Assembly (NCBI GenBank): GCA_963722385.1 | Contig: CAVRKK010000001.1 | Span: forward strand, 268,838 to 332,837 | Origin: an uncultured bacterium | Lineage (GTDB): Bacteria; Babelota; Babeliae; Babelales; Babelaceae | DNA length: 64,000 nucleotides | Reading direction: 5' to 3' | In this document: positions 1-64,000 of the stretch, one piece after another | Numbering within the stretch: the stretch's first letter is position 1 | How the letters are laid out: each line of letters begins with the position of its first letter | The notes under the pieces: generated by a model | What the model saw: the letters and a program-made list of their open reading frames with translations, nothing else | Database searches by the model: none | Told to the model about the DNA's origin: nothing | Made by a program: the position numbers and the translations under genes

Positions 1-747
1 GATTTGGGTGTATAGGGAAGCCATAGTGCTATATCTCCAAGAATAGCGTCATATGTCTGCCCTAAACTACGTGTTTGATTATTCAAAGTGCTCAAGAGTG
101 TTAGCTTCTGTTTCAGAAATTTTTTGAAGAGTAAGTTCCTTGCTTCTGTTTTTTGCTCAAGCTTTCGTGCTGCCTGGTATTGTTTCTCAAGGCTTTGCAG
201 ATCCCTGGCATAAAGACTTCTTGCTCTTGCGAGCTTAGTCCGATATGCGGTTTCAAGCTCCTGTTTGGTAAAGGTAGATTTAGTCAGGCCTAAAACTGAA
301 GGATCATAGCTAACACCAAATGCCCCATATAGGATTCCTGATAAGAACCTTAGTCAAGATCTACCTATTCCCTGAACCGGAACATATTCAGCCCCATTTT
401 TTGATTCACTCAGATTCTGTTTAACGCTGTTTAAAGTAGCCCGTGCATTATTTGCGAGAACCTTAGCATTAGACTCACTATGGTCTCTCCGCTTGGCGCT
501 GTTACGATAGGAATATTTTCTGCTGCTGTGGATGATGAAGGTTCTGTAACCGGTGGAGAAGTATCTTTTTCAGTCGAGGGAGATGTCTCAGGTGAAGTAG
601 CAGGTGGTTGTATATCTGGTTGCTTCGGCCTTTGCCATAGAGGCTCCCCAATTATTCTGGTAATTGCTTTTTGCTGGGTTCATTCATAGCTCCTAAGCTA
701 CATACAAAAAAACTAATTATTGCTAACAAAATTTTACCATAATACAT
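1..747 (-). pseudogene. Multiply frameshifted secreted protein; Pro/Ser/Thr-rich linker and a J-domain-like segment; runs off the window edge
   Basis: ATG at 747 gives signal peptide MYYGKILLAIISFFVCSLGA-MNEP then a stop. Other frames continue with ...PPATSPETSPSTEK... and ...VLGLTKSTFTKQELETAYRTKL... Confidence 0.5.
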
Positions 748-975
748 TATGTTACCTCACCCTCTATATACCTATTTTTCATCATTATAACTACTAAGAT
801 AAATAAAAATCAATAGTATTATTATTCTGTTTAATATTTTTGGTTTTTTTCTATTAGATCATTGGGAGCTGCGCTAGTTCTTTGATAGGCATAAAATATT
901 GTTCCGAGCACCTTACTGTGCCTCAAAAATTACCCACCCGAGCTACCGCTTCCATCTTGCAAAAATAAGCTCAGA

Positions 976-1893
976 TCAGCACGAAGTAGACAAAGGGCTT
1001 TCTTTTTTAAGGGCAATTTGTACGTGCCGGTAAAAATAAAGCACAAGCCCTGTTACCACCAAAGCTCCGGCGATCATAACATTAACAGATGGCCGTTCAT
1101 TAAATAAAATCCACCCGTAGAGTGCTGCGAAAAGCGGTGACAAGAAGCTCATGACTGTCATCGTGGTGGAACTATAGCGCTTGAGAATGGCCGCCTGTAA
1201 ATGGGCCGATATGACATTACTTAAGATAATATTAAGGAAAAGCAATTGAATAAAAAGAAAAGCATTCCCCTTAATCCAGACCGACTCGGTCCAAAACGAA
1301 GCATTAAACGTAAAAATACCTGCAAAAAACATCGTTAAGCCATTGGCCAAAAGGGGAGAGCATTGACGATGACGAACCAATTGTTGCATAATAAGAAGGC
1401 TATAGCTAAATGAAAGTACCGCCATAAGTACGAAAACGTCAGCATACGATATATGGGTGACAAGCTCTTTAACGCTTTGAGGCTGCCCATTAAGAAATAA
1501 AGGAATCAGGCCGGTAAAGCCAATGACCAACCCCAGCAGTTGTATAAGGGTTAAGCGCTCTTTTAAGAAAAAATAGGTCAAAAGAGCTGAGAAAAAAGGC
1601 GCAAAATTAAACAACAATGCTATTTTAACGGCCGGTAGGTACTGAAGCGCCCATGCCCTACCGGCAGCGGGTATAACAACACCGAGCAACGCAAACTGCC
1701 CAATAAGAAACCAATCCTTAAGCCCAAGCGCCTGGAGGCGGATATTTTGCATATGCGCGTATGCGCATAAAGCTATACCCGAAATCAGCATTCGGACGCC
1801 CACAAAAAAAAGCGGCGATGCATATGCAAGCAAAACCTTGCCCAAGGTAATGGTAAAGCCAGAAATAGCATATAAGAGCACAATCAAAATCAT
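976..1893 (-). CDS. EamA/DMT family transporter
   Basis: 305 aa, about 10 hydrophobic helices, duplicated EamA motifs (FFLKERLT / ILFNERP). Confidence 0.9.
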   Translation of the reverse strand: MILIVLLYAISGFTITLGKVLLAYASPLFFVGVRMLISGIALCAYAHMQNIRLQALGLKDWFLIGQFALLGVVIPAAGRAWALQYLPAVKIALLFNFAPFFSALLTYFFLKERLTLIQLLGLVIGFTGLIPLFLNGQPQSVKELVTHISYADVFVLMAVLSFSYSLLIMQQLVRHRQCSPLLANGLTMFFAGIFTFNASFWTESVWIKGNAFLFIQLLFLNIILSNVISAHLQAAILKRYSSTTMTVMSFLSPLFAALYGWILFNERPSVNVMIAGALVVTGLVLYFYRHVQIALKKESPLSTSC

Positions 1894-2035
1894 ACCAGCC
1901 CTATTTCAAAGCTTATCATTATGCGCTTTACAAGCTACCATTTTTTTTAGAATAAGTCTCCAAAAGAAAAAGATTTGCACGTATAAGTTCTTTTTAATCG
2001 CTCTTTTGGTATAATAAAGAAGAAACAGGTCCTTT

Positions 2036-3667
2036 ATGCACAGATATATTTTTATTACTGGCGGTGTCATATCTTCTCTGGGCAAGGGCATCGCTGCCGG
2101 CGGTATTGCAGCTTTACTCGAAGCCAAGGGGCTTTCGGTTTCATTTCTTAAGTTAGACCCTTACCTCAATCTTGACCCCGGCACCATGAACCCTTATCAA
2201 CATGGCGAAGTCTATGTCACCGAAGATGGCGCAGAAACCGATTTAGATTTAGGCCACTATGAGCGATTTAGCAGCACAATTCTTTCCAAAAACAATTCCA
2301 CCACAGCAGGCACAATTTATGCCCAGCTCCTCCAAAAAGAGCGGAGTGGCGGCTTCCTCGGCAAAACGGTACAAACGGTTCCCCATTTTACGAACGAAAT
2401 AAAAGAATACATTTATCAAGTAGGCAGAAGCGCTGATATCGCCATTGTTGAAATTGGCGGAACTATCGGTGACATTGAAAGCCTTCCCTTTGTTGAGGCT
2501 ATTCGGCAAATACGACTTGATCATAAAAATCGTTGCGCTTTTGTTCATATAACCTATATTCCCTATATAGCAGTCGTTGATGAGCTCAAAACAAAACCAA
2601 CACAACACTCAGTCAAGGCACTTCTTTCGTTAGGTATTCAGCCAGATATTATTATTGGCAGAGCCGAGAAAGCGCTAACCCAAGATATCAAGCAAAAGAT
2701 AGCACTGTTTACGAACGTTGATACAGAAGCCATCATATCAGCGCCCGACCTTAAAAACATTTACGAAATACCTCTTATATTCTATGAACAAAAATTAGAT
2801 AGCGTGCTCAGTAATCATCTTGAGCTCTCTTGCCAAAGGCCAATCCTTACCAAATGGCATACGTTTATCGAAAGCATCTCTACGCTGCATGATGCCGTCA
2901 ATATAGCTATCGTAGGCAAATATGTAAATTTACCTGACGCTTATAAAAGCATAACCGAAGCGCTCATTCACGCTCAGGCTCCTAACAACACACGAGTTAT
3001 GGTCAATTGGATTGACGCCGAGCAGCTAACGAGCGAAACCACACATCATCGTTTAGAAAACATGGATGGTATCTTAGTACCAGGCGGATTTGGCGACCGG
3101 GGAGTTAAGGGAAAAATCGCGGCAGCACAATATGCCCGTGAACATAAGGTGCCTTATTTTGGCATATGCCTCGGTATGCAGGTTGCCGTCATAGAATTTG
3201 CTCGTAATGTACTTGGTCTCAAAGAAGCTAACTCAACAGAATTTGATGCCTCAACGCCGTTTCCTGTCATTGATCTTATGCAAGAACAAAAAAGTAAAAA
3301 AGAATTAGGCGGCACCCTAAGGTTGGGATCATCTCGCTGTACCTTGAAAAGAGGAAGCGCTGCCGAGACTATTTATGGTATAAATAGTCTTACTGAGCGC
3401 CATCGCCATCGCTACGAATTTAATACCCAATTCATCTCACATTATGAAGAAAACGGCTTTGTTGTAACCGGCTACAACGAACTTCAACAGTTACCTGAAA
3501 TGATAGAAATTCCTAGCAATCCTTTTTTTATTGCTTGTCAGTTTCATCCCGAATTTAAGAGCAAACCATTTGCTCCTCACCCTCTGTTTGTGGCATTTGT
3601 TAAAGCCGCTTCCGCATACAAGAAGAACCTTGCCAGGCATCTAGAGCTCGCTTGCTGCTTGTATTAA
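2036..3667 (+). CDS. pyrG: CTP synthase
   Basis: YIFITGGVISSLGKG, KLDPYLN.DPGTMNPYQHGEV, GICLGMQ, ERHRHRYE, QFHPEF. Confidence 0.99.
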   Translation: MHRYIFITGGVISSLGKGIAAGGIAALLEAKGLSVSFLKLDPYLNLDPGTMNPYQHGEVYVTEDGAETDLDLGHYERFSSTILSKNNSTTAGTIYAQLLQKERSGGFLGKTVQTVPHFTNEIKEYIYQVGRSADIAIVEIGGTIGDIESLPFVEAIRQIRLDHKNRCAFVHITYIPYIAVVDELKTKPTQHSVKALLSLGIQPDIIIGRAEKALTQDIKQKIALFTNVDTEAIISAPDLKNIYEIPLIFYEQKLDSVLSNHLELSCQRPILTKWHTFIESISTLHDAVNIAIVGKYVNLPDAYKSITEALIHAQAPNNTRVMVNWIDAEQLTSETTHHRLENMDGILVPGGFGDRGVKGKIAAAQYAREHKVPYFGICLGMQVAVIEFARNVLGLKEANSTEFDASTPFPVIDLMQEQKSKKELGGTLRLGSSRCTLKRGSAAETIYGINSLTERHRHRYEFNTQFISHYEENGFVVTGYNELQQLPEMIEIPSNPFFIACQFHPEFKSKPFAPHPLFVAFVKAASAYKKNLARHLELACCLY

Positions 3668-3747
3668 CGGCCTCACCTTGTTAAGCTTAATGCTCATGGA
3701 CTACTTAAAATAACAAATGTATAATCCACCAAGAAAGGTGTCATATT

Positions 3748-4110
3748 ATGAAATTTAATGTTTTATTTATTTTGCTCATTGCTATATTGGGCAACCAAAC
3801 CTGCCAAGCGTATCTCTATAGGTTCCATAACACCAGCAAGCAACTTGTCGAGGTAACCGTAACCGACCCTGCAACCCATAAAACGCACAATTTTAAGATT
3901 GGTTCGAATAAAATACATGATTTAGATCTACCTTCCGAACGCGAACAATATGGTCACCCGGAGATTAAGATTAACGGTCAATTTGTTGAACATATCATGG
4001 ATATTGAGATCATTTGTCATCCGCCTATCATAGGCGAAACTCTTGAAATAAAAAAATCTCCTTTTGCGCCAAGCGATTGGTGGATCGACTCGGTATGTAT
4101 CTCAGAATAG
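3748..4110 (+). CDS. Hypothetical secreted protein
   Basis: Signal peptide ending CQA; RBS-like aaaggtg upstream. Confidence 0.7.
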   Translation: MKFNVLFILLIAILGNQTCQAYLYRFHNTSKQLVEVTVTDPATHKTHNFKIGSNKIHDLDLPSEREQYGHPEIKINGQFVEHIMDIEIICHPPIIGETLEIKKSPFAPSDWWIDSVCISE

Positions 4111-4169
4111 GTTTCCAGTCTCTTTTTTCAAATTCAAGTATATCCATGAGGAACCTGTTATAGGTTTAG

Positions 4170-4204
4170 CTAGAGCCCCAACCCATAGGTGATCGGGGCT
4201 CTAG
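4170..4204. terminator. Hairpin between convergent genes (likely terminator)
   Basis: ctagagcccc / ggggctctag 10-bp stem. Confidence 0.55.
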
Positions 4205-4213
4205 AGCTATAGG

Positions 4214-4660
4214 CTATATTCGCTCATTGAGCTCGGCAGTAACCTCCGCTTCTATCTTCCCATGATCGGTGGTAAAAAGCGCATGTAGAGATCCCGTATA
4301 AAACTCTTGGGGTGATTTCCAGCAACCCCCCGATTTCGTACGTATAAGCAGCTGCCCATTACTATACGCGACATAGCATTCCTTCAGAATTGTTATCGTT
4401 TGCTCAATGTCACGCATGGTAAATATATCCCCCTTAACACTCAGCTTGACGGGCAATTGTGTACCTGCAGGACAGGCGACAATAAATCGCTCTTTTTGTG
4501 AGAAAAATCCCTCTATTTGTTCTTTGGTTAAATTATCCCATTGGATAATAGGCAAAGAAGCAAGGTCGTCAGCAACCGCACAAACAGGTGCGTGATTCAT
4601 GCTTGCCTGATGAGCAGCAAAGAGAGAAAGCGCAATGGCAAAAACTCGCATACTATACAT
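4214..4660 (-). CDS. Hypothetical secreted protein, probable target of the BlaI-like repressor
   Basis: Signal peptide, aggaga RBS, operator palindrome directly upstream. Confidence 0.75.
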   Translation of the reverse strand: MYSMRVFAIALSLFAAHQASMNHAPVCAVADDLASLPIIQWDNLTKEQIEGFFSQKERFIVACPAGTQLPVKLSVKGDIFTMRDIEQTITILKECYVAYSNGQLLIRTKSGGCWKSPQEFYTGSLHALFTTDHGKIEAEVTAELNERI

Positions 4661-4670
4661 GATATCTCCT

Positions 4671-4686
4671 TACTACATTTGTAGTA
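4671..4686. promoter_or_regulatory. BlaI/CopY-type operator
   Basis: Palindrome TACTACA-TT-TGTAGTA containing the TACA-nn-TGTA box, abutting the RBS. Confidence 0.8.
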
Positions 4687-4746
4687 GTTTCGGTAAAAAA
4701 AATAATCATTTAACAAGAAATTTTGATACTCTATCACCTACCTTTC

Positions 4747-5811
4747 TTAAAAGATCCAGAATTTGCCCAAAGCGACAATTATCAGGATCGAGCTAATACC
4801 AACCATATGGAGCATTTTTAATACCAAGGGAACTTTGTAGGGTATATCTTGTTTTAGCAGTGCTTCGATGCGGCACTTCATACGTTCGGCTTGAAAAAAT
4901 GATGCAATCGGCAATGTCTGGCAGGACTGTTTTGCGTGTCGTGCTACCTTAACCAGCGCATCTGCCAGGTCTATCGGCGCAAGTGCAAACTTATGTATCG
5001 TACTATCACACGCTAGCTCTTGGGCCCCCTCAACGTGCTTAATCCAGCGTTTAAGCGGAATCCACCAAAGAAGGGCAGCAAGCGCTTGAAAAAATAACCG
5101 CAGCGGCGCATCATACCAGGTCAAATGATTGAGCTCGTGAGCAATAATTGCCTCAAATTCAGATTGGGTGATATGTTCGACTAATACTTGGGGAATCAAT
5201 ATGTATTTAGAAAGCAAGCCGAAGCAACAGGGAATGGTAACCTCTGGTGATAACATCACATGCGTGTTCGAGGACCTCAGGACCTCATTGAGCAAGGGAT
5301 TATCGATATTTCGCGTACAAGCAAGCGCGCGTTGTATAAGTGCTCCTAATAACTTTCGTGAATACCAAAGATTAAATAACCAGTGCACAACAAACAATAC
5401 CGAAAGTACCATCACACTTAGCACAAAGAGCTTGACCCACCATGGCCCAATGTATAACGCTATTAAATCAGCGAACGTAAAAGTTTTGCCATCGCTTAAA
5501 ATAAGTTGAATCACCGTGACTGGTATAAGGCGCAAGCCAGGAATCCACTCAAGTGAAAAAAGAAATGTTCTACTGCCCGGCATAACCCAAAAGGGATTGA
5601 TCTCATGGGCAAGAGCCCATTTCGAAAAATCATAGAGATAAAGATCAAGGATAACTTTGAAAAGCGGTAGTGCCAACATTAAGGCTTTTAAGCGCGGCTG
5701 ACGGACGCTCAGTATCATAATAGACAAGCGAACTAAAAGTGCCACCGTTATAAAAGAAAAAAACATGTTAATAATAATGTTAAAGATATAAATCCAACCA
5801 AGGTCACTCAT
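4747..5811 (-). CDS. BlaR1/M56-family membrane metallopeptidase, no C-terminal sensor domain
   Basis: N-terminal TM helices, IIAHELNH (HExxH), QELACD; overlaps the blaI-like gene. Confidence 0.9.
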   Translation of the reverse strand: MSDLGWIYIFNIIINMFFSFITVALLVRLSIMILSVRQPRLKALMLALPLFKVILDLYLYDFSKWALAHEINPFWVMPGSRTFLFSLEWIPGLRLIPVTVIQLILSDGKTFTFADLIALYIGPWWVKLFVLSVMVLSVLFVVHWLFNLWYSRKLLGALIQRALACTRNIDNPLLNEVLRSSNTHVMLSPEVTIPCCFGLLSKYILIPQVLVEHITQSEFEAIIAHELNHLTWYDAPLRLFFQALAALLWWIPLKRWIKHVEGAQELACDSTIHKFALAPIDLADALVKVARHAKQSCQTLPIASFFQAERMKCRIEALLKQDIPYKVPLVLKMLHMVGISSILIIVALGKFWIF

Positions 5812-6193
5812 GAGATTTTTTCGCCTCGCGCTTACGCTTAATTGCTTCCTCTAAATGTGCCAATTCGCTCTCAGTTATCTCCTCATCTTCGTTAATTAAA
5901 AAAGCGATCATAGATGATGATTTGCCGCCAAAAACTTTATTTTTAAGCTTGCAAAGAAATCCTGAATCATGCTTTGCCTGCACCAAGTTCATAGCATATT
6001 CATATTGATTGCCATTCAAGGATCGCTTGAGCTTTCCCTTTTCAACTAACCGGTTCATCACCGTCATTACCGTTGTATAACAGTCGCCTTGACCCAGGGT
6101 ATTAACAACGTCACGAATGGTTAAGGTCGTTCGATTATTAAACGTCTGCAAAATAGCTAATTCAAGCTCGCCAAAGATACGCTTTCTTTTCAT
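5804..6193 (-). CDS. BlaI/MecI/CopY family transcriptional repressor
   Basis: FGELELAIL, YTTVMTVMNRLVEKG wHTH signature. Confidence 0.92.
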   Translation of the reverse strand: MKRKRIFGELELAILQTFNNRTTLTIRDVVNTLGQGDCYTTVMTVMNRLVEKGKLKRSLNGNQYEYAMNLVQAKHDSGFLCKLKNKVFGGKSSSMIAFLINEDEEITESELAHLEEAIKRKREAKKSHE

Positions 6194-6226
6194 AAATTAC
6201 CTTTGCTTTTTGATATGCTATTACAT

Positions 6227-6242
6227 TACTACGCTTGTAGTA
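6227..6242. promoter_or_regulatory. Second BlaI/CopY-type operator (autoregulatory)
   Basis: TACTACG-CT-TGTAGTA, one arm mismatch versus 4671-4686, about 35 bp upstream of the repressor start. Confidence 0.75.
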
Positions 6243-6325
6243 GCAAGTCAACAATTGTTTGACAAAAGTTTTTTCGCATAAGAAGTATGAGCAGTTGCTT
6301 AACATACTCAACCAAAATCATAACA

Positions 6326-7318
6326 TTATCTTAATATAAGTTTGAATTGCTTTAAAATATCGTTGGTTTCGTCGTGAAAACTAGGTGTACGATGGCCCAA
6401 AGTTCCGTGAATAAGTATCCAAACATAACGAATTTTAGAAAGATCAATTTTTTTTGGTTTGATAGTATCTAGACAGCCAATCCATAAGCAGCGTATTCCC
6501 TCATTATTTTTAGGTTCGCAATCTTTGAGAATTTTATTCGGGCAGTTATGCCAGCGCCACTCTCTTTTTTTCCCCACTGGCATGCCAGCTCCACCTGCTA
6601 CTTTAATTGGCAATTGGTCAGGTTGGCGTGACGGTGAAGCAGAAGGACCTGTCTTATTTACTGTTGATGAACTTGAATCCCGTTTTTGATCTGGTTGTTT
6701 ACTAGTATTAGGCTTTGGTTGAAAGTTTAGTTCAGCAGCAGACATAAATTCTATTACAGGTTCTGCATCTGTTTCACCCTCATACTCAAAAACATAATAT
6801 TCTATCTCTTCCGATTCTTCAGTTTGTTTATCCTCATTATTTTGGGCTCCCTCTTGAAAAGCAGCTTGAGAGGCAGATAGACGAGCCAAATAATATTTTG
6901 ATGCTTCTTTTAAATCTATACAAGGTATAGATTCGTTACCAAAGGATTGCTTAAAGTATCTTCTTGCTTGCTGCCAATCAACAAAAATGATTACTTGATT
7001 ATTAGTTAATGATGCTAATAAATCGCTTGCTTCAATTATAGATATGCCAAGATGATGTTTTATAACTTGTGCTCCGCGCGACTTTGTTTTTTCATTAGTT
7101 GGAAGAGCGCTATAGAAACTAAGAAGCACCTCAAGCACACTATTCTTATTACGCAAAAAATCCTGTCGATTAGTTTTTACCAAAAATCTTTCAAAATTTA
7201 GTAAAGATATTTGCTTAATTTGATTTTTTCGAGGATCTTCCATAGTGTGAACATGGAAGCACGGAACAATAGTTAATAGAAACGCTATTAGCCAAAATCT
7301 ATTTACTGTTTTATACAT
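6326..7318 (-). CDS. Hypothetical secreted protein, possibly C-terminally truncated alpha/beta hydrolase
   Basis: Signal peptide, acidic/low-complexity middle, ends about 25 aa after VWILIHGT. Confidence 0.6.
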   Translation of the reverse strand: MYKTVNRFWLIAFLLTIVPCFHVHTMEDPRKNQIKQISLLNFERFLVKTNRQDFLRNKNSVLEVLLSFYSALPTNEKTKSRGAQVIKHHLGISIIEASDLLASLTNNQVIIFVDWQQARRYFKQSFGNESIPCIDLKEASKYYLARLSASQAAFQEGAQNNEDKQTEESEEIEYYVFEYEGETDAEPVIEFMSAAELNFQPKPNTSKQPDQKRDSSSSTVNKTGPSASPSRQPDQLPIKVAGGAGMPVGKKREWRWHNCPNKILKDCEPKNNEGIRCLWIGCLDTIKPKKIDLSKIRYVWILIHGTLGHRTPSFHDETNDILKQFKLILR

Positions 7319-7390
7319 AAGCTTCCTTAAATGCTATATTTAACAAAAAATAGCTTTATAAATGCTATTAGATTATAGGTTTTTCGGGAT

Positions 7391-9196
7391 CTATATACTT
7401 GGAGTGCTGGATTCTCCAATTATTTTAAACACCGCATTTTTATCTTCGTTGGAGAGGAAAGGGATACTCGAGCTAATGTATTCCCATAGCAAACCTCTGA
7501 CCGAACTGTTAATATCGGATGGACTTAATTGTTTCATCATAAATGCAAGTTGCTTGTTTAATAGTTCTTTTGTTCTGTTCGTATGGGCTCCACCTAGCAA
7601 TTGAGGTAATAGCCACACTTGCATATCATTATTGGCAAATGTCATAGAGAGAACGATAAAAAGGTATTGATCTTCGCTAAAAGAGTATTGCTTGTCGCTT
7701 AATGCGTGAAGTCTTTCAATTGCTTGGCAAATAAGCTCATACGTATTCGGGCTCATGGGTAAAATAGTGAGCGCATTGGTAATAGAATGGCTTAATAAGG
7801 CAGGGTCCTGCTCTTGTGAGAGCTGGTTAGTGATAAATAGGTGGGCGCTTACTATATCTTTGACTGCCAAAATATCAGGATGGTTTGCAGCTTCAAAAGC
7901 ATGTGAAAGAGCTGAGTAAGTGATTGCAGAAATTAGCTTTTGTTTTTTTTGTACGTTAGTCTCTTGATAAAACTCGTATATAAATGATGGAATAAGTTCA
8001 TGAGCGCCGTAGATACTTAGAAGATCAGTGATGATAGAAAAGTGCTGCTGATTGCTGTTTTGAGCTCGCTGCCATAGGTTGTTTAGCTTTAGAGAGCGAG
8101 GGATGGTGGTGTCGCCGAGGTATGCTGTCAGCTCAATTTCTAGTGAGTTATATTCTTGGGAGATATCAGTTTTTTGCTTAAGAGTTGTAGAATTAGGCCG
8201 ATGAAAGAGAAACTCGTGGAAGGTAGATCGTGGTAATATTGGGGTTGGTGGATTAACTATATGTACATCAAATCCTTTAAGGTAGCAAAAATTAACAAAG
8301 GTATCACAGCGAAACATTCCTCGAATTATCCCTCTTTCGAGTATTAATCGATGTTGGGATTCATCATAAACGGGTCTTAAGGTATAGCGACCTTCTCTCC
8401 ATTGAGCAGTTAGCGTATATTCTGGGTCGAACTGTATTTGATTTACACCTGCTTGGAAAGCGCTGGTTGCTTTATTAGCCTCAATCATTTCTAATGATTC
8501 AAGACCATATACTGCTCCCCAGTAAGGGCTTCGGGTTTTAAAAGTGGTTAATGGATTAAGTTGAATAACTGGTCTTTCATTTAATACCTCAAGTACAAAG
8601 GCTGTTTGGTCAGTTTGGTTACTCTTAATTAATCCCGTATGGCCAAGCCAGCCTAACCCGGGATAATCTAAATTTCTTCCTACAACGTCTGCCATGCATA
8701 CTCCAGGTTCAGTTGAGCAAAAACGCCCGTATTCAGAGTTTTTGATGGCCGTGTTCCTTGGGCAGCGATAGGTGGGCTTGGTAAAGAGAACAGCTGAATC
8801 AATAATTTGGTTGTTATTATCTTGACAGTAAAAATTCCACATCTCTACTTTTGGAGCGTCATTGGGCTTTGATACTTCATAGTAGTCGCCGTTGGATGTT
8901 GGAAAATCATCCGGTACCATTTGTGGTATTGTAATCGGAGGTTGATTTAGCCAACGACAGCTGTCATGTTGAGGCAAATTTGCAGCAAACTCTTCAATAA
9001 GAGAATCCTTGCTAATAGCTTTAAAATGATAGTTAAATTGAGGAATATAACAACTATTAAATGTAGGGTTGCCTTCAGTGCTGTCATACCATTGATTGGC
9101 AAATTCAGGCAAGAGCTTTTGGCTCAATAAGTGAAAAGGTGCTATAAGAACTAAAAGAAATAGCAAAGTAACTCTTGCCGAATAGATACATTTCAT
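7391..9196 (-). CDS. Secreted protein with putative permuted papain-like (NlpC/P60) domain and helical C-terminus
   Basis: Signal peptide; LGHTGLI precedes FRCDTFVNFCY (His-before-Cys order). Confidence 0.65.
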   Translation of the reverse strand: MKCIYSARVTLLFLLVLIAPFHLLSQKLLPEFANQWYDSTEGNPTFNSCYIPQFNYHFKAISKDSLIEEFAANLPQHDSCRWLNQPPITIPQMVPDDFPTSNGDYYEVSKPNDAPKVEMWNFYCQDNNNQIIDSAVLFTKPTYRCPRNTAIKNSEYGRFCSTEPGVCMADVVGRNLDYPGLGWLGHTGLIKSNQTDQTAFVLEVLNERPVIQLNPLTTFKTRSPYWGAVYGLESLEMIEANKATSAFQAGVNQIQFDPEYTLTAQWREGRYTLRPVYDESQHRLILERGIIRGMFRCDTFVNFCYLKGFDVHIVNPPTPILPRSTFHEFLFHRPNSTTLKQKTDISQEYNSLEIELTAYLGDTTIPRSLKLNNLWQRAQNSNQQHFSIITDLLSIYGAHELIPSFIYEFYQETNVQKKQKLISAITYSALSHAFEAANHPDILAVKDIVSAHLFITNQLSQEQDPALLSHSITNALTILPMSPNTYELICQAIERLHALSDKQYSFSEDQYLFIVLSMTFANNDMQVWLLPQLLGGAHTNRTKELLNKQLAFMMKQLSPSDINSSVRGLLWEYISSSIPFLSNEDKNAVFKIIGESSTPSI

Positions 9197-9297
9197 AAAT
9201 AAGCTCCTTGCTCAGGTTATCTCATAATTTTAGTTTTGAGCTGGTTGATTTGTTCTTAATTCACTGTTTTTCCCCAGCGGATTTTCACTATTGACTG

Positions 9298-9373
9298 ATT
9301 ATATCTCAGATAAAAAAGATCGGCAATTCATCTCGCCACCCATAGAGGTGGGAGAATTCTTGCCAATTTTCAG
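9298..9373 (-). mobile_element. Orphan IS200/IS605-family left end with promoter
   Basis: Minus strand: TTTAA then hairpin ggcaagaattctcccacctctatgggtggcgagatgaattgcc, overlapping TTGCCG-N17-TATAAT. Confidence 0.6.
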
Positions 9374-9706
9374 TTAAAAAAGAGGCACAGCTCTAGATTA
9401 ACGTATATTCCTTGCCAGTATCCCCCACAACAGGATCGCAAAGATAAGGAATAACAGAGGAATACCGCTGTAACTTCTTGTATCAAATTTCTTACAACGA
9501 ACAACATCTACGCTGCCGAGAAAACCTGTTAGAATACCATTGCATGTAGCTAAAAGACCTAAACGCTTAATCATATTTTTATTGCTTGTCAATGTAATGG
9601 TTTGGGACAAACATACCTATCATGCTTATTTAGTAGGACATGATTCAGATAGTGCTTTCTTGCCGGCAAACCGAAAGCTGGCGGCACATAAAAAAACAAG
9701 AGGGTA

Positions 9707-10320
9707 CTCCTGCTTGTAAGAAAGTACTTGCAAGCAGGAGTAATGAAGAATGGCGTGTGTGTAAGGACAGAAAAAGGGACACCACAAGGAGGCCCACTAT
9801 CACCGTTATTAGCAAACATCATGCTAGACGATATCGACAAGGAACTAGAAAAGAGAGGGCACAAGTTCTGCAGATATGCAGACGACTGCAACATCTATGT
9901 GAACAGTATTGCAGCTGGAGAACGGGTGATGGAGTCGGTAACAACATTCCTAGAAAAGAAGCTGCGCCTTAAAGCAAACAAGGCAAAGAGCGCGGTGGCT
10001 CCCCGTAGTGAACCGAACTTTCTTGGGATGCCGGCTAACCAACTATGGGCTAACTATAGCGTTCGAAAGCGTAATGCGAATCAAAAACACCATAAGGATG
10101 ATAATAAGAAGAAATAGAGGCTGCAGCCTGGAACAAGTCAGGGAAGGTTGGGTACGATATTTAAGTTAGCTCGATGCAAAACATATTGCAGGAACTTGAC
10201 CAATGGATAAGGCGCAAACTAAGGCGGATAAGAATCAAACAGCTGAAGAGAAGATACACCATAGCAAAAACACTAATCAGCATGGGGGTAAAAGAATACC
10301 AGGCGTGGATACTTACCGAA
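9707..10320 (+). pseudogene. Group II intron reverse transcriptase/maturase remnant
   Basis: GTPQGGPLSPLLANIML, RYADD; frameshifted domain-X segment LDQWIRRKLRRIRIKQLKR; no N-terminal half or intron DV/DVI seen. Confidence 0.9.
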
Positions 10321-10575
10321 AATTGGAAACCGATAATTTTAAACGGGATATAATATAAATTGGAAGTGATCAAAAATAAGCACAAAATAATGAAGATAGA
10401 GGCTCACAAGTTTTACCTTGCGTCTTTAATTAACTGGTTATTTAGACCTACTAACCAAAGCAAGCTTCAAACTACTCCTCTATCTCTAGTTAATAGATTA
10501 TCATAAAAATTTCAGTTTGTCAAGTTGAAATTATTGCCTCGAGTTTACTTCCCGGTCAGCCAAAAAAAAACTAGC

Positions 10576-11085
10576 TCAAGCACTAAGTCTATCTCTATAT
10601 TTTATATCTTCTTCGAGAATAAACCGACCCAAAAGATAATGCTTAAAATCTTTTTTACGCAAGAGCAAGGTTCCGTAGCCAGTTTTTAAAGGCCTCAAGC
10701 TGAGACCAACAAGCAGATGCTGCATTTCTTTTTTAATGGTATCAATATTCTCGATAGACGTGGCCATTAATTCTACTTCAAGAAAAGTACCTAAATCAGC
10801 AACCTCATCTATTCCAAGGGTGAAGTGCTGTGCTGCATAAGAGATTCTTCTCTTGTCAACCACATAATGAACAGTAAAATTATTCACGCGTTGTAGCTCG
10901 GAAAGATCGGCAACGCAGATTTGATGTAAACCAAGGCTCAGGAGAAGCTCATTAATTTTTTGAAGATCAGCATCTAGAAGCGGCAGAGAAAAACTATGCT
11001 CTTCACAGTAATCCTGAATAGCAAGATGGGGATTACTTAAGCAAGCACGATTAAATTTAAATTCCAGCTTCTTGTCGTTGCGCCT
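10576..11085 (-). pseudogene. CYTH-domain (class IV adenylate cyclase-like) protein, 5' end lost
   Basis: VDKRRISY, IDEVADLGTFLEVE; no N-terminal ExExK motif, replaced by IS-derived DNA. Confidence 0.7.
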
Positions 11086-11264
11086 GCTGAACCGCCGATG
11101 CGTTTTCATATCTCCCAAGCGTTACTTTCCCTGGCTCCCAGGGTAGATGCTCATATTTTATCAACTTGCAAGAACAATGCAAGAACGACTTTAAGTCATT
11201 CTTACACAAATTTGAAGGCCCGTATATCCCAGCCTTAAAAGTGCTGGGTTTTACGGCCTTTTTT
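11085..11264 (-). mobile_element. Non-autonomous IS200/IS605 derivative: left end, promoter and tnpB omegaRNA-like scaffold
   Basis: TTTAT, hairpin aggccgtaaaacccagc..gctgggatatacgggcct, TTGCAT-N16-TAAAAT, then ctaccctgggagccagggaaagtaacgcttgggagatatg...ttcagc. Confidence 0.6.
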
Positions 11265-11609
11265 ATAAAGCGTCCCGAGAGCTTCGTCAAACAATGATCA
11301 ATAAAGCTGAAATTCTTCTTTAGAAGGCTCGCTGTTGCCGCGATCGCCCCCCAATAGAAGCAGATGTTGTATAAGGGCATTTCGAAATCGCCGCCCCTAA
11401 ACATCCGTGTTGTAAAATGAGCGTCATAATAGAACAATAGTAGAGGTATTTCATGACTTTATCCTTTAAAATCTAATATTATTATTTTTCTTAAGCGTAT
11501 ATTTTATTTAAATTTATATAATTCAATGCATATAAGTCAATAATTTTTACCAGGAGATCGCAGTGCTCGATCCGTATTCTAAGAAAACGATATAGACTCA
11601 AATACTTTC

Positions 11610-12503
11610 TCAGTAAATAATTGTGCTTATTTTTGAAAGCTGCTGCGCTTCTTCATAGGTAATTACGCGATTATGCTTCTTGATATGGTCTAATTGAAAT
11701 CGCATTATGATCGCATCAACGTCTGGCACCTGAAATTCGGCTGCTCGATAAATATATCCCTGAAATGGTATCCGTTTATGTTTCATTGCGAGAGCAACTG
11801 ATTGAACAAATTCAGGTCTATCATCAACAAAAATAACGTTGTCTGGTGTATGGCCTATGTGGTCAAGAAATGCTGCAAGTACTACACCTTTTGGATATGA
11901 TGACGAACATAAAATCCCCTTATAAAAGACAGGGATACCTCGAGGCGGAGCAGGAAATTTATCAAATCGTATAGATTGTTCAGGAAAGCTTTTGCTCAAA
12001 TCTATACCAAGCCTTTGTAGTCTCTCATAACGCCATTCTTCAAAGCGCGGTACGCGCCCACCCCATACCGGCCCCGTGCCCTGTGCCGTAAGAGCAATAA
12101 CTTTTATACCACTTTGACATAATCTATTGATGGTATCAACCATTGATTGCTCAACTGCCCGGTATGATACCTTGGTATATATTTCAGCACTTATGGCCTC
12201 ACTATAGTCTAAAGGATCCTCTTTTGTTGCTGCATGGCGAATAAACTCAGCTTGAATTTCTTTAACAACCGAATGGTTTTGGAGCGCAGCAAAGAGGTAA
12301 GGGTCGGTTGGCACAAGTATTGTTTCATCGCAATCAAATATTACTAATGTTGAAGGGTCTACGCGCTCTATCAAATCCTTAATTTCGTTAAATGAGTTAA
12401 TCTCCTGTATCGATGAAAACGCTTTCTGTCCCAAAAATAAGAGCACAGCTCCCATAACCAAACTCAAAATATGCTGCTGCATTGTGATTCTTTTATTTAT
12501 CAT
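11610..12503 (-). CDS. DUF2608 family HAD-like protein
   Basis: Signal peptide; LVIFDCDET, VIALTA, KG..L, IFVDDR motifs. Confidence 0.85.
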   Translation of the reverse strand: MINKRITMQQHILSLVMGAVLLFLGQKAFSSIQEINSFNEIKDLIERVDPSTLVIFDCDETILVPTDPYLFAALQNHSVVKEIQAEFIRHAATKEDPLDYSEAISAEIYTKVSYRAVEQSMVDTINRLCQSGIKVIALTAQGTGPVWGGRVPRFEEWRYERLQRLGIDLSKSFPEQSIRFDKFPAPPRGIPVFYKGILCSSSYPKGVVLAAFLDHIGHTPDNVIFVDDRPEFVQSVALAMKHKRIPFQGYIYRAAEFQVPDVDAIIMRFQLDHIKKHNRVITYEEAQQLSKISTIIY

Positions 12504-12661
12504 ACTCGCCCTTAATCCAAACTTTAACAGTTATATATTCTAGCAAAGGAAGCCTACCGCCGTAAATAATTTTGAACAACGAATTCTCACCACCATAACT
12601 CTTGCCTACCTTACGCGCGCTCATTTAGATTGGTATAGATGTATTCAACGAAAGCGCTACC

Positions 12662-13330
12662 ATGGTATTCACAAAAACTGAGGTTCGTATCCCCATCAAC
12701 AGTTCGTTTATATATGGTGATTTAAGCCTAGCCACCTCTACCAAAGGCATTATCATTTTTGCTCATGGAAGCGGCAGTAGTCGGCTGAGCACAAGAAACC
12801 AGTTCGTAGCGGACATTTTGCAACAAGCAGGCTTTTCTACCTTTTTATTTGATTTGCTTACAAAAGATGAAGAACATATTGATATATATACTCGGGAATT
12901 TAGATTTAATATACCGTTATTGGCAGAGCGACTTGTAGAGGTAACTCAATGGATTCGGACACGCGAAGATTTGTCAGTGCTACCCCTCGGGTATTTTGGT
13001 GCAAGCACCGGTGCCGCAGCGGCTTTAATTGCGGCCGCCCTCTTTGCTCACAAAGTAACTGCCATTGTTTCTCGTGGTGGCAGGCCTGATCTGGCAGGTA
13101 GCTATTTACCGCAAGTTAAAGCTGCTACCCTGTTAATTGTTGGGCAACTTGATAGTGAAGTCATTGCTTTAAATAAACAGGCCTATAACCAATTAACCTG
13201 CAAAAAAGAACTAGCGATCGTATCCGGCGCAACCCACTTGTTCGAGGAAGAGGGAACTCTGGAAGAAGCTGCCCGCCTTACAAAAGAATGGTTTGCTCGC
13301 TATATGGAGCCTAAGCGATATATTTCATAA
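12662..13330 (+). CDS. Dienelactone-hydrolase-like alpha/beta hydrolase
   Basis: FAHGSGSSR, GYFGASTGAA, SRGGRPDLA, GATHLFEE. Confidence 0.9.
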   Translation: MVFTKTEVRIPINSSFIYGDLSLATSTKGIIIFAHGSGSSRLSTRNQFVADILQQAGFSTFLFDLLTKDEEHIDIYTREFRFNIPLLAERLVEVTQWIRTREDLSVLPLGYFGASTGAAAALIAAALFAHKVTAIVSRGGRPDLAGSYLPQVKAATLLIVGQLDSEVIALNKQAYNQLTCKKELAIVSGATHLFEEEGTLEEAARLTKEWFARYMEPKRYIS

Positions 13331-13866
13331 GTCACGCATAGCCATTTATTAAACTTACGTTGAACCGAGGCATCGCAGGGAGGTAATTCCTCATGCTCTT
13401 TACCAAACCATTTGAGTTCTTTCGACTCGTTATTACCAATAGGCTGTTCATCCCTGGTAACATGTAACAAAAAACCAATATCGTAATGGTAATGTTCTTT
13501 TTCACGCGAATTAGCAGGAATAAGGTGAATATCAATGTCAAAAATGCCACTGCTCATGGGAACAATAGCGTTTATGCCTGACTCTTCTTGTGCCTCTCTC
13601 GTGGCGACACGCAAAACATCTGGATCACCATCACAATGCCCTCCTGGCTGTAGCCATTTATCAAGCCGGGCATGATGCATCAAAAGAGCCTTCGTTTTAT
13701 CTTTGCTTAAAAGCCATGCTGAAGCCGTAACATGGCCTATCGGTAGCGATCTCTCAAAGCATTCTTCGTGTGTCTCAATAAATGAAATTATGCGATCTTT
13801 GGTGAGAATTTCTTCAGATGACGGCGTATATGCCTGTAGCATCTTCATAAGCGTATATCTATGCAT
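13300..13866 (-). CDS. NUDIX hydrolase
   Basis: PGGHCD...ATREAQEESG Nudix box; GHVTASAW; likely start MHRYTL. Confidence 0.9.
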   Translation of the reverse strand: MHRYTLMKMLQAYTPSSEEILTKDRIISFIETHEECFERSLPIGHVTASAWLLSKDKTKALLMHHARLDKWLQPGGHCDGDPDVLRVATREAQEESGINAIVPMSSGIFDIDIHLIPANSREKEHYHYDIGFLLHVTRDEQPIGNNESKELKWFGKEHEELPPCDASVQRKFNKWLCVTYEIYRLGSI

Positions 13867-13877
13867 AGTTCCACCTG

Positions 13878-14792
13878 TTAAAAATTTAGGTCCCATGTTA
13901 CCCAAAAAGCAGTGATATTTTTATAGCCTTCCTTCTGTGGCTTATGATCAAAGCCCTCAGAAAAGCCCAAAGCAATCGAATTTGGAAGGTCATAGAGTGA
14001 AAAACAATACTTATATGTCCCGTAAAAAGTACTTCGTATATATGGTATATTTTTTACCACGTTAGCAATACGCGGGGATATCTTCGTTCCCCATAGAAAA
14101 GTTGGGTTATAACCAGCCTCAAATCTATGATCACCCCAGGTAGTATGATGTGCAATAAATAAGTCGGCAAGGTTGCCAAAATCAAAATCATACTGGTGTA
14201 CTTGGTCATCATTTTTAAAAGGCGTCTTTCGCGGGAAAAAATGAATAACCCGAGCAGCCGTTCTCATTGAATGTTTCTGGTTTCGGTTCTGCAAATACTC
14301 GAAGGCGCCATCTGCCTGTATTCCCAATCCAACATGACCATACCCGAACTGGAAGTTTTCGAGACTCAAGTCTCTATGAGTCGGAATACCGAGCAACCCT
14401 GAAAGAGTTACTATCATTCCCTCCTGCAAAGAATGTGTGTAGCCGGCTGAAAAAAGCAAATCATCTGTTTGCGTTTGTGCAAAGTGAACACCTTGCTTAT
14501 CTTGAGTGATGCGCGCTACAGCAAAATCAGCACGAACATAAAAAGTTTTTGCCGAATAAATAAAGTTACTTAAATTGGCTGCAACGGACTGGCGCGTACC
14601 ATCGCGTTTATGCCGAAGTTGACCAAGGGGCGTATCAGCAATCAAAATAGGATAAATATAGTGGCTGTCTAGCCTGTAATGTTTTGTCGTTTCTGCTATG
14701 CGAAGGTTATAGACAACTGACACACTATCATAGCTTTTTTGCCCAATAAGGAGACAACACATAAGGATGATGATATGTGTTTTTACCTGCAT
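13878..14792 (-). CDS. Putative outer-membrane beta-barrel protein
   Basis: Signal peptide, alternating aromatic strands, C-terminal WVTWDLNF. Confidence 0.65.
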   Translation of the reverse strand: MQVKTHIIILMCCLLIGQKSYDSVSVVYNLRIAETTKHYRLDSHYIYPILIADTPLGQLRHKRDGTRQSVAANLSNFIYSAKTFYVRADFAVARITQDKQGVHFAQTQTDDLLFSAGYTHSLQEGMIVTLSGLLGIPTHRDLSLENFQFGYGHVGLGIQADGAFEYLQNRNQKHSMRTAARVIHFFPRKTPFKNDDQVHQYDFDFGNLADLFIAHHTTWGDHRFEAGYNPTFLWGTKISPRIANVVKNIPYIRSTFYGTYKYCFSLYDLPNSIALGFSEGFDHKPQKEGYKNITAFWVTWDLNF

Positions 14793-15131
14793 ATAATCAA
14801 GCTGCCAATTGTTTTTGTTTTGTGCTCACGATATTTCTCAAGATACCTTGAGTATACACTCTTTAGGCAAGTTTACCATAGTCATCGAGTAAGTCCCTCT
14901 AGCGAAATATATTACAATCTTCGATGTAAGTATGGAATTTTGTATGAGAAATCAAATTACGATGCTATGATGCCCCTCTTACACCTAAACAAAGCACTCT
15001 TGCTACTATTGGCTTTACTGTTAAGCGTAAACATGGCAAAGCGATAATGCTCGCTTGATCAGTTTAACCGCCAGTTTCTTGAGGCATTTTTTTAGAAACC
15101 TTTACAGAACTTCGAGGCGGGCGCTTTGCTT

Positions 15132-15545
15132 TCAGTAACTCGCGTTTACCTTTTCTCGCTTAGGCAGTATTTCTAAATGGATAGAACTCCCTGAAGTACG
15201 TTTATTTGCAATAGTAATCTCTGCGGTTTTTTCCCACTCGGCTATCATAACAGGGCTTGCTAAAATAAAGTGCCCTTCTTTCTCCACCTTAATTACAAGG
15301 GCTTCAATTTCAACAGCACTTTCATCCTGCTCACGTATTACGAGATCGAGAAGATACCCATTTGTTGTAGCAAAGCCAAATCGTTGGCCGTCAATAAACT
15401 CAACGCTTTCGTTAATAAGCGTTTTGCCATCAATACCAAAAGTAACAAAGAGGCTGCTGGCTTGTGAGCCGGCAGACACCAATAATATGCTCGCTAGAAT
15501 TGACTTAAAAATTTTCATAATTCTCCAGAGATAAATTAGGCACAA
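15132..15545 (-). CDS. Hypothetical secreted protein
   Basis: Signal peptide MKIFKSILASILLVSAGSQA from an internal ATG. Confidence 0.65.
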   Translation of the reverse strand: MCLIYLWRIMKIFKSILASILLVSAGSQASSLFVTFGIDGKTLINESVEFIDGQRFGFATTNGYLLDLVIREQDESAVEIEALVIKVEKEGHFILASPVMIAEWEKTAEITIANKRTSGSSIHLEILPKREKVNASY

Positions 15546-15769
15546 CTAGCAAAAACGTACCAATTTATTTTAAGCATGTCTACGAAATAATAGGTGAAAA
15601 AGTACACCTGCGCATGCATCTTTAAAGAGCCGCATCAAAATCACGATGAAAGCGCTAAAATGGAGTAAGGCAGCTTAATGTTTTTGGGCAAATAATTTAA
15701 CTAATTATTCAAACGTCATTTTTAAATTGGCCTAATAACTCTAGCAAGCATGAAGCTTCTATAAGTGTT

Positions 15770-17116
15770 TTATGATTTAGCTCCTGCTTCTCGTAAAGGC
15801 TGGAGGAGCATTGCCATGATTATGGCAAATAGTTCTGGGAAAAGGCGTTGCAACTGAGCAGTAATTTGGCTGGCATCAAGACCGAGCACGTTGGGGCTTA
15901 GTAGGCGTTCAGCACCTATAGAGTATATGTCGTTAACTAATACTTGTAATTCCTCTTGTTCTTCAATGGCTTTCAACCGCGCAACAGATTCTTCAGCTGA
16001 TCTGGGTTGTTGATTGATGATATGCTCTAGAGCGCTTAAGCGACGATTGAGGGAATGCGTGAGGGCGGTAAGGTTGACCGCTATATTTTCATCAAGAGCA
16101 GTACTGAGGAGCCAACGCACTTGGTTGTAGCGACGTTGAGCGAGTGCGTAAGCAAGAGCCCTGTCGAAAATGCCAGTCCTATCAAAATCTATGTTCTGAG
16201 AAACGTCTTTCACAGCATCATACACATTTTGCATCGCTTTGATATTGCCTACAAGGGCAGCTCGAGCGAAGCCAGCAGGAAGGTTAACTATATGAGTAAA
16301 ATTACCGAGTATAAAATTGAAAACATTATAATTGCGCTGAGCAATAGCAAGGAAAAATGCTTGCCGAAGAAGTTGCTTATCTTCCTCACTGAGCTTATGA
16401 TGGTGAGCTTTTTGTAGTAATTCCTCTAAGAGCCGTAAAGCCTCTTTATTTCTCCTCGCTGTTATATAGGAAAGCAGCAATTTTTCATCTGTATAAGCTC
16501 TCATTGCAAGAATCAGGCGGGAGCTCGCGGTAGGGGTGAATCCATGTTCAAATAGCCATCGCAATACCTCTAAGGGATACGTACCTACTTTTAGATAAGG
16601 AAGGTTGAGTTGAGCACCAAGCATCATAAATTGGGCAAGCTCAAGAGGTTGAATTGCGAGTCCTAAATTAGATTTAATAAAGACAAAAATGGCTGTGTCG
16701 CCTAAGTGAAAAGGATGGTTTATTGTAGAAGGGGAAGGGGCATTAATATCAGCACCATAATCTACCAACAGTTCGATAAGTTCTAAAGCGTCAGGCATGG
16801 TTGCCGCTAAAATAATTGCCGGAAAACTTCCTGTTTCATGAGGTAAGGCACCATGAGCATTAGCCCGAGCGCCCTTTGCGAGAGCTTCTTTAGTAGTTTC
16901 TATGTCATTGGCTAAAATAGCGCTGATCAGCATATGGTCAAGCCTTTGCTGTTCTTCAGACCTTTCTTCAGAAATTATTACCCAAGAAGCCGGAGAGGCT
17001 TTAGGCTCGCCAGGGGCCTCTCCGGAAGGTTGATTATTCTGCTTCTCCATGGTATTGATGCCAGCGCTTGAGAATATTCCAAAGATAATTAATATAAAAA
17101 TAGTATAAGTCTTCAT
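15770..17116 (-). CDS. Secreted ankyrin-like repeat protein with F-box-like C-terminus
   Basis: ALAKGARAN, LLVDYGADINA ankyrin-type turns; tail RLFPELFAIIMAMLL. Confidence 0.75.
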   Translation of the reverse strand: MKTYTIFILIIFGIFSSAGINTMEKQNNQPSGEAPGEPKASPASWVIISEERSEEQQRLDHMLISAILANDIETTKEALAKGARANAHGALPHETGSFPAIILAATMPDALELIELLVDYGADINAPSPSTINHPFHLGDTAIFVFIKSNLGLAIQPLELAQFMMLGAQLNLPYLKVGTYPLEVLRWLFEHGFTPTASSRLILAMRAYTDEKLLLSYITARRNKEALRLLEELLQKAHHHKLSEEDKQLLRQAFFLAIAQRNYNVFNFILGNFTHIVNLPAGFARAALVGNIKAMQNVYDAVKDVSQNIDFDRTGIFDRALAYALAQRRYNQVRWLLSTALDENIAVNLTALTHSLNRRLSALEHIINQQPRSAEESVARLKAIEEQEELQVLVNDIYSIGAERLLSPNVLGLDASQITAQLQRLFPELFAIIMAMLLQPLREAGAKS

Positions 17117-17261
17117 TATAATGATCCTAATTATTTTATTTATTTTAATAATAATAAATTTTAAATTAAAAAATCAATATATTTATTACTGAAAATTTTA
17201 TAAGGTTTTTACCAAGGGGTGCAAAATTTGCACTTCTATAAGTAGTTCATAGGCTATTGTT

Positions 17262-18182
17262 TCATTTAGCTTCTGGCTGGCGTCGTAGATGCTGGAGTAA
17301 AGGGGCCATGATTATGGCAAGCAGTTCTGGAGGTAGGCGTGGTATCTGAGCAGTAATTTGGCCGATATCAAGACCGAGCACGTTAGGACTTAATAATCGC
17401 TCAGCGCCTACGTTACGTATATCTCTCAAGAGGGCATTTAACTCTTCTCGTTCATAAAGGGGGTTGCTTATTTCATCCTCATTTTTATAAAAAGGGACTA
17501 ATTGCTTCAGTCGAGCTTTTATGTCAGTTAATTGTTCATCTAAGGCATTTAATTCATTTTGTTCGTTTTCAGGCTGACCAGAGGTTTGCAAGCGATTTAT
17601 GACTTGGGATCGCTGAATCATTAATTCTTCTTTTTGCTCAAATAAGATGGTTAGTTCATCTTGCTCTTCTTCTGATAGGGGTGAGGTAGCAAAATGATTA
17701 ATGGCTATATTGTCATTAAAAGCAGTATTGAAAATCCAGCGTATGGCATCCATATGTCGCTGGGCGAAAGCGTAGGCAATCGCTCTGTCGAAGATATCGT
17801 CCCAGTTTACATGAGGTGCATCATGGTAAATAGTTTCCATAGCATGGATATTGCCCACAAGCACTGCACGTGCAAACGCTGGAGCAAGGTTAAGTCGATC
17901 AGCAAAATGATTGAATATAAAATCGAAAATAACGTCATTCTGCTGTGCAATAGCAAGTAAGAATGCTTGCTGAAGAAGCAGTATACCATCTTTGGCAAGC
18001 TCATTATTTTCTGCTTTTTGATGCAGCTGCTCGAGAATAGATAATGCGTTTTTAGTCCAAAGAACTGATAAAGCTTTTTTCTTATTGGTTACTATATAAT
18101 TGCGTAGATCGTTGTTCGGATAAACGTTTTGTAATATTAGACTATGTTGGATTAATCCATGCTCTAACAACCATTGCAGCAC
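17262..18182 (-). pseudogene. 5'-truncated paralog of 15770..17116
   Basis: Shares QAF.LAIAQ, FARA.LVGNI.AM, GAERLLSPNVLGLD; lacks signal peptide and first repeats; abuts the DUF1761 gene stop. Confidence 0.7.
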
Positions 18183-18220
18183 CTTGTGGGAATAATTTCT
18201 CCAATTTAAAGGAAGGAGAC

Positions 18221-18679
18221 TTACCTCCAGATACCCAAGATTGCACCTGCAGCTAAAAGAGTTACTAACATATTACCTATACCTAACCAAAACAAAGTCT
18301 TTTGGTTACACCATAATGCATCGCTTAATTTGATTGGTACAACAAACCCGATCCATACTAAGGAAGCTACCATCAGCCCACCATTAAAAGATACCATCCC
18401 CATATTTTTCATAAACACGGCCAATACGTAAACCATAGCCAAAGTGCCGAGGAATTGATAGATGTATACCATTCCAAGGGTCTTCTTGAGCTCGGCTATT
18501 TGATCTGCGTTCATTGTATCCATGCCAACGGCACACATAAAGTGCTTCCCAAAAAACAGCCCGTACCATAACGCTCCAATGATCATAGCTACAATAGAAG
18601 CAGCTACTACCGGTAGCCAATGTACGCTCATAATCATCATTACTTCACCTTCTTGCTTTAGTTGAATCCTAAATACCAA
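18221..18679 (-). CDS. DUF1761 family membrane protein
   Basis: V.WL.VV.A......IGALWYG.FFGK.FM motif, 4 TM helices. Confidence 0.85.
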   Translation of the reverse strand: MVFRIQLKQEGEVMMIMSVHWLPVVAASIVAMIIGALWYGLFFGKHFMCAVGMDTMNADQIAELKKTLGMVYIYQFLGTLAMVYVLAVFMKNMGMVSFNGGLMVASLVWIGFVVPIKLSDALWCNQKTLFWLGIGNMLVTLLAAGAILGIWR

Positions 18680-18840
18680 TTCATAATCCTTAAAAAGGGT
18701 AATCAGATTCTCCTAGGCTGTCAAGACATCCAATGGGTTTTGCATGCTAAGCATAGCAATCACAGATTACCGCTATCAATGAGCCGAATGCTTGATTTTT
18801 TTTAAATAAATATTATATTTGCTAATAATTTATTAGGAAA

Positions 18841-19590
18841 ATGATGGATAATTATCAAATGATCGCTGGCATTGATGATGCAACTAAATGTCCCTGTATA
18901 GGGAGCATTTTCCTTGCGGGTGCAGTTGCTGATGAGACCACTATACATTCATGGCAGGAGATTGGGGTTAAAGATAGCAAGCTTATTGCGCGTAAAAAGA
19001 GAGAAGAATTAGCAGGGATCATAAAAGCAACTAGCCGCGCTTATCATGTTGACCAAATAACACCTTCCATGATTGACGATAAGAGCTTTAATCTTAACGA
19101 GTGGGAGATGCTTATTGTTTTTAGGATAATTGAGGCATTGAGTCTATGTGAGCCTCAGCATATTTATATTGATAACTGGGAGACCTCTCAAATTGGCTTT
19201 AATAAGCGTTATCAGTTTTTAATGAGTGATGCTGCTCAGTTTCGGCGAGCTGAAAAAAATATTATATTGCAGCCAAGTCTGCTTGCTCAAGCGCCGGTGA
19301 TTGCCGAGCATCGTGCCGATGAAAATTATACTATTGTAGGTGCTGCTTCTATATTAGCTAAAACGGCTTCTGATGAGCAATATGATCACTATAAAAAAGA
19401 ATATGGCGATTTTGGCAGCGGTAGTCCTGCCGATCCCAAGACGCGTCATTTTGTTTGGCAGCATCGCCATAATCCTCCCCCTCTTATTCGTACAAGCTGG
19501 CATACATACAAAACGCTTTCTCTTCTATCACGTATAGAAGACGATCACCTTTATAAACCTAAAAACTATGCATTGACTGAGCGGTTGTAG
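18841..19590 (+). CDS. rnhB: RNase HII-family protein, archaeal/eukaryote-like, non-canonical motifs
   Basis: AGIDD, GVKDSK, YIDN, EHRADENY.IVGAASILAK, DFGSGSPADPKT, IRTSW. Confidence 0.85.
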   Translation: MMDNYQMIAGIDDATKCPCIGSIFLAGAVADETTIHSWQEIGVKDSKLIARKKREELAGIIKATSRAYHVDQITPSMIDDKSFNLNEWEMLIVFRIIEALSLCEPQHIYIDNWETSQIGFNKRYQFLMSDAAQFRRAEKNIILQPSLLAQAPVIAEHRADENYTIVGAASILAKTASDEQYDHYKKEYGDFGSGSPADPKTRHFVWQHRHNPPPLIRTSWHTYKTLSLLSRIEDDHLYKPKNYALTERL

Positions 19591-19704
19591 CTTTCCGCAC
19601 TCATACTATTTGATCTTCATTGACTTATTTACCTGTTAGTCTATTCTATTTAAATTGGTATTCCAGTAGATAGCTCTATCCTACGCTTATTTTGAAATAA
19701 TTTA

Positions 19705-21480
19705 ATGAGGTTGTTGTTGCTTATGAGATTTGTTGCCTTATTTCTTATTAGTATAATTTTATATGGTGCTTCTACTGACGCGATGGAAAGTACGGACCCT
19801 TCGGAACAGCTTAGGCAAGCTATTGTTCGAAGTGACTTTGGGGCTGCTCGGCAGGCTTTTATGCGTGGAACAAATGTTCCTGCTATATTGAAAAGCATGG
19901 AGATTGCTGTTGTGGAAGAGTTTAAGCAAGCATTTGCTCGAGGTGACGTTAAGGCTGTTGAGTTGGCTATCATGCGTGGAGCGGCTATGCCCGCTATAGT
20001 GCAAAGCGATGAAGCCATACGAGGGTGGTATGGTAGTCCTTTGATTAATGTTGCTGCCCGTATTGGCAATGGTGAATTAGTGCTGCTTCTCTGTGAGCAT
20101 GGTGCCGATATCAATTCTTGTGAGTTCGAGGTTTTCCATTATGGGAAGCATATTGAATCGACATCGGTGATAATGGCTTTTTTGATGGCGGAGCTCAATG
20201 GTACTGAAAGCGTCGAGGAGCAATGGAAGCAACGAAAATATTGGCTTAACCGTGTCTTAATGCGTGGAGCTCAATTAAATATTGATGCGGAAATGCCCAT
20301 TCAATTATTGCGACACCCTTTGAAAGAAAAATGCTTGCGATGGCTTTTCAGACATGGATATCGATTAAAGCCTGGCAATATACCTAATACCTTTATTCGT
20401 CAAGCAGTAGAAGATGCTTATGAAGATTTTCCTTTTTTGGCACTTGTTGTTCTTAGATCTTCTGGTACAGCGAAGATGTTTAATGAGATGCTTTATTTTT
20501 TTGAGCAAGGTGATGATTCCGAAGTTGATGCTAAAGAAAAAGCGAAGACTTATAAAACATTGATAATATTGGCGACGGCACAGCGAGATCGAATATTAGG
20601 CAAAATTTTGGATTCGTTAATAGTTAATGATATCCCAGAAAAAATTTTACTGAAGGCGCTTGTTATTGCAGCGCTTATTGGGAAAAGGGGGAGCTTCGGC
20701 TCATTATATCAAAAGTATATTGACAGAAGGCTTAAGCAATCAAATAAAGAATATATTGAGAGAGCGCTGAAGAAAGAGAATGAAAATGCTAAAGACAGAA
20801 TGCTTGAGCAAGCGGATAGATTGGAACTGCTTGTCAGTGTGGAGGAAGTGAGGGCTTTAAGCCAAGCGCTTGGGTATGCCGACGCTCATGGACATGAGAA
20901 TCTCATTGCTTTTTTAAATATCAAGATTAACGAATTGTTTATCAAATTAGTAATGAAAAGAAATCCAGCCTATACTATAATTTTAGATAAATCGGGCGAT
21001 TTTCTGGAACAAAAAACTCTTCAGAAAGCATTTGATATTGCTATCAAAGCTGGAAATTGCGAGATAGTTAGAAATATTACTCGGTATGCTCATAATACGA
21101 TAATGGCAAATGAAGACGAATGGCATGCTACCATCGTAACAGCTCTTAAGCATGTCATTGTTTATGGGCCTGCCATACTTATTACGCAACTTTTACTAGC
21201 AGTGCCTTCTCATGTAGTAATTCCTGTCTTTGAACAATTGTACGTAGAACTCGCATCTTCTAATCAAGCGACATCCAAAGGATGGCAGACTGCGCTGATG
21301 AGAGTCATACAGGATGCAAGCTCACAGTATTCGGCAGAGAATGAGCCGGAACCTCTATCATTTGATGTATCGTCCCAGCTAGCAAGGTTGATCGGTTTTT
21401 TGCCTCCACAAGCGCTTCCCATACTTTTCCATATTCTCATTGGCTCATGGGAGCGATGCAAAAGGAACTCAGATTTTTAG
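19705..21480 (+). CDS. Secreted ankyrin-like repeat protein
   Basis: Signal peptide ..TDA-MES; PLINVAARIGNGELVLLLCEHGADIN; tail FLPPQALPILFHIL. Confidence 0.75.
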   Translation: MRLLLLMRFVALFLISIILYGASTDAMESTDPSEQLRQAIVRSDFGAARQAFMRGTNVPAILKSMEIAVVEEFKQAFARGDVKAVELAIMRGAAMPAIVQSDEAIRGWYGSPLINVAARIGNGELVLLLCEHGADINSCEFEVFHYGKHIESTSVIMAFLMAELNGTESVEEQWKQRKYWLNRVLMRGAQLNIDAEMPIQLLRHPLKEKCLRWLFRHGYRLKPGNIPNTFIRQAVEDAYEDFPFLALVVLRSSGTAKMFNEMLYFFEQGDDSEVDAKEKAKTYKTLIILATAQRDRILGKILDSLIVNDIPEKILLKALVIAALIGKRGSFGSLYQKYIDRRLKQSNKEYIERALKKENENAKDRMLEQADRLELLVSVEEVRALSQALGYADAHGHENLIAFLNIKINELFIKLVMKRNPAYTIILDKSGDFLEQKTLQKAFDIAIKAGNCEIVRNITRYAHNTIMANEDEWHATIVTALKHVIVYGPAILITQLLLAVPSHVVIPVFEQLYVELASSNQATSKGWQTALMRVIQDASSQYSAENEPEPLSFDVSSQLARLIGFLPPQALPILFHILIGSWERCKRNSDF

Positions 21481-21689
21481 TTTATAAGAAAGATCAAGCA
21501 GCGCTGTCGCAAGCCTTTTGAGTCAAGAAAGTTATCACAGCTCGTATATTGTTTCAGCTAAATTTACTAAATTATGTAGGAAATCAAGCTATCTTTCTCA
21601 AATAGTTAACATTATCGCCATAGAGATGCCTACCTCGCCTAAAAGCCGGCAAGTCTTTCCCAAGGCTTTTTTCTGATGCGGAAAGGATG

Positions 21690-22856
21690 CTAAGATAATA
21701 AGAAGCTGGTTTGTGCTGTTATTTGTATATTAAGCGGCTGAATAGTTAACCATTGGGCTGGTCTATTTTCTTCATTCACATGCCCAGCAAGTATACCATA
21801 CATATAAGCATATCTTATTTCAGCATCTGCTTCTATATTCCACAAAGACACTAATTGCGATAAGGCTGGATAGACAGAAAGGTTGAGCGAATGCTCGCTA
21901 TCAAGGTTCAGCAAATATCTAACCATATTCTCATTTCCTTGCACTGATGCTGTTATAAGTGCCTGCTCTAGAATTCTACGGCAATCGGTTTCTTTTATTA
22001 TTCGCTCTATTAAGGCCATAAAGGTAGCAAACTGCTTTTGAATGATTGCAGCTTGAAGAGCGAATTCCATGCCATGCCTGCTCATAGGAAAGCTATTAAG
22101 GATCAAATTAAGCATGTCTAAATTTCCATTTGCTGCGACAAGGTCAAGCGCCGAATCTGCTAATGCGGTAGGTGAAGCGAATTGGTTATTCGGTAATTGG
22201 GCAATAAGGTCCCGAGCTTCATCGAGCTGATCACAAAGAAGGCTATAAAAAAGAGGACGAAACTTCATATACTGTGTTAACAAAGGATAGCCCTCAGATT
22301 CCACCATAGCGATTAAAGTCTTTCTATTTTCTTCGCTTAAAGTTCCGTGCTCTAGCAGCCAAATGAGCGCAGAAGCTGCGCGAATACAATCCTCGCTATC
22401 TCTAGGGGAACTTTGATCTGCCCATTTATATGCCTCCCTAAGCGAAGCAAACGCTAAAGCAACCATTTCATCGTAATTATCAATGAGATTTCCCCCTCGC
22501 TCAACCAGGGCATTAAGGAAAGCACCGTCACCATATACGGCGCTTGCTCGCATTATTTCACCAGTGATGCTCGCTCCATTCTTAAGTAGAATATGAGCAG
22601 CCTTTAAATTATTTTGAAGTAGGCCCAGCAAATCGTTCTTAAACTCGACGACCTCAAGTAAATCGGATTCTTGTTCCTCCATCAGATTTGTGCTATTAGG
22701 GGGAAGAATAAACCTACATTGAGTACGACTGGTCGGTACGCTTGCTGTTTTATTTTGATCTTGGGCTGGATATTTTTTTGTTCTTCCACTTTGAGCAGAA
22801 AAAGGCATGAGTAAAGAAAAACTAAATAAAATAATATGTACGGCCGAGTATATCAT
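21690..22856 (-). CDS. Secreted ankyrin-like repeat protein
   Basis: ILLKNGA, ALDLVAANGNLDMLNLIL, ALITASVQGNENMVRYLL. Confidence 0.75.
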   Translation of the reverse strand: MIYSAVHIILFSFSLLMPFSAQSGRTKKYPAQDQNKTASVPTSRTQCRFILPPNSTNLMEEQESDLLEVVEFKNDLLGLLQNNLKAAHILLKNGASITGEIMRASAVYGDGAFLNALVERGGNLIDNYDEMVALAFASLREAYKWADQSSPRDSEDCIRAASALIWLLEHGTLSEENRKTLIAMVESEGYPLLTQYMKFRPLFYSLLCDQLDEARDLIAQLPNNQFASPTALADSALDLVAANGNLDMLNLILNSFPMSRHGMEFALQAAIIQKQFATFMALIERIIKETDCRRILEQALITASVQGNENMVRYLLNLDSEHSLNLSVYPALSQLVSLWNIEADAEIRYAYMYGILAGHVNEENRPAQWLTIQPLNIQITAQTSFLLS

Positions 22857-24004
22857 TGTTCCTCCGAAAAGGCATGGAAACTGGGCTCTTTAGAGCGCAG
22901 AGGAAATACCCTGTTAAAACTAAAACTATAACCATGAGCAGCTGAAATGATTTTACAGAAGCGGTAACTAATCCCCTGAACTGTTTTGGAAGGGGTAACA
23001 ATATTAAAAGAACCGCTTGTTCTGATAGCAACCTTACCGAGGTATTTCCCTTTCTTTTTACCGTGTGGTACGCGAGCACAAATAATATCGCCTGTTTGAA
23101 ACCCAAAACATTTTTTGGCAGATTTTGCGCTAGTACGAGGAAAACCATACTTATCTACTCTACACATTTGTCGGCTACCATGACCTATTGCTTTTATCAG
23201 GAGCGGATTAACATGATTCACCATGAGCTGCGATGGTGTAGATGCACCAACACAAGCAGCATCGAGCCAATGAGCCTTCGGTAAGTTTTGCAGATTTCTA
23301 TTATATTTAGTTCTTCCACCGGTACCTGTTTCTACGGGTAAGCCGAGAGAACATAACGCATGGTAAAGATGCCAACGAACGCTATTCATCGCCGCGGCGT
23401 CTCTCAGTGACGTCTTGCCTAACTCATGTACTTCAGGATGACCAAATTCTTGCACAGTCTTATTGCCTTTTGCCTGATTGCATGAAGTACACGCCAGAGT
23501 GAAATTTGAAATACGACTGCTACCTCCTCTGCTCTTTGGTATTATATGCTCTATTTCAAGAGGGATCCCAGATTTTTTACAATAGACGCAAGATCGGTGA
23601 AACTTTTCGAGCAAATACTCGCGAACTTCATAGCCAGCCAAGGTTCCTTGTTGATATTCGACACCCGTAATATGGGCATTTTGCATAAGCTGCGTATCGA
23701 AACGTACCAATTCCTGGCTAATAGCGCCGATAGGACAATAACGTATAAGCTTATGGACCCATGTTATGGTATTATCTATCCTACTCTGCAATGAAGGGGC
23801 AAGCCAGCCGGCAGGCCGAGTTCTATTATCAAATCGAGATTGGCGATATCGCGTCTTTCTATTCCTTCTGCTTCTACGGAGACTTCCTCTTGCAAGAAGT
23901 TGATCGCGAATGGTGTTTCCTCTGTGCTCAATCTCTGCCGCAAAGGCTACTTGGCAGGGGTTACAGGGTTGCTTATTCTTGTCTACGACAAACACTAAGG
24001 ACAT
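22853..24004 (-). CDS. iscB: IscB RNA-guided endonuclease with in-frame N-terminal deletion (RuvC-I absent)
   Basis: VFVVDKNKQP, RRSRRNRKTRYR bridge helix, QELVRFD, HNH EHIIPKSRGG..N..CNQAK, HWLDAAC; aggag RBS before ATG at 24004. Confidence 0.92.
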   Translation of the reverse strand: MSLVFVVDKNKQPCNPCQVAFAAEIEHRGNTIRDQLLARGSLRRSRRNRKTRYRQSRFDNRTRPAGWLAPSLQSRIDNTITWVHKLIRYCPIGAISQELVRFDTQLMQNAHITGVEYQQGTLAGYEVREYLLEKFHRSCVYCKKSGIPLEIEHIIPKSRGGSSRISNFTLACTSCNQAKGNKTVQEFGHPEVHELGKTSLRDAAAMNSVRWHLYHALCSLGLPVETGTGGRTKYNRNLQNLPKAHWLDAACVGASTPSQLMVNHVNPLLIKAIGHGSRQMCRVDKYGFPRTSAKSAKKCFGFQTGDIICARVPHGKKKGKYLGKVAIRTSGSFNIVTPSKTVQGISYRFCKIISAAHGYSFSFNRVFPLRSKEPSFHAFSEEQ

Positions 24005-24356
24005 GACACTCCTAAAAATCTCCCCATAGGGGGTAAAGTTTGCCTCGCTCATGTTATAAGGCGGCGTATCTAAAAAGCACTGACTTAAACCCTCGGTCTG
24101 TTTAACCCTTTAGTTACAGAGCTTGGTCCGGCCTTCGTAGCCACATTACCAGCTAGAATCTGGTTTACAGCAAACTTCGGCGGAGTAGGCAACTGGCAAC
24201 CCCCTTCGCTAAAGCTTCGGAGGTCAGGCGCATCCCAAGGTGTGATCTTAAGCCCTTCCTTATAACGTAGCCGTCTTCGCTCAAGAGCTACATCGGCTAA
24301 AGCTGGTCAACCCGGGCTTCTACAAGCCGCGGCCTAAAGGCCGCTGGTTAGTTGAC
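22857..24356 (-). mobile_element. IS200/IS605-family IscB element (non-autonomous, no tnpA)
   Basis: Begins GTCAAC at 24356; 3' end ttcctctgcgctctaaagagcccagtttcc...ggaggaaca followed by ATGA. Confidence 0.88.
24010..24356 (-). ncRNA. omegaRNA (HEARO-like) scaffold with three palindromic insertions
   Basis: GTCAAC..GTTGACCAG, GGCTACGTT, CCTTGGGATGC, TGCCAGTT, CCAAGCTCTG, GTTAAACAG, AACAT.AGCGAGGCAAACTTTACC blocks in canonical order. Confidence 0.88.
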
Positions 24357-24496
24357 TGAAGTTCCTAACTTACTAAAAATCACTTGCCAACGACTTGCTC
24401 CCCAAGATAACAAATGGCAAAAAAAACGTCAAAAGGAAAAAAATGATAACCTAGCTTTGTTACAGCTGAGGAAATGTCACCAAGAGGCAGGAAACC

Positions 24497-24761
24497 ATGA
24501 AAGTGAAAATGAGCTCTTCTGGGCAAGAAGCGAAGGAACTTAAAATCGGAGGAACCTATGAGCATTATAAAGGAAATCGCTATAAAATTATCATAATAGC
24601 TCGCCATGCCGAAACATTGGGAGGAGCATGTTGTTTACCAAGATCTTAGAGAAGCCCAAAAAATATGGATTCGCCCTCTTAAGGTATTTCAAGAGGAAGT
24701 GCTGCGAGAAGGCCTAAGCATTCCAAGATTTCGGTATCTACAGAAGGAGCTATCCGAATAA
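24497..24761 (+). pseudogene. DUF1653 family protein, +1 frameshift
   Basis: GTYEHYKGNRYKII..ARHAETL / EEHVVYQ..WIRPL..F...PRF; shift at ttgggagg; span is 264+1 nt. Confidence 0.85.
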
Positions 24762-24862
24762 ATTTTGCTTAAGAGTTCCAAAAGAAAGCGTAGAGGTTAT
24801 CTTTACCAAGCGCCCAGTTTGCCAAGAGGTCATTGTTCGTCCTTTCACGGCCTCAGCATTTA

Positions 24863-25462
24863 TTAACGTCCAAGGCGTATGGGGGCGGATTTCCGGCGTT
24901 CAGTAAAGCGCCATAATACCTCCTTATTCTTGCTTATCCCAATACGCGGAGTTGCTGTAAATCTCACGGGTTTCATTGGATCCAGGACATAGAGTCTGCT
25001 TGTGATACTTGTTATGTCCAACCCATTATCAGTAAGTGTAATGCCAAATGCTTGCCCTACTTTGCCAGGACCATTGGTTAAGTTTCGTAATACCAAAATT
25101 CCTCGTTTTTCTTGCATTTCTTCTATGCCTTCAATTGGTTGAACAGCTCTTATAAGCACTCCTCCAGCCGGCACATCTGGAGGATGTGCTACAAGATTAA
25201 GGCAGGTATGTAGGCCATAGATAAGGTAGACATATGCAGAACCCGACGGGCCAAAGAGGGCTGCATTTCGAGGAGTTTTTCCACGTGCAGCATGACTTGC
25301 TGGGTCACTTAACCCACAATAGGCTTCAGTCTCAATAATGTAACCGCTCAAACGCTTATCGGAAACTGGGTCTTCATGAACAAGAATTTTGCCTAAAAGT
25401 TGACGCGCAACAGCCACTGTGTCGCGCTCAAAAAAAAAGGCTTGTAGCCGCTGCATAAGCAA
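24863..25462 (-). CDS. mpg: DNA-3-methyladenine glycosylase (MPG/AAG)
   Basis: VARQLLGK, IIETEAY, YVYLIYGLH, LIRA, NGPGK, PRIGI. Confidence 0.95.
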   Translation of the reverse strand: MLMQRLQAFFFERDTVAVARQLLGKILVHEDPVSDKRLSGYIIETEAYCGLSDPASHAARGKTPRNAALFGPSGSAYVYLIYGLHTCLNLVAHPPDVPAGGVLIRAVQPIEGIEEMQEKRGILVLRNLTNGPGKVGQAFGITLTDNGLDITSITSRLYVLDPMKPVRFTATPRIGISKNKEVLWRFTERRKSAPIRLGR

Positions 25463-25706
25463 AGCCCTTTCTTATTGGACAATCTTGCTTTGAGTGTAGC
25501 TAAAACATCTTAGGGCAGCAATGGAATCTTCGCAGGGACGTTATGGATTTTTCAAGGAGTTAATTTTGAAGAAAAGAATAATCTTGAAAATTATAAGTAC
25601 TTGCTAAAAGCAAATGTGAATGGTTATCATACAGGTAACTAACCAACTATTGGTTGCTGCGTCATACGCACATTTATTGAAAAGATTACACACCTAAAAT
25701 AGGAGC

Positions 25707-26381
25707 TTGCTTATGCTTACAAGATACAACCCATTCTACTTCACTGCACTACTTGTTATACTGCAACCAGTGTATGCCGGGGTTGACTTTGCTGCAGTTA
25801 CATTGCCAGCAGCTATACAAAAGGAAATGAGTAATATACAAGCTTACATAGAGCATAGAGCAAAAGGAGCAACCTTTGTCCCTCAAAGTAAAAAAAACAT
25901 GCATATCACGCTAAAAGAGTTAACTGTACTCAACAATAAGCAAAGAAATTCACTAAAGCCAGCTTTGGTCAAGGTTGCTCATAAGTTTAAGCCGTTTAAT
26001 ATTAAGAACGCGGTTAACAAAGGGAAGTTAAAAATCTCGGCTAAGGACGGCTTAACCACTCTTACCTTAGCTCCTGACCAGTTGCTTACAAAACTTGCTT
26101 TTTCTATTCAGGCTGCTGCCAATGCCTTGGTTAAAGCAAAAAAAATACCGCCTATTTCTAAGCGTATTGATTTTCCCTTGCATGGCCATATTACTTTAGG
26201 GTACCTTATCAAATCACCAAAGACTTCTACGCAAGAATACAAAAAGCTTATCAAAAAACTGACAAGTAATTTTAAAAATGCCGCTAACACTAAATTTATA
26301 GTCGATAAGTTTTCATTATTGCAATCTAATGCTCCCAAGTTACCCCGTGTCTACTATAATAAAGGATTTTTTCATTTTTAA
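25707..26381 (+). CDS. Secreted 2H phosphoesterase
   Basis: Two HxT motifs (MHITL, GHITL); N-terminal signal peptide; Lys-rich. Confidence 0.8.
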   Translation: MLMLTRYNPFYFTALLVILQPVYAGVDFAAVTLPAAIQKEMSNIQAYIEHRAKGATFVPQSKKNMHITLKELTVLNNKQRNSLKPALVKVAHKFKPFNIKNAVNKGKLKISAKDGLTTLTLAPDQLLTKLAFSIQAAANALVKAKKIPPISKRIDFPLHGHITLGYLIKSPKTSTQEYKKLIKKLTSNFKNAANTKFIVDKFSLLQSNAPKLPRVYYNKGFFHF

Positions 26382-26496
26382 ATGCCGCAAAAGATAGAAA
26401 ATGTGGCGAAGATTCCAGCCGCTCAAGCTCATCTTTTTGAGGAAGCCCGAGCATCCAATGGGATGCAAAAGTAAGCATCTTTCTTTACTCTGATCC

Positions 26497-26540
26497 AAAA
26501 AAGCCCGCCCGCGCGCTCGTATAGGCTGTAGCGCGCGGGC
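26497..26540 (-). terminator. GC-rich hairpin, probable terminator
   Basis: gcccgcgcgct / agcgcgcgggc 11-bp stem with a nearby A/T tract. Confidence 0.55.
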
Positions 26541-26728
26541 TTAAGACTGTGCAATTAAAAGCATGCTTGAAAAATCGTTAAAGATTTACTCATTGAATAG
26601 AAGTAGAATCCCTCGGTACAATAATCAAAACAGCACTGAGGGATCTTTCACGTAAACTTAAATAAATTAAGCTCAAAATCATTCACCGGCCATGCCAGCA
26701 AAGAAAAACATTCTAAAAATTCTAACCA

Positions 26729-27067
26729 TTACCAGACCAAGCCTAAAATAGATCCCTTCGATATAGGCGCAAAAACACGGCTATCATCATGCTGTGCGCT
26801 GAGATTGTCGGAGAGCACATATACATGACCAAGCGGAATCTGAAGCGGCTTAGAAATGGCATAATTTCCCTGTTTCCAATCAGACCAGTTTCTGCGAATT
26901 GACGCATCTTGAAGTGCAACTCCATTCAAAATTAATTTATCTTCGTCAATTTGTATTGTATCTGTTTCCAGTGCTACAATTCGGGATATCCATACTTTTT
27001 CTTTATGATTGAATAAAACAATATCATTTACTCGATATCCTCGTAAATAGGGCAACGACCTATTCAA
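26729..27067 (-). pseudogene. Signal peptidase I (S26) C-terminal fragment
   Basis: DIVLF, RIVAL..D.I, IP.GHVYVLSDN....DSRVF.PI; N-terminal Ser motif absent. Confidence 0.7.
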
Positions 27068-27107
27068 AAAGCGTAGCTGCCTGTCACATTGATTATAGCA
27101 TTGATAA

Positions 27108-27641
27108 TTATAGCGCAGGCATTTGCCTGGCCCTACCGGATTCCCACCACTTTTTTACATGCTTTTTTAAATGTCGAAAAAAGAATTCGAAATCCTGACG
27201 TTCCTTGGCATCTCGCCGCGTGAACCATCGCCGTCGTGCCGCTTGGCAATAACTGCAGGATAGGTCGATGTGTCTAAAAGCAATAGGCTCACCCATTTCA
27301 TCATAGGCACATTGTTCTGAACCGAACGTATCCTCAGGACACTCACATTTCCCGCGCTTTTCAGTTCCCTCAAGTTTTTTATTCAGCTCATAATAAAAAT
27401 TACTAAAACCAAAACACGCTAATAATTCCTCAGCTACTTTCATATCCCGAACGGTTTTTTCATATCCAAGATGCCGCTGATTTTTGTCGATTTCTTGCCG
27501 TATACGGCAAATTTTAAACCGCATAAGCTCAAAGAGGTAGGCTTGATCCCAATCTTCATCTCTCCATATCACAGGCAACCATGCAATAAGCCGCTTAAGC
27601 CTTCTGTATCCGCTTTGAAAATAATGCCATGGAAATTCCAT
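27108..27641 (-). CDS. Hypothetical protein, phage-like
   Basis: WLPVIWRDEDWD..YL..LM.FK N-terminus, KKWW near the C-terminus. Confidence 0.5.
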   Translation of the reverse strand: MEFPWHYFQSGYRRLKRLIAWLPVIWRDEDWDQAYLFELMRFKICRIRQEIDKNQRHLGYEKTVRDMKVAEELLACFGFSNFYYELNKKLEGTEKRGKCECPEDTFGSEQCAYDEMGEPIAFRHIDLSCSYCQAARRRWFTRRDAKERQDFEFFFRHLKKHVKKWWESGRARQMPAL

Positions 27642-27677
27642 ATTCCCCCCATTAAGTTAAAATTACATCTTTGGAAA

Positions 27678-27925
27678 CTACCAAAGTCTTTTTTGAGCAA
27701 AAGCATGTCCAGAACCCAATTTTAGACATTTTTCGAACGCTAGAGCTTTAGGTTTTTCATCAAAGCAAATATATGTTACTAGCTTCCAAGGCCTAAAATT
27801 AGCAGTATATATTGATGCGCCCGAATTATGTTTTTCCAATCGTTTCGTTGAACAAGATTAACTGTAGAACCTATATAGGTTTTTGTAGAGTCTTTTAAAG
27901 ACCTGACTAGGTAAACGTAATACAT
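27678..27925 (-). pseudogene. Small GIY-YIG nuclease disrupted by a 5-nt tandem duplication
   Basis: MYYVYLVRS...TYIGST..LVQR / LEKHNSG..YT...RPW...FEK.LK.GSG; tcgtt duplicated at 27840-27849 (248 nt = 243+5). Confidence 0.88.
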
Positions 27926-27990
27926 CACTGGTGCTCGAGTTCTGCTTTTGTTTTATTTATATAACAAAAAAGCTTATAGATAACAAAGAA

Positions 27991-28120
27991 TGGCTCTACT
28001 ACGCTCTTTCAGAGCTACGAAGGGCATACTGCGCTCTACGCTTAGTGAAGAGTTCAGAAATTATTAAACTAAATCGTTAGATATGACCAGCCATACGTAG
28101 CTTTAGCGAAGTATGGCTGA
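27991..28120. repeat. Cluster of REP-like palindromes (GTAGCT..AGCGAAG / CTACGCT..AGCTACG core)
   Basis: ctacgctctttcagagctacg; cagccatacgtagctttagcgaagtatggctg. Confidence 0.7.
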
Positions 28121-28308
28121 CGTTGATCGATATGTTTAGGAACCGAGAAATCATGTTTGATTTTAGCTTAAGCAATATCCACGGGCTATTTTCCTCCTTT
28201 GAGCTAAAACTCTACATCTGAATAAATATTCTGCTGAACCAAGATACTCTTGTTTTGAACCCTACATTAGGTTACAATAAATGTGACTTACTGTGGAGTT
28301 ATTTTAGA

Positions 28309-28857
28309 ATGCAACCAATGAAAACTTTAAACGACTGGCTACTAGCGAATGCTCATAGTGAACGTTACTTGTTTACATCACAGGACTTGAGGAGTCTCTT
28401 CCCTAATTTATCTAACGGGGCTTTTAAAACGTTGCTTTCTCGAGCAGGTCAAGCTGGTTATTTGGAAAGATTATGCAGAGGATTATATGCCTACAAAAAG
28501 GCTATTCCATCCCATGGATTATTGTTATTCCATGCAGCAGCGCTCCTAAGAAGTAAAGAATTCAATTATATCAGCTTAGAAACTGTTTTAAGCGATGCAG
28601 GTATAATTTCTCAGGTACCTATAAATTGGATTTCTATTATGTCATCAGGAAGAAGTAATAAAGTGATTTGTGGCAGATTCGGTACAATAGAATTCATCCA
28701 TACTAACAAGAAGCCACTTGAGGTTATGGACCAGTTAACCTATAATGCACAGCGCAAATTATGGCAGGCGAATGTGCAGCTTGCGATCAAGGATATGAAA
28801 GCAACACATAGAAATTGTGATTTAATAGATTGGGATATTGTTCATGAATTTATTTGA
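28309..28857 (+). CDS. Type IV TA antitoxin, AbiEi-like
   Basis: N-terminal wHTH (LERLCRGLY), YISLETVLSDAGIISQVP. Confidence 0.88.
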   Translation: MQPMKTLNDWLLANAHSERYLFTSQDLRSLFPNLSNGAFKTLLSRAGQAGYLERLCRGLYAYKKAIPSHGLLLFHAAALLRSKEFNYISLETVLSDAGIISQVPINWISIMSSGRSNKVICGRFGTIEFIHTNKKPLEVMDQLTYNAQRKLWQANVQLAIKDMKATHRNCDLIDWDIVHEFI

Positions 28858-29737
28858 TAAGTTAACGGAAGAAGCATTAAAAAATCAACCAAATTTCTCA
28901 CATTTAAGGATAGTCGTCGAAAAAGAGTTGTTACATCACGATATCTTAAGGGTGCTTCGTGATAATAATCTAATTTCGAGCCTTACTTTTATAGGTGGAA
29001 CCTGTTTAAGGAGCTGTTATGGAGGAGTAAGGCTTAGTGAAGATCTGGATTTTACCGGAGGTGCCGATTTTTCGAGAGATACTCTTTCTGCAATGGGAGA
29101 AATACTAACCAAAAGCTTGTACGACAAATATGATCTACAGGTTACCGTAAGCGAGCCAATAAAAGATAAACAAAATGTTGATACATGGAAAATCAAAATT
29201 CAAACAAGACCAGAGAGCAATAATATACCTTCCCAGCGTATTAATATTGATATTTGTGCATTACCTTCCTATGAAAAGCAACCTATGATGCTGCTGAATC
29301 CTTATGGCGTAGATATGGGAACATCAGGGCTCATTATACAAGTGCAAAGCCGTGAAGAGATTTATACTGACAAACTTATTGCATTTGCGTTTAGGCCAAA
29401 TCGTATCAAATACCGCGACCTATGGGATATAATTTGGCTTAATGAACAAGGAATAAAACCAAGGTTACCTTTGATCCCTAAGAAACTTAAGGATCGAGGC
29501 CACACCAAAACCACTTTTTTTAGTTTATTTGAAAAACGCATCCAGCTACTTAAAGAAAGACCTGAAACAGCATTAGAATTTAAGCATGAAATGCAACGCT
29601 TTTTACCAATAGAACACGCTAACAAAACGCTCGAACAAGAACATCTATGGAATTTTATCATCTATTTAATAGAAGATTTAGGAGCTCAGATTCGAAAAAA
29701 TTGGAATCAAGTTTGGCGAGAAGCCATAGTTAAATGA
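28844..29737 (+). CDS. Type IV TA toxin, AbiEii/AbiGii nucleotidyltransferase
   Basis: FIGGTCLR, RLSEDLDF, DKL.A, RDLWD. Confidence 0.92.
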   Translation: MNLFDKLTEEALKNQPNFSHLRIVVEKELLHHDILRVLRDNNLISSLTFIGGTCLRSCYGGVRLSEDLDFTGGADFSRDTLSAMGEILTKSLYDKYDLQVTVSEPIKDKQNVDTWKIKIQTRPESNNIPSQRINIDICALPSYEKQPMMLLNPYGVDMGTSGLIIQVQSREEIYTDKLIAFAFRPNRIKYRDLWDIIWLNEQGIKPRLPLIPKKLKDRGHTKTTFFSLFEKRIQLLKERPETALEFKHEMQRFLPIEHANKTLEQEHLWNFIIYLIEDLGAQIRKNWNQVWREAIVK

Positions 29738-29747
29738 TGTAAACTTT

Positions 29748-30473
29748 TCAAGCCTTCTCTATACCTACTAATGAAAAAGTGTTGGTAGAGTTACAGTAAT
29801 CTATTTCCACAACTGAACAGTTTGGTATAGGTTCAACTCGTTCAGTAAGATGAGTAATAAAAAGTTTGATAAGACCACCATGAGTTACGACAGCAACGGT
29901 TTTACCTTGTTGACTATTCGCAATATTTTTCAAGAATGTTTCTATCCGAGTAAATGATTGTGCTTTATTTTCAGCGTGAGGAACAGGCGTATGGTGCCAC
30001 CGTTCCCATCGATCAGAATACCGAGCTAGCAATTGCTCATAAGCGGAAGCATAACGTTTATTAAACTCAGACTCTAGCATACCCTCGGCATCCCCATTAT
30101 ATATTTCACGAATATTCGAATCAGGAATAACAGGTTTTTCAAAAGCTATAGAAATTTCATGTGCTGTAGCCAAGGCCCGCTGAAGATCTGATGAATAGAT
30201 AGCATCTATTTTCCTTTTGTTATTCAACAAAAGTTGTGCAACACATTTCGCTTGACGTATTCCTTCTTGGTTAATAGGAATATCAGAAAGTCCTCCTTGA
30301 ATTCTTTGCTGCGTATTCCAATCAGTTTTGCCATGACGTATGAGTAAAAATTTTGTTATACAAGACGAGGTATCTTCTTGAGCATTGTTATTTATTTGGT
30401 TGGATAAAAAGTAGGCAATGATTATCGCCAGAATCGACAGAAAAGCAATGTGCAAAGCTCGTGAATAGGTCAT
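29748..30473 (-). CDS. Histidine phosphatase (phosphoglycerate-mutase family) with N-terminal anchor
   Basis: LIRHGKT, SSDLQRA, VVTHGG, NCS. Confidence 0.92.
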   Translation of the reverse strand: MTYSRALHIAFLSILAIIIAYFLSNQINNNAQEDTSSCITKFLLIRHGKTDWNTQQRIQGGLSDIPINQEGIRQAKCVAQLLLNNKRKIDAIYSSDLQRALATAHEISIAFEKPVIPDSNIREIYNGDAEGMLESEFNKRYASAYEQLLARYSDRWERWHHTPVPHAENKAQSFTRIETFLKNIANSQQGKTVAVVTHGGLIKLFITHLTERVEPIPNCSVVEIDYCNSTNTFSLVGIEKA

Positions 30474-30906
30474 AGTTTAATTTTTTTCTAGAATTATTCT
30501 ATAATTTTATTAAGTATAGCATACTGGCAAGCAGAGGTAAAATCTATTTTTGAAAGGCACGAGCTTATTAAAATTATGGCCAAATATGCTACTTAGTTTC
30601 GTGCAGCTCTACCTGGACGAGCAACCAAGGGTGGTATACCTTATTGACGCATTCAAGAGCAAACATGCTTTAATATTACATCAATTATTTTCGTGACTAT
30701 AGCCGTTTTTTCCTTTTCAGGTTTTTTTAAATTTACCTGCTTTGGCCATTTAATATGTCCGGAAATATGCCCGGTCCTCAATAAAGGCCCACCTCAACGG
30801 AGGGTTCTCTATTTTCTGACTCCTCAAGGAAAGTAAGCAAGCAAAGGATTTTTGGTAGTTTCGTAATCAACCCTGCCAGTTTTTGCTTCAGGGTTTTGCA
30901 GGGTTC

Positions 30907-31090
30907 TTAAGTTATGCCCCAAAATAGCAAAGTTACAACTTTGGAATGATCATCATGCTCATAATTAGCATAACCATATCCTTTGCTGATAATAATTTTT
31001 CCATCTCTCGCAACTAGGACTACGCCATTAAAATTACCGTACCTTTGTATATAGGTATCGATTTTTTGAGCAAGCTTTCGATGAAGACTA
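30907..31090 (-). pseudogene. Beta-lactamase-family serine hydrolase N-terminal remnant
   Basis: KIDTYIQRYGNFNGVVLVARDGKIIISKGYGYANYE then a stop before any SxxK. Confidence 0.65.
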
Positions 31091-31381
31091 AATCTTCCGA
31101 TTTATAGGGTATGCTAATTTCGTATAATTGAACTCATATCCAAATTAAAGAAAAGAATTTCTTTAAAACGCACCTAACTAAGTAGCAAGCGGGTGGTCAC
31201 CTCGAATGGTAGGTTAAATTCCTTTTATGATATGCTTGTGTGCAGAGGAGCTTTAAATAGCTTCCTTTTTTATGAGAAAAAACATCTTAACGCTTAATAT
31301 TCTGTATTTAGGAAAGATAGATGATACAAATATTTTTCATATCAGGTTTTTTGCATCGGTTAACCCTGTTAGCCTTTGCTA

Positions 31382-32505
31382 TAGACATCACACTTTAAAA
31401 ATAGACTAAAACGGTAAACTGTTTTGGCAAAAGGGAGTGTTTTAAAATGCCAAGACAGATTGTTTTAAACCAAGCACAAATTGAAGATCTTAAAGCATTT
31501 TCAAAAAACAAAGAAACAAACACGAAAGAATCGCTGCGTAGCCAAGCGATTTTAATGCTTAATAGAAGATTCGATTTAGGAATTATTGAAGAGCTAACTG
31601 GGTTTAAAAGAAGTTCAATATTTACATTGCGAAACAATTTTCTGCGGAAAGGAATCGACGGGATTAGGGACAAGCGTAAAAAAAAGACTCGATCACTGCT
31701 GACTAAAGGCCAACGAACACAAATTTTAGAGACGCTCAAAAATAATACTCCTCGAGATTACGGATTTGATGAGGATTACTGGACAACTTGGTCATTAGGA
31801 CATCTTATTCGCGAGCAATATGATGTAAAATATAAATCAAAAACCTCATTGTATCTTATTTTTAAAGAAGCGCGTTTTACATTTCACAAGCCTGGAAAGG
31901 TTTATCAGAAACGTGATGAACAGCAGGTTCAGAAATGGAAAGAAGAAGTAATGCCTGTAATTAAAAAAGCCTGGAATAGTGATCAGATCGAGATATTCGC
32001 TGCTGACGAAATGATTCTTTCATCAACAACAACATTCCAAAAAATTTGGTTGCCCGCCGGCGAGTACCCTAAAATTGAGGCCACAAGCACACGAGAAAAT
32101 CGGGCATTTTATGGGTTTTTAAACATAAAAACAGGCCGAGAACATGCTTTCATCACAGAAAAACAAAACATGTATATTACGGTAGATGTGTTAAAGCAGC
32201 TTAGACGTAATTATCCGAAAAGCAGATTGCTTTTGATTTGGGATAATGCAGGATGGCATCGAGGGTCAGCCGTCCAGGAATTTTTAAAAGGAGATAAAAA
32301 CATCGATTTAATCTACTTTCCAGCATATGCTCCTGAAGAAAACCCGCAAGAGAAGGTTTGGAAAGCTGCTCGCAAAAATGTTTCACATAATCGTTTCATC
32401 GATAATATCAAGCAAATATCAAATGATTTTGCTGAATTTTTAAATAACACTTTCTTTGAGTACAGTTTGCTGGGCTTTAAGTCTAAAACCTAAATGTGAT
32501 GTCTA
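31382..32505 (+). mobile_element. IS630-family insertion sequence
   Basis: TIRs TAGACATCACA / TGTGATGTCTA, flanking TA duplication, target context gcTAgc. Confidence 0.93.
31447..32493 (+). CDS. IS630 transposase, intact single ORF
   Basis: ADE, WDNAGWH, PAYAPEENPQEKVW. Confidence 0.95.
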   Translation: MPRQIVLNQAQIEDLKAFSKNKETNTKESLRSQAILMLNRRFDLGIIEELTGFKRSSIFTLRNNFLRKGIDGIRDKRKKKTRSLLTKGQRTQILETLKNNTPRDYGFDEDYWTTWSLGHLIREQYDVKYKSKTSLYLIFKEARFTFHKPGKVYQKRDEQQVQKWKEEVMPVIKKAWNSDQIEIFAADEMILSSTTTFQKIWLPAGEYPKIEATSTRENRAFYGFLNIKTGREHAFITEKQNMYITVDVLKQLRRNYPKSRLLLIWDNAGWHRGSAVQEFLKGDKNIDLIYFPAYAPEENPQEKVWKAARKNVSHNRFIDNIKQISNDFAEFLNNTFFEYSLLGFKSKT

Positions 32506-32714
32506 TAGCTCATAAGTAGATACGCCAAGAATTCGGGGGTACCTAAGCGACGCATTCGGGAATAGATAAATCAGATTTTAAGGTAATCAAACAACCTATC
32601 CTAAAACGGATCAATTTTCGCCTTTGGTTGATCAGATCGTTAAAAAGCTCTCTCAAATACTTGCTTTTGTAACATAATAATGTTACGATTATAAATCTTA
32701 AAAGTCTTGTAGAG

Positions 32715-33104
32715 GTGGCAATGGCCAAGAAACATATAGTATATACTGGTCGAGAGTTTACTATAGAATGGTATTACGATGAACGAGGACAAAGCGGAGC
32801 TCGCGACTACTTCGACAATTTAGTTATCGAAAGAAGAAAGAAAGCATTTTATTTATTCAGGACGATGGGAGATCTTGGAGAAATCTTAAATATTGAAAAA
32901 TTTAGGAATGAAGGAGATCAGATTTACGCATTTAAGCCTAGCCCTGATAGATTCCTTTGTTTCTTTATTAAAGGGTCAAAGATTATAATAACTAATGCAT
33001 TTCATAAGAAAGGCGATAAATTGCCTCAAGGTGAAAAAGAAAGAGCTCTTAAGTATAAAGAAAGTTATCTCAAAAGAATTAAACTAGGAAACTATTATGA
33101 ATAA
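32715..33104 (+). CDS. RelE/HigB-like type II toxin
   Basis: IEWYYDE, IYAFK...RFLCFF...IIITNAFHKK; toxin-first, overlaps the HTH gene. Confidence 0.85.
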   Translation: MAMAKKHIVYTGREFTIEWYYDERGQSGARDYFDNLVIERRKKAFYLFRTMGDLGEILNIEKFRNEGDQIYAFKPSPDRFLCFFIKGSKIIITNAFHKKGDKLPQGEKERALKYKESYLKRIKLGNYYE

Positions 33105-33459
33105 AAAAGAGTTAAGCAGCTACGATGAGTTTATTGAAAGTCTTAGCCAAAAGGACCGTGAAAACTTTGAGAAAGGATATAGAGAGTTTTTGCTATCTGA
33201 GCTGCTTCTTGCCATCATGAGAGATAATGAAGTATCGGTAAGAAAATTAGCAAAAGAAGCCGGAGTTTCCCCAACTATCGTACAAGAGTTACGATCGGGC
33301 AAAAGAAAAAATATTACTTTGCAAAACTTTGTAAGTATTCTTAGCTCATTGGGATACTCACTTATCGTTGAAAGACGGGCAAGACAAGGCTTAAAGAAGA
33401 CAAGAATGGTTCTACATAACCCGCAAAATTTTAGCAATCAGCTGTCCAAAAGTAGATAG
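33097..33459 (+). CDS. XRE-HTH antitoxin (HigA-like)
   Basis: SVRKLAKEAGVSPTIVQELRSG. Confidence 0.85.
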   Translation: MNKKELSSYDEFIESLSQKDRENFEKGYREFLLSELLLAIMRDNEVSVRKLAKEAGVSPTIVQELRSGKRKNITLQNFVSILSSLGYSLIVERRARQGLKKTRMVLHNPQNFSNQLSKSR

Positions 33460-33467
33460 CACATCTA

Positions 33468-34382
33468 TTGTTCAAGTCTATAGGTTTTATGGATAAAAAA
33501 GATTTATTACAGCTTATTGGCCCGCTCCCTATCAAAGTTAATTTAAACGCAAAAACAGTTGAATTAGTAGACTGTGGGTCTTATATTCGTGAAAAAGTAG
33601 AATATAGCACTGAAAATAATGATAGAATACCTGCCTACATTCTTATACCAAAGAACTTGAAATCTTCTATGCCGGCAATCTATTGTCATCATCAACATGC
33701 AGGCAACTTTAAACTCGGAAAAAGTGAAGTCGTAGGGCTGGCTGGGGATTCTAACCAAGCATTAGCTGTGGAACTTGTAGAGCGTGGGTATATTACTTTT
33801 GCTCCTGATGCGATTGCTTTTGAGGAAAGAAACTGGACAGAAGATAAGTCGGGTAGAGCAGAGTATTTTGAGCTAGCTACTCGTATCGTAAGAGGCTATA
33901 CCCTGCTTGCAAAAGTTTTACATGATATGTCGGTAGGACTTGATTATCTAAGTAGTAGGGCAGAAGTGGATGCAACGAAAATCGGCTTTATTGGCCATTC
34001 TTATGGCGGCCGAATGGCTATTTGGTCCCCGGCATTTGATAAGCGTATAAAAGTTTCAGTCTCAAACTGCGGATGTGTGAATTATAAAGATTCTCTCTCA
34101 AGATATATTGGAATTCAAATGGAATTTTGCATTCCAAATATTATGAGATATGGAGACATCGAAGACATAGTTAAATTAATAGCTCCGATACCATTCTATA
34201 TTTCAGCTACCAATGAGGATATATGGAGCAAGGGAGCTGAAAAAATCTATAATTATGCTAAACCCTCATTTGTAGATACTGAGTTAAAATTAAAAATATG
34301 GCCCGGTAAACACATCTTTACTAGAGAAATGAGAGAAGAAGCATATTTATTTTTAGACACATACCTTAAAAAGACTGAATAA
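33468..34382 (+). CDS. Dienelactone-hydrolase/acetyl-esterase-like alpha/beta hydrolase
   Basis: GHSYGG, HQHAG, terminal GKH.F. Confidence 0.85.
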   Translation: MFKSIGFMDKKDLLQLIGPLPIKVNLNAKTVELVDCGSYIREKVEYSTENNDRIPAYILIPKNLKSSMPAIYCHHQHAGNFKLGKSEVVGLAGDSNQALAVELVERGYITFAPDAIAFEERNWTEDKSGRAEYFELATRIVRGYTLLAKVLHDMSVGLDYLSSRAEVDATKIGFIGHSYGGRMAIWSPAFDKRIKVSVSNCGCVNYKDSLSRYIGIQMEFCIPNIMRYGDIEDIVKLIAPIPFYISATNEDIWSKGAEKIYNYAKPSFVDTELKLKIWPGKHIFTREMREEAYLFLDTYLKKTE

Positions 34383-34511
34383 GATTCATTCCATATTGTG
34401 AGCTACGACTCGTGAGCATTTGCTTACTTTGTAAAAAGAGGCACTAAAATTATAATGATGCTGGCCTTTTCGCTGCAGCTAATACGAGACCCCATTCGTG
34501 ACGTTGGCAAA

Positions 34512-35136
34512 GAAGGTGATGGTATATATGCTTTTAAAACTCACTATGATAGATTTCTCTGTTTTTTCTTCGAAGGCGCAAAGGTAATCGTAACTTGCAG
34601 ACCAAAAGGCAAGCAATAAGATGACTCATGCAGAGAAAAGCAAATCGCTATTTCGCAGAGAAGATTATAAAAAAAGGGTAAATTTAGGAGGATACTATGA
34701 ATAGGAACGAAAATAAGGGTACCGTTGATTACTTCTTGAATCTTTAACTCCCAAAGAACGACATAAGCATGAAGAAAGTTACAAAGATTTTCTTGTATCA
34801 GAAATGATTATTGCAGCTATGGAAAATGACGATGTATCCGTAAGAGAGCTTGCAAAAACGGCTGGCATTTCACCCACAACGGTACAAAATCTTCGGTCAG
34901 GTATATCAGACTCAGGAGTTAAAAGTTTGCTTAAGACTTTTAAAAGCCTTGGCTACTCAATATTTGCCGAAAAGGGTGATGAAAGATTAACCCTTGTAGA
35001 AGCCGCAACACCTAAAAAATCTAATTTAGCTCAACGGTCAACAAAGGCTACTAAAGCAAAAGAAAAAACTAAGGCATATAAGAGAGAAATAGAAGAAATA
35101 TCAACGATCGCTCCCAAAATAGCTAGACGCAAATAG
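34512..35136 (+). pseudogene. Degenerate second RelE/HTH TA pair
   Basis: EGDGIYAFK..DRFLCFFF..KVIVT fragment ending GGYYE*; antitoxin ATG 34697 out of frame with SVRELAKTAGISPTTVQ. Confidence 0.8.
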
Positions 35137-35173
35137 ATAGAAACCTAAAAACCTTGTGCTTTTATATGACTTG

Positions 35174-36626
35174 ATGAAAGCAATACTTATTGCTCGCCTA
35201 AGCACAGAAGACCAAAGAAAAGCAGGCAACTTTTTGCCCGCACCAATTACGCGACTTGAAAAATACTGTCAAAACATAAGCTTCGAAATCATCCCAATAT
35301 GCAGACTTTAATGAAAGCGCTTATTCAGATGAGCGTACAGAATTTGACCGTATTATTGATCTTATTTTAAAGCAAAAAGAGAAGATAGCTGTTTGTTGTG
35401 ATAAAGTAGATCGCTTATCACGTAATATATTTGATAAGCGGGTTCCTATCCTGTATAAGAAAGCTCTACAGGATCAAATTGAGATGCATTTTGTATCTGA
35501 TGGGCAAATAATTACCAGTAAAATATCAGCTACTGAGAAATTCCAATTTGGGATCAGCCTCGGACTTGCAAAATACTATTCAGATGCCATCAGTGATAAC
35601 GTGAGGCGAGGTATTGAGCAAAAGCTTCGTAAAGGAGAATGGCCTGGCAAAGCTCCTTTTGGGTATAAAAATATTGTCTTGGAAAATGGCAAAAATGATA
35701 TCGCTGTTGATGATTATAACGCAATAGTACTCAAGCAAGTATATGAGCTTTATGCAACAGGTACCTACTCAATGCAAACCCTCCGCAAAAAGTTTGCCGA
35801 CCAATATGGTATTAAGTGGTCGAGCGGCTTTATTGATATGGTGCTCAAAAATCCGTTTTATTACGGTGTTATGCTAGCAAAAGGTAAACTTTATCCGCAT
35901 CGATATCCTCCTCTTATTACTCACGCATTATTTGACCAGGTTCAGAAAATAAAAGCCTCATTTAATAAGAAGCCGGTGAAATTCGCTGGACGCCCTTATG
36001 TCTACCGAGGACTATTCCGCTGCGGCGAATGTGGATTGTACATAACGCCAGAAAAGCATAAGGGCTTGGTGTATTACCATTGCACTCAATACCATGGCAA
36101 GCATGGTGCAAAATGGTTCAGGGAAGAGACAATAACGAAGCGGTTAGGCGAAGTTTTTAAGCGTTTACAGATGCCACCCGAAATCGTAAGCGAGATAACG
36201 AGCACTCTCGATGAAGTCCAAAAAACTAAGACAGAATTCTATGACAAGCATTTGAATGAGCTCAAGAGAAAGCAAAAAGAAAACAACACCATGTTGGACA
36301 ATCTTTACCTTGATAAACTCAAACGGAGAATTACTGAGGAGCAGTATGACAAATTTTACACAACTCTCCGCGAGGAAGGTGAAGATATTGCCATCAGGCT
36401 TGAGCAATTACAGGAGGCTGATGACAACTTCAGAATCACCGCAAAATACGTTCTGGATCTAAGTAATCGAGCGCATGATCTTTTTATAAATTCAGGATTT
36501 GAAGAAAAAAGGCAACTTATTAAGCTCGTACTATCGAACTTGAGAATGGAAGGCGAAAACATCGTCTACGACGTTCAAAAACACTTCGATGTGATAATAA
36601 AAAATGGGGATGATATGCTATGGCTG
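35174..36626 (+). pseudogene. Large serine recombinase with +1 frameshift near 35305
   Basis: MKAILIARLSTEDQ in one frame (stop 35309-35311); DKVDRLSRN, APFGYKN, YRGLFRCGECG zinc ribbon and coiled coil in the next frame. Confidence 0.9.
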
Positions 36627-36695
36627 GGGCGGAAGGATTCGAACCTCCGAATGCCAGGACCAAAACCTGGTGCCTTACCACTTGGCTACGCCCCA
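36621..36695 (-). tRNA. tRNA-Gln(UUG)
   Basis: TGGGGCGTAGCCAAGTGGTAAGGCACCAGGTTTTGGTCCTGGCATTCGGAGGTTCGAATCCTTCCGCCCCAGCCA. Confidence 0.97.
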
Positions 36696-36706
36696 AAAAT
36701 TAATTT

Positions 36707-36994
36707 CTATAAAACGGCTATATCGGAATCGCCAAACTCTTTGAGGACCGATTCCTCAATATGTTTTCGCATATTCGAGTTAAGCGGATGGGCAACGTCG
36801 CGAAATGAGCCATCTTTTCGTCGCCGCGAAGGCATCGATACGAACAGCCCTTTATGGCCTTCTATAACTTTTAAGTCGCGTATAATGAAACTATCATCAA
36901 AGACAATTGTTGCGTAAGCTTTAAGCCGACCCGTCTCTTTCGCCGGGTAGACCTTAACTTCGGTAATTTCCATTTGCCCGTGCCTTATCTTCAT
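36707..36994 (-). CDS. spoVG: SpoVG family protein
   Basis: MEITEVKV, LKAYATIVFD, GLFVSMPSR, FRDVAHP. Confidence 0.95.
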   Translation of the reverse strand: MKIRHGQMEITEVKVYPAKETGRLKAYATIVFDDSFIIRDLKVIEGHKGLFVSMPSRRRKDGSFRDVAHPLNSNMRKHIEESVLKEFGDSDIAVL

Positions 36995-37076
36995 CGTACT
37001 AATACTTTCTTAAATTGTACGCTGAATCGCCCATGTTGTCAACATGCTAAAGTTGCTTAAGCTCACAAGCAACTAC

Positions 37077-37985
37077 CTATATGCCCGAGTGGGATTTGCG
37101 CTCACCTGCGCGTAAGCGGGCCGATCGGGCTGAAGGATTGTACCGAATTTCTTCAGGTGTTGCCTTGACCGCTTTTGCCGTTAGCAGGTTAAAATCATGT
37201 CGATGATCCCGTAAAAAATTTTTAACGAGACGGTCTTCAAGAGAGTGAAAACTAATGCATACAAGTCGTCCCTGGGGCGCTAAGACCGTGAGGCTTTGCG
37301 ACAGAAGCGCGCGAATATTATCGAGCTCATGGTTGACCGCGATCCGAAAAGCTTGAAAAACGCGTGTCGCAGGATGAATGCGACTACGCGGGTTTCGCCC
37401 AATAACCGAGGCAATAATATCAGCTAGTTGCCCCGTGGTTTTTATAGGGCGGATTCGCCGTGCCTCGATTAATGCTCTGGCAAGACGACGGGATTGCGGT
37501 TCTTCGCCATATTCATGAATTATATAAGCCAATTCTTCCTCAGAAGCCTTGTTAACCAAGTGATAAGCCGTATAGCGCTGATGGGCAGGTGACATGCGCA
37601 TATCAAGCGCTGTATCATGAGCAAATGAAAAACCAGGCTTTTGGAAAATTTGGTAGGTCGATGTACCGAAGTCAGCAAGAATGCCATCTACTTGTCCGAT
37701 TTGATGGCGTTTAAGCAATAAACCAAGCTGGGAAAAACTTCCCCATATGGCTTTAAAGCGCTGGCCAAACTCTTGCTCAATGGGAGGAGCATTTTGTTCA
37801 ATCGCCGTTTTATCCCAATCAACACCTATAACTTTGCACGCGGGTTGTTGGGTTAGGAGGGCGCGAGTATGCCCTCCACCACCAAAAGTCGCATCGATAT
37901 AAGTTCCACTAGGCTTCGGCGCCATATAATGCACTACTTCTTCTACCAAAACTGGTTTGTGATAGCTTGATTCGATCGTTTCCAT
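37077..37985 (-). CDS. rsmH: 16S rRNA m4C1402 methyltransferase
   Basis: HKPVL, DATFGGGGH, LDMRM, ISFHSLEDR, NPSARSA. Confidence 0.97.
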   Translation of the reverse strand: METIESSYHKPVLVEEVVHYMAPKPSGTYIDATFGGGGHTRALLTQQPACKVIGVDWDKTAIEQNAPPIEQEFGQRFKAIWGSFSQLGLLLKRHQIGQVDGILADFGTSTYQIFQKPGFSFAHDTALDMRMSPAHQRYTAYHLVNKASEEELAYIIHEYGEEPQSRRLARALIEARRIRPIKTTGQLADIIASVIGRNPRSRIHPATRVFQAFRIAVNHELDNIRALLSQSLTVLAPQGRLVCISFHSLEDRLVKNFLRDHRHDFNLLTAKAVKATPEEIRYNPSARSARLRAGERKSHSGI

Positions 37986-37989
37986 CTAC

Positions 37990-39408
37990 TTACTCGGTAA
38001 CCTCACGAACAAGATTTTCAAGGCCCAGCGAGTTTGAACCCTTAACAAGAACTACACACTCATTCGTGAGGCGCGCTGTCAGGCAGCTTAAAGCTTGCTT
38101 CCATGTAGGAACAACCTCACAGGTTACATAGGTAGGCATAGTTTTTTGTGCCCACTTAACGTTATCTCCAACTAAAACAACATGTTGCAATGAAGGCACT
38201 TTACGTAAGAACCTACCAAGTTGCCTATGCCAAAATGGAGCGTTGACGCCGAGCTCAAGCATGTCGCCCAAAACCGCAATTTTATGACCTTTCTCGTCAA
38301 GCTTCTCAAAGGCAAGCAATGCTGCTTTCATGCTTTCGGGGCTTGCATTATAGCAATCGTCTATGAGGACACCCTTTTTTGCTTTTATAAGCCGCCGCTC
38401 AAACCTGCTTGGCACCGGCGTATGCGACTGGAGCCCTGCAATAATCATCGCTGCAGGTATCCCAATAACATGGGCAGCTGCGCATGCCGCAAGACCATTC
38501 ATAACCGGTCCCATGTGGTTGGTTGACATCGACACGCGTAAGCGATCACGATAAAGCTTTAAAATGAAATTTGTGTTTTGACCAAGAACTTGAATCTTAC
38601 GTGCCTGGACCTGATTGGTCATCTTACACCCAATTCTAATAACAGGATGTGAATATGCAATCGACGTGAGCAACGGCTGGTCGCCGTTAATAATGCCTAT
38701 ACTATCTTCTTTAAAATATTTAAAAATATCACGCTTTTCGCTCGCAATGTCGTTAATCGAGCCAAGTCCCTCCATATGACTATGGCCAATAGCGGTAATA
38801 ATAGCGGTTGTTGGTCGTACCATTCCAGCAATAAGCGACATTTCTCCACGCTTGTTTATACCCATTTCAAAAATTGCAACATCATGGTCAGCTCGCATCT
38901 TCAAAATATTTAAGGCTGCTCCTATAACGGTATTTTGGTTGCCTGATGATGCTACATATTTTTTTCCAGCCTGCTGCACTATATGGGCAAGCATCTCTTT
39001 GGTCGATGTTTTTCCTACCGAACCTGTAATGCCTATGATGGGATAATTAAACTGTGCTCGCCAGGCAGTAGCAAGCGCTTCGAGGGCTCGACAACTGTCA
39101 GGAACAACGGCTATAGCAAGACTTGCCTTTTGTTCAGCACCAAGCTTTTGTAGGCAGTCTTGTCGGGATTGGCTTACTATAATCCCCCGCGCACCCCGCG
39201 CAATAGCCTCCTGCATAAAATCATGGCCATCCAGGCGCACTCCCTTAAGAGCAACAAAGATCTCACCTGGTTTGATCACCCGAGAATCTACAGCAAACGA
39301 AGATTCTTCAGGAAAGTCTGTACCGTAAAAAATTGCTTCCGGAATTACCGATTTTACGAACTCTCTATTAAAACGCATTGGACATTCCCCATTGGTTAGT
39401 ATGCTCAT
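37990..39408 (-). CDS. murF: UDP-MurNAc-tripeptide--D-Ala-D-Ala ligase
   Basis: DSR, GITGSVGKTSTKE, DDCYNASPESM, LGDMLELG, LVKGS. Confidence 0.96.
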   Translation of the reverse strand: MSILTNGECPMRFNREFVKSVIPEAIFYGTDFPEESSFAVDSRVIKPGEIFVALKGVRLDGHDFMQEAIARGARGIIVSQSRQDCLQKLGAEQKASLAIAVVPDSCRALEALATAWRAQFNYPIIGITGSVGKTSTKEMLAHIVQQAGKKYVASSGNQNTVIGAALNILKMRADHDVAIFEMGINKRGEMSLIAGMVRPTTAIITAIGHSHMEGLGSINDIASEKRDIFKYFKEDSIGIINGDQPLLTSIAYSHPVIRIGCKMTNQVQARKIQVLGQNTNFILKLYRDRLRVSMSTNHMGPVMNGLAACAAAHVIGIPAAMIIAGLQSHTPVPSRFERRLIKAKKGVLIDDCYNASPESMKAALLAFEKLDEKGHKIAVLGDMLELGVNAPFWHRQLGRFLRKVPSLQHVVLVGDNVKWAQKTMPTYVTCEVVPTWKQALSCLTARLTNECVVLVKGSNSLGLENLVREVTE

Positions 39409-39471
39409 ATGGTACGACGTACAAAAATGATCCCATTTTGTACATTTGTCAAGAAATAAGTTAAAAAGGTT

Positions 39472-40233
39472 TTAATCATAACGTGGTTGATACGAAGAAA
39501 GCTGAGTTTCTTGCCATATTTCTACAATAATTTTCTCGATATCTTGATCAGTGTCGGTGGTTAACGTTTCCTGCAGCTTGAAGTTGATACATGAGAACGT
39601 ACGGCGAACACCCAGAGAAGGCAGAGGTATCGAAAGCGGGCCCAACCATGAACATCCGAGAATAAGCACCAATGAGGCCCACAAAAGAGCGATTATCACT
39701 ATATTGCCTAAGCCATTGCTGATGGCCAAGCAACCAAATATAAAATCACCGAGTGCACCTCCATCACCTTTTTCGCTTGTTAGAAACCATGCTAAACTCG
39801 ATATTATAAGCGTAAATCCTGCGAGCCGTTGCATAAGGTCATGATAATTCGCTTTGCCTACAAGCATTACACCTATCAAAATAAGCAATACGTAAATGGT
39901 TTGGCCAAACAAAGCAATCAAAACGCTTGCCATATAAGCGCCACCTGCGCCAAGAGCATTATTGCATGCTCTTGGCATACTATCTTCGTAAAGCCACGAT
40001 TCGTCATGGGGATTATACGTTATAAGCGCGATGATGCTCAAGCATAACGCAGCGATAAGCACGCAGCGGCCTACCATAAACACGTACTCGGGTATTTTTC
40101 GTAAAGGATCAAAAATGCGCATGAGCGTTTCCTTTCTTATGTTCACGGCAGTGTGCTCAATTTTTGGTAGTATATACCGACCTGCTTTAGAAAAAAAAGG
40201 AGATGAAGCAAGGCACAATGAGGTAAATTCCAA
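39472..40233 (-). CDS. Stand-alone FtsK 4TM-like membrane domain
   Basis: LITYNPHD.SW, N.LG.GGAY.A..L..LFG, GG.LG; no ATPase domain. Confidence 0.6.
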   Translation of the reverse strand: MEFTSLCLASSPFFSKAGRYILPKIEHTAVNIRKETLMRIFDPLRKIPEYVFMVGRCVLIAALCLSIIALITYNPHDESWLYEDSMPRACNNALGAGGAYMASVLIALFGQTIYVLLILIGVMLVGKANYHDLMQRLAGFTLIISSLAWFLTSEKGDGGALGDFIFGCLAISNGLGNIVIIALLWASLVLILGCSWLGPLSIPLPSLGVRRTFSCINFKLQETLTTDTDQDIEKIIVEIWQETQLSSYQPRYD

Positions 40234-40960
40234 AATGCCACCAGGTTCCCTGTAATGCCATCCGGTAAGTCATCCACAAGGTAAAATACGAGATAATGCC
40301 TCCCACAAAGAGGCACAGAGGTAACAATCCTCCAACCATGCAGGGAAGATCATTATCACACATGCTTTTTAAGAAAGCCACCATAATCAACGGCCATTCG
40401 ATCGTCAAAGAAAACATAAAAGACGTAGAAGGCGCAAGGCCCAGCCAACGCCCCATGCTATAGGTCGATCCCAAGCGAGAAATTCCCGGGAGCAAGGATA
40501 CCCCTTGGATGCAGCCGATAACAAAGGCTTGCCAAGGCTTGATAATCGTCATACCTTGACGACCAGCCCTATCCGATTTAATCAGCGACAAAGCAGCGAG
40601 CGCACTTATGGCAAAACCAAACCACAAAGAGATTGTTATTGCACATGACTTGAAAAAAAAATAGCATATGACCGTAGGAATTTCAGCACAGACACCAAGT
40701 GTAAGCAACCACATGAGGGAGGCCCTTGCGCGCCACGGATGCTTAAGCATCAAAAGCCATCGCCGCTTTAAAAATAGTGTTAGAATTATAACACTTGGAC
40801 CATGCAATATAGATTCGCAATTTGATAACGAAAAAAAATTAACAATCTGAGCATCCCCAAAAAGTTGTACGAGAAGTCGCAGATGACCCGAGCTGCTAAT
40901 CGGTAACGACTCGGCAACAAGATGAAGAAGAAATAAAAAGCACAAAATTTTTGTAAACAT
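40187..40960 (-). CDS. uppP: Undecaprenyl-diphosphate phosphatase
   Basis: ESLPISSSGHL, LLPGISRLGST. Confidence 0.9.
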   Translation of the reverse strand: MFTKILCFLFLLHLVAESLPISSSGHLRLLVQLFGDAQIVNFFSLSNCESILHGPSVIILTLFLKRRWLLMLKHPWRARASLMWLLTLGVCAEIPTVICYFFFKSCAITISLWFGFAISALAALSLIKSDRAGRQGMTIIKPWQAFVIGCIQGVSLLPGISRLGSTYSMGRWLGLAPSTSFMFSLTIEWPLIMVAFLKSMCDNDLPCMVGGLLPLCLFVGGIISYFTLWMTYRMALQGTWWHFGIYLIVPCFISFFF

Positions 40961-41256
40961 AGACTTGATCGATCAATTGGCTCAATATAAAAGTGGTTTT
41001 TATGCGTATTTCACCCAAATATCTTTGTATATAACAAGAACATTCTACGATTAACTGTTGCAATCTCAAAATCTTTTGTCTAAATTATAGACCGACTACT
41101 AAATAGATACCATCAATTATGGTCAAAAATTTTGAGAGAGGTTGAAAGGGGGTATAAAAGATCAACAAGCGAACACGTATAGAAATATAATTCAGCATAT
41201 CGGTTGTTTCTCGATTAGACGGTAATCGAGTTAAGTCATACATAGGGAGTACTTAA

Positions 41257-43182
41257 ATGAAACAATTCGCGAAACCGTTCTTATCTGCCTTATTGCTTCT
41301 GTCAGTTGCAGCAGAAGCTGTTGAATCAGGCTCAGGGTCTGGCTCAACAATAGCGTCAACATTTTCTGGTGGCACCGGATCAGGTCAGACACAGAATTCC
41401 GACGGCGGCAAAAAAGCCTCTGGACGGTCTGGCTCTGAACGCTGTGGCGACAAACATGGTGGCCAAGCATGCAGCTCAACCCTCTTCCTTCCACGACCAC
41501 AGGGTTCGAACGAAGCACGCTTCTTAAATCCACTGTGGTATGGACCTGATGGCGAACAATGTTTGTATCTTGACATTGGCTACCGCTACCGCCAATCATG
41601 GAAAGGCGATAGAATCGCTCGATGCATTTTTGGCTCCGACAAGATTGAGTTTGCTGGAAGCCAAGCCGATCATAAAAAAGGCGAATTTCTTGCAGACAAC
41701 ATCGGCCTTGCACCTAACTTCCGTGGCACCTTAAAACTAGAGCCAAGAATCCGCGATCACATGTTTGACTTTGAGACTCGCTGGGAACTTGGCAGCTGTA
41801 TGGAATGTCTCGAGGGTGCTTACTTTAAATTAAGGGGTACTGTTGTACATACACGTTGGGAACTTCGTGAATGTGAAACCATTACTACATCGACCAATAC
41901 AACCTTCTCTAACTTCGCACCAGGCTACATGTCCTCGGTCGAGTCGAGCGATGGATCGCTTCCAGGAGTTAACGCAACAGATAGCATAATTACCGCCTTA
42001 AGTGGTAACTTTACGTTTGGCGATAACACCGAGCCATGGAGATTTGGCCGTTTTAAAGGGCGCGATAATACCACAAACCTTGCCAACCTTGATTTGATGC
42101 TTGGTTATGACTTCTTGCTCTGTGATGAATACCACCTTGGTGCCTATATCAAAACAACGGCGCCAACAGGTACGAAGCCTAACAGCCAAGAGGTATTTCA
42201 GGCTATAGCTGGTAACGCACATCACTGGGAATTAGGTGGTGGTCTTGATGCCCACTATGAATTCTGGAATTGCGATGATCAATCGTTAGCTGTATGGTTA
42301 AATGGTTATGTTACGCACTTGTTTAAGGACACACAATGGCGCTCATTTGACCTGAAAAGTTCACGCGACAACTCTGGTTGCCTAAGCCGCTATACCTTGC
42401 TCAAGGAATTTACCCCTGACAACAAATATGCAGGTCACTTGATCCCAGGTGTTAACTGGCTTGGTCGTCGGGTAGAATCCTCATTTGCAGTACAAGGCGA
42501 TGCAGCACTTCGCTTGCTCTATCGTAGCTGCGGATGGGCTCTAGGCGTTGGTTATAACGTCTTTGGACGCACCCATGAGAAATTGGAAAATGCTTGCCAA
42601 AGCGAGTGCACTGATACGCTGACACGAAGAGTTGGCATCAAGGGCACAAGCGATGTCAGAAATCCATCAAGGGCCAGCGCAACCGACTCTAGGGTTTCGT
42701 CAGCAACACAAAGCCAGCACCGTCCTATGGGTGACCATACTGTCGGCATAGACAATGCAACTCCGCTTAACGATTATGTAACAGCTGCAAGCGCTCGCAC
42801 CGGCGATGATCATCAGGCTCATGACTCGCTTTCTGGCAGTGAAAATCAAAAGCGCGAGCCGAAGTTGCTCGTATGTGAAAGAGACATCAACTTTGGTGGC
42901 GAAGAGCGCGTTTCTGGACGCAAGAACAGCAAAGATGGCAAAGCAGGCAAAGATAGCAGCGAAGGCGAGCTGAAGGAAGAGCACAGAGAACATCGTGGCG
43001 TGCGCAGCTACCTTAGCCACAAATTCTTCGCGACTATCGACTATCAATGGGAAGAGTACTGTGACGATTACAGACCGTTCCTTGGTGTCGGCGGTGAAGT
43101 AGAATTTGCACAAAATGGTGAATGCCATGTATGTACACCTAACCTTTGGGGTGCTTGGGTACGTACCGGCGTTAACTTCTAA
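41257..43182 (+). CDS. Cys-rich putative major outer-membrane beta-barrel protein
   Basis: Signal peptide, APTG..P, GN.HHWE.GGG, terminal WVRTGVNF; strong terminator follows. Confidence 0.75.
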   Translation: MKQFAKPFLSALLLLSVAAEAVESGSGSGSTIASTFSGGTGSGQTQNSDGGKKASGRSGSERCGDKHGGQACSSTLFLPRPQGSNEARFLNPLWYGPDGEQCLYLDIGYRYRQSWKGDRIARCIFGSDKIEFAGSQADHKKGEFLADNIGLAPNFRGTLKLEPRIRDHMFDFETRWELGSCMECLEGAYFKLRGTVVHTRWELRECETITTSTNTTFSNFAPGYMSSVESSDGSLPGVNATDSIITALSGNFTFGDNTEPWRFGRFKGRDNTTNLANLDLMLGYDFLLCDEYHLGAYIKTTAPTGTKPNSQEVFQAIAGNAHHWELGGGLDAHYEFWNCDDQSLAVWLNGYVTHLFKDTQWRSFDLKSSRDNSGCLSRYTLLKEFTPDNKYAGHLIPGVNWLGRRVESSFAVQGDAALRLLYRSCGWALGVGYNVFGRTHEKLENACQSECTDTLTRRVGIKGTSDVRNPSRASATDSRVSSATQSQHRPMGDHTVGIDNATPLNDYVTAASARTGDDHQAHDSLSGSENQKREPKLLVCERDINFGGEERVSGRKNSKDGKAGKDSSEGELKEEHREHRGVRSYLSHKFFATIDYQWEEYCDDYRPFLGVGGEVEFAQNGECHVCTPNLWGAWVRTGVNF

Positions 43183-43205
43183 CTTTGGTTTTATTAACCA
43201 AGTTC

Positions 43206-43241
43206 AAACAGGGACTGCTTGTTAGCAGTCCCTGTTTTTTT
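43206..43241 (+). terminator. Rho-independent terminator
   Basis: aaacagggactgct-tgtt-agcagtccctgttt followed by a T run. Confidence 0.9.
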
Positions 43242-43309
43242 GTAGAGCACTCTTCCTATTTGTTGATAAATGCGGTAGGATAACCTAGCACAACAAATGG
43301 GGAGTATTC

Positions 43310-45172
43310 ATGTATAGCAAAATTAGGCCTTATCGTCTGTTTCTCGTACTATCTTTAATAAGTATTCAGCCAATTCGAGCGGCGTCATGCGCAGAAAACC
43401 GGCGCGGTTCGGCTCATTCTTTTGATTGTAGTGATTGTGGCCATGAGACTCCTAATGCTTCTTCAGAGTCTGGATGTGGTAAAAGTTGTGTGGATGGTGT
43501 CGGCACGCCATTCTTGCCGCGGCCTCAAGGGCTAAACTCGGCAGCTCTTTTTAATCCTTTCTATTATGGGTGTGGCATTGAGGATCGCTGCATGAGCTTT
43601 TCACTCGGCTATAGGTACAACCAAATCTTTAGAGAGAGGCGATTAGCTCGGTGCCTCTTTGGTTCGGAAACATTGCGCTTTAAGGGAAGTCAGGTTCACC
43701 AAGCGCTCCACGACAACAAAAAAATATTTTTAGCAGATAATTTTGGGTTAGCCCCTGACTTTCAGGGCAAGCTTATGGTCAAGCCAAAGATCAAAAATCA
43801 TATTATCGATATTATGACGCGTGTTGAGCTGGGCAGCTGGGCAGAGACTTTTGCAGGAGCGTATTTGGCATTTAACGCATCTGTTGTTCATAGTGTATGG
43901 CAACTAAATCCCTGCGAAACGAGGCAAACCGCTACGCGGGTTGATAACACGTTTGCTCAATTACCACCATGCTACATGGCAAGCACTACCAACTCGAGTA
44001 TAGAGCCTGCAGGAGACCTGAATACTGCTCTGAGCGGAGATTTTCTCTTCGGGGACATGCAAAGCGTGTGGCGGTTCGGACGATTTGAAGGTGATGATGG
44101 TCGGCAGCGAAGAGATACAAAGCTTGCCAACATTGATATTATTCTCGGTTATGACTTTGTTGGCGAAAGTTACCATGTAGGCGGGTTTCTTAAGGGCGTA
44201 GCCCCCACGGGTACTCAGCCTGATAGCAGGACCGTATTTCAAGCAATTATCGGGAATGGTCACCACTGGGAATTCGGTGGCGGTGTTGATGCCCATTACG
44301 ACCTATGGATGCAGGGCGATCATTGCTTAGGTGCGTATCTTAACGGTTGCGTTACACATTTGTTCAAAGATACGCAATGGCGAACGTTTGACTTCAAGAA
44401 AGCTAAGCATCCTCATGTTTCAGGGTTTTTTAGCCGTTATGTTTTGCTTAAAGAATTTGATGCCAGCGGTAATTACGCTGACAGGTTAATCAATGCTGTT
44501 AATTTTACGACACGCCGAATTAAGTCGTCATTTGACGTTCAAGGTGATGCGTCACTACGGCTGATCTATCGTTTAAAACGATGCGAAGACGAGGGCGAGC
44601 TTGCTATTGGGGTAGGTTATAACGTCTACGGTCGTAGCCAAGAGGATATTAGCGGCCTTTGTGATTGCTGTCCCGAATTTTCTAATCGTCGCTTTGGAAT
44701 AAAGGGTGTTAACGGGGTATGTGCGCGAGAATTTATACCAAATGTCGGCCTAACAGGAGAAACACGCAGCTTATCATCAACTTCACACAAAGCCCGCATC
44801 TTTGACGACCGGCAGGTTCTTAAGCAAGTAGATCATGCGGTAAAGCTTGAGAGCCCATTATTTGTGGCTTGGAACAGCCCAACTAATCCCGAGACACCTG
44901 AGCAAGACCTGATCGTAGCTGAGGACTCGGAGATCGATGGGGCGCCAGCGCCAGTTTTAGTTTCTCAAAATGATCTTGATATTAAGCGTATTCCTGGGCA
45001 GTTAACTCACAAGGTCTTTGCACATATTGATTATCAATGGCAAGATTGCTCGGGTTGGCAGCCGTATTTTGGTGTCGGCGGTGAGGCTGAATTTGCCGAT
45101 AGCAACGACGCTTGTCGCTCATGCACGGCAAATCAGTGGGGTGTCTGGGTCCGCGGCGGTGCCAATTTCTAA
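43310..45172 (+). CDS. Paralogous Cys-rich outer-membrane beta-barrel protein
   Basis: Shares FLPRPQG.N, LADN.GLAP.F.G, ALSG.F.FGD, THLFKDTQWR.FD; terminal WVRGGANF. Confidence 0.75.
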   Translation: MYSKIRPYRLFLVLSLISIQPIRAASCAENRRGSAHSFDCSDCGHETPNASSESGCGKSCVDGVGTPFLPRPQGLNSAALFNPFYYGCGIEDRCMSFSLGYRYNQIFRERRLARCLFGSETLRFKGSQVHQALHDNKKIFLADNFGLAPDFQGKLMVKPKIKNHIIDIMTRVELGSWAETFAGAYLAFNASVVHSVWQLNPCETRQTATRVDNTFAQLPPCYMASTTNSSIEPAGDLNTALSGDFLFGDMQSVWRFGRFEGDDGRQRRDTKLANIDIILGYDFVGESYHVGGFLKGVAPTGTQPDSRTVFQAIIGNGHHWEFGGGVDAHYDLWMQGDHCLGAYLNGCVTHLFKDTQWRTFDFKKAKHPHVSGFFSRYVLLKEFDASGNYADRLINAVNFTTRRIKSSFDVQGDASLRLIYRLKRCEDEGELAIGVGYNVYGRSQEDISGLCDCCPEFSNRRFGIKGVNGVCAREFIPNVGLTGETRSLSSTSHKARIFDDRQVLKQVDHAVKLESPLFVAWNSPTNPETPEQDLIVAEDSEIDGAPAPVLVSQNDLDIKRIPGQLTHKVFAHIDYQWQDCSGWQPYFGVGGEAEFADSNDACRSCTANQWGVWVRGGANF

Positions 45173-45189
45173 ATCGAAGTGAACTGAAT

Positions 45190-45532
45190 CGCCTGCGCGG
45201 CTAGCGGCTAAGGAACATCGTCCCTTAGCAATCCCGATGCAATATGCAAAGTAAAGCATGCGGGTTAGGCTTGGCAAGTAGTTATCGTACGCTTTTGCGG
45301 ACGATAACTTACACCATTATCATGTGCTGCATGATAAAACTCAATATCGCTTTCTATTCTCCATCAGGAGAATTGCGTTTGCTATGATCATGCGCCCCGC
45401 ATGGTTATAGCATTGAAACAGAAAAACATAGAGCAATTAAGCAAGAGAGACAAATCGACAGGTGCAGGAGCACGCTCCTGCTGCCCGCTGCATAGGCGCG
45501 CTCGATGCGTAGTCGCACCAGCCGTGCAGGCG
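45190..45532. ncRNA. Candidate ~345-nt structured RNA of unknown class
   Basis: Terminal stem 45190-45202/45520-45532 plus at least six internal hairpins filling the gap between convergent genes. Confidence 0.55.
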
Positions 45533-45544
45533 TATAATATTTGC

Positions 45545-45796
45545 TTAAATAGACTGCTTGAGTTGGGCGACGTAATCGATAACTTGCCCAATGTTATGAA
45601 TCTTCTCTGCCTGCTCGTCGCTGATCTCGATGCCAAAATGCTCTTCAAGCTTCATAATGATCTCAATGCGGTCCAAAGAGTCAGCGCCCAGCTTTTCAAG
45701 CGTATCATCATCATGAAGTGCCGTCACCGGCTTGCTGAGCTGCTCTGCGATAATCGAGAGGGCTTCTTGACGAATACGCTCTTTGTCACTCAACAT
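45545..45796 (-). CDS. acpP: Acyl carrier protein
   Basis: LGADSLD..E..M.LEE.FGIEISDE.AEKI. Confidence 0.96.
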   Translation of the reverse strand: MLSDKERIRQEALSIIAEQLSKPVTALHDDDTLEKLGADSLDRIEIIMKLEEHFGIEISDEQAEKIHNIGQVIDYVAQLKQSI

Positions 45797-45803
45797 ACTG
45801 CTC

Positions 45804-47225
45804 CTAAGACTCGTGAGGGTTTATAAGAAAGACCGCTTGCAGCCGCTTTATAACCTCATCTCTGCCAAGCGTTGTAAGCACAGCGTAAAGGTTCGGGCTT
45901 GTAGGCTTACCCAATAGCGCAATACGTAACGGCAACGCTAGTTCCGGCAGCTTAACCTTAAAGCGCTGACAAAGCTCCTTAACCACCATCTCGCTTGAGG
46001 TGACCGTTAACATGTCGACATCTTTACATGCCTGGACAAGCGCATCAGCGTACTCCTCAATGAACAATGGGTACTCTTTAAGCGCTGCTAACTCCTCAGG
46101 CGTGGGTCCCAGAGCGAGTGCTTTAATATGCCCCATTAACTCGCCTAAAGTTTTGCTACGGTCTTGAAACAATGCGATATAGGAACATAAATGCTCATCG
46201 GACAGCCAGCTTAAGCATGCTTGAAACCCTGGATCACAATCACGCAAAATAAGCCGCAAAAGATCATGCGAGGACGCTTGGCGAATATATATACTGTTCA
46301 TCCATTCAAGCTTATTAATATCAAAAACAGCACCCTTCTTGCCAACCCCATCAAGCGAAAAATAACGAATCAGCTCGTCCTTGGTAAAAATCTCTTGATC
46401 GCCATGCGACCAGCCAAGACGAACCAAATAATTGCAAAGCGCTTCTGCTAAAAATCCAGCACGTTGGTAATCTATCACGGCTGTCGCAGCATCCCGCTTG
46501 CTCAGCCGATTACCATGAGGACCCAAAATTAATGAAAGATGGGCAAACAAGGGGACATCAAACTCACATGCCTGATACAGCAATACCTGCTTGGGCGTGT
46601 TAGAAATATGGTCCTCACCACGAATAACATGCGTTATTCCCATGTCAGCGTCATCAACCACAACAACAAAGTTATACATGGGCGAGCCGTCGGACCTTAC
46701 CATAATAAAGTCATCAAATTGCTCCCTTTTAAAGGTTACCTGCCCACGCACCAGATCATCAAAAGTTATTTCTTCAAAATCAGGAACCTTAAACCTAATA
46801 GCATACGGGAGAATGGTAGGCTCACCGACTCGGGAACGACAAAGGCCATCATATTGCGTATAGCCTTCACCTTCAGCAGCACTCTGACCTAACCGCTGCC
46901 GAAGCTCTTGCGGCGTGCAATAACAGGCATATGCTTTGCCTTGGGCAAGAAGCTTGTGCGCGACCTCAAGATGCCGTTGCTTGCGTTCAGACTGTATCAC
47001 CAATGGCTCGTCGCCTTCAATGCCTACCCAACTTAACGCTTTAATCAGCGCCTGCGTGTATTCGACAAGCGAGCGCTCAAGATCAGTATCTTCAATACGA
47101 ATAAGAAAAACACCGCCATGATGACGAGCAAAAAGCCAATTAAAAAGCGCCGTTCGCAGGTTGCCAATATGCATGTACCCTGTTGGCGATGGCGCAAAGC
47201 GCACCCGAACTGGAGATGCTGCCAT
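45804..47225 (-). CDS. gltX: Glutamate--tRNA ligase
   Basis: RFAPSPTG.MHIGN, RIEDTD, RGEDH, LSKR. Confidence 0.98.
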   Translation of the reverse strand: MAASPVRVRFAPSPTGYMHIGNLRTALFNWLFARHHGGVFLIRIEDTDLERSLVEYTQALIKALSWVGIEGDEPLVIQSERKQRHLEVAHKLLAQGKAYACYCTPQELRQRLGQSAAEGEGYTQYDGLCRSRVGEPTILPYAIRFKVPDFEEITFDDLVRGQVTFKREQFDDFIMVRSDGSPMYNFVVVVDDADMGITHVIRGEDHISNTPKQVLLYQACEFDVPLFAHLSLILGPHGNRLSKRDAATAVIDYQRAGFLAEALCNYLVRLGWSHGDQEIFTKDELIRYFSLDGVGKKGAVFDINKLEWMNSIYIRQASSHDLLRLILRDCDPGFQACLSWLSDEHLCSYIALFQDRSKTLGELMGHIKALALGPTPEELAALKEYPLFIEEYADALVQACKDVDMLTVTSSEMVVKELCQRFKVKLPELALPLRIALLGKPTSPNLYAVLTTLGRDEVIKRLQAVFLINPHES

Positions 47226-47234
47226 AAAGCCCCC

Positions 47235-47903
47235 TTATACGCGTGTGACGAGCGCTAATTGCCGTTGAGCGGAAATGGCCCACACAGAGTTTGATCCACC
47301 ACGAGCCGCAAGCTGCGCCCATACCTGGTTTGCTCGACCTTTATTGCCGACTGCCAGAAAATACGCACCAAGCTCATAGGCGGCCCAATCACGTTGCGGA
47401 TTTTTAATGTCTGACGCTAAATTTTCAAGATCCCCCAACCCCTGCTCACGCATGGCTTGATCAACACCGTCAATTTTCATAAGCGCCAACTTCGTAGCAT
47501 AGAGGTAATATAATGGCGAAGACTTCTTTGCGCCGTTTACCACGTGAGCCGTTACTTCAAGGGCAGCCTCAGGCTTATTCGCATAAAGCAAAGATTGAGC
47601 TTTGTAGGCAAGAAAATAAGGGGCAAATGGCGTACCGCCGTACTTTTGATAACCAGCATCAAAGGCCGATATAACTTCCTCCCAATGCTGCATTGCTCGC
47701 TCAGCTTGCACGTTTTTTTCAAATTCGGTCAAGGCCTGCGAAAAAGCTTTCTGCGCTTCTTCTACTTTTTTAGCTTCAAAATAAGCATAAGCACCCCAGA
47801 TCGTTAACCCAAGAAGGGCACAACATACCAAAAACAACAAATAGCGAATATACTTATTTTTGTGGAGCGTAAAAACATAATCTTGTATCAGAAGCAAATC
47901 CAT
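47235..47903 (-). CDS. YfgM-like membrane-anchored TPR protein
   Basis: N-terminal TM followed by TPR-like helices (Y.GTP.A..). Confidence 0.6.
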   Translation of the reverse strand: MDLLLIQDYVFTLHKNKYIRYLLFLVCCALLGLTIWGAYAYFEAKKVEEAQKAFSQALTEFEKNVQAERAMQHWEEVISAFDAGYQKYGGTPFAPYFLAYKAQSLLYANKPEAALEVTAHVVNGAKKSSPLYYLYATKLALMKIDGVDQAMREQGLGDLENLASDIKNPQRDWAAYELGAYFLAVGNKGRANQVWAQLAARGGSNSVWAISAQRQLALVTRV

Positions 47904-47944
47904 ACCTTAAGCTCTCCCCGTATTTTGATAGTACCATAATTTTC

Positions 47945-48217
47945 TTATTCACCCGGAGCTTCAGGCGCTTGGTTTGACGATGCCGCCTTTTGCCGCTTCG
48001 CTATAGCCTCCCGCTCTTCGCCACGTTTTAAGGTCCGATCAAGCTTCGTTTTTAACACCTTACGACCCTTGTAAAAGCCACAGGTGGTGCAAACAACATG
48101 GGGCATAAGCGGCGATGTGCACTGCTCACACGCGGCAAACACCTGGGGCCGCAAAAATTTACACGCAGAACGTTGGTCGCGGCGAGATTTACTTGTTTTA
48201 CGTTTAGGTACTGGCAT
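47945..48217 (-). CDS. rpmF: 50S ribosomal protein L32 with C-terminal extension
   Basis: MPVPKRKTSKSRRD.R, CxxC..PH..C..CG.YKG. Confidence 0.95.
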   Translation of the reverse strand: MPVPKRKTSKSRRDQRSACKFLRPQVFAACEQCTSPLMPHVVCTTCGFYKGRKVLKTKLDRTLKRGEEREAIAKRQKAASSNQAPEAPGE

Positions 48218-48300
48218 GATAAAACTCCATTTATTAAAAGCTTTTTAATTTACCGCAATATCTTAAGTTTATAGCAAATTATCGCTTATGGCAAAGCAGA

Positions 48301-49404
48301 TTACGCCCATTGCCACAAGCCCATAAAATTCTGCTCGACTTTTCCTCTCAATTGTAAAGCAAAGAGCTGCTCATACAACTGATCAGGCGCTACATTCGCT
48401 TTCTCTAGCAACTCATCAAATGAGATCGGCTTTTGGCATAAATCCATGATAGCGACCAGTTCCGGTGGCACTATAGAGGGCTTGTCCTTTAAGAGCGGCT
48501 CAATTCGCTTGGTATCAAGAGGCACGTCGGGCTTTCCCAAAACCTGCGAGACATCCTCTGCGCATGTAACCAAGTGCGCGCCCTCAGCAATAAGCGCATG
48601 GCAACCAGCACTCAGAACATCATCAATCGGGCCGGGAACCGCAAATACCTCACGGCCCTGCTCGAGCGCATAATGTGCAGTAATGAGCGCACCACTTCGT
48701 GCAGCTGCTTGCAAAACAATGCATCCCATGCTGAGACCAGCAATAACCCGGTTACGCGCAGGAAAATTTCCTGGTACAGGCTCAGCAAGCAGTGAAAATG
48801 GGCTTACGACCGCTCCGCCACGCTCGTATAAATTAGCAAACAGCGACTTGTTCTCAGCTGGGTAAGGCTTCAGCAGGCCAGAGCCGATGATCGCCATTGT
48901 AGATCCATGAGCCTCAAGTGCTATTTCATGAGCCATTCTATCGGCTCCGAGCGCACCACCGCTTACGATACACCATCCTTGGGCTACCAAGGGCATGAGC
49001 AATTTTCGAGCAAGCCGTCCGCAATAGGCGTTAGCTTGACGCGAACCAACGACTGCCAAACATTGAGCAAATTCGGCTGGGTGCCTCCCAAGCCAGTACA
49101 ATACAAGGGGCGGGAGATACGTATTTTTGAGCTGAAGTGGGTAATCTTGGTCAAAGGAACTTGTCCATGAAACATTGTGGCGGTCAATACGCGCCAATTC
49201 ATCATCTAAAAGCCTTCTATCAGCAAGCCCTGCAACCAAGCGCTCAGCGCTTTGCAAGGAAATACCCAACCCCTGCAAGTCTCTAGCCCGTGCTTGATAA
49301 AGATCGCTCAGCGGATAATCGCCCAGCTTGGCCGCCAATTTTTCAACCATCGATGGCCCAACATGCGTTATAAGAGAAAGATGCAACGCAACGCCACTGC
49401 TCAT
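48301..49404 (-). CDS. dprA: DNA-processing protein DprA
   Basis: AVVGSR, VSGGALG.D, FPARNR.IAG, SGALITA, GREVFAVPG; likely start MSSGVAL. Confidence 0.95.
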   Translation of the reverse strand: MSSGVALHLSLITHVGPSMVEKLAAKLGDYPLSDLYQARARDLQGLGISLQSAERLVAGLADRRLLDDELARIDRHNVSWTSSFDQDYPLQLKNTYLPPLVLYWLGRHPAEFAQCLAVVGSRQANAYCGRLARKLLMPLVAQGWCIVSGGALGADRMAHEIALEAHGSTMAIIGSGLLKPYPAENKSLFANLYERGGAVVSPFSLLAEPVPGNFPARNRVIAGLSMGCIVLQAAARSGALITAHYALEQGREVFAVPGPIDDVLSAGCHALIAEGAHLVTCAEDVSQVLGKPDVPLDTKRIEPLLKDKPSIVPPELVAIMDLCQKPISFDELLEKANVAPDQLYEQLFALQLRGKVEQNFMGLWQWA

Positions 49405-49414
49405 CACGAGCCTT

Positions 49415-51889
49415 TCATGATTCGGTTGGGCAGCCTTCGCCAGTTGCTTCCTGGCTACATACAACAAGCGCGGTCAACTTTTGCCCTGAATCAAGCTTAA
49501 TAAGTCTAACACCTTGTGCCTGCCTACCCATCGTACGGATCTCTTTGGGCAAGAGCCGAATAATCTTACCTGAGGCCTCAATTAAAAGAACACTCGTTAC
49601 GTCGTCAACCACCTTTAAGCCAATAACTTTACCGTTACGCTCATTGGTTGGAATTGTACGTACGCCATAACCGCCCCGATGCGCAATACGGAAATCGCCT
49701 GCACGAACACGCTTGCCATAGCCACGCTCGGTGGCAAATAAGATATCTTTATCATCTGACACGACTGCCATACCTACAACATAATCAGCATCACGTAGCT
49801 TAATACCGGTAACACCAGCAGCATTTCGTCCCATCGAGCGCACCTCTTTTTCATTAAAGCGAATGCCTTGCCCTTCGGCTGTCGCGATAACAATCGAGTC
49901 CTCTCCCGAGCTTAACGAGCAGAACGTAAGCTGGTCGCCCTCGTTTATCGTTAAAGCGCGAATGCCAGCCGAACGGATCTTCGCAAATAACTGAGCTTCG
50001 GTACGCTTAATAATGCCTTTTTTCGTGAGCATAACAAGATACTTGCCATCCAGGTCCCGGGTACACAAGAGCTTAACAACATGCTCTTCAGGCAAAAGCG
50101 GAAGAAGGTTGACAAGCGCACGCCCTTTTGCCGTTCGCGACGCTTCCGGTACCTGAAAGACCGATAAGCTGTAGACGCGGCCTTGGTTAGTGAAAAAGAG
50201 AAGCTCATCATGCGTTCGCGCCGAAAAGACATCCTGAACAACGTCTTCTGAATCTTCAAGATCATGCATACCCATCTTGCCCTTGCCACCTCGGCGTTGG
50301 ATGCCATAGACTGACAGTGAAACACGCTTGACATAACCTTTACGTGTCAGCGTAACAACAACATCCTCATCCGGAATTAAGTCAATCTCACTCAAGAGAT
50401 CTATAGGGCCTTCAAAACGCGTACGGCGCGCATCAGCATACTCTTGCCTAATAAGCGTAAGCTCTTTTTCAATTTCTGCTAAGAGTTGCGTACGGTCCCC
50501 AAGGATACCGGTCAGGAAAGCTATTGTCTTCTGTATTTCACGCATTTCTTCATGTATTTTTTCTTGCTCAAGAGCTGTTAACCGCTGCAGACGCATATCG
50601 AGGATGGCACGCCCTTGGTCATGACTTAAGCCAAAGTGCATATTAAGATTTTCAAGAGCCTCGTCTGGGGAGCTCGCCGCTTTAATCTGAGCAATAACCT
50701 CGTCAATCTTAGCTAAAGCTATGATAAAGCCCTGTAAAACATGCTCACGCGCCTGGGCTTTTTTTAGATCAAATTTTGTACGCTTATAAATAACATCTTC
50801 GCGGTGAAGAATAAACTGTCGGATAAGCTCGCGCAGGGTAAAAATGATCGGGCGATTATCAAGCAATGCCAACATTAAAATAGTAAATGTTGTTTGCAGA
50901 TTTGTGTGCTTGTAAAGCAGATTAAGAATGAGCTGCGGTGACTCACCGCGCCGCAAATCAAAGACTAAGCGCATTCCCCGCTTATCTGATTCATCCCGAA
51001 TATTGGTAATACCTTCAATAACCTTATTACGTACCAGATCGGCAACTTTAACTGCTAGGTCAGCCTTGATAACCTGATAAGGCAGCTCGGTAATTACGAG
51101 AGCAGTGCCTTTGCTCGTTTCTTCGATATCAACAACGCCGCGGACAACACAACTGCCGCGCCCAGTCTTGTACGCTTGCACAATGCCGCCCCTACCGCAT
51201 ATTATGCCGCCCGTCGGGAAATCAGGCCCAGGAACTAACCCAAAGAGCTCTTCATCGGGAAGTTCGGAATTTTTAAGATAAAATAAACAAGCGTCAATAA
51301 CTTCACCCAAGTTATGGGGAGGAATCGACGTTGCCATACCAACAGCAATCCCCGCGGTTCCATTAACAAGAAGGTTAGGAAGCCTGCTTGGCAGCATTAA
51401 GGGTTCGACGGTTGATTCGTCAAAATTGGGGGCAAAAGGTACGGTCTCTTTATCAAGGTCAGCAAGAATTTCCTGCGCAATCTTATCCATGCGGATTTCA
51501 GTGTAACGCATCGCGGCAGCATTGTCGCCATCAACTGACCCCCAGTTTCCCTGTCCATCAAGCAAGGGATAACGGCGTGCAAAGCTTTGAACCATGCCAA
51601 CCATCGTATTATAGACAGCTTGATCGCCATGTGGATGGTATTTTGCAAGCACATCACCCACAACACGCACTGATTTGTGGTAAGGCCTATTATGAAAAAA
51701 GCCGTTTTGCTGCATAGCGTATAACACGCGCCGGTGCACCGGCTTTAACCCATCACGTACGTCAGGGATTGCCCTACTGACCACAACCGACATCGCGTAT
51801 TCAAGAAACGAATCCTTCAGCTCATCCTCTATAAGGACAGGCTGCACGTGTAGAGACTTAATATCTTTGTCTTGAGATGCTTCCATCAA
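49415..51889 (-). CDS. gyrA: DNA gyrase subunit A
   Basis: [22 protein letters not shown], GyrA-box QRRGGKG, pinwheel repeats. Confidence 0.98.
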
Positions 51890-52299
51890 CCAGCCTCGCT
51901 CGGGTAAAAAACGGGTTTAATTGGTATTTATTATACCTTAAAATCAGCGTTTTATCAAATGAGGGTCCAGGGCCGGCTCACTTAAGTCAAGAGAAATAAA
52001 ATCAATTTAACCAAAACTGCTTTTTGAGCTACAGATATAAAATATATTAAAATTAGAAAATATTACCAAGAAAGGCCTAGCGGCCTCTGATTAAGTTAGA
52101 ATATAAATTTTTGCGAAAAAAGAGCCATTGATTTGCTTTTATAGTTGTTCTTGGTTTTATCAGAATATAAAGAATTGCTTTAGATGGGCCGGCCCTGCCC
52201 TGGTATCATCCCCTGTTGCTACGATCAATTTTTTGAAGTATGATTGATTGAAATCAAGCTAATATTATTAGCAATATAAAGATAGGAAAGGATGAGCAT

Positions 52300-55200
52300 A
52301 TGTATTTTAGTCGAAGTACTCTCTACACTTTAATGGCTCTCTCCATCTGGTTCAAAGGCTCAGAAATACAGGCCGCATGCTCGGTGATTGATGCTAAAAA
52401 TTATGCGTTGCCACAGGGTTCTACGGATCCTGGATCAATGGCGATTGCACCGAGCGGCTCTTATCTTGCGACCGCTAATTTGCAATCAAATAATGTAACA
52501 CTGTTTACCGTTGGCTCGGGCGGAGCCCTCGGTAATGCGAAGTCTTATTTGTTGCCTTCAGGTTCTTCTTCTTCCTCAGTGGCATTTTCACCTGATAGTT
52601 CCTATCTTGCTGCCGCTAGTGTTGGCTCAAATAATGTCACCATATTTCAAGTAGGATCGGGAGGAGCATTAAGTGGAGCAACTTCATATGCATTACCATC
52701 AGGTTCTACTTATCCTCAATCAGTAGCATTCTCACCTGATGGTTCCTATCTTGCTACCGCTAATGTTGGCTCAAATGATGTCACCATATTTCAAGTAGGA
52801 TCGGGAGGAGCATTAAGTGGAGCGACTTCATATGCATTACCCTCGGGTTCTTCATTTCCTTCATCAATAGTATTTTCGCCTAATGGTTCCTATCTTGCTA
52901 CCGCTAATTCAAACTCAAGTAATGTGACAATATTTAGCGTAGGAGCAGGAGGAGTCCTATCGACTGGAGCAACATATGCATTACCATCCGGTTCTTCTTC
53001 TTCCTCAGTTGCCTTTTCACCTGATAGTTCCTATCTTGCTACTGCTAACTATAGTTCAAGTAACGTGACAATATTTACTGTTGGATCAGGAGGAGTCTTA
53101 TCGGGAGGAACATCATATGCCTTGCCAGGCGGTTCTACAAATCCTAGCTCAGTAGCATTTTCCCCCGATGGTTCCTACCTTGCCACAGCTAATTACCATT
53201 CAGCTAATGTAACCGTATTTACAGCAAGCTCAGGAACTCTCAGTAACCCGATTTCTTATTCATTGCCGTCAGGTTCTACCGATCCAGCAGCTGTAGCATT
53301 TTTACCTGATGGCTCCTACCTTGCCACCGCTAATGAAACCTCAAACAATGTAACAACGTTTGGCGTAGGAACAGGAGGGGCACTGAGTAATGCTTCATCG
53401 TATGCGTTGCCACCAGGCTCTACGCTACCCTTGTCGGTGGCATTCTCGCCTGACGGGTCTTACCTTGCTACTGCAAACGAATATTCGAATAACGTGACAA
53501 TATTTAGCGTGGGGGCAGGAGGAACTCTGGATACAGCAGACTGTTACGCATTGCCTTCGGGTTCCTTTTATCCTATAGCAGTAGCATTTTCACCCAATGG
53601 TTCCTATCTTGCTACGGCTAATGGTAGCTCAAGCGACGTAACAATATTTACGGTAGGATCCGGTGGGGCGCTGAGTAATGCAACTTCTTGCGCGTTGCCG
53701 TCAGGTTCTACAGCCCCTGGCGCGGTGGCATTCTCGCCTGACGGGTCTTATCTTGCTACGGCTAATACCGGATCAAATGACGTGACAATATTTACCGTAG
53801 GAACGGGCGGAATTTTAAGTAACGCAACTTCTTATCAAGTCGGGGCATCCTCCCCTTACTCAGTGGCATTTTCACCCAATGGTTCCTATCTTGCTACCGC
53901 TAATACAGACTCAAGTAATGTGACAATACTTAGCGTAGGAGCAGGAGGAGTCCTATCGACTGGAGCAACATATGCATTACCATCCGGTTCTAATTATCCT
54001 TACTCAGTTGCCTTTTCTCCTGACGGGTCTTACCTTGCTACTGCAAACGAATATTCGAATAACGTGACAATATTTAGCGTAGGAGCAGGAGGAGTCCTAT
54101 CGACTGAAGCAACATATGCATTACCGCCAAGTTCTTCTTATCCTCAATCAGTAGCATTCTCACCTGATGGTTCCTATCTTGCTACCGCTAATGTTGGCTC
54201 AAATGATGTCACCGTATTTCAAGTAAACCCAGAGGGAGTTCCCAACCATGCTGTCTCGTACGCGTTGCCACGAGGCGCGGCAACGCCCTTCTCCGTAGCC
54301 TTTTCCCCTAATGGGTCTTGTATTGCTACCGCTAGTCCTAACTTAAACACCGTAACGCTCTTTAGGCTTGGCTGCTCTAGCCCAGCAGTTTCTTACGCTG
54401 TGGTGGCAGGAGGCTCTCAGGAGCCAGATGCGGTAGCATTTTCACGCAATGGCGCATATCTTGCAACAGCAAATTATAACTCAAGTGACGTAACACTTTT
54501 TGAAGTACATAATAACAACACCATCAGCAATCTTTTTTTAAGAACGTCTTTCCCCTTGCCATCAGGCTCACTACAACCTACCGGCATAACTTTTTCTTCA
54601 GATAGCTCATATCTAGCAACAGCCAATAGTAATTCAAATGATGTTACCCTTTTTAAATTACTCAACGGCAACTTGACGGCAGGAACTTCCTATTCGTTAC
54701 CTGATGGATCAAGTAACCCGATGTCATTAGCCTTTTCGCCCGATGATTCTTACCTTGCCGTAGCCAACAGCAATTCAAGCGACGTAACATTGTTTCAGTT
54801 TGCTACAGGGCAATTGAATAACGCTCTTTCGTATCCGTTACCTACCGGGTCGTCATATCCCGTAGCCGTCATATGTGCGCCTGATGGCACCTATCTTTTA
54901 ACAGCAAACGCGCAATCAAGTGATGTAACCCTCTTTCAGGTGACAGGTGGCGCGTTAAGTAACGGTATTTCTCAATCTCTTCCATCAGGTTCGGTAGAAC
55001 CCCGGTCAATAGCGCTTATAGGTAATAATAGAAATAACGTATTGTTTGGTACTGCTAATGCCCGTTCACATGATATAACTATTTTTACTTTAGCATCGGG
55101 CGCGCTGAGCAACGGTATCTCATACCCGCTTCCCGCAGGCGCACTTACGCCCGTATCGATTGCCGCTTCCTCTAATGGAGAGTTTGTTGCTACTGCCAAT

Positions 55201-55608
55201 GGCGCTTCTAATACCATTACTCTTTTTAAAAATAATAATGGCGCTTTAAACAATGGCACCTCATACCATCTGCCTGCTAATTCTACTGACTGCGTATCGA
55301 TAGCTATTGCCCCTCTGCTGAGTTTCAATGGAAGTACGCCTATTGCCACCGCCAATTTTTACTCAAATGATGTGTCACTTTTCCCGCTCTTTGGTTCCGA
55401 AATTTTTGCAGGAGATGGCTCATCAGGAGATGGCTCAGGAGGAAGTTCAAGCAGTAATGCTGATTTGGGTGCTATTCTAGGCACAACACTCGGAACAACA
55501 ATAGGATTCGGAGCCGGACTTACTTTAGCGAGCATTGCTACTTATTTTGTCTATCGGTACTATAAAAATCGCAGTGGCCTTAATAATTTTGCTGACCCAC
55601 AAATATAA
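52300..55608 (+). CDS. Membrane-anchored 21-blade beta-propeller repeat protein (lactonase/WD40-like)
   Basis: 21 copies of a ~46-aa repeat SVAFSPDGSYLATAN..S..VTIF; signal peptide; C-terminal TM and basic tail. Confidence 0.88.
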   Translation: MYFSRSTLYTLMALSIWFKGSEIQAACSVIDAKNYALPQGSTDPGSMAIAPSGSYLATANLQSNNVTLFTVGSGGALGNAKSYLLPSGSSSSSVAFSPDSSYLAAASVGSNNVTIFQVGSGGALSGATSYALPSGSTYPQSVAFSPDGSYLATANVGSNDVTIFQVGSGGALSGATSYALPSGSSFPSSIVFSPNGSYLATANSNSSNVTIFSVGAGGVLSTGATYALPSGSSSSSVAFSPDSSYLATANYSSSNVTIFTVGSGGVLSGGTSYALPGGSTNPSSVAFSPDGSYLATANYHSANVTVFTASSGTLSNPISYSLPSGSTDPAAVAFLPDGSYLATANETSNNVTTFGVGTGGALSNASSYALPPGSTLPLSVAFSPDGSYLATANEYSNNVTIFSVGAGGTLDTADCYALPSGSFYPIAVAFSPNGSYLATANGSSSDVTIFTVGSGGALSNATSCALPSGSTAPGAVAFSPDGSYLATANTGSNDVTIFTVGTGGILSNATSYQVGASSPYSVAFSPNGSYLATANTDSSNVTILSVGAGGVLSTGATYALPSGSNYPYSVAFSPDGSYLATANEYSNNVTIFSVGAGGVLSTEATYALPPSSSYPQSVAFSPDGSYLATANVGSNDVTVFQVNPEGVPNHAVSYALPRGAATPFSVAFSPNGSCIATASPNLNTVTLFRLGCSSPAVSYAVVAGGSQEPDAVAFSRNGAYLATANYNSSDVTLFEVHNNNTISNLFLRTSFPLPSGSLQPTGITFSSDSSYLATANSNSNDVTLFKLLNGNLTAGTSYSLPDGSSNPMSLAFSPDDSYLAVANSNSSDVTLFQFATGQLNNALSYPLPTGSSYPVAVICAPDGTYLLTANAQSSDVTLFQVTGGALSNGISQSLPSGSVEPRSIALIGNNRNNVLFGTANARSHDITIFTLASGALSNGISYPLPAGALTPVSIAASSNGEFVATANGASNTITLFKNNNGALNNGTSYHLPANSTDCVSIAIAPLLSFNGSTPIATANFYSNDVSLFPLFGSEIFAGDGSSGDGSGGSSSSNADLGAILGTTLGTTIGFGAGLTLASIATYFVYRYYKNRSGLNNFADPQI

Positions 55609-55692
55609 CTGATAATTATTAGCACATCTTCTTTTCTAAAAAAGCCCCCTAGAGTGCCATCAAAAATGCTATAAAGCGTACAATTATTGATT

Positions 55693-55736
55693 TAATGGCA
55701 GAATAATGGCAAAATAATGGCAGAATAACGGCAAAA
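55693..55736 (+). repeat. Four tandem 11-bp repeats upstream of the fic gene
   Basis: taatggcagaa taatggcaaaa taatggcagaa taacggcaaaa. Confidence 0.9.
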
Positions 55737-55746
55737 AAGGGGGCCT

Positions 55747-56847
55747 ATGTTTAGCCCAGTTTTCTCTATCACACCCCAGATTGCTTCAGACTTGATGCGT
55801 ATAGAGGCTATCAAACAAGAATTTGTGAGTCTACCATTAACTCCTGCTGTATTATCGTCACTCAAAGAGACGGCCCGCCTCGAGTCAATTCATTACTCGA
55901 CGCAAATCGAAGGCAATCGGCTCACCGAGCACGAGGTCGCTCAAGTTATCAAGAAATCTGCTCACATTCCTGGAAGAGAAAGAGACCAACAAGAAGTACT
56001 GGGGTACTACATCGCCCTTGAGTACGTAGAGCATACTGCTCAAGAGGGAACGTCTATAACGGAGCACATAATACAGAAAATCCACGCGTTACTCATGAGC
56101 GCAGGCAATAGAAGAGCCAAGCCAACCCCTTACCGAAGTGGACAAAACGTCATTCGGGACAGCGCGTCGCACGCCATCGTCTACCTACCGCCTGAAGCCC
56201 AAGACGTTCCCTTGCTTATGCATGATTTTTTTGAGTGGCTGGAAAGCCCTCGCCTTGAAAATTTCCCGCTCCCGCTTAAAGCAGGGATTGCCCATTACCA
56301 ATTTGCCACTATTCACCCTTACTATGACGGCAATGGCCGAACAGCGCGCCTGTTAACGATGCTTATTCTCCACAAGAGCGGCTATAGCCTTAAAGGGATC
56401 TACTCCTTGGACGAATATTATGCAAAAAATTTACCTGCGTACTACGAAGCTCTTGACGTAAGTCCATCCCATAATTACTACATGGGCCGTGCAGAGGCTG
56501 ATATTACCCGCTGGCTTGAGTATTTCTGTGCCGGCATGGTGGAAAGCTTTAGCAAGGTTAGAGATCAAGCCCTAAAAGCCGCTGCAAGAAACGAAACCGA
56601 CCAATCGCGTGAGCTAAAAAAGCTTAATGCTCGCCAACGTAAAGTTTTGTCGCTCTTTGAAACATCAGCAACTATAACGGCCAAAGATATGGAGCAGCTG
56701 CTCCATATCAGCGCACGCAGTGCCCGAGCGCTCTGTCAGCAATGGACCACAGAGGGGTTTCTTGAGCTGGCAGACACAGCAAAAAAGTCACGAAAGTACA
56801 ATCTTGGTTATATTTGGCAAAATTGTCTGAACCAAGCCTGCGACTGA
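55747..56847 (+). CDS. Fic-domain protein (class II) with C-terminal wHTH
   Basis: STQIEGN inhibitory helix, HPYYDGNGRTAR. Confidence 0.93.
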   Translation: MFSPVFSITPQIASDLMRIEAIKQEFVSLPLTPAVLSSLKETARLESIHYSTQIEGNRLTEHEVAQVIKKSAHIPGRERDQQEVLGYYIALEYVEHTAQEGTSITEHIIQKIHALLMSAGNRRAKPTPYRSGQNVIRDSASHAIVYLPPEAQDVPLLMHDFFEWLESPRLENFPLPLKAGIAHYQFATIHPYYDGNGRTARLLTMLILHKSGYSLKGIYSLDEYYAKNLPAYYEALDVSPSHNYYMGRAEADITRWLEYFCAGMVESFSKVRDQALKAAARNETDQSRELKKLNARQRKVLSLFETSATITAKDMEQLLHISARSARALCQQWTTEGFLELADTAKKSRKYNLGYIWQNCLNQACD

Positions 56848-56951
56848 TAGCTCAAACACCTAATTATCTGGCCGGGTAGCCAAAAAAGCCGATTTGTGAT
56901 AGAGTAATATCATATTACCTAAATCTCTCTCACCCGCATATTTTAAACAGC

Positions 56952-58772
56952 ATGGAACAAAAAAACATCGATTTATCAAACTTTCCTCCCGAGCGAATTC
57001 GGAATTTTGCCGTAATTGCCCATATAGACCATGGCAAGTCTACCTTGTGTGACCGGCTTCTCGAATTTACCGGAACGCTTTCTACCCGTAATCGTGTTGA
57101 CCAATTTTTGGATAAACTCCAGGTCGAGCGCGAGCGAGGTATTACCGTCAAAGCTCAGAGTGCATCAATGTTCTACGAGTACGAAGGGCAAACCTACTTG
57201 CTCAACTTAATTGATACTCCTGGGCATGTGGATTTTAGTTATGAAGTTTCACGCTCATTGTATGCAAGCCAGGGAGTACTCTTGTTGGTTGATGCTACCC
57301 AGGGCGTTCAGGCTCAGACGATGGCCAATTTCTATCTTGCCTTTGATCAGAAGCTCGCCATTATTCCCATTATCAATAAGATCGATTTGCCAAGCGCAAG
57401 CCCCGATCGTATTGAAAAGGAACTCAAGCAGCTTTTCGAATTTGATGCTCACGATGCCATTCGAGCCTCGGCAAAAACGGGCACTGGTATAAAAGAGATC
57501 CTCAATGCTATCATTCAGCGCATTCCAGCGCCGCAAAGTGATCCCAGCCAGCCTCTGAAAGCACTGCTTTTTGACTCCTGGTATGATGATTACAAAGGGG
57601 TGGTTTGCTTGATTGCCGTTAAAAATGGCATGATCAAAAAAGGAGACATGATCACCTTGGCGCAAGCAGATGCCTCATACGAGGTGCTTGAGCTCGGCAT
57701 ACTGCACCCTAACGAAACACCTCAACCGGCGCTTTACGCGGGGCAAGTAGGATATCTTATTACCGGCATGAAAACGGTGCGCGAGGCACGAGTTGGCGAC
57801 ACGATTTATCATACCAAAAAACCGGTAATACCATTCAGCGGGTTTCGGCCGGCTAAGCCTATGGTCTTTGCCGGTATTTACCCCGTTGAAAGCGATGATT
57901 TCGAGCCGCTTCAGGATGCTATCGAAAAGCTCACTCTCAATGATGCAAGCGTAACGCTTGAAAAAAAATCATCGGCTGCGTTAGGTCTGGGCTTTCGGTG
58001 CGGCTTTCTTGGGCTTTTGCATATGGACGTTTTTAAGCAGCGCCTTGAGCAAGAGTATAACTTATCAGTAATTGCCACCGCGCCAAGCGTGCTCTACAAG
58101 ATCAGGCTTAAGGATGGCGAGACGGTAGATATTGAGAATCCGTCCGATTTTCCAGATACAACCAAGATAGAAACCATTTTTGAGCCCACCATTAACGCAA
58201 CGATTATTCTGCCTAAAGAGTATCTTGGCGCCGTTATCAAGCTGTGCCAGGAAAAACGTGGCCAGCAAAAGGGGCTCGATTACTTAAACGAGGACCGGAT
58301 CATCTTGACCTACCACTTACCTCTTAATGAGATAGCAACCGACTTTTACGATGAGCTTAAGTCGATCAGCTCAGGTTACGCAAGCTTGGACTATGAAGAG
58401 GGCCACTACAAAGAAGCTTCTTTGGTCAAAATGGATATCTTGCTCAATGGTAAACCAGTTGATGCTTTATCTCTCATCGTGCACGTGGATCGTGCCTATT
58501 ATTTGGGGCGTGAATTGGCTGCTAAATTAAGAAAAGTTATACCACGCCAGCTTTTTGAAGTCGCTATTCAGGCGGCGATTGGATCAAAAATTATAGCCCG
58601 CGAGACTATTTCTCCCCTACGCAAAGACGTAACCGCCAAATGCTATGGAGGCGATATAACGAGAAAAAGAAAATTATGGGAGAAGCAAAAAGAGGGCAAG
58701 AAAAAGCTTAAGCGCGTAGGTTCGGTCGAGGTTCCCCAAGAAGCATTTTTAGCTATACTCAAAAAAGATTAA
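56952..58772 (+). CDS. lepA: Translation factor EF-4/LepA
   Basis: IAHIDHGKSTL, GFRCGFLGLLHM, KCYGGDITRKRKL. Confidence 0.98.
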   Translation: MEQKNIDLSNFPPERIRNFAVIAHIDHGKSTLCDRLLEFTGTLSTRNRVDQFLDKLQVERERGITVKAQSASMFYEYEGQTYLLNLIDTPGHVDFSYEVSRSLYASQGVLLLVDATQGVQAQTMANFYLAFDQKLAIIPIINKIDLPSASPDRIEKELKQLFEFDAHDAIRASAKTGTGIKEILNAIIQRIPAPQSDPSQPLKALLFDSWYDDYKGVVCLIAVKNGMIKKGDMITLAQADASYEVLELGILHPNETPQPALYAGQVGYLITGMKTVREARVGDTIYHTKKPVIPFSGFRPAKPMVFAGIYPVESDDFEPLQDAIEKLTLNDASVTLEKKSSAALGLGFRCGFLGLLHMDVFKQRLEQEYNLSVIATAPSVLYKIRLKDGETVDIENPSDFPDTTKIETIFEPTINATIILPKEYLGAVIKLCQEKRGQQKGLDYLNEDRIILTYHLPLNEIATDFYDELKSISSGYASLDYEEGHYKEASLVKMDILLNGKPVDALSLIVHVDRAYYLGRELAAKLRKVIPRQLFEVAIQAAIGSKIIARETISPLRKDVTAKCYGGDITRKRKLWEKQKEGKKKLKRVGSVEVPQEAFLAILKKD

Positions 58773-58784
58773 AAAGGCGAGGTT

Positions 58785-59867
58785 TTGATGCCAGAACATA
58801 ACATTATGCAGGCAAAAGCACCTTTTACCGGAAACATTTTTGCATTTCACAGCTTTGATGTAGGGGATGATATTGATCTTGAGCACATTAAGAGTTCCAA
58901 TATCTTGATTGCTAAGCCTCTCCTTCTCTCAAAGTACTTTAAAAATTATCATATACCGCTTGCTGTCGAGCTACCCCATCCACAAAGAAGCCCTCGTTGC
59001 GTAAGCACTAAATTGCACAATTTTGGCGTCATTACTCTTCGCTACCAGGTGCCATTTTCAGCTACCTTTGAAGATTTGCGCTCTTATATTAACACTATTG
59101 ATGAGCAATATCGCGAGCAAAGCGTAACAGATGCTGGCACGCTGTTCCAAAAAATTAAACATGAAATCAAACAGCCAAAATTTTTCCACTTACGTAGCTC
59201 GTACATGCTTATCCAGGTTAACACCGATCCCGAGAAAAATGATGTGGTCAACTTTAAGCATGAGCATGGTAACCTGATAGCCTCGATGGTACGCTTTGAA
59301 ACCGAAGCACTTTCCGAATACCAAAAGAACGAGATGCTCGAGTCAGCTATTGGGTATTATCAAGGCGATTTGATTATCGTTGATACCGATGCAACATTTG
59401 CCTATGATGACGAATACGAAGATAAGCTTGATATTTTTGAGTTTGCTAACATTCAGCACCTTGAACTCCAGTACTTTGACCGGGTCCTTGATAAGCGCCT
59501 CAATGTCTTTTACGAACGAAAAGTTAAGTCGCTTTCCTGGAGCGCCTATGTTCCTGTTATCGGCACAGCGCTTGCGGAGCCTATCAGCGAGCTTGATGAG
59601 CTTCAGGTCGATATCTCAGTGATTACTGATCGGCTGGAAAATAGCGTCAAGCTTGCCGGCGACCCTTACTACACAGAGCTTTATTCGCTGCTGGTTGAAA
59701 AGCTCGACCTGAAAAGCTGGCGTGAGTCTATCCATAATAAGCTTGCCATTGTACATAATATTACCTCAGTTCACCAAAATAGAATTGATAGCGGGCGTGG
59801 TGACTTTCTGTCAACCATCGTCATTATTCTTATCTTTATCGAAATTCTCATAGCTTTTTATAAGTAA
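58785..59867 (+). CDS. RMD1/DUF155-like protein
   Basis: FGVIT, E.AN.Q.LEL.YFD..LD, WRESI..KL, C-terminal hydrophobic helix. Confidence 0.55.
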   Translation: MMPEHNIMQAKAPFTGNIFAFHSFDVGDDIDLEHIKSSNILIAKPLLLSKYFKNYHIPLAVELPHPQRSPRCVSTKLHNFGVITLRYQVPFSATFEDLRSYINTIDEQYREQSVTDAGTLFQKIKHEIKQPKFFHLRSSYMLIQVNTDPEKNDVVNFKHEHGNLIASMVRFETEALSEYQKNEMLESAIGYYQGDLIIVDTDATFAYDDEYEDKLDIFEFANIQHLELQYFDRVLDKRLNVFYERKVKSLSWSAYVPVIGTALAEPISELDELQVDISVITDRLENSVKLAGDPYYTELYSLLVEKLDLKSWRESIHNKLAIVHNITSVHQNRIDSGRGDFLSTIVIILIFIEILIAFYK

Positions 59868-59908
59868 ATAACCTGTGCAGCGAAATTATCTCGCTGCACA
59901 GGTTATTT
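59866..59908. terminator. Bidirectional terminator hairpin
   Basis: aaataacctgtgcagcga / tcgctgcacaggttattt 18-bp perfect stem between convergent genes. Confidence 0.85.
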
Positions 59909-59931
59909 GTTCTTTTACTATCAGCGAATAC

Positions 59932-61017
59932 TTAACCCAACAGATTCTTTATAAATTGCTTTTCGACTGGATACAGCACTTTTGAAACCTGGCGGGTGAG
60001 TACTCCCGTGTAGATACCCTTTTTCATGTCCTTAGGCGTAATAAGATGCTCATCTGCATGCTTAAGTGTATCAAGCAACCACTTATCGAGCTCGTCAACA
60101 ATATACAGATCGCTATATCGTCTCACGGTTTTTTCTATAATAAGACTCACTACCTTGGGAAGCTGGGGCCCGAGGAGGTCAACGGCAACCCTTTCCGCTA
60201 ACTCAGATCCTAACTGATAGGAAATGATGGCAAACACTAACCCGGCAGAAATCGTCGATGTTTGTAAAAAGAGGCGGCCAAGATTTATTGCTATAGCATC
60301 GGGATTTACGTCTATATCATGCTTGACTTGATAATATACTTCCTTTTCTTTCTGCATCAAACAATAAGGATCTTGGAGGCCACACGTAAGCGCTGTTCCA
60401 TGATATGGCTTAATCGGATATGATAAGTCAGAAACCGGCGTCCCCTGAGTACTTTTGATAAACTGGTTCCAGGCCTCTTCGAGGCTACTCGCCGTGCCGA
60501 CAGCATGGGCAACCTCTAAAAAGTCATCAACAGCTTTTTTCATGTTGCTCAATGTTGCATAGCCAGTCTGTTTGATAAGCTCACCGCTCGTCATAGCCAT
60601 GCTGGTCCCTAAGTGCCAGCTACTTCGTAAAAACTTAAGCAAGAGGGGGATTTTTTCCCCTGCGTTGAACGCGCCCATGAGCGCGCTCGCAGAGGAATAA
60701 GTAAAACCAGTTTTTTGAAAGATAGCCCGCAGCGTTTCGGCCAAAGAGCTCAATAATGCCGTTGTTAACGATCGCGCCATTATTTCTCGCTTATCAGGTT
60801 CGCTAAGATTTTCTGGCAATTTTTCCTCAAGAGCACTTTTGATTTCTGGATTCTCTAATGCAGCCTTGGTATAGCCGCTTATAAAGTAGCGAGCACCATA
60901 ACCTAACGCAAATAAACTAAGCTGTGCGGCCCGCGTAGCAGACGGATTTTGTGCCTCAACAATATTACCTGATACAAAAGAAAAGATCACAAATAAAAGA
61001 CAACTTTTGACCGTCAT
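59932..61017 (-). CDS. Hypothetical secreted/membrane protein, paralog of 61165..62313
   Basis: Signal peptide; HGTALTCGLQDPYCLMQ. Confidence 0.75.
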   Translation of the reverse strand: MTVKSCLLFVIFSFVSGNIVEAQNPSATRAAQLSLFALGYGARYFISGYTKAALENPEIKSALEEKLPENLSEPDKREIMARSLTTALLSSLAETLRAIFQKTGFTYSSASALMGAFNAGEKIPLLLKFLRSSWHLGTSMAMTSGELIKQTGYATLSNMKKAVDDFLEVAHAVGTASSLEEAWNQFIKSTQGTPVSDLSYPIKPYHGTALTCGLQDPYCLMQKEKEVYYQVKHDIDVNPDAIAINLGRLFLQTSTISAGLVFAIISYQLGSELAERVAVDLLGPQLPKVVSLIIEKTVRRYSDLYIVDELDKWLLDTLKHADEHLITPKDMKKGIYTGVLTRQVSKVLYPVEKQFIKNLLG

Positions 61018-61164
61018 AGAAACCTCCTGACTAATGGCTCAACATTCAGCTGCTCAAATCTTGCATATTTCTATTATAAATTATATCAGAAATTTAAATC
61101 AAGAGATAGCAAAATAAACCCATCACAAGTAAAATTTCTAAGCATTTTTTGAGCCCGAAAAGTA

Positions 61165-62313
61165 TTATGGCCGCCCATACACGAGACGTGCAACCATATG
61201 AGCAATAGGCGTCAGTTCTTTCGTGAGGCCTTTGAGGGCAATTTTTTTTGCTTTTTCGCCGAGGGCGATCGCTTCTTTGAGATCTTTTGAATCAGGCAAA
61301 ATTTTGGTTCCAGCATTATCTTGCTTGGGCAGATAAAGCTCGGCGGTATGAACAATAAGTGATCTGGCCAGCTCCAGCAACAAATTATCTATTAAGTACG
61401 CGGTGATTATTTTAACAATCAAGGTTAATTCGAATGCGTCAATATACGCGAGGTGTAAACTAATCTGCTTGCTATTTTGCGTAACCATGTTCGTGAGAAG
61501 ATAAGCGGCAAGCGCACACAAGCTGCCCAAGCCTATTCCGGTCAATTCGATACCAATGCCAACAACTAAACGAGAAAAATTAAGTACCAGTTCTTGAGGA
61601 TGTATACCACTATCATAAGAGGGCACTTGGTGCCTCGAGCGCTGCATCCGGCAATAAAGATCTTGCTTGCCACAATCAAGCGCTGTCGCATGAGTGCTTA
61701 CAAGTGGATACCCCATCGCATACTCGTGTGCCAAATTCCCTTGACCACTAAAACCATTGGTCAAACCACGATAGCTAAATTGCACGCCTTCCATAACGCT
61801 CAAAAACAACTCCTTTACGAGCAAAACAATAGGTTTGCCGATATCTTGATAGACATCAGCGCCAGCCTGCAAAACATCTAGAATCAAGGGCAATTGTAAT
61901 CCTGCTCGAAATGCTTTAAGATAAGACTCGATAACCTCCTGGTCCATTTGAGCTTCTTTAAGCCAATCTTCAAGCCTACTCGTCGCGGTCTCTTGAACCA
62001 CCAGCGAAGATGCCTTGAAGCTTATATTTGGTTTTTGTTCAGGGTAGGTAGATGTCGGCTCGAGAATTTCCTCGCTCAAAATTTTGCTCGCGTGCTTTAA
62101 GAGGGCTCCCAAACCGTAAAAAGCGCTTATGATGGTGGTCGCTTTAATCAGCTGACTCATCTTGGAACCTATCGCAGGTTTTTCCATCGCCTTCGCCTGA
62201 CATGGTAAAAAAAGGAGCAAGAATATGAAAAGCCAGGTCTTTTTTTTGAGTACAGGAGCTAGGTTGCTAAATGAATGGTATGATTGAAGCATAGAGCCCG
62301 TAAAATTTTCCAA
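61165..62313 (-). CDS. Hypothetical secreted/membrane protein
   Basis: Signal peptide ..AKA-MEK; HATALDCGKQDLYCRMQ. Confidence 0.75.
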   Translation of the reverse strand: MENFTGSMLQSYHSFSNLAPVLKKKTWLFIFLLLFLPCQAKAMEKPAIGSKMSQLIKATTIISAFYGLGALLKHASKILSEEILEPTSTYPEQKPNISFKASSLVVQETATSRLEDWLKEAQMDQEVIESYLKAFRAGLQLPLILDVLQAGADVYQDIGKPIVLLVKELFLSVMEGVQFSYRGLTNGFSGQGNLAHEYAMGYPLVSTHATALDCGKQDLYCRMQRSRHQVPSYDSGIHPQELVLNFSRLVVGIGIELTGIGLGSLCALAAYLLTNMVTQNSKQISLHLAYIDAFELTLIVKIITAYLIDNLLLELARSLIVHTAELYLPKQDNAGTKILPDSKDLKEAIALGEKAKKIALKGLTKELTPIAHMVARLVYGRP

Positions 62314-62365
62314 AGAGACAGTTTTAGGTTATTCGAAAAAAACCGATGAGTCAAGCCGTAATAGC

Positions 62366-62854
62366 TCAAAGTTTTACACTTACACGCGCAGGACGCAATA
62401 AATGCCCCTTATAAACGTATCCTTTTTGCAATACCTCGACAATTTCGCCGCTTTTTTGGGCCGTATTCTCAACCTGCACAACAGCTTCATGCAGCTCGGG
62501 ATCAAATACGGTATTTTGGCTGATTTCAGCCACCTGGAAAGTTGCCAATAATTTTTTTAAAGATTTATACGTTAGCTCAAACCCGGCCAGATAAGATTCG
62601 ATTTCCGGCGTGTGACTCACTTGAGCAAAAGCCCGTTCAAAGTCATCCGCTAGAGATAAAAGTTGCCGTAGAATATCCATTTGAGCAATTTCTATTGAGC
62701 GCTTACAATCTTCATGCACCCGGCGGCGGAAATTATCAAAGTCGGCCGCGAGATATCGGTTACGCTCTTGCTCATGCTCAAGCTTGCTCTTCAGCTCGTC
62801 TATAAGAGAAATTTCAGTTGGGTTTGCATTTTCAACAGTTTCTTTTTCATCCAT
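62366..62854 (-). CDS. grpE: Nucleotide exchange factor GrpE
   Basis: ADFDNFRRR, FDPELHEAV, QKGY....LLRPARV. Confidence 0.97.
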   Translation of the reverse strand: MDEKETVENANPTEISLIDELKSKLEHEQERNRYLAADFDNFRRRVHEDCKRSIEIAQMDILRQLLSLADDFERAFAQVSHTPEIESYLAGFELTYKSLKKLLATFQVAEISQNTVFDPELHEAVVQVENTAQKSGEIVEVLQKGYVYKGHLLRPARVSVKL

Positions 62855-62950
62855 GCCGTGACCTTCGCTGATAAAATTACGTTATACATATTTATTTTAA
62901 CCTATTATTGGCAAAAGAACCACCATCCCAAGGCAATATTGTGATGAGAA

Positions 62951-62979
62951 AGAAAAAGCCGCATAAAGCGGCTTTTTCT
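62951..62979 (-). terminator. Rho-independent terminator after the HU gene
   Basis: agaaaaagccgc-ataaa-gcggctttttct. Confidence 0.85.
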
Positions 62980-63021
62980 GGGCAAAAACTTTTAAAGAAA
63001 AATATAAAGAATTTTTATGCA

Positions 63022-63303
63022 CTACCGTGCTGTTCTTATTGACTCCTTAAGCTGCTTGCCTGGTTTAAATTTTGGAACCCGCGTTTCTGGTAAATTAATA
63101 CGCTGCTTTGTAACGGGGTTGATCCCAAGGCGCGCTGGTCGCTTAGCAACACTAAAAGTACCAAAGCCCGACCATTGTAGCCTATTACCTTTCTTAAGCT
63201 CACGAACCATGATACGCACGAGCGCATCAAGCACACGCGTAATATCGCGCTTGCCAAAGGTTGTTTCCTCACTAAGAGAATTAATGAGCTCTGTTTTGTT
63301 CAT
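63022..63303 (-). CDS. hup: HU family DNA-binding protein
   Basis: MNKTELI, GFGTF, R.G.NP.T, PKFKPGK.LK. Confidence 0.95.
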   Translation of the reverse strand: MNKTELINSLSEETTFGKRDITRVLDALVRIMVRELKKGNRLQWSGFGTFSVAKRPARLGINPVTKQRINLPETRVPKFKPGKQLKESIRTAR

Positions 63304-63580
63304 TATAACTCCTTGATATTAGATAGAGTAGGTATTGGTTAAGTTAACAAACGCCGCATTGTTGTTAGATATACTAATTCGGTTTATAGCTTTGTCAATT
63401 GATTACCTCGATACCATACTTATCTGGTCGATAGCCAAACTTTACAAAAGGGGGATGAATACGATAACTTGGAGTGTATAAAATTCACCAACCAAAAAAC
63501 CGAAAAAGGAGATTTCTATCAGCTCATATACGAGCTTACCAGGTGGAAGCAAAACTTTAACAAAAACGGGAATTAAGCTT

Positions 63581-64000
63581 ATGAAGACAAGAGCAAAAGA
63601 AATTCGCATATCCTTGATACTTTCTCTTGTATTAACCATCGGCAGGGTCGCGGCCCGCCCCTTAGAGAAAATTACCGAGGGTATTACTTTTTATAACGGA
63701 CCTAGCCGGGAAGAATCGCTCATTAATATCAGGCAGCGGAACTCGCCAACAAGCAAGGCTGCATCGCCAGTTTATCATGACAGTAGTGCATTAGATGAGC
63801 ACAATAATACTTTTACGCCTGTTAAAAGTTTCATTGGAGCAACGTTGAAAGACTCGAAGTTTATTCCTCCTGATGGTGACGGAGCCGTTGGTCCTTTACA
63901 GTACGTTGTTTGTGTGAATGGTCGCATTAAAAGCTTCGACAAAAAGTCAGGATTGCCTGATGGTATTCTTGACGCAACAACCAATGACTTTTTCAGCTTG
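63581..64000 (+). CDS. Secreted protein, partial (runs off the window)
   Basis: Open frame MKTRAKEIRISLILSLVLTIG...FIPPDGDGAVGPLQYVVCVNGRIKSFDK. Confidence 0.7.
   Translation, partial: MKTRAKEIRISLILSLVLTIGRVAARPLEKITEGITFYNGPSREESLINIRQRNSPTSKAASPVYHDSSALDEHNNTFTPVKSFIGATLKDSKFIPPDGDGAVGPLQYVVCVNGRIKSFDKKSGLPDGILDATTNDFFSL

Follow-up and report, generated by a model that had tools for sequence, protein, structure and literature searches.

An iscB copy lacking RuvC-I and most of PLMP: a probable decaying ISC element with an interrupted omegaRNA

IscB is a small RNA-guided DNA cutter and an ancestor of Cas9. On the reverse strand of the window (i.e., the whole stretch of 64,000 nt analysed here), one iscB gene has an open frame and an intact HNH region, yet lacks most of the PLMP domain along with the RuvC-I catalytic motif. 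Does such a gene encode a natural HNH-only nickase or binder, a mirror image of IsrB, or is it a recently inactivated copy? The first-pass annotation of the locus had left both options standing. Our analysis favours the second one: with a probability of about 0.8, the locus is a decaying non-autonomous ISC/IscB element (IS200/IS605 family) at an N|ATGA site, since a 94%-identical paralog defines the lost piece, the deletion shows no spread, the protein structure appears damaged, the omegaRNA hairpin is interrupted, the deleted alleles differ at conserved sites and the sister elements carry deletions of their own.

The deleted frame and its junction

The two features on which the question turns are the following:

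22853..24004 (-), iscB open reading frame of 383 aa, without 58 codons (PLMP and RuvC-I); bridge helix, RuvC-II, HNH, RuvC-III and WED/TI region present
23952..23953 (-), deletion junction, 174 nt absent with respect to the C2 paralog, one base of ambiguity (from the alignment to the paralog; crossed by contigs)

Read from 24004 to 22853 on the reverse strand, the frame runs for 383 codons without internal stop, and MSLVFVVDKNKQPCNPC is joined directly to QVAFAAEIEHRG, with PCNPC abutting the latter, as initially described, the junction lying at 23953/23952 (instead of near 23955). The genome of the window (1.60 Mb, 2 contigs) holds this copy, a paralog on contig C2 (94%) and two short remnants (one deleted copy). 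The paralog (G000:C2:1160226-1161509) encodes 427 aa with a whole N-terminus and shares 94% nucleotide identity with the window copy over 1099 nt. Relative to it, 58 residues are absent, in agreement with the 50–60 residues of PLMP and RuvC-I first estimated, including the A-R-x-L-L helix, the P-F-x-I-I-L strand and the K-x-D-P-G RuvC-I motif with its catalytic Asp. Of PLMP, only residues 1–17 are left, the helix and two strands being gone, and the tripartite RuvC is incomplete: the Asp and strands 54–60 and 64–70 are missing, while the RuvC-II Glu and the RuvC-III His/Asp are there. The bridge helix, the HNH residues (His153, Asn167, Asn176 and four Cys) and RuvC-III (His245, Asp248) are all retained, and the catalytic residues that the first-pass annotation had listed were thus found in place. 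Profile alignments, which it had proposed as a check, concur: the window protein reaches 336 bits against NCBIfam guided_IscB (cut-off 175), but its best stretch starts only at profile position 74 (74–314 of 314), the C2 paralog covering positions 1–314. Similarly, Pfam RRXRR matches residues 19–120 (starting at position 73 of the profile) and Pfam HNH matches residues 139–182, both above cut-off.

Both ends of the segment missing here fall, in the paralog, within imperfect 8-nt direct repeats; as these words agree at 6 of their 8 positions, the sequence suggests that slippage between them gave rise to the deletion. That 174 nt were lost in frame is no more than chance, as is the case for one deletion in three.

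With two copies that share 98% identity in the 176 nt preceding the gap, the apparent deletion might instead result from a misassembly or from a collapse of the two paralogs. The stretch is partly present in nine runs, and contigs (not raw reads) of four of them (X1 to X4) were compared; among the contig pieces listed, none spans the whole locus. Record 18 of X4 (23880-24128, study P3) and record 5 of X1 (23854-24120, study P1, possibly the source) nevertheless span the junction with 0 differences and >31 letters on each side, while record 13 of X2 extends past it by just 29 letters. Moreover, the same junction occurs in two database proteins, P0002 (211,126-base contig) and P0124 (1,774-base contig), which differ from the window protein by 2 and 3 residues, respectively. 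The exact junction pattern yielded 0 matches in metagenome_contigs, a collection that may omit records of closely related genomes. Contigs from two studies thus cross the junction without difference, and the misassembly of which the first-pass annotation had warned is unlikely, the idea that it or a collapse of paralogs created the gap being scarcely credible.

A probably damaged protein and an interrupted omegaRNA

The effect of the loss was examined with AlphaFold2 models of the proteins without RNA (73–74 aligned homologs). For the paralog (pTM 0.72), residues 1–90 are modelled with block pLDDT of 86–94, and the residues lost from the window copy there form the PLMP helix (19–27), strands 31–35 and 40–43, and the RuvC strands 54–60 and 64–70. 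For the deleted protein, pTM is 0.58 and residues 1–20 have pLDDT of 45–54, with the HNH, TI and C-terminal domains still mostly confident (block pLDDT mostly >80). The PLMP motif is described as touching both RuvC and the omegaRNA, and its mutation as lowering IscB cleavage (PMC9640706); for IsrB, PLMP is presented as part of a rigid RuvC-TI-PLMP scaffold, and its truncation abolished nicking (PMC9581776). According to a review, OgeuIscB is only slightly affected by PLMP removal, other IscBs more strongly (PMC10734217); PMC13180657 yielded nothing on PLMP deletion. We infer that, without RuvC-I, the deleted protein makes no double-strand break, and that the loss of the PLMP helix and of two RuvC strands probably precludes a stable complex.

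An alternative is some residual, unselected activity, by which the protein would bind its own or the paralog's omegaRNA and nick or bind DNA weakly, as a by-product of recent damage. There are few lesions besides the deletion, the omegaRNA of the paralog is uninterrupted, and RuvC-inactivated point mutants of IscB are usable in base editors (PMC13180657). However, a point mutant keeps its fold, whereas the deletion removes strands, and the PLMP truncation that abolished IsrB nicking (PMC9581776) also argues against such an activity, which we regard as improbable.

While the anatomy of the deletion had been correctly described from the outset, it had been overlooked that the omegaRNA upstream of the gene carries two insertions, one of 30 nt and one of 64 nt. 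The features of this region are:

24033..24356 (-), omegaRNA, Rfam HEARO 105.6 bits, above the gathering cut-off (130.2 bits for the uninterrupted copy of the paralog)
24356 (-), element 5' end, GTCAAC, where the omegaRNA starts
24199..24228 (-), 30-nt palindromic insertion in an omegaRNA hairpin loop (alignment to the paralog)
24127..24190 (-), palindrome of 64 nt inserted into the 3' strand of that hairpin (alignment to the paralog)
24005..24032 (-), terminal hairpin, with an AGGAG resembling a Shine-Dalgarno site ahead of the iscB start; one base different from the paralog

The insertions flank a short UGCCAG loop, about 100 nt standing where the Rfam model has 7, and they are absent from the paralog and from eight copies in related genomes. 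In study P2, record 16 of X3 includes the 64-nt insertion and the greater part of the 30-nt one. With them, the hairpin extends over 119 nt, compared with 25 nt in the paralog; among the 40 of 159 fetched loci measurable by pattern, it spans 25–28 nt in 39 and 49 nt in one. By comparison with the description of OgeuIscB, we infer that the interrupted hairpin corresponds to the nexus pseudoknot hairpin, the loop of which is expected to form an essential pseudoknot; in OgeuIscB, a change in the pseudoknot loop abolished editing (PMC9640706). In ViennaRNA folds, which are computed without pseudoknots, the unpaired probability of the UGCC letters is 0.12–0.20 in the local fold of the window copy vs. 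0.96–1.0 in that of the paralog, and 0.39–0.60 (window copy), 0.44–0.55 (paralog) and 0.76–1.0 (four relatives) when the whole omegaRNA is folded, so that the contrast with the paralog disappears there. As for the outer stem, its probability is 0.99 in the local fold with the insertions and 0.04 in the whole-RNA fold, vs. 0.40–0.99 in the comparison copies. Taken as predictions that differ between local and whole RNA, these folds suggest that the insertions probably spoil the omegaRNA pseudoknot.

Another possibility, compatible with the decay reading, is that the protein is dead but that its omegaRNA guides the IscB of the paralog in trans, as a PATE-like guide donor. The HEARO score is still above the gathering cut-off, both insertions are hairpins around which the outer stem closes in the local fold, omegaRNA-only elements exist in genome G004, and PATEs needing a nuclease in trans have been described (bioRxiv 2023.03.14.532601). 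Against it stand the predicted local sequestration of the pseudoknot loop, the near-absence of the outer stem from the whole-RNA fold and the state of the paralog itself, which has Leu for the D-P-G Pro (98% conserved) and Asp for the HNH Gly (89% conserved). We hold this role to be unlikely.

Regarding the insertions themselves, the core of the 30-nt one matches a degenerate palindrome with 9 occurrences in the genome, vs. 0, 0 and 0 in three shuffles. Three other patterns are not enriched in the genome, in which BLAST returned no full-length second copy of either insertion. A palindromic repeat with a core like CGWAGCYTYDGCGHAG is inserted in hairpins of IscB elements in two genomes, with sites at 24127-24228 of the window and at C1:30436, 102532, 105662 and 296933 and C2:86785, 240287, 463371 and 953579 of the window genome (G000). 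A similar 30-nt piece lies in the 3' hairpin of a G004 element (L022/L143), and short matches to the repeat are also present in G035 and G055.

Distribution of the deletion, selection and sister elements

To these signs of damage, one may oppose a selected HNH-only RNA-guided nickase or binder, in which the short protein and its enlarged omegaRNA (94 extra nt of hairpins) would be a working pair. The frame is open, the HNH, bridge helix and TI regions are intact, the HNH and TI regions still fold in the models (block pLDDT mostly >80), and PLMP is reported as nearly dispensable in one IscB (PMC10734217). Moreover, the deletion recurs in runs of two studies and in two other database proteins. 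Both P0001 and P0002 have an open frame of full length; neither the HNH residues nor the Shine-Dalgarno site are damaged, and several samples bear the deletion.

The distribution of the deletion among homologs was examined in 238 proteins gathered from two homolog searches and a cluster look-up (best 120 of 8000 scored; 117 of 130 candidates, for which residues 1–60 across the junction served as the query). The RuvC-I Asp is kept in 234 of them, the exceptions being P0002, P0123, P0124 and one Asp-to-Ala change, and it is present in 159/159 fetched loci (best 79 of 301 and best 80 of 211), both sets being score-ranked and thus leaning to full-length proteins. At 90% identity, the cluster has five members, drawn from samples that are not necessarily independent: the window protein, the paralog, P0002 and P0124 (both with the same junction, P0124 ending at residue 353) and P0123, which begins at residue 107 and bears the residues of the window copy. 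Among 261 genomes of the phylum, the paralog has matches in 20, and, among the matches listed, the gap is seen only at the window locus (candidates in G034 and G064 being scored in part). The named records that carry the nearest taxon label belong to Candidatus Dependentiae, which, along with a small genome rich in ankyrin genes, suggests this phylum as the probable host. Hence, as far as these sequences go, the deletion is confined to one 90% cluster and has not spread; the first-pass annotation had suggested looking for it in relatives, and it turned up only in the cluster-mates P0002 and P0124, not in the wider homologs examined. Our literature search met no report of a natural RuvC-I-deleted IscB, a matter on which the IscB catalogues in supplements, with their inactive members, may bear, and the top 49 rows of a Foldseek search are IscB, IsrB and Cas9 structures only.

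The dN/dS comparison, also proposed in the first-pass annotation, speaks for its selected option, but in a limited way. Between the window copy and the paralog, 23 nonsynonymous and 31 synonymous changes were counted over 361 codons (dN/dS 0.20, p 3e-8 against neutrality). When polarised with the G064 copy (250 codons, 4 sites ambiguous), the branch of the window copy has 8 and 11 (dN/dS ~0.21, p 0.001) and that of the paralog 10 and 7. With dN/dS of ~0.20–0.21, these sequences argue that the window copy is not long dead. Yet the branch value does not show selection after the deletion, against which the changes cannot be dated, because those from the phase of active element count too and because pairwise comparisons of either copy with the frameshifted one of G064 give much the same result (0.15–0.17).

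The differences among the deleted alleles, in turn, should postdate the deletion. They include R75S (R in 117/119 homologs), G253D (G in 119/119) and P223L (P in 105/119; in 3/4 alleles), as well as V366A, T341I and I352T, the last two being the residues of the paralog; all were read from protein sequences only and may include sequencing errors. Other candidate lesions of the window copy were rejected: a C-terminal tail resembling a frameshift (the longer tail is common to the G064 copy), R40G in the bridge helix (the G064 copy has it too) and Val184 (shared with remnant L002).

Altogether, a single locus and a single 90% cluster, two missing strands of the RuvC core and alleles varying at near-invariant residues weigh against a selected nickase, as do the guide, which has no second ATGA target in the genome (see below), and a 2026 paper according to which, by personal communication, there is no informatic evidence for natural IscBs that have lost TAM-interaction and RuvC function (PMC13284715). 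Consequently, we find such a working pair very improbable. The same holds for the two proposals that go with it, namely that target-strand nicks suffice to restore the element or are less toxic to the host, and that the inserted hairpins make up for the lost protein scaffold, with a nick beside the ATGA. Of the two options of the first-pass annotation, the natural HNH-only nickase is left with little support beyond the branch dN/dS, while the recently inactivated copy is the best fit to the omegaRNA insertions, the deletions of the sister elements and the single cluster.

These sister elements are decaying in various ways. The closest copy outside the genome (G064, 85–90% nucleotide identity) has an out-of-frame loss of ~332 nt that spans RuvC-II and HNH, and runs X1 and X2 have a joint at the same place, X1 also having a 196-nt skip. 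In G004, one element (L143) has its first codons joined to the last ~40, nearly the whole gene being gone, and another (L144) consists of an omegaRNA and a 3' end without a gene. In G034, L151 is split by three frameshifts.

A few details of these copies may be recorded. The element of the C2 paralog (G000:C2:1159967-1161545, L001) has a 5-nt loss near its 3' end and 6 extra bases before the ATGA. The G064 copy is divided between both ends of one 12.7-kb contig (C2:996-1918, L141; C2:12362-12695, L142). Finally, a 3' remnant of an IscB element (L003:1990-2400, G000:C2 ~586000) is joined to the apparent end of another element with a Cys4 zinc finger, which we take to be the end of a tnpB-type element.

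Element ends, known systems and surroundings

Three further features delimit the element and its guide:

22857..22905 (-), element 3' end with subterminal hairpin, terminating in GGAGGAACA, also present in the paralog, in the copy of G064 and in a remnant on C2
22853..22856 (-), target site ATGA, probably the TAM (N|ATGA rule, PMC4810608)
24357..24380 (-), flank expected to be transcribed as guide

Like the window copy, both the remnant on C2 and the copy of G064 have the 5' GTCAAC and the 3' end before ATGA, and the N|ATGA insertion rule is known for several ISC families (PMC4810608). The ATGA is shared by two genes, its ATG being the start of an ankyrin-repeat gene (22856..21690) and its TGA the stop of iscB. 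The locus thus has the conserved ends, the subterminal hairpins and the 4-base target without target duplication of ISC/IS200-IS605 elements. No tnpA is linked to it; the genome has 7 matches to the Y1 transposase (PF01797), two of them full-length, located elsewhere. No empty site of this locus turned up in 40 relatives, in which the flanking ankyrin gene has no match. The guide seed followed by ATGA has 0 perfect 8-nt matches elsewhere in the genome, 2 with one mismatch and 0 at 10 nt; for lack of any other 8-nt match, nothing points to a regulatory target. A scan for promoters and terminators was uninformative, with 5 promoter-like sites vs. 3.5 expected.

Besides the window (22853-22865), seven loci (L012, L013, L014, L016, L020, L021 and L141) end before an ATGA that often contains an apparent start codon, and several element ends carry a GGAGG-like word a few bases before it; with such sequences, an element may provide the gene before which it lands with a ribosome-binding site. 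The guide of the C2 paralog, followed by ATGA, matches over 8 nt at 5 places, three of which are paralogs of its downstream gene (C2:575340, 577909 and 582557); these look like the empty site of the C2 paralog and could be self-targets.

Under the decay reading, a Y1 transposase provided in trans would have inserted an intact ancestor, whose IscB, with the flank-derived guide, would have cut the empty site after excision, as described for intact elements (bioRxiv 2023.03.14.532601). Slippage between the short imperfect repeats would then have produced the 174-nt deletion, in frame by chance. With the loss of the PLMP helix and of RuvC strands 1 and 2, the PLMP-RuvC-TI scaffold would be misassembled and make no double-strand break, and the omegaRNA insertions would probably damage the pseudoknot as well. 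Like its sister copies, the element would now drift towards a protein-less, PATE-like state, although with its intact ends it may still be moved in trans.

Among known systems, the closest are the ISC/IscB N|ATGA elements of Kapitonov et al. (PMC4810608; NF040563), with which the locus shares the upstream HEARO, the bridge helix, RuvC-II/III and HNH, the 5' GTCA, the 3' hairpin, the ATGA and a Y1 transposase encoded elsewhere without linked tnpA; it differs from them by the deletion of RuvC-I and most of PLMP and by the two omegaRNA insertions. As in PATEs and deleted IS200/IS605 derivatives, the ends and the omegaRNA are present and the coding part is damaged (bioRxiv 2023.03.14.532601; PMC4810608), but a 383-codon frame is still open here, while PATEs encode no protein (bioRxiv 2023.03.14.532601). 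Like IsrB, the window protein is one nuclease domain short of the IscB plan; yet IsrB is described as a family with an intact PLMP-RuvC-TI scaffold and no HNH, the opposite of a protein in which the scaffold itself is cut (PMC9581776). Furthermore, the place of a mirror image of IsrB, as imagined in the first-pass annotation, is already partly occupied by IshB, an HNH-without-RuvC OMEGA family of ~180 aa made of PLMP and HNH, without RuvC or TI (as described in PMC11610941, PMC10734217 and PMC13284715). With IshB, the window protein shares HNH as its only possible nuclease site and target-strand nicking as its predicted activity. On sequence grounds, however, it is not a member: it has 383 aa, most of its PLMP is gone, RuvC-II/III and TI remain, and it derives by recent deletion from an IscB with 94% identity, without forming a lineage of its own.

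As a decaying copy, the locus adds one more internally deleted element to the IS200/IS605 family and offers a snapshot of IscB decay towards a guide-only state. Should the protein nick DNA despite its shortening, PLMP and the RuvC core would prove dispensable as a scaffold, and the protein would represent a target-strand nickase of ~360–380 aa as well as a model for an IshB-like architecture arising from IscB. The deleted copy and its full-length, 94%-identical paralog form a natural test pair in the same genome.

Regarding the surroundings in the window, a 50-codon piece at 24497-24649 (+), matching the first 23 of 62 DUF1653 positions, is probably a broken gene just upstream of the element. 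Further away, two adjacent ORFs of 200 and 299 aa (28255-29737, reverse strand) presumably resemble an AbiEi/AbiEii type IV toxin-antitoxin system. On the other side, positions 15770-22856 hold a cluster of ankyrin-repeat genes on both strands, with signal-peptide-like starts (two genes scanned), in which 17262-18182 resembles a truncated paralog of 15770-17116.
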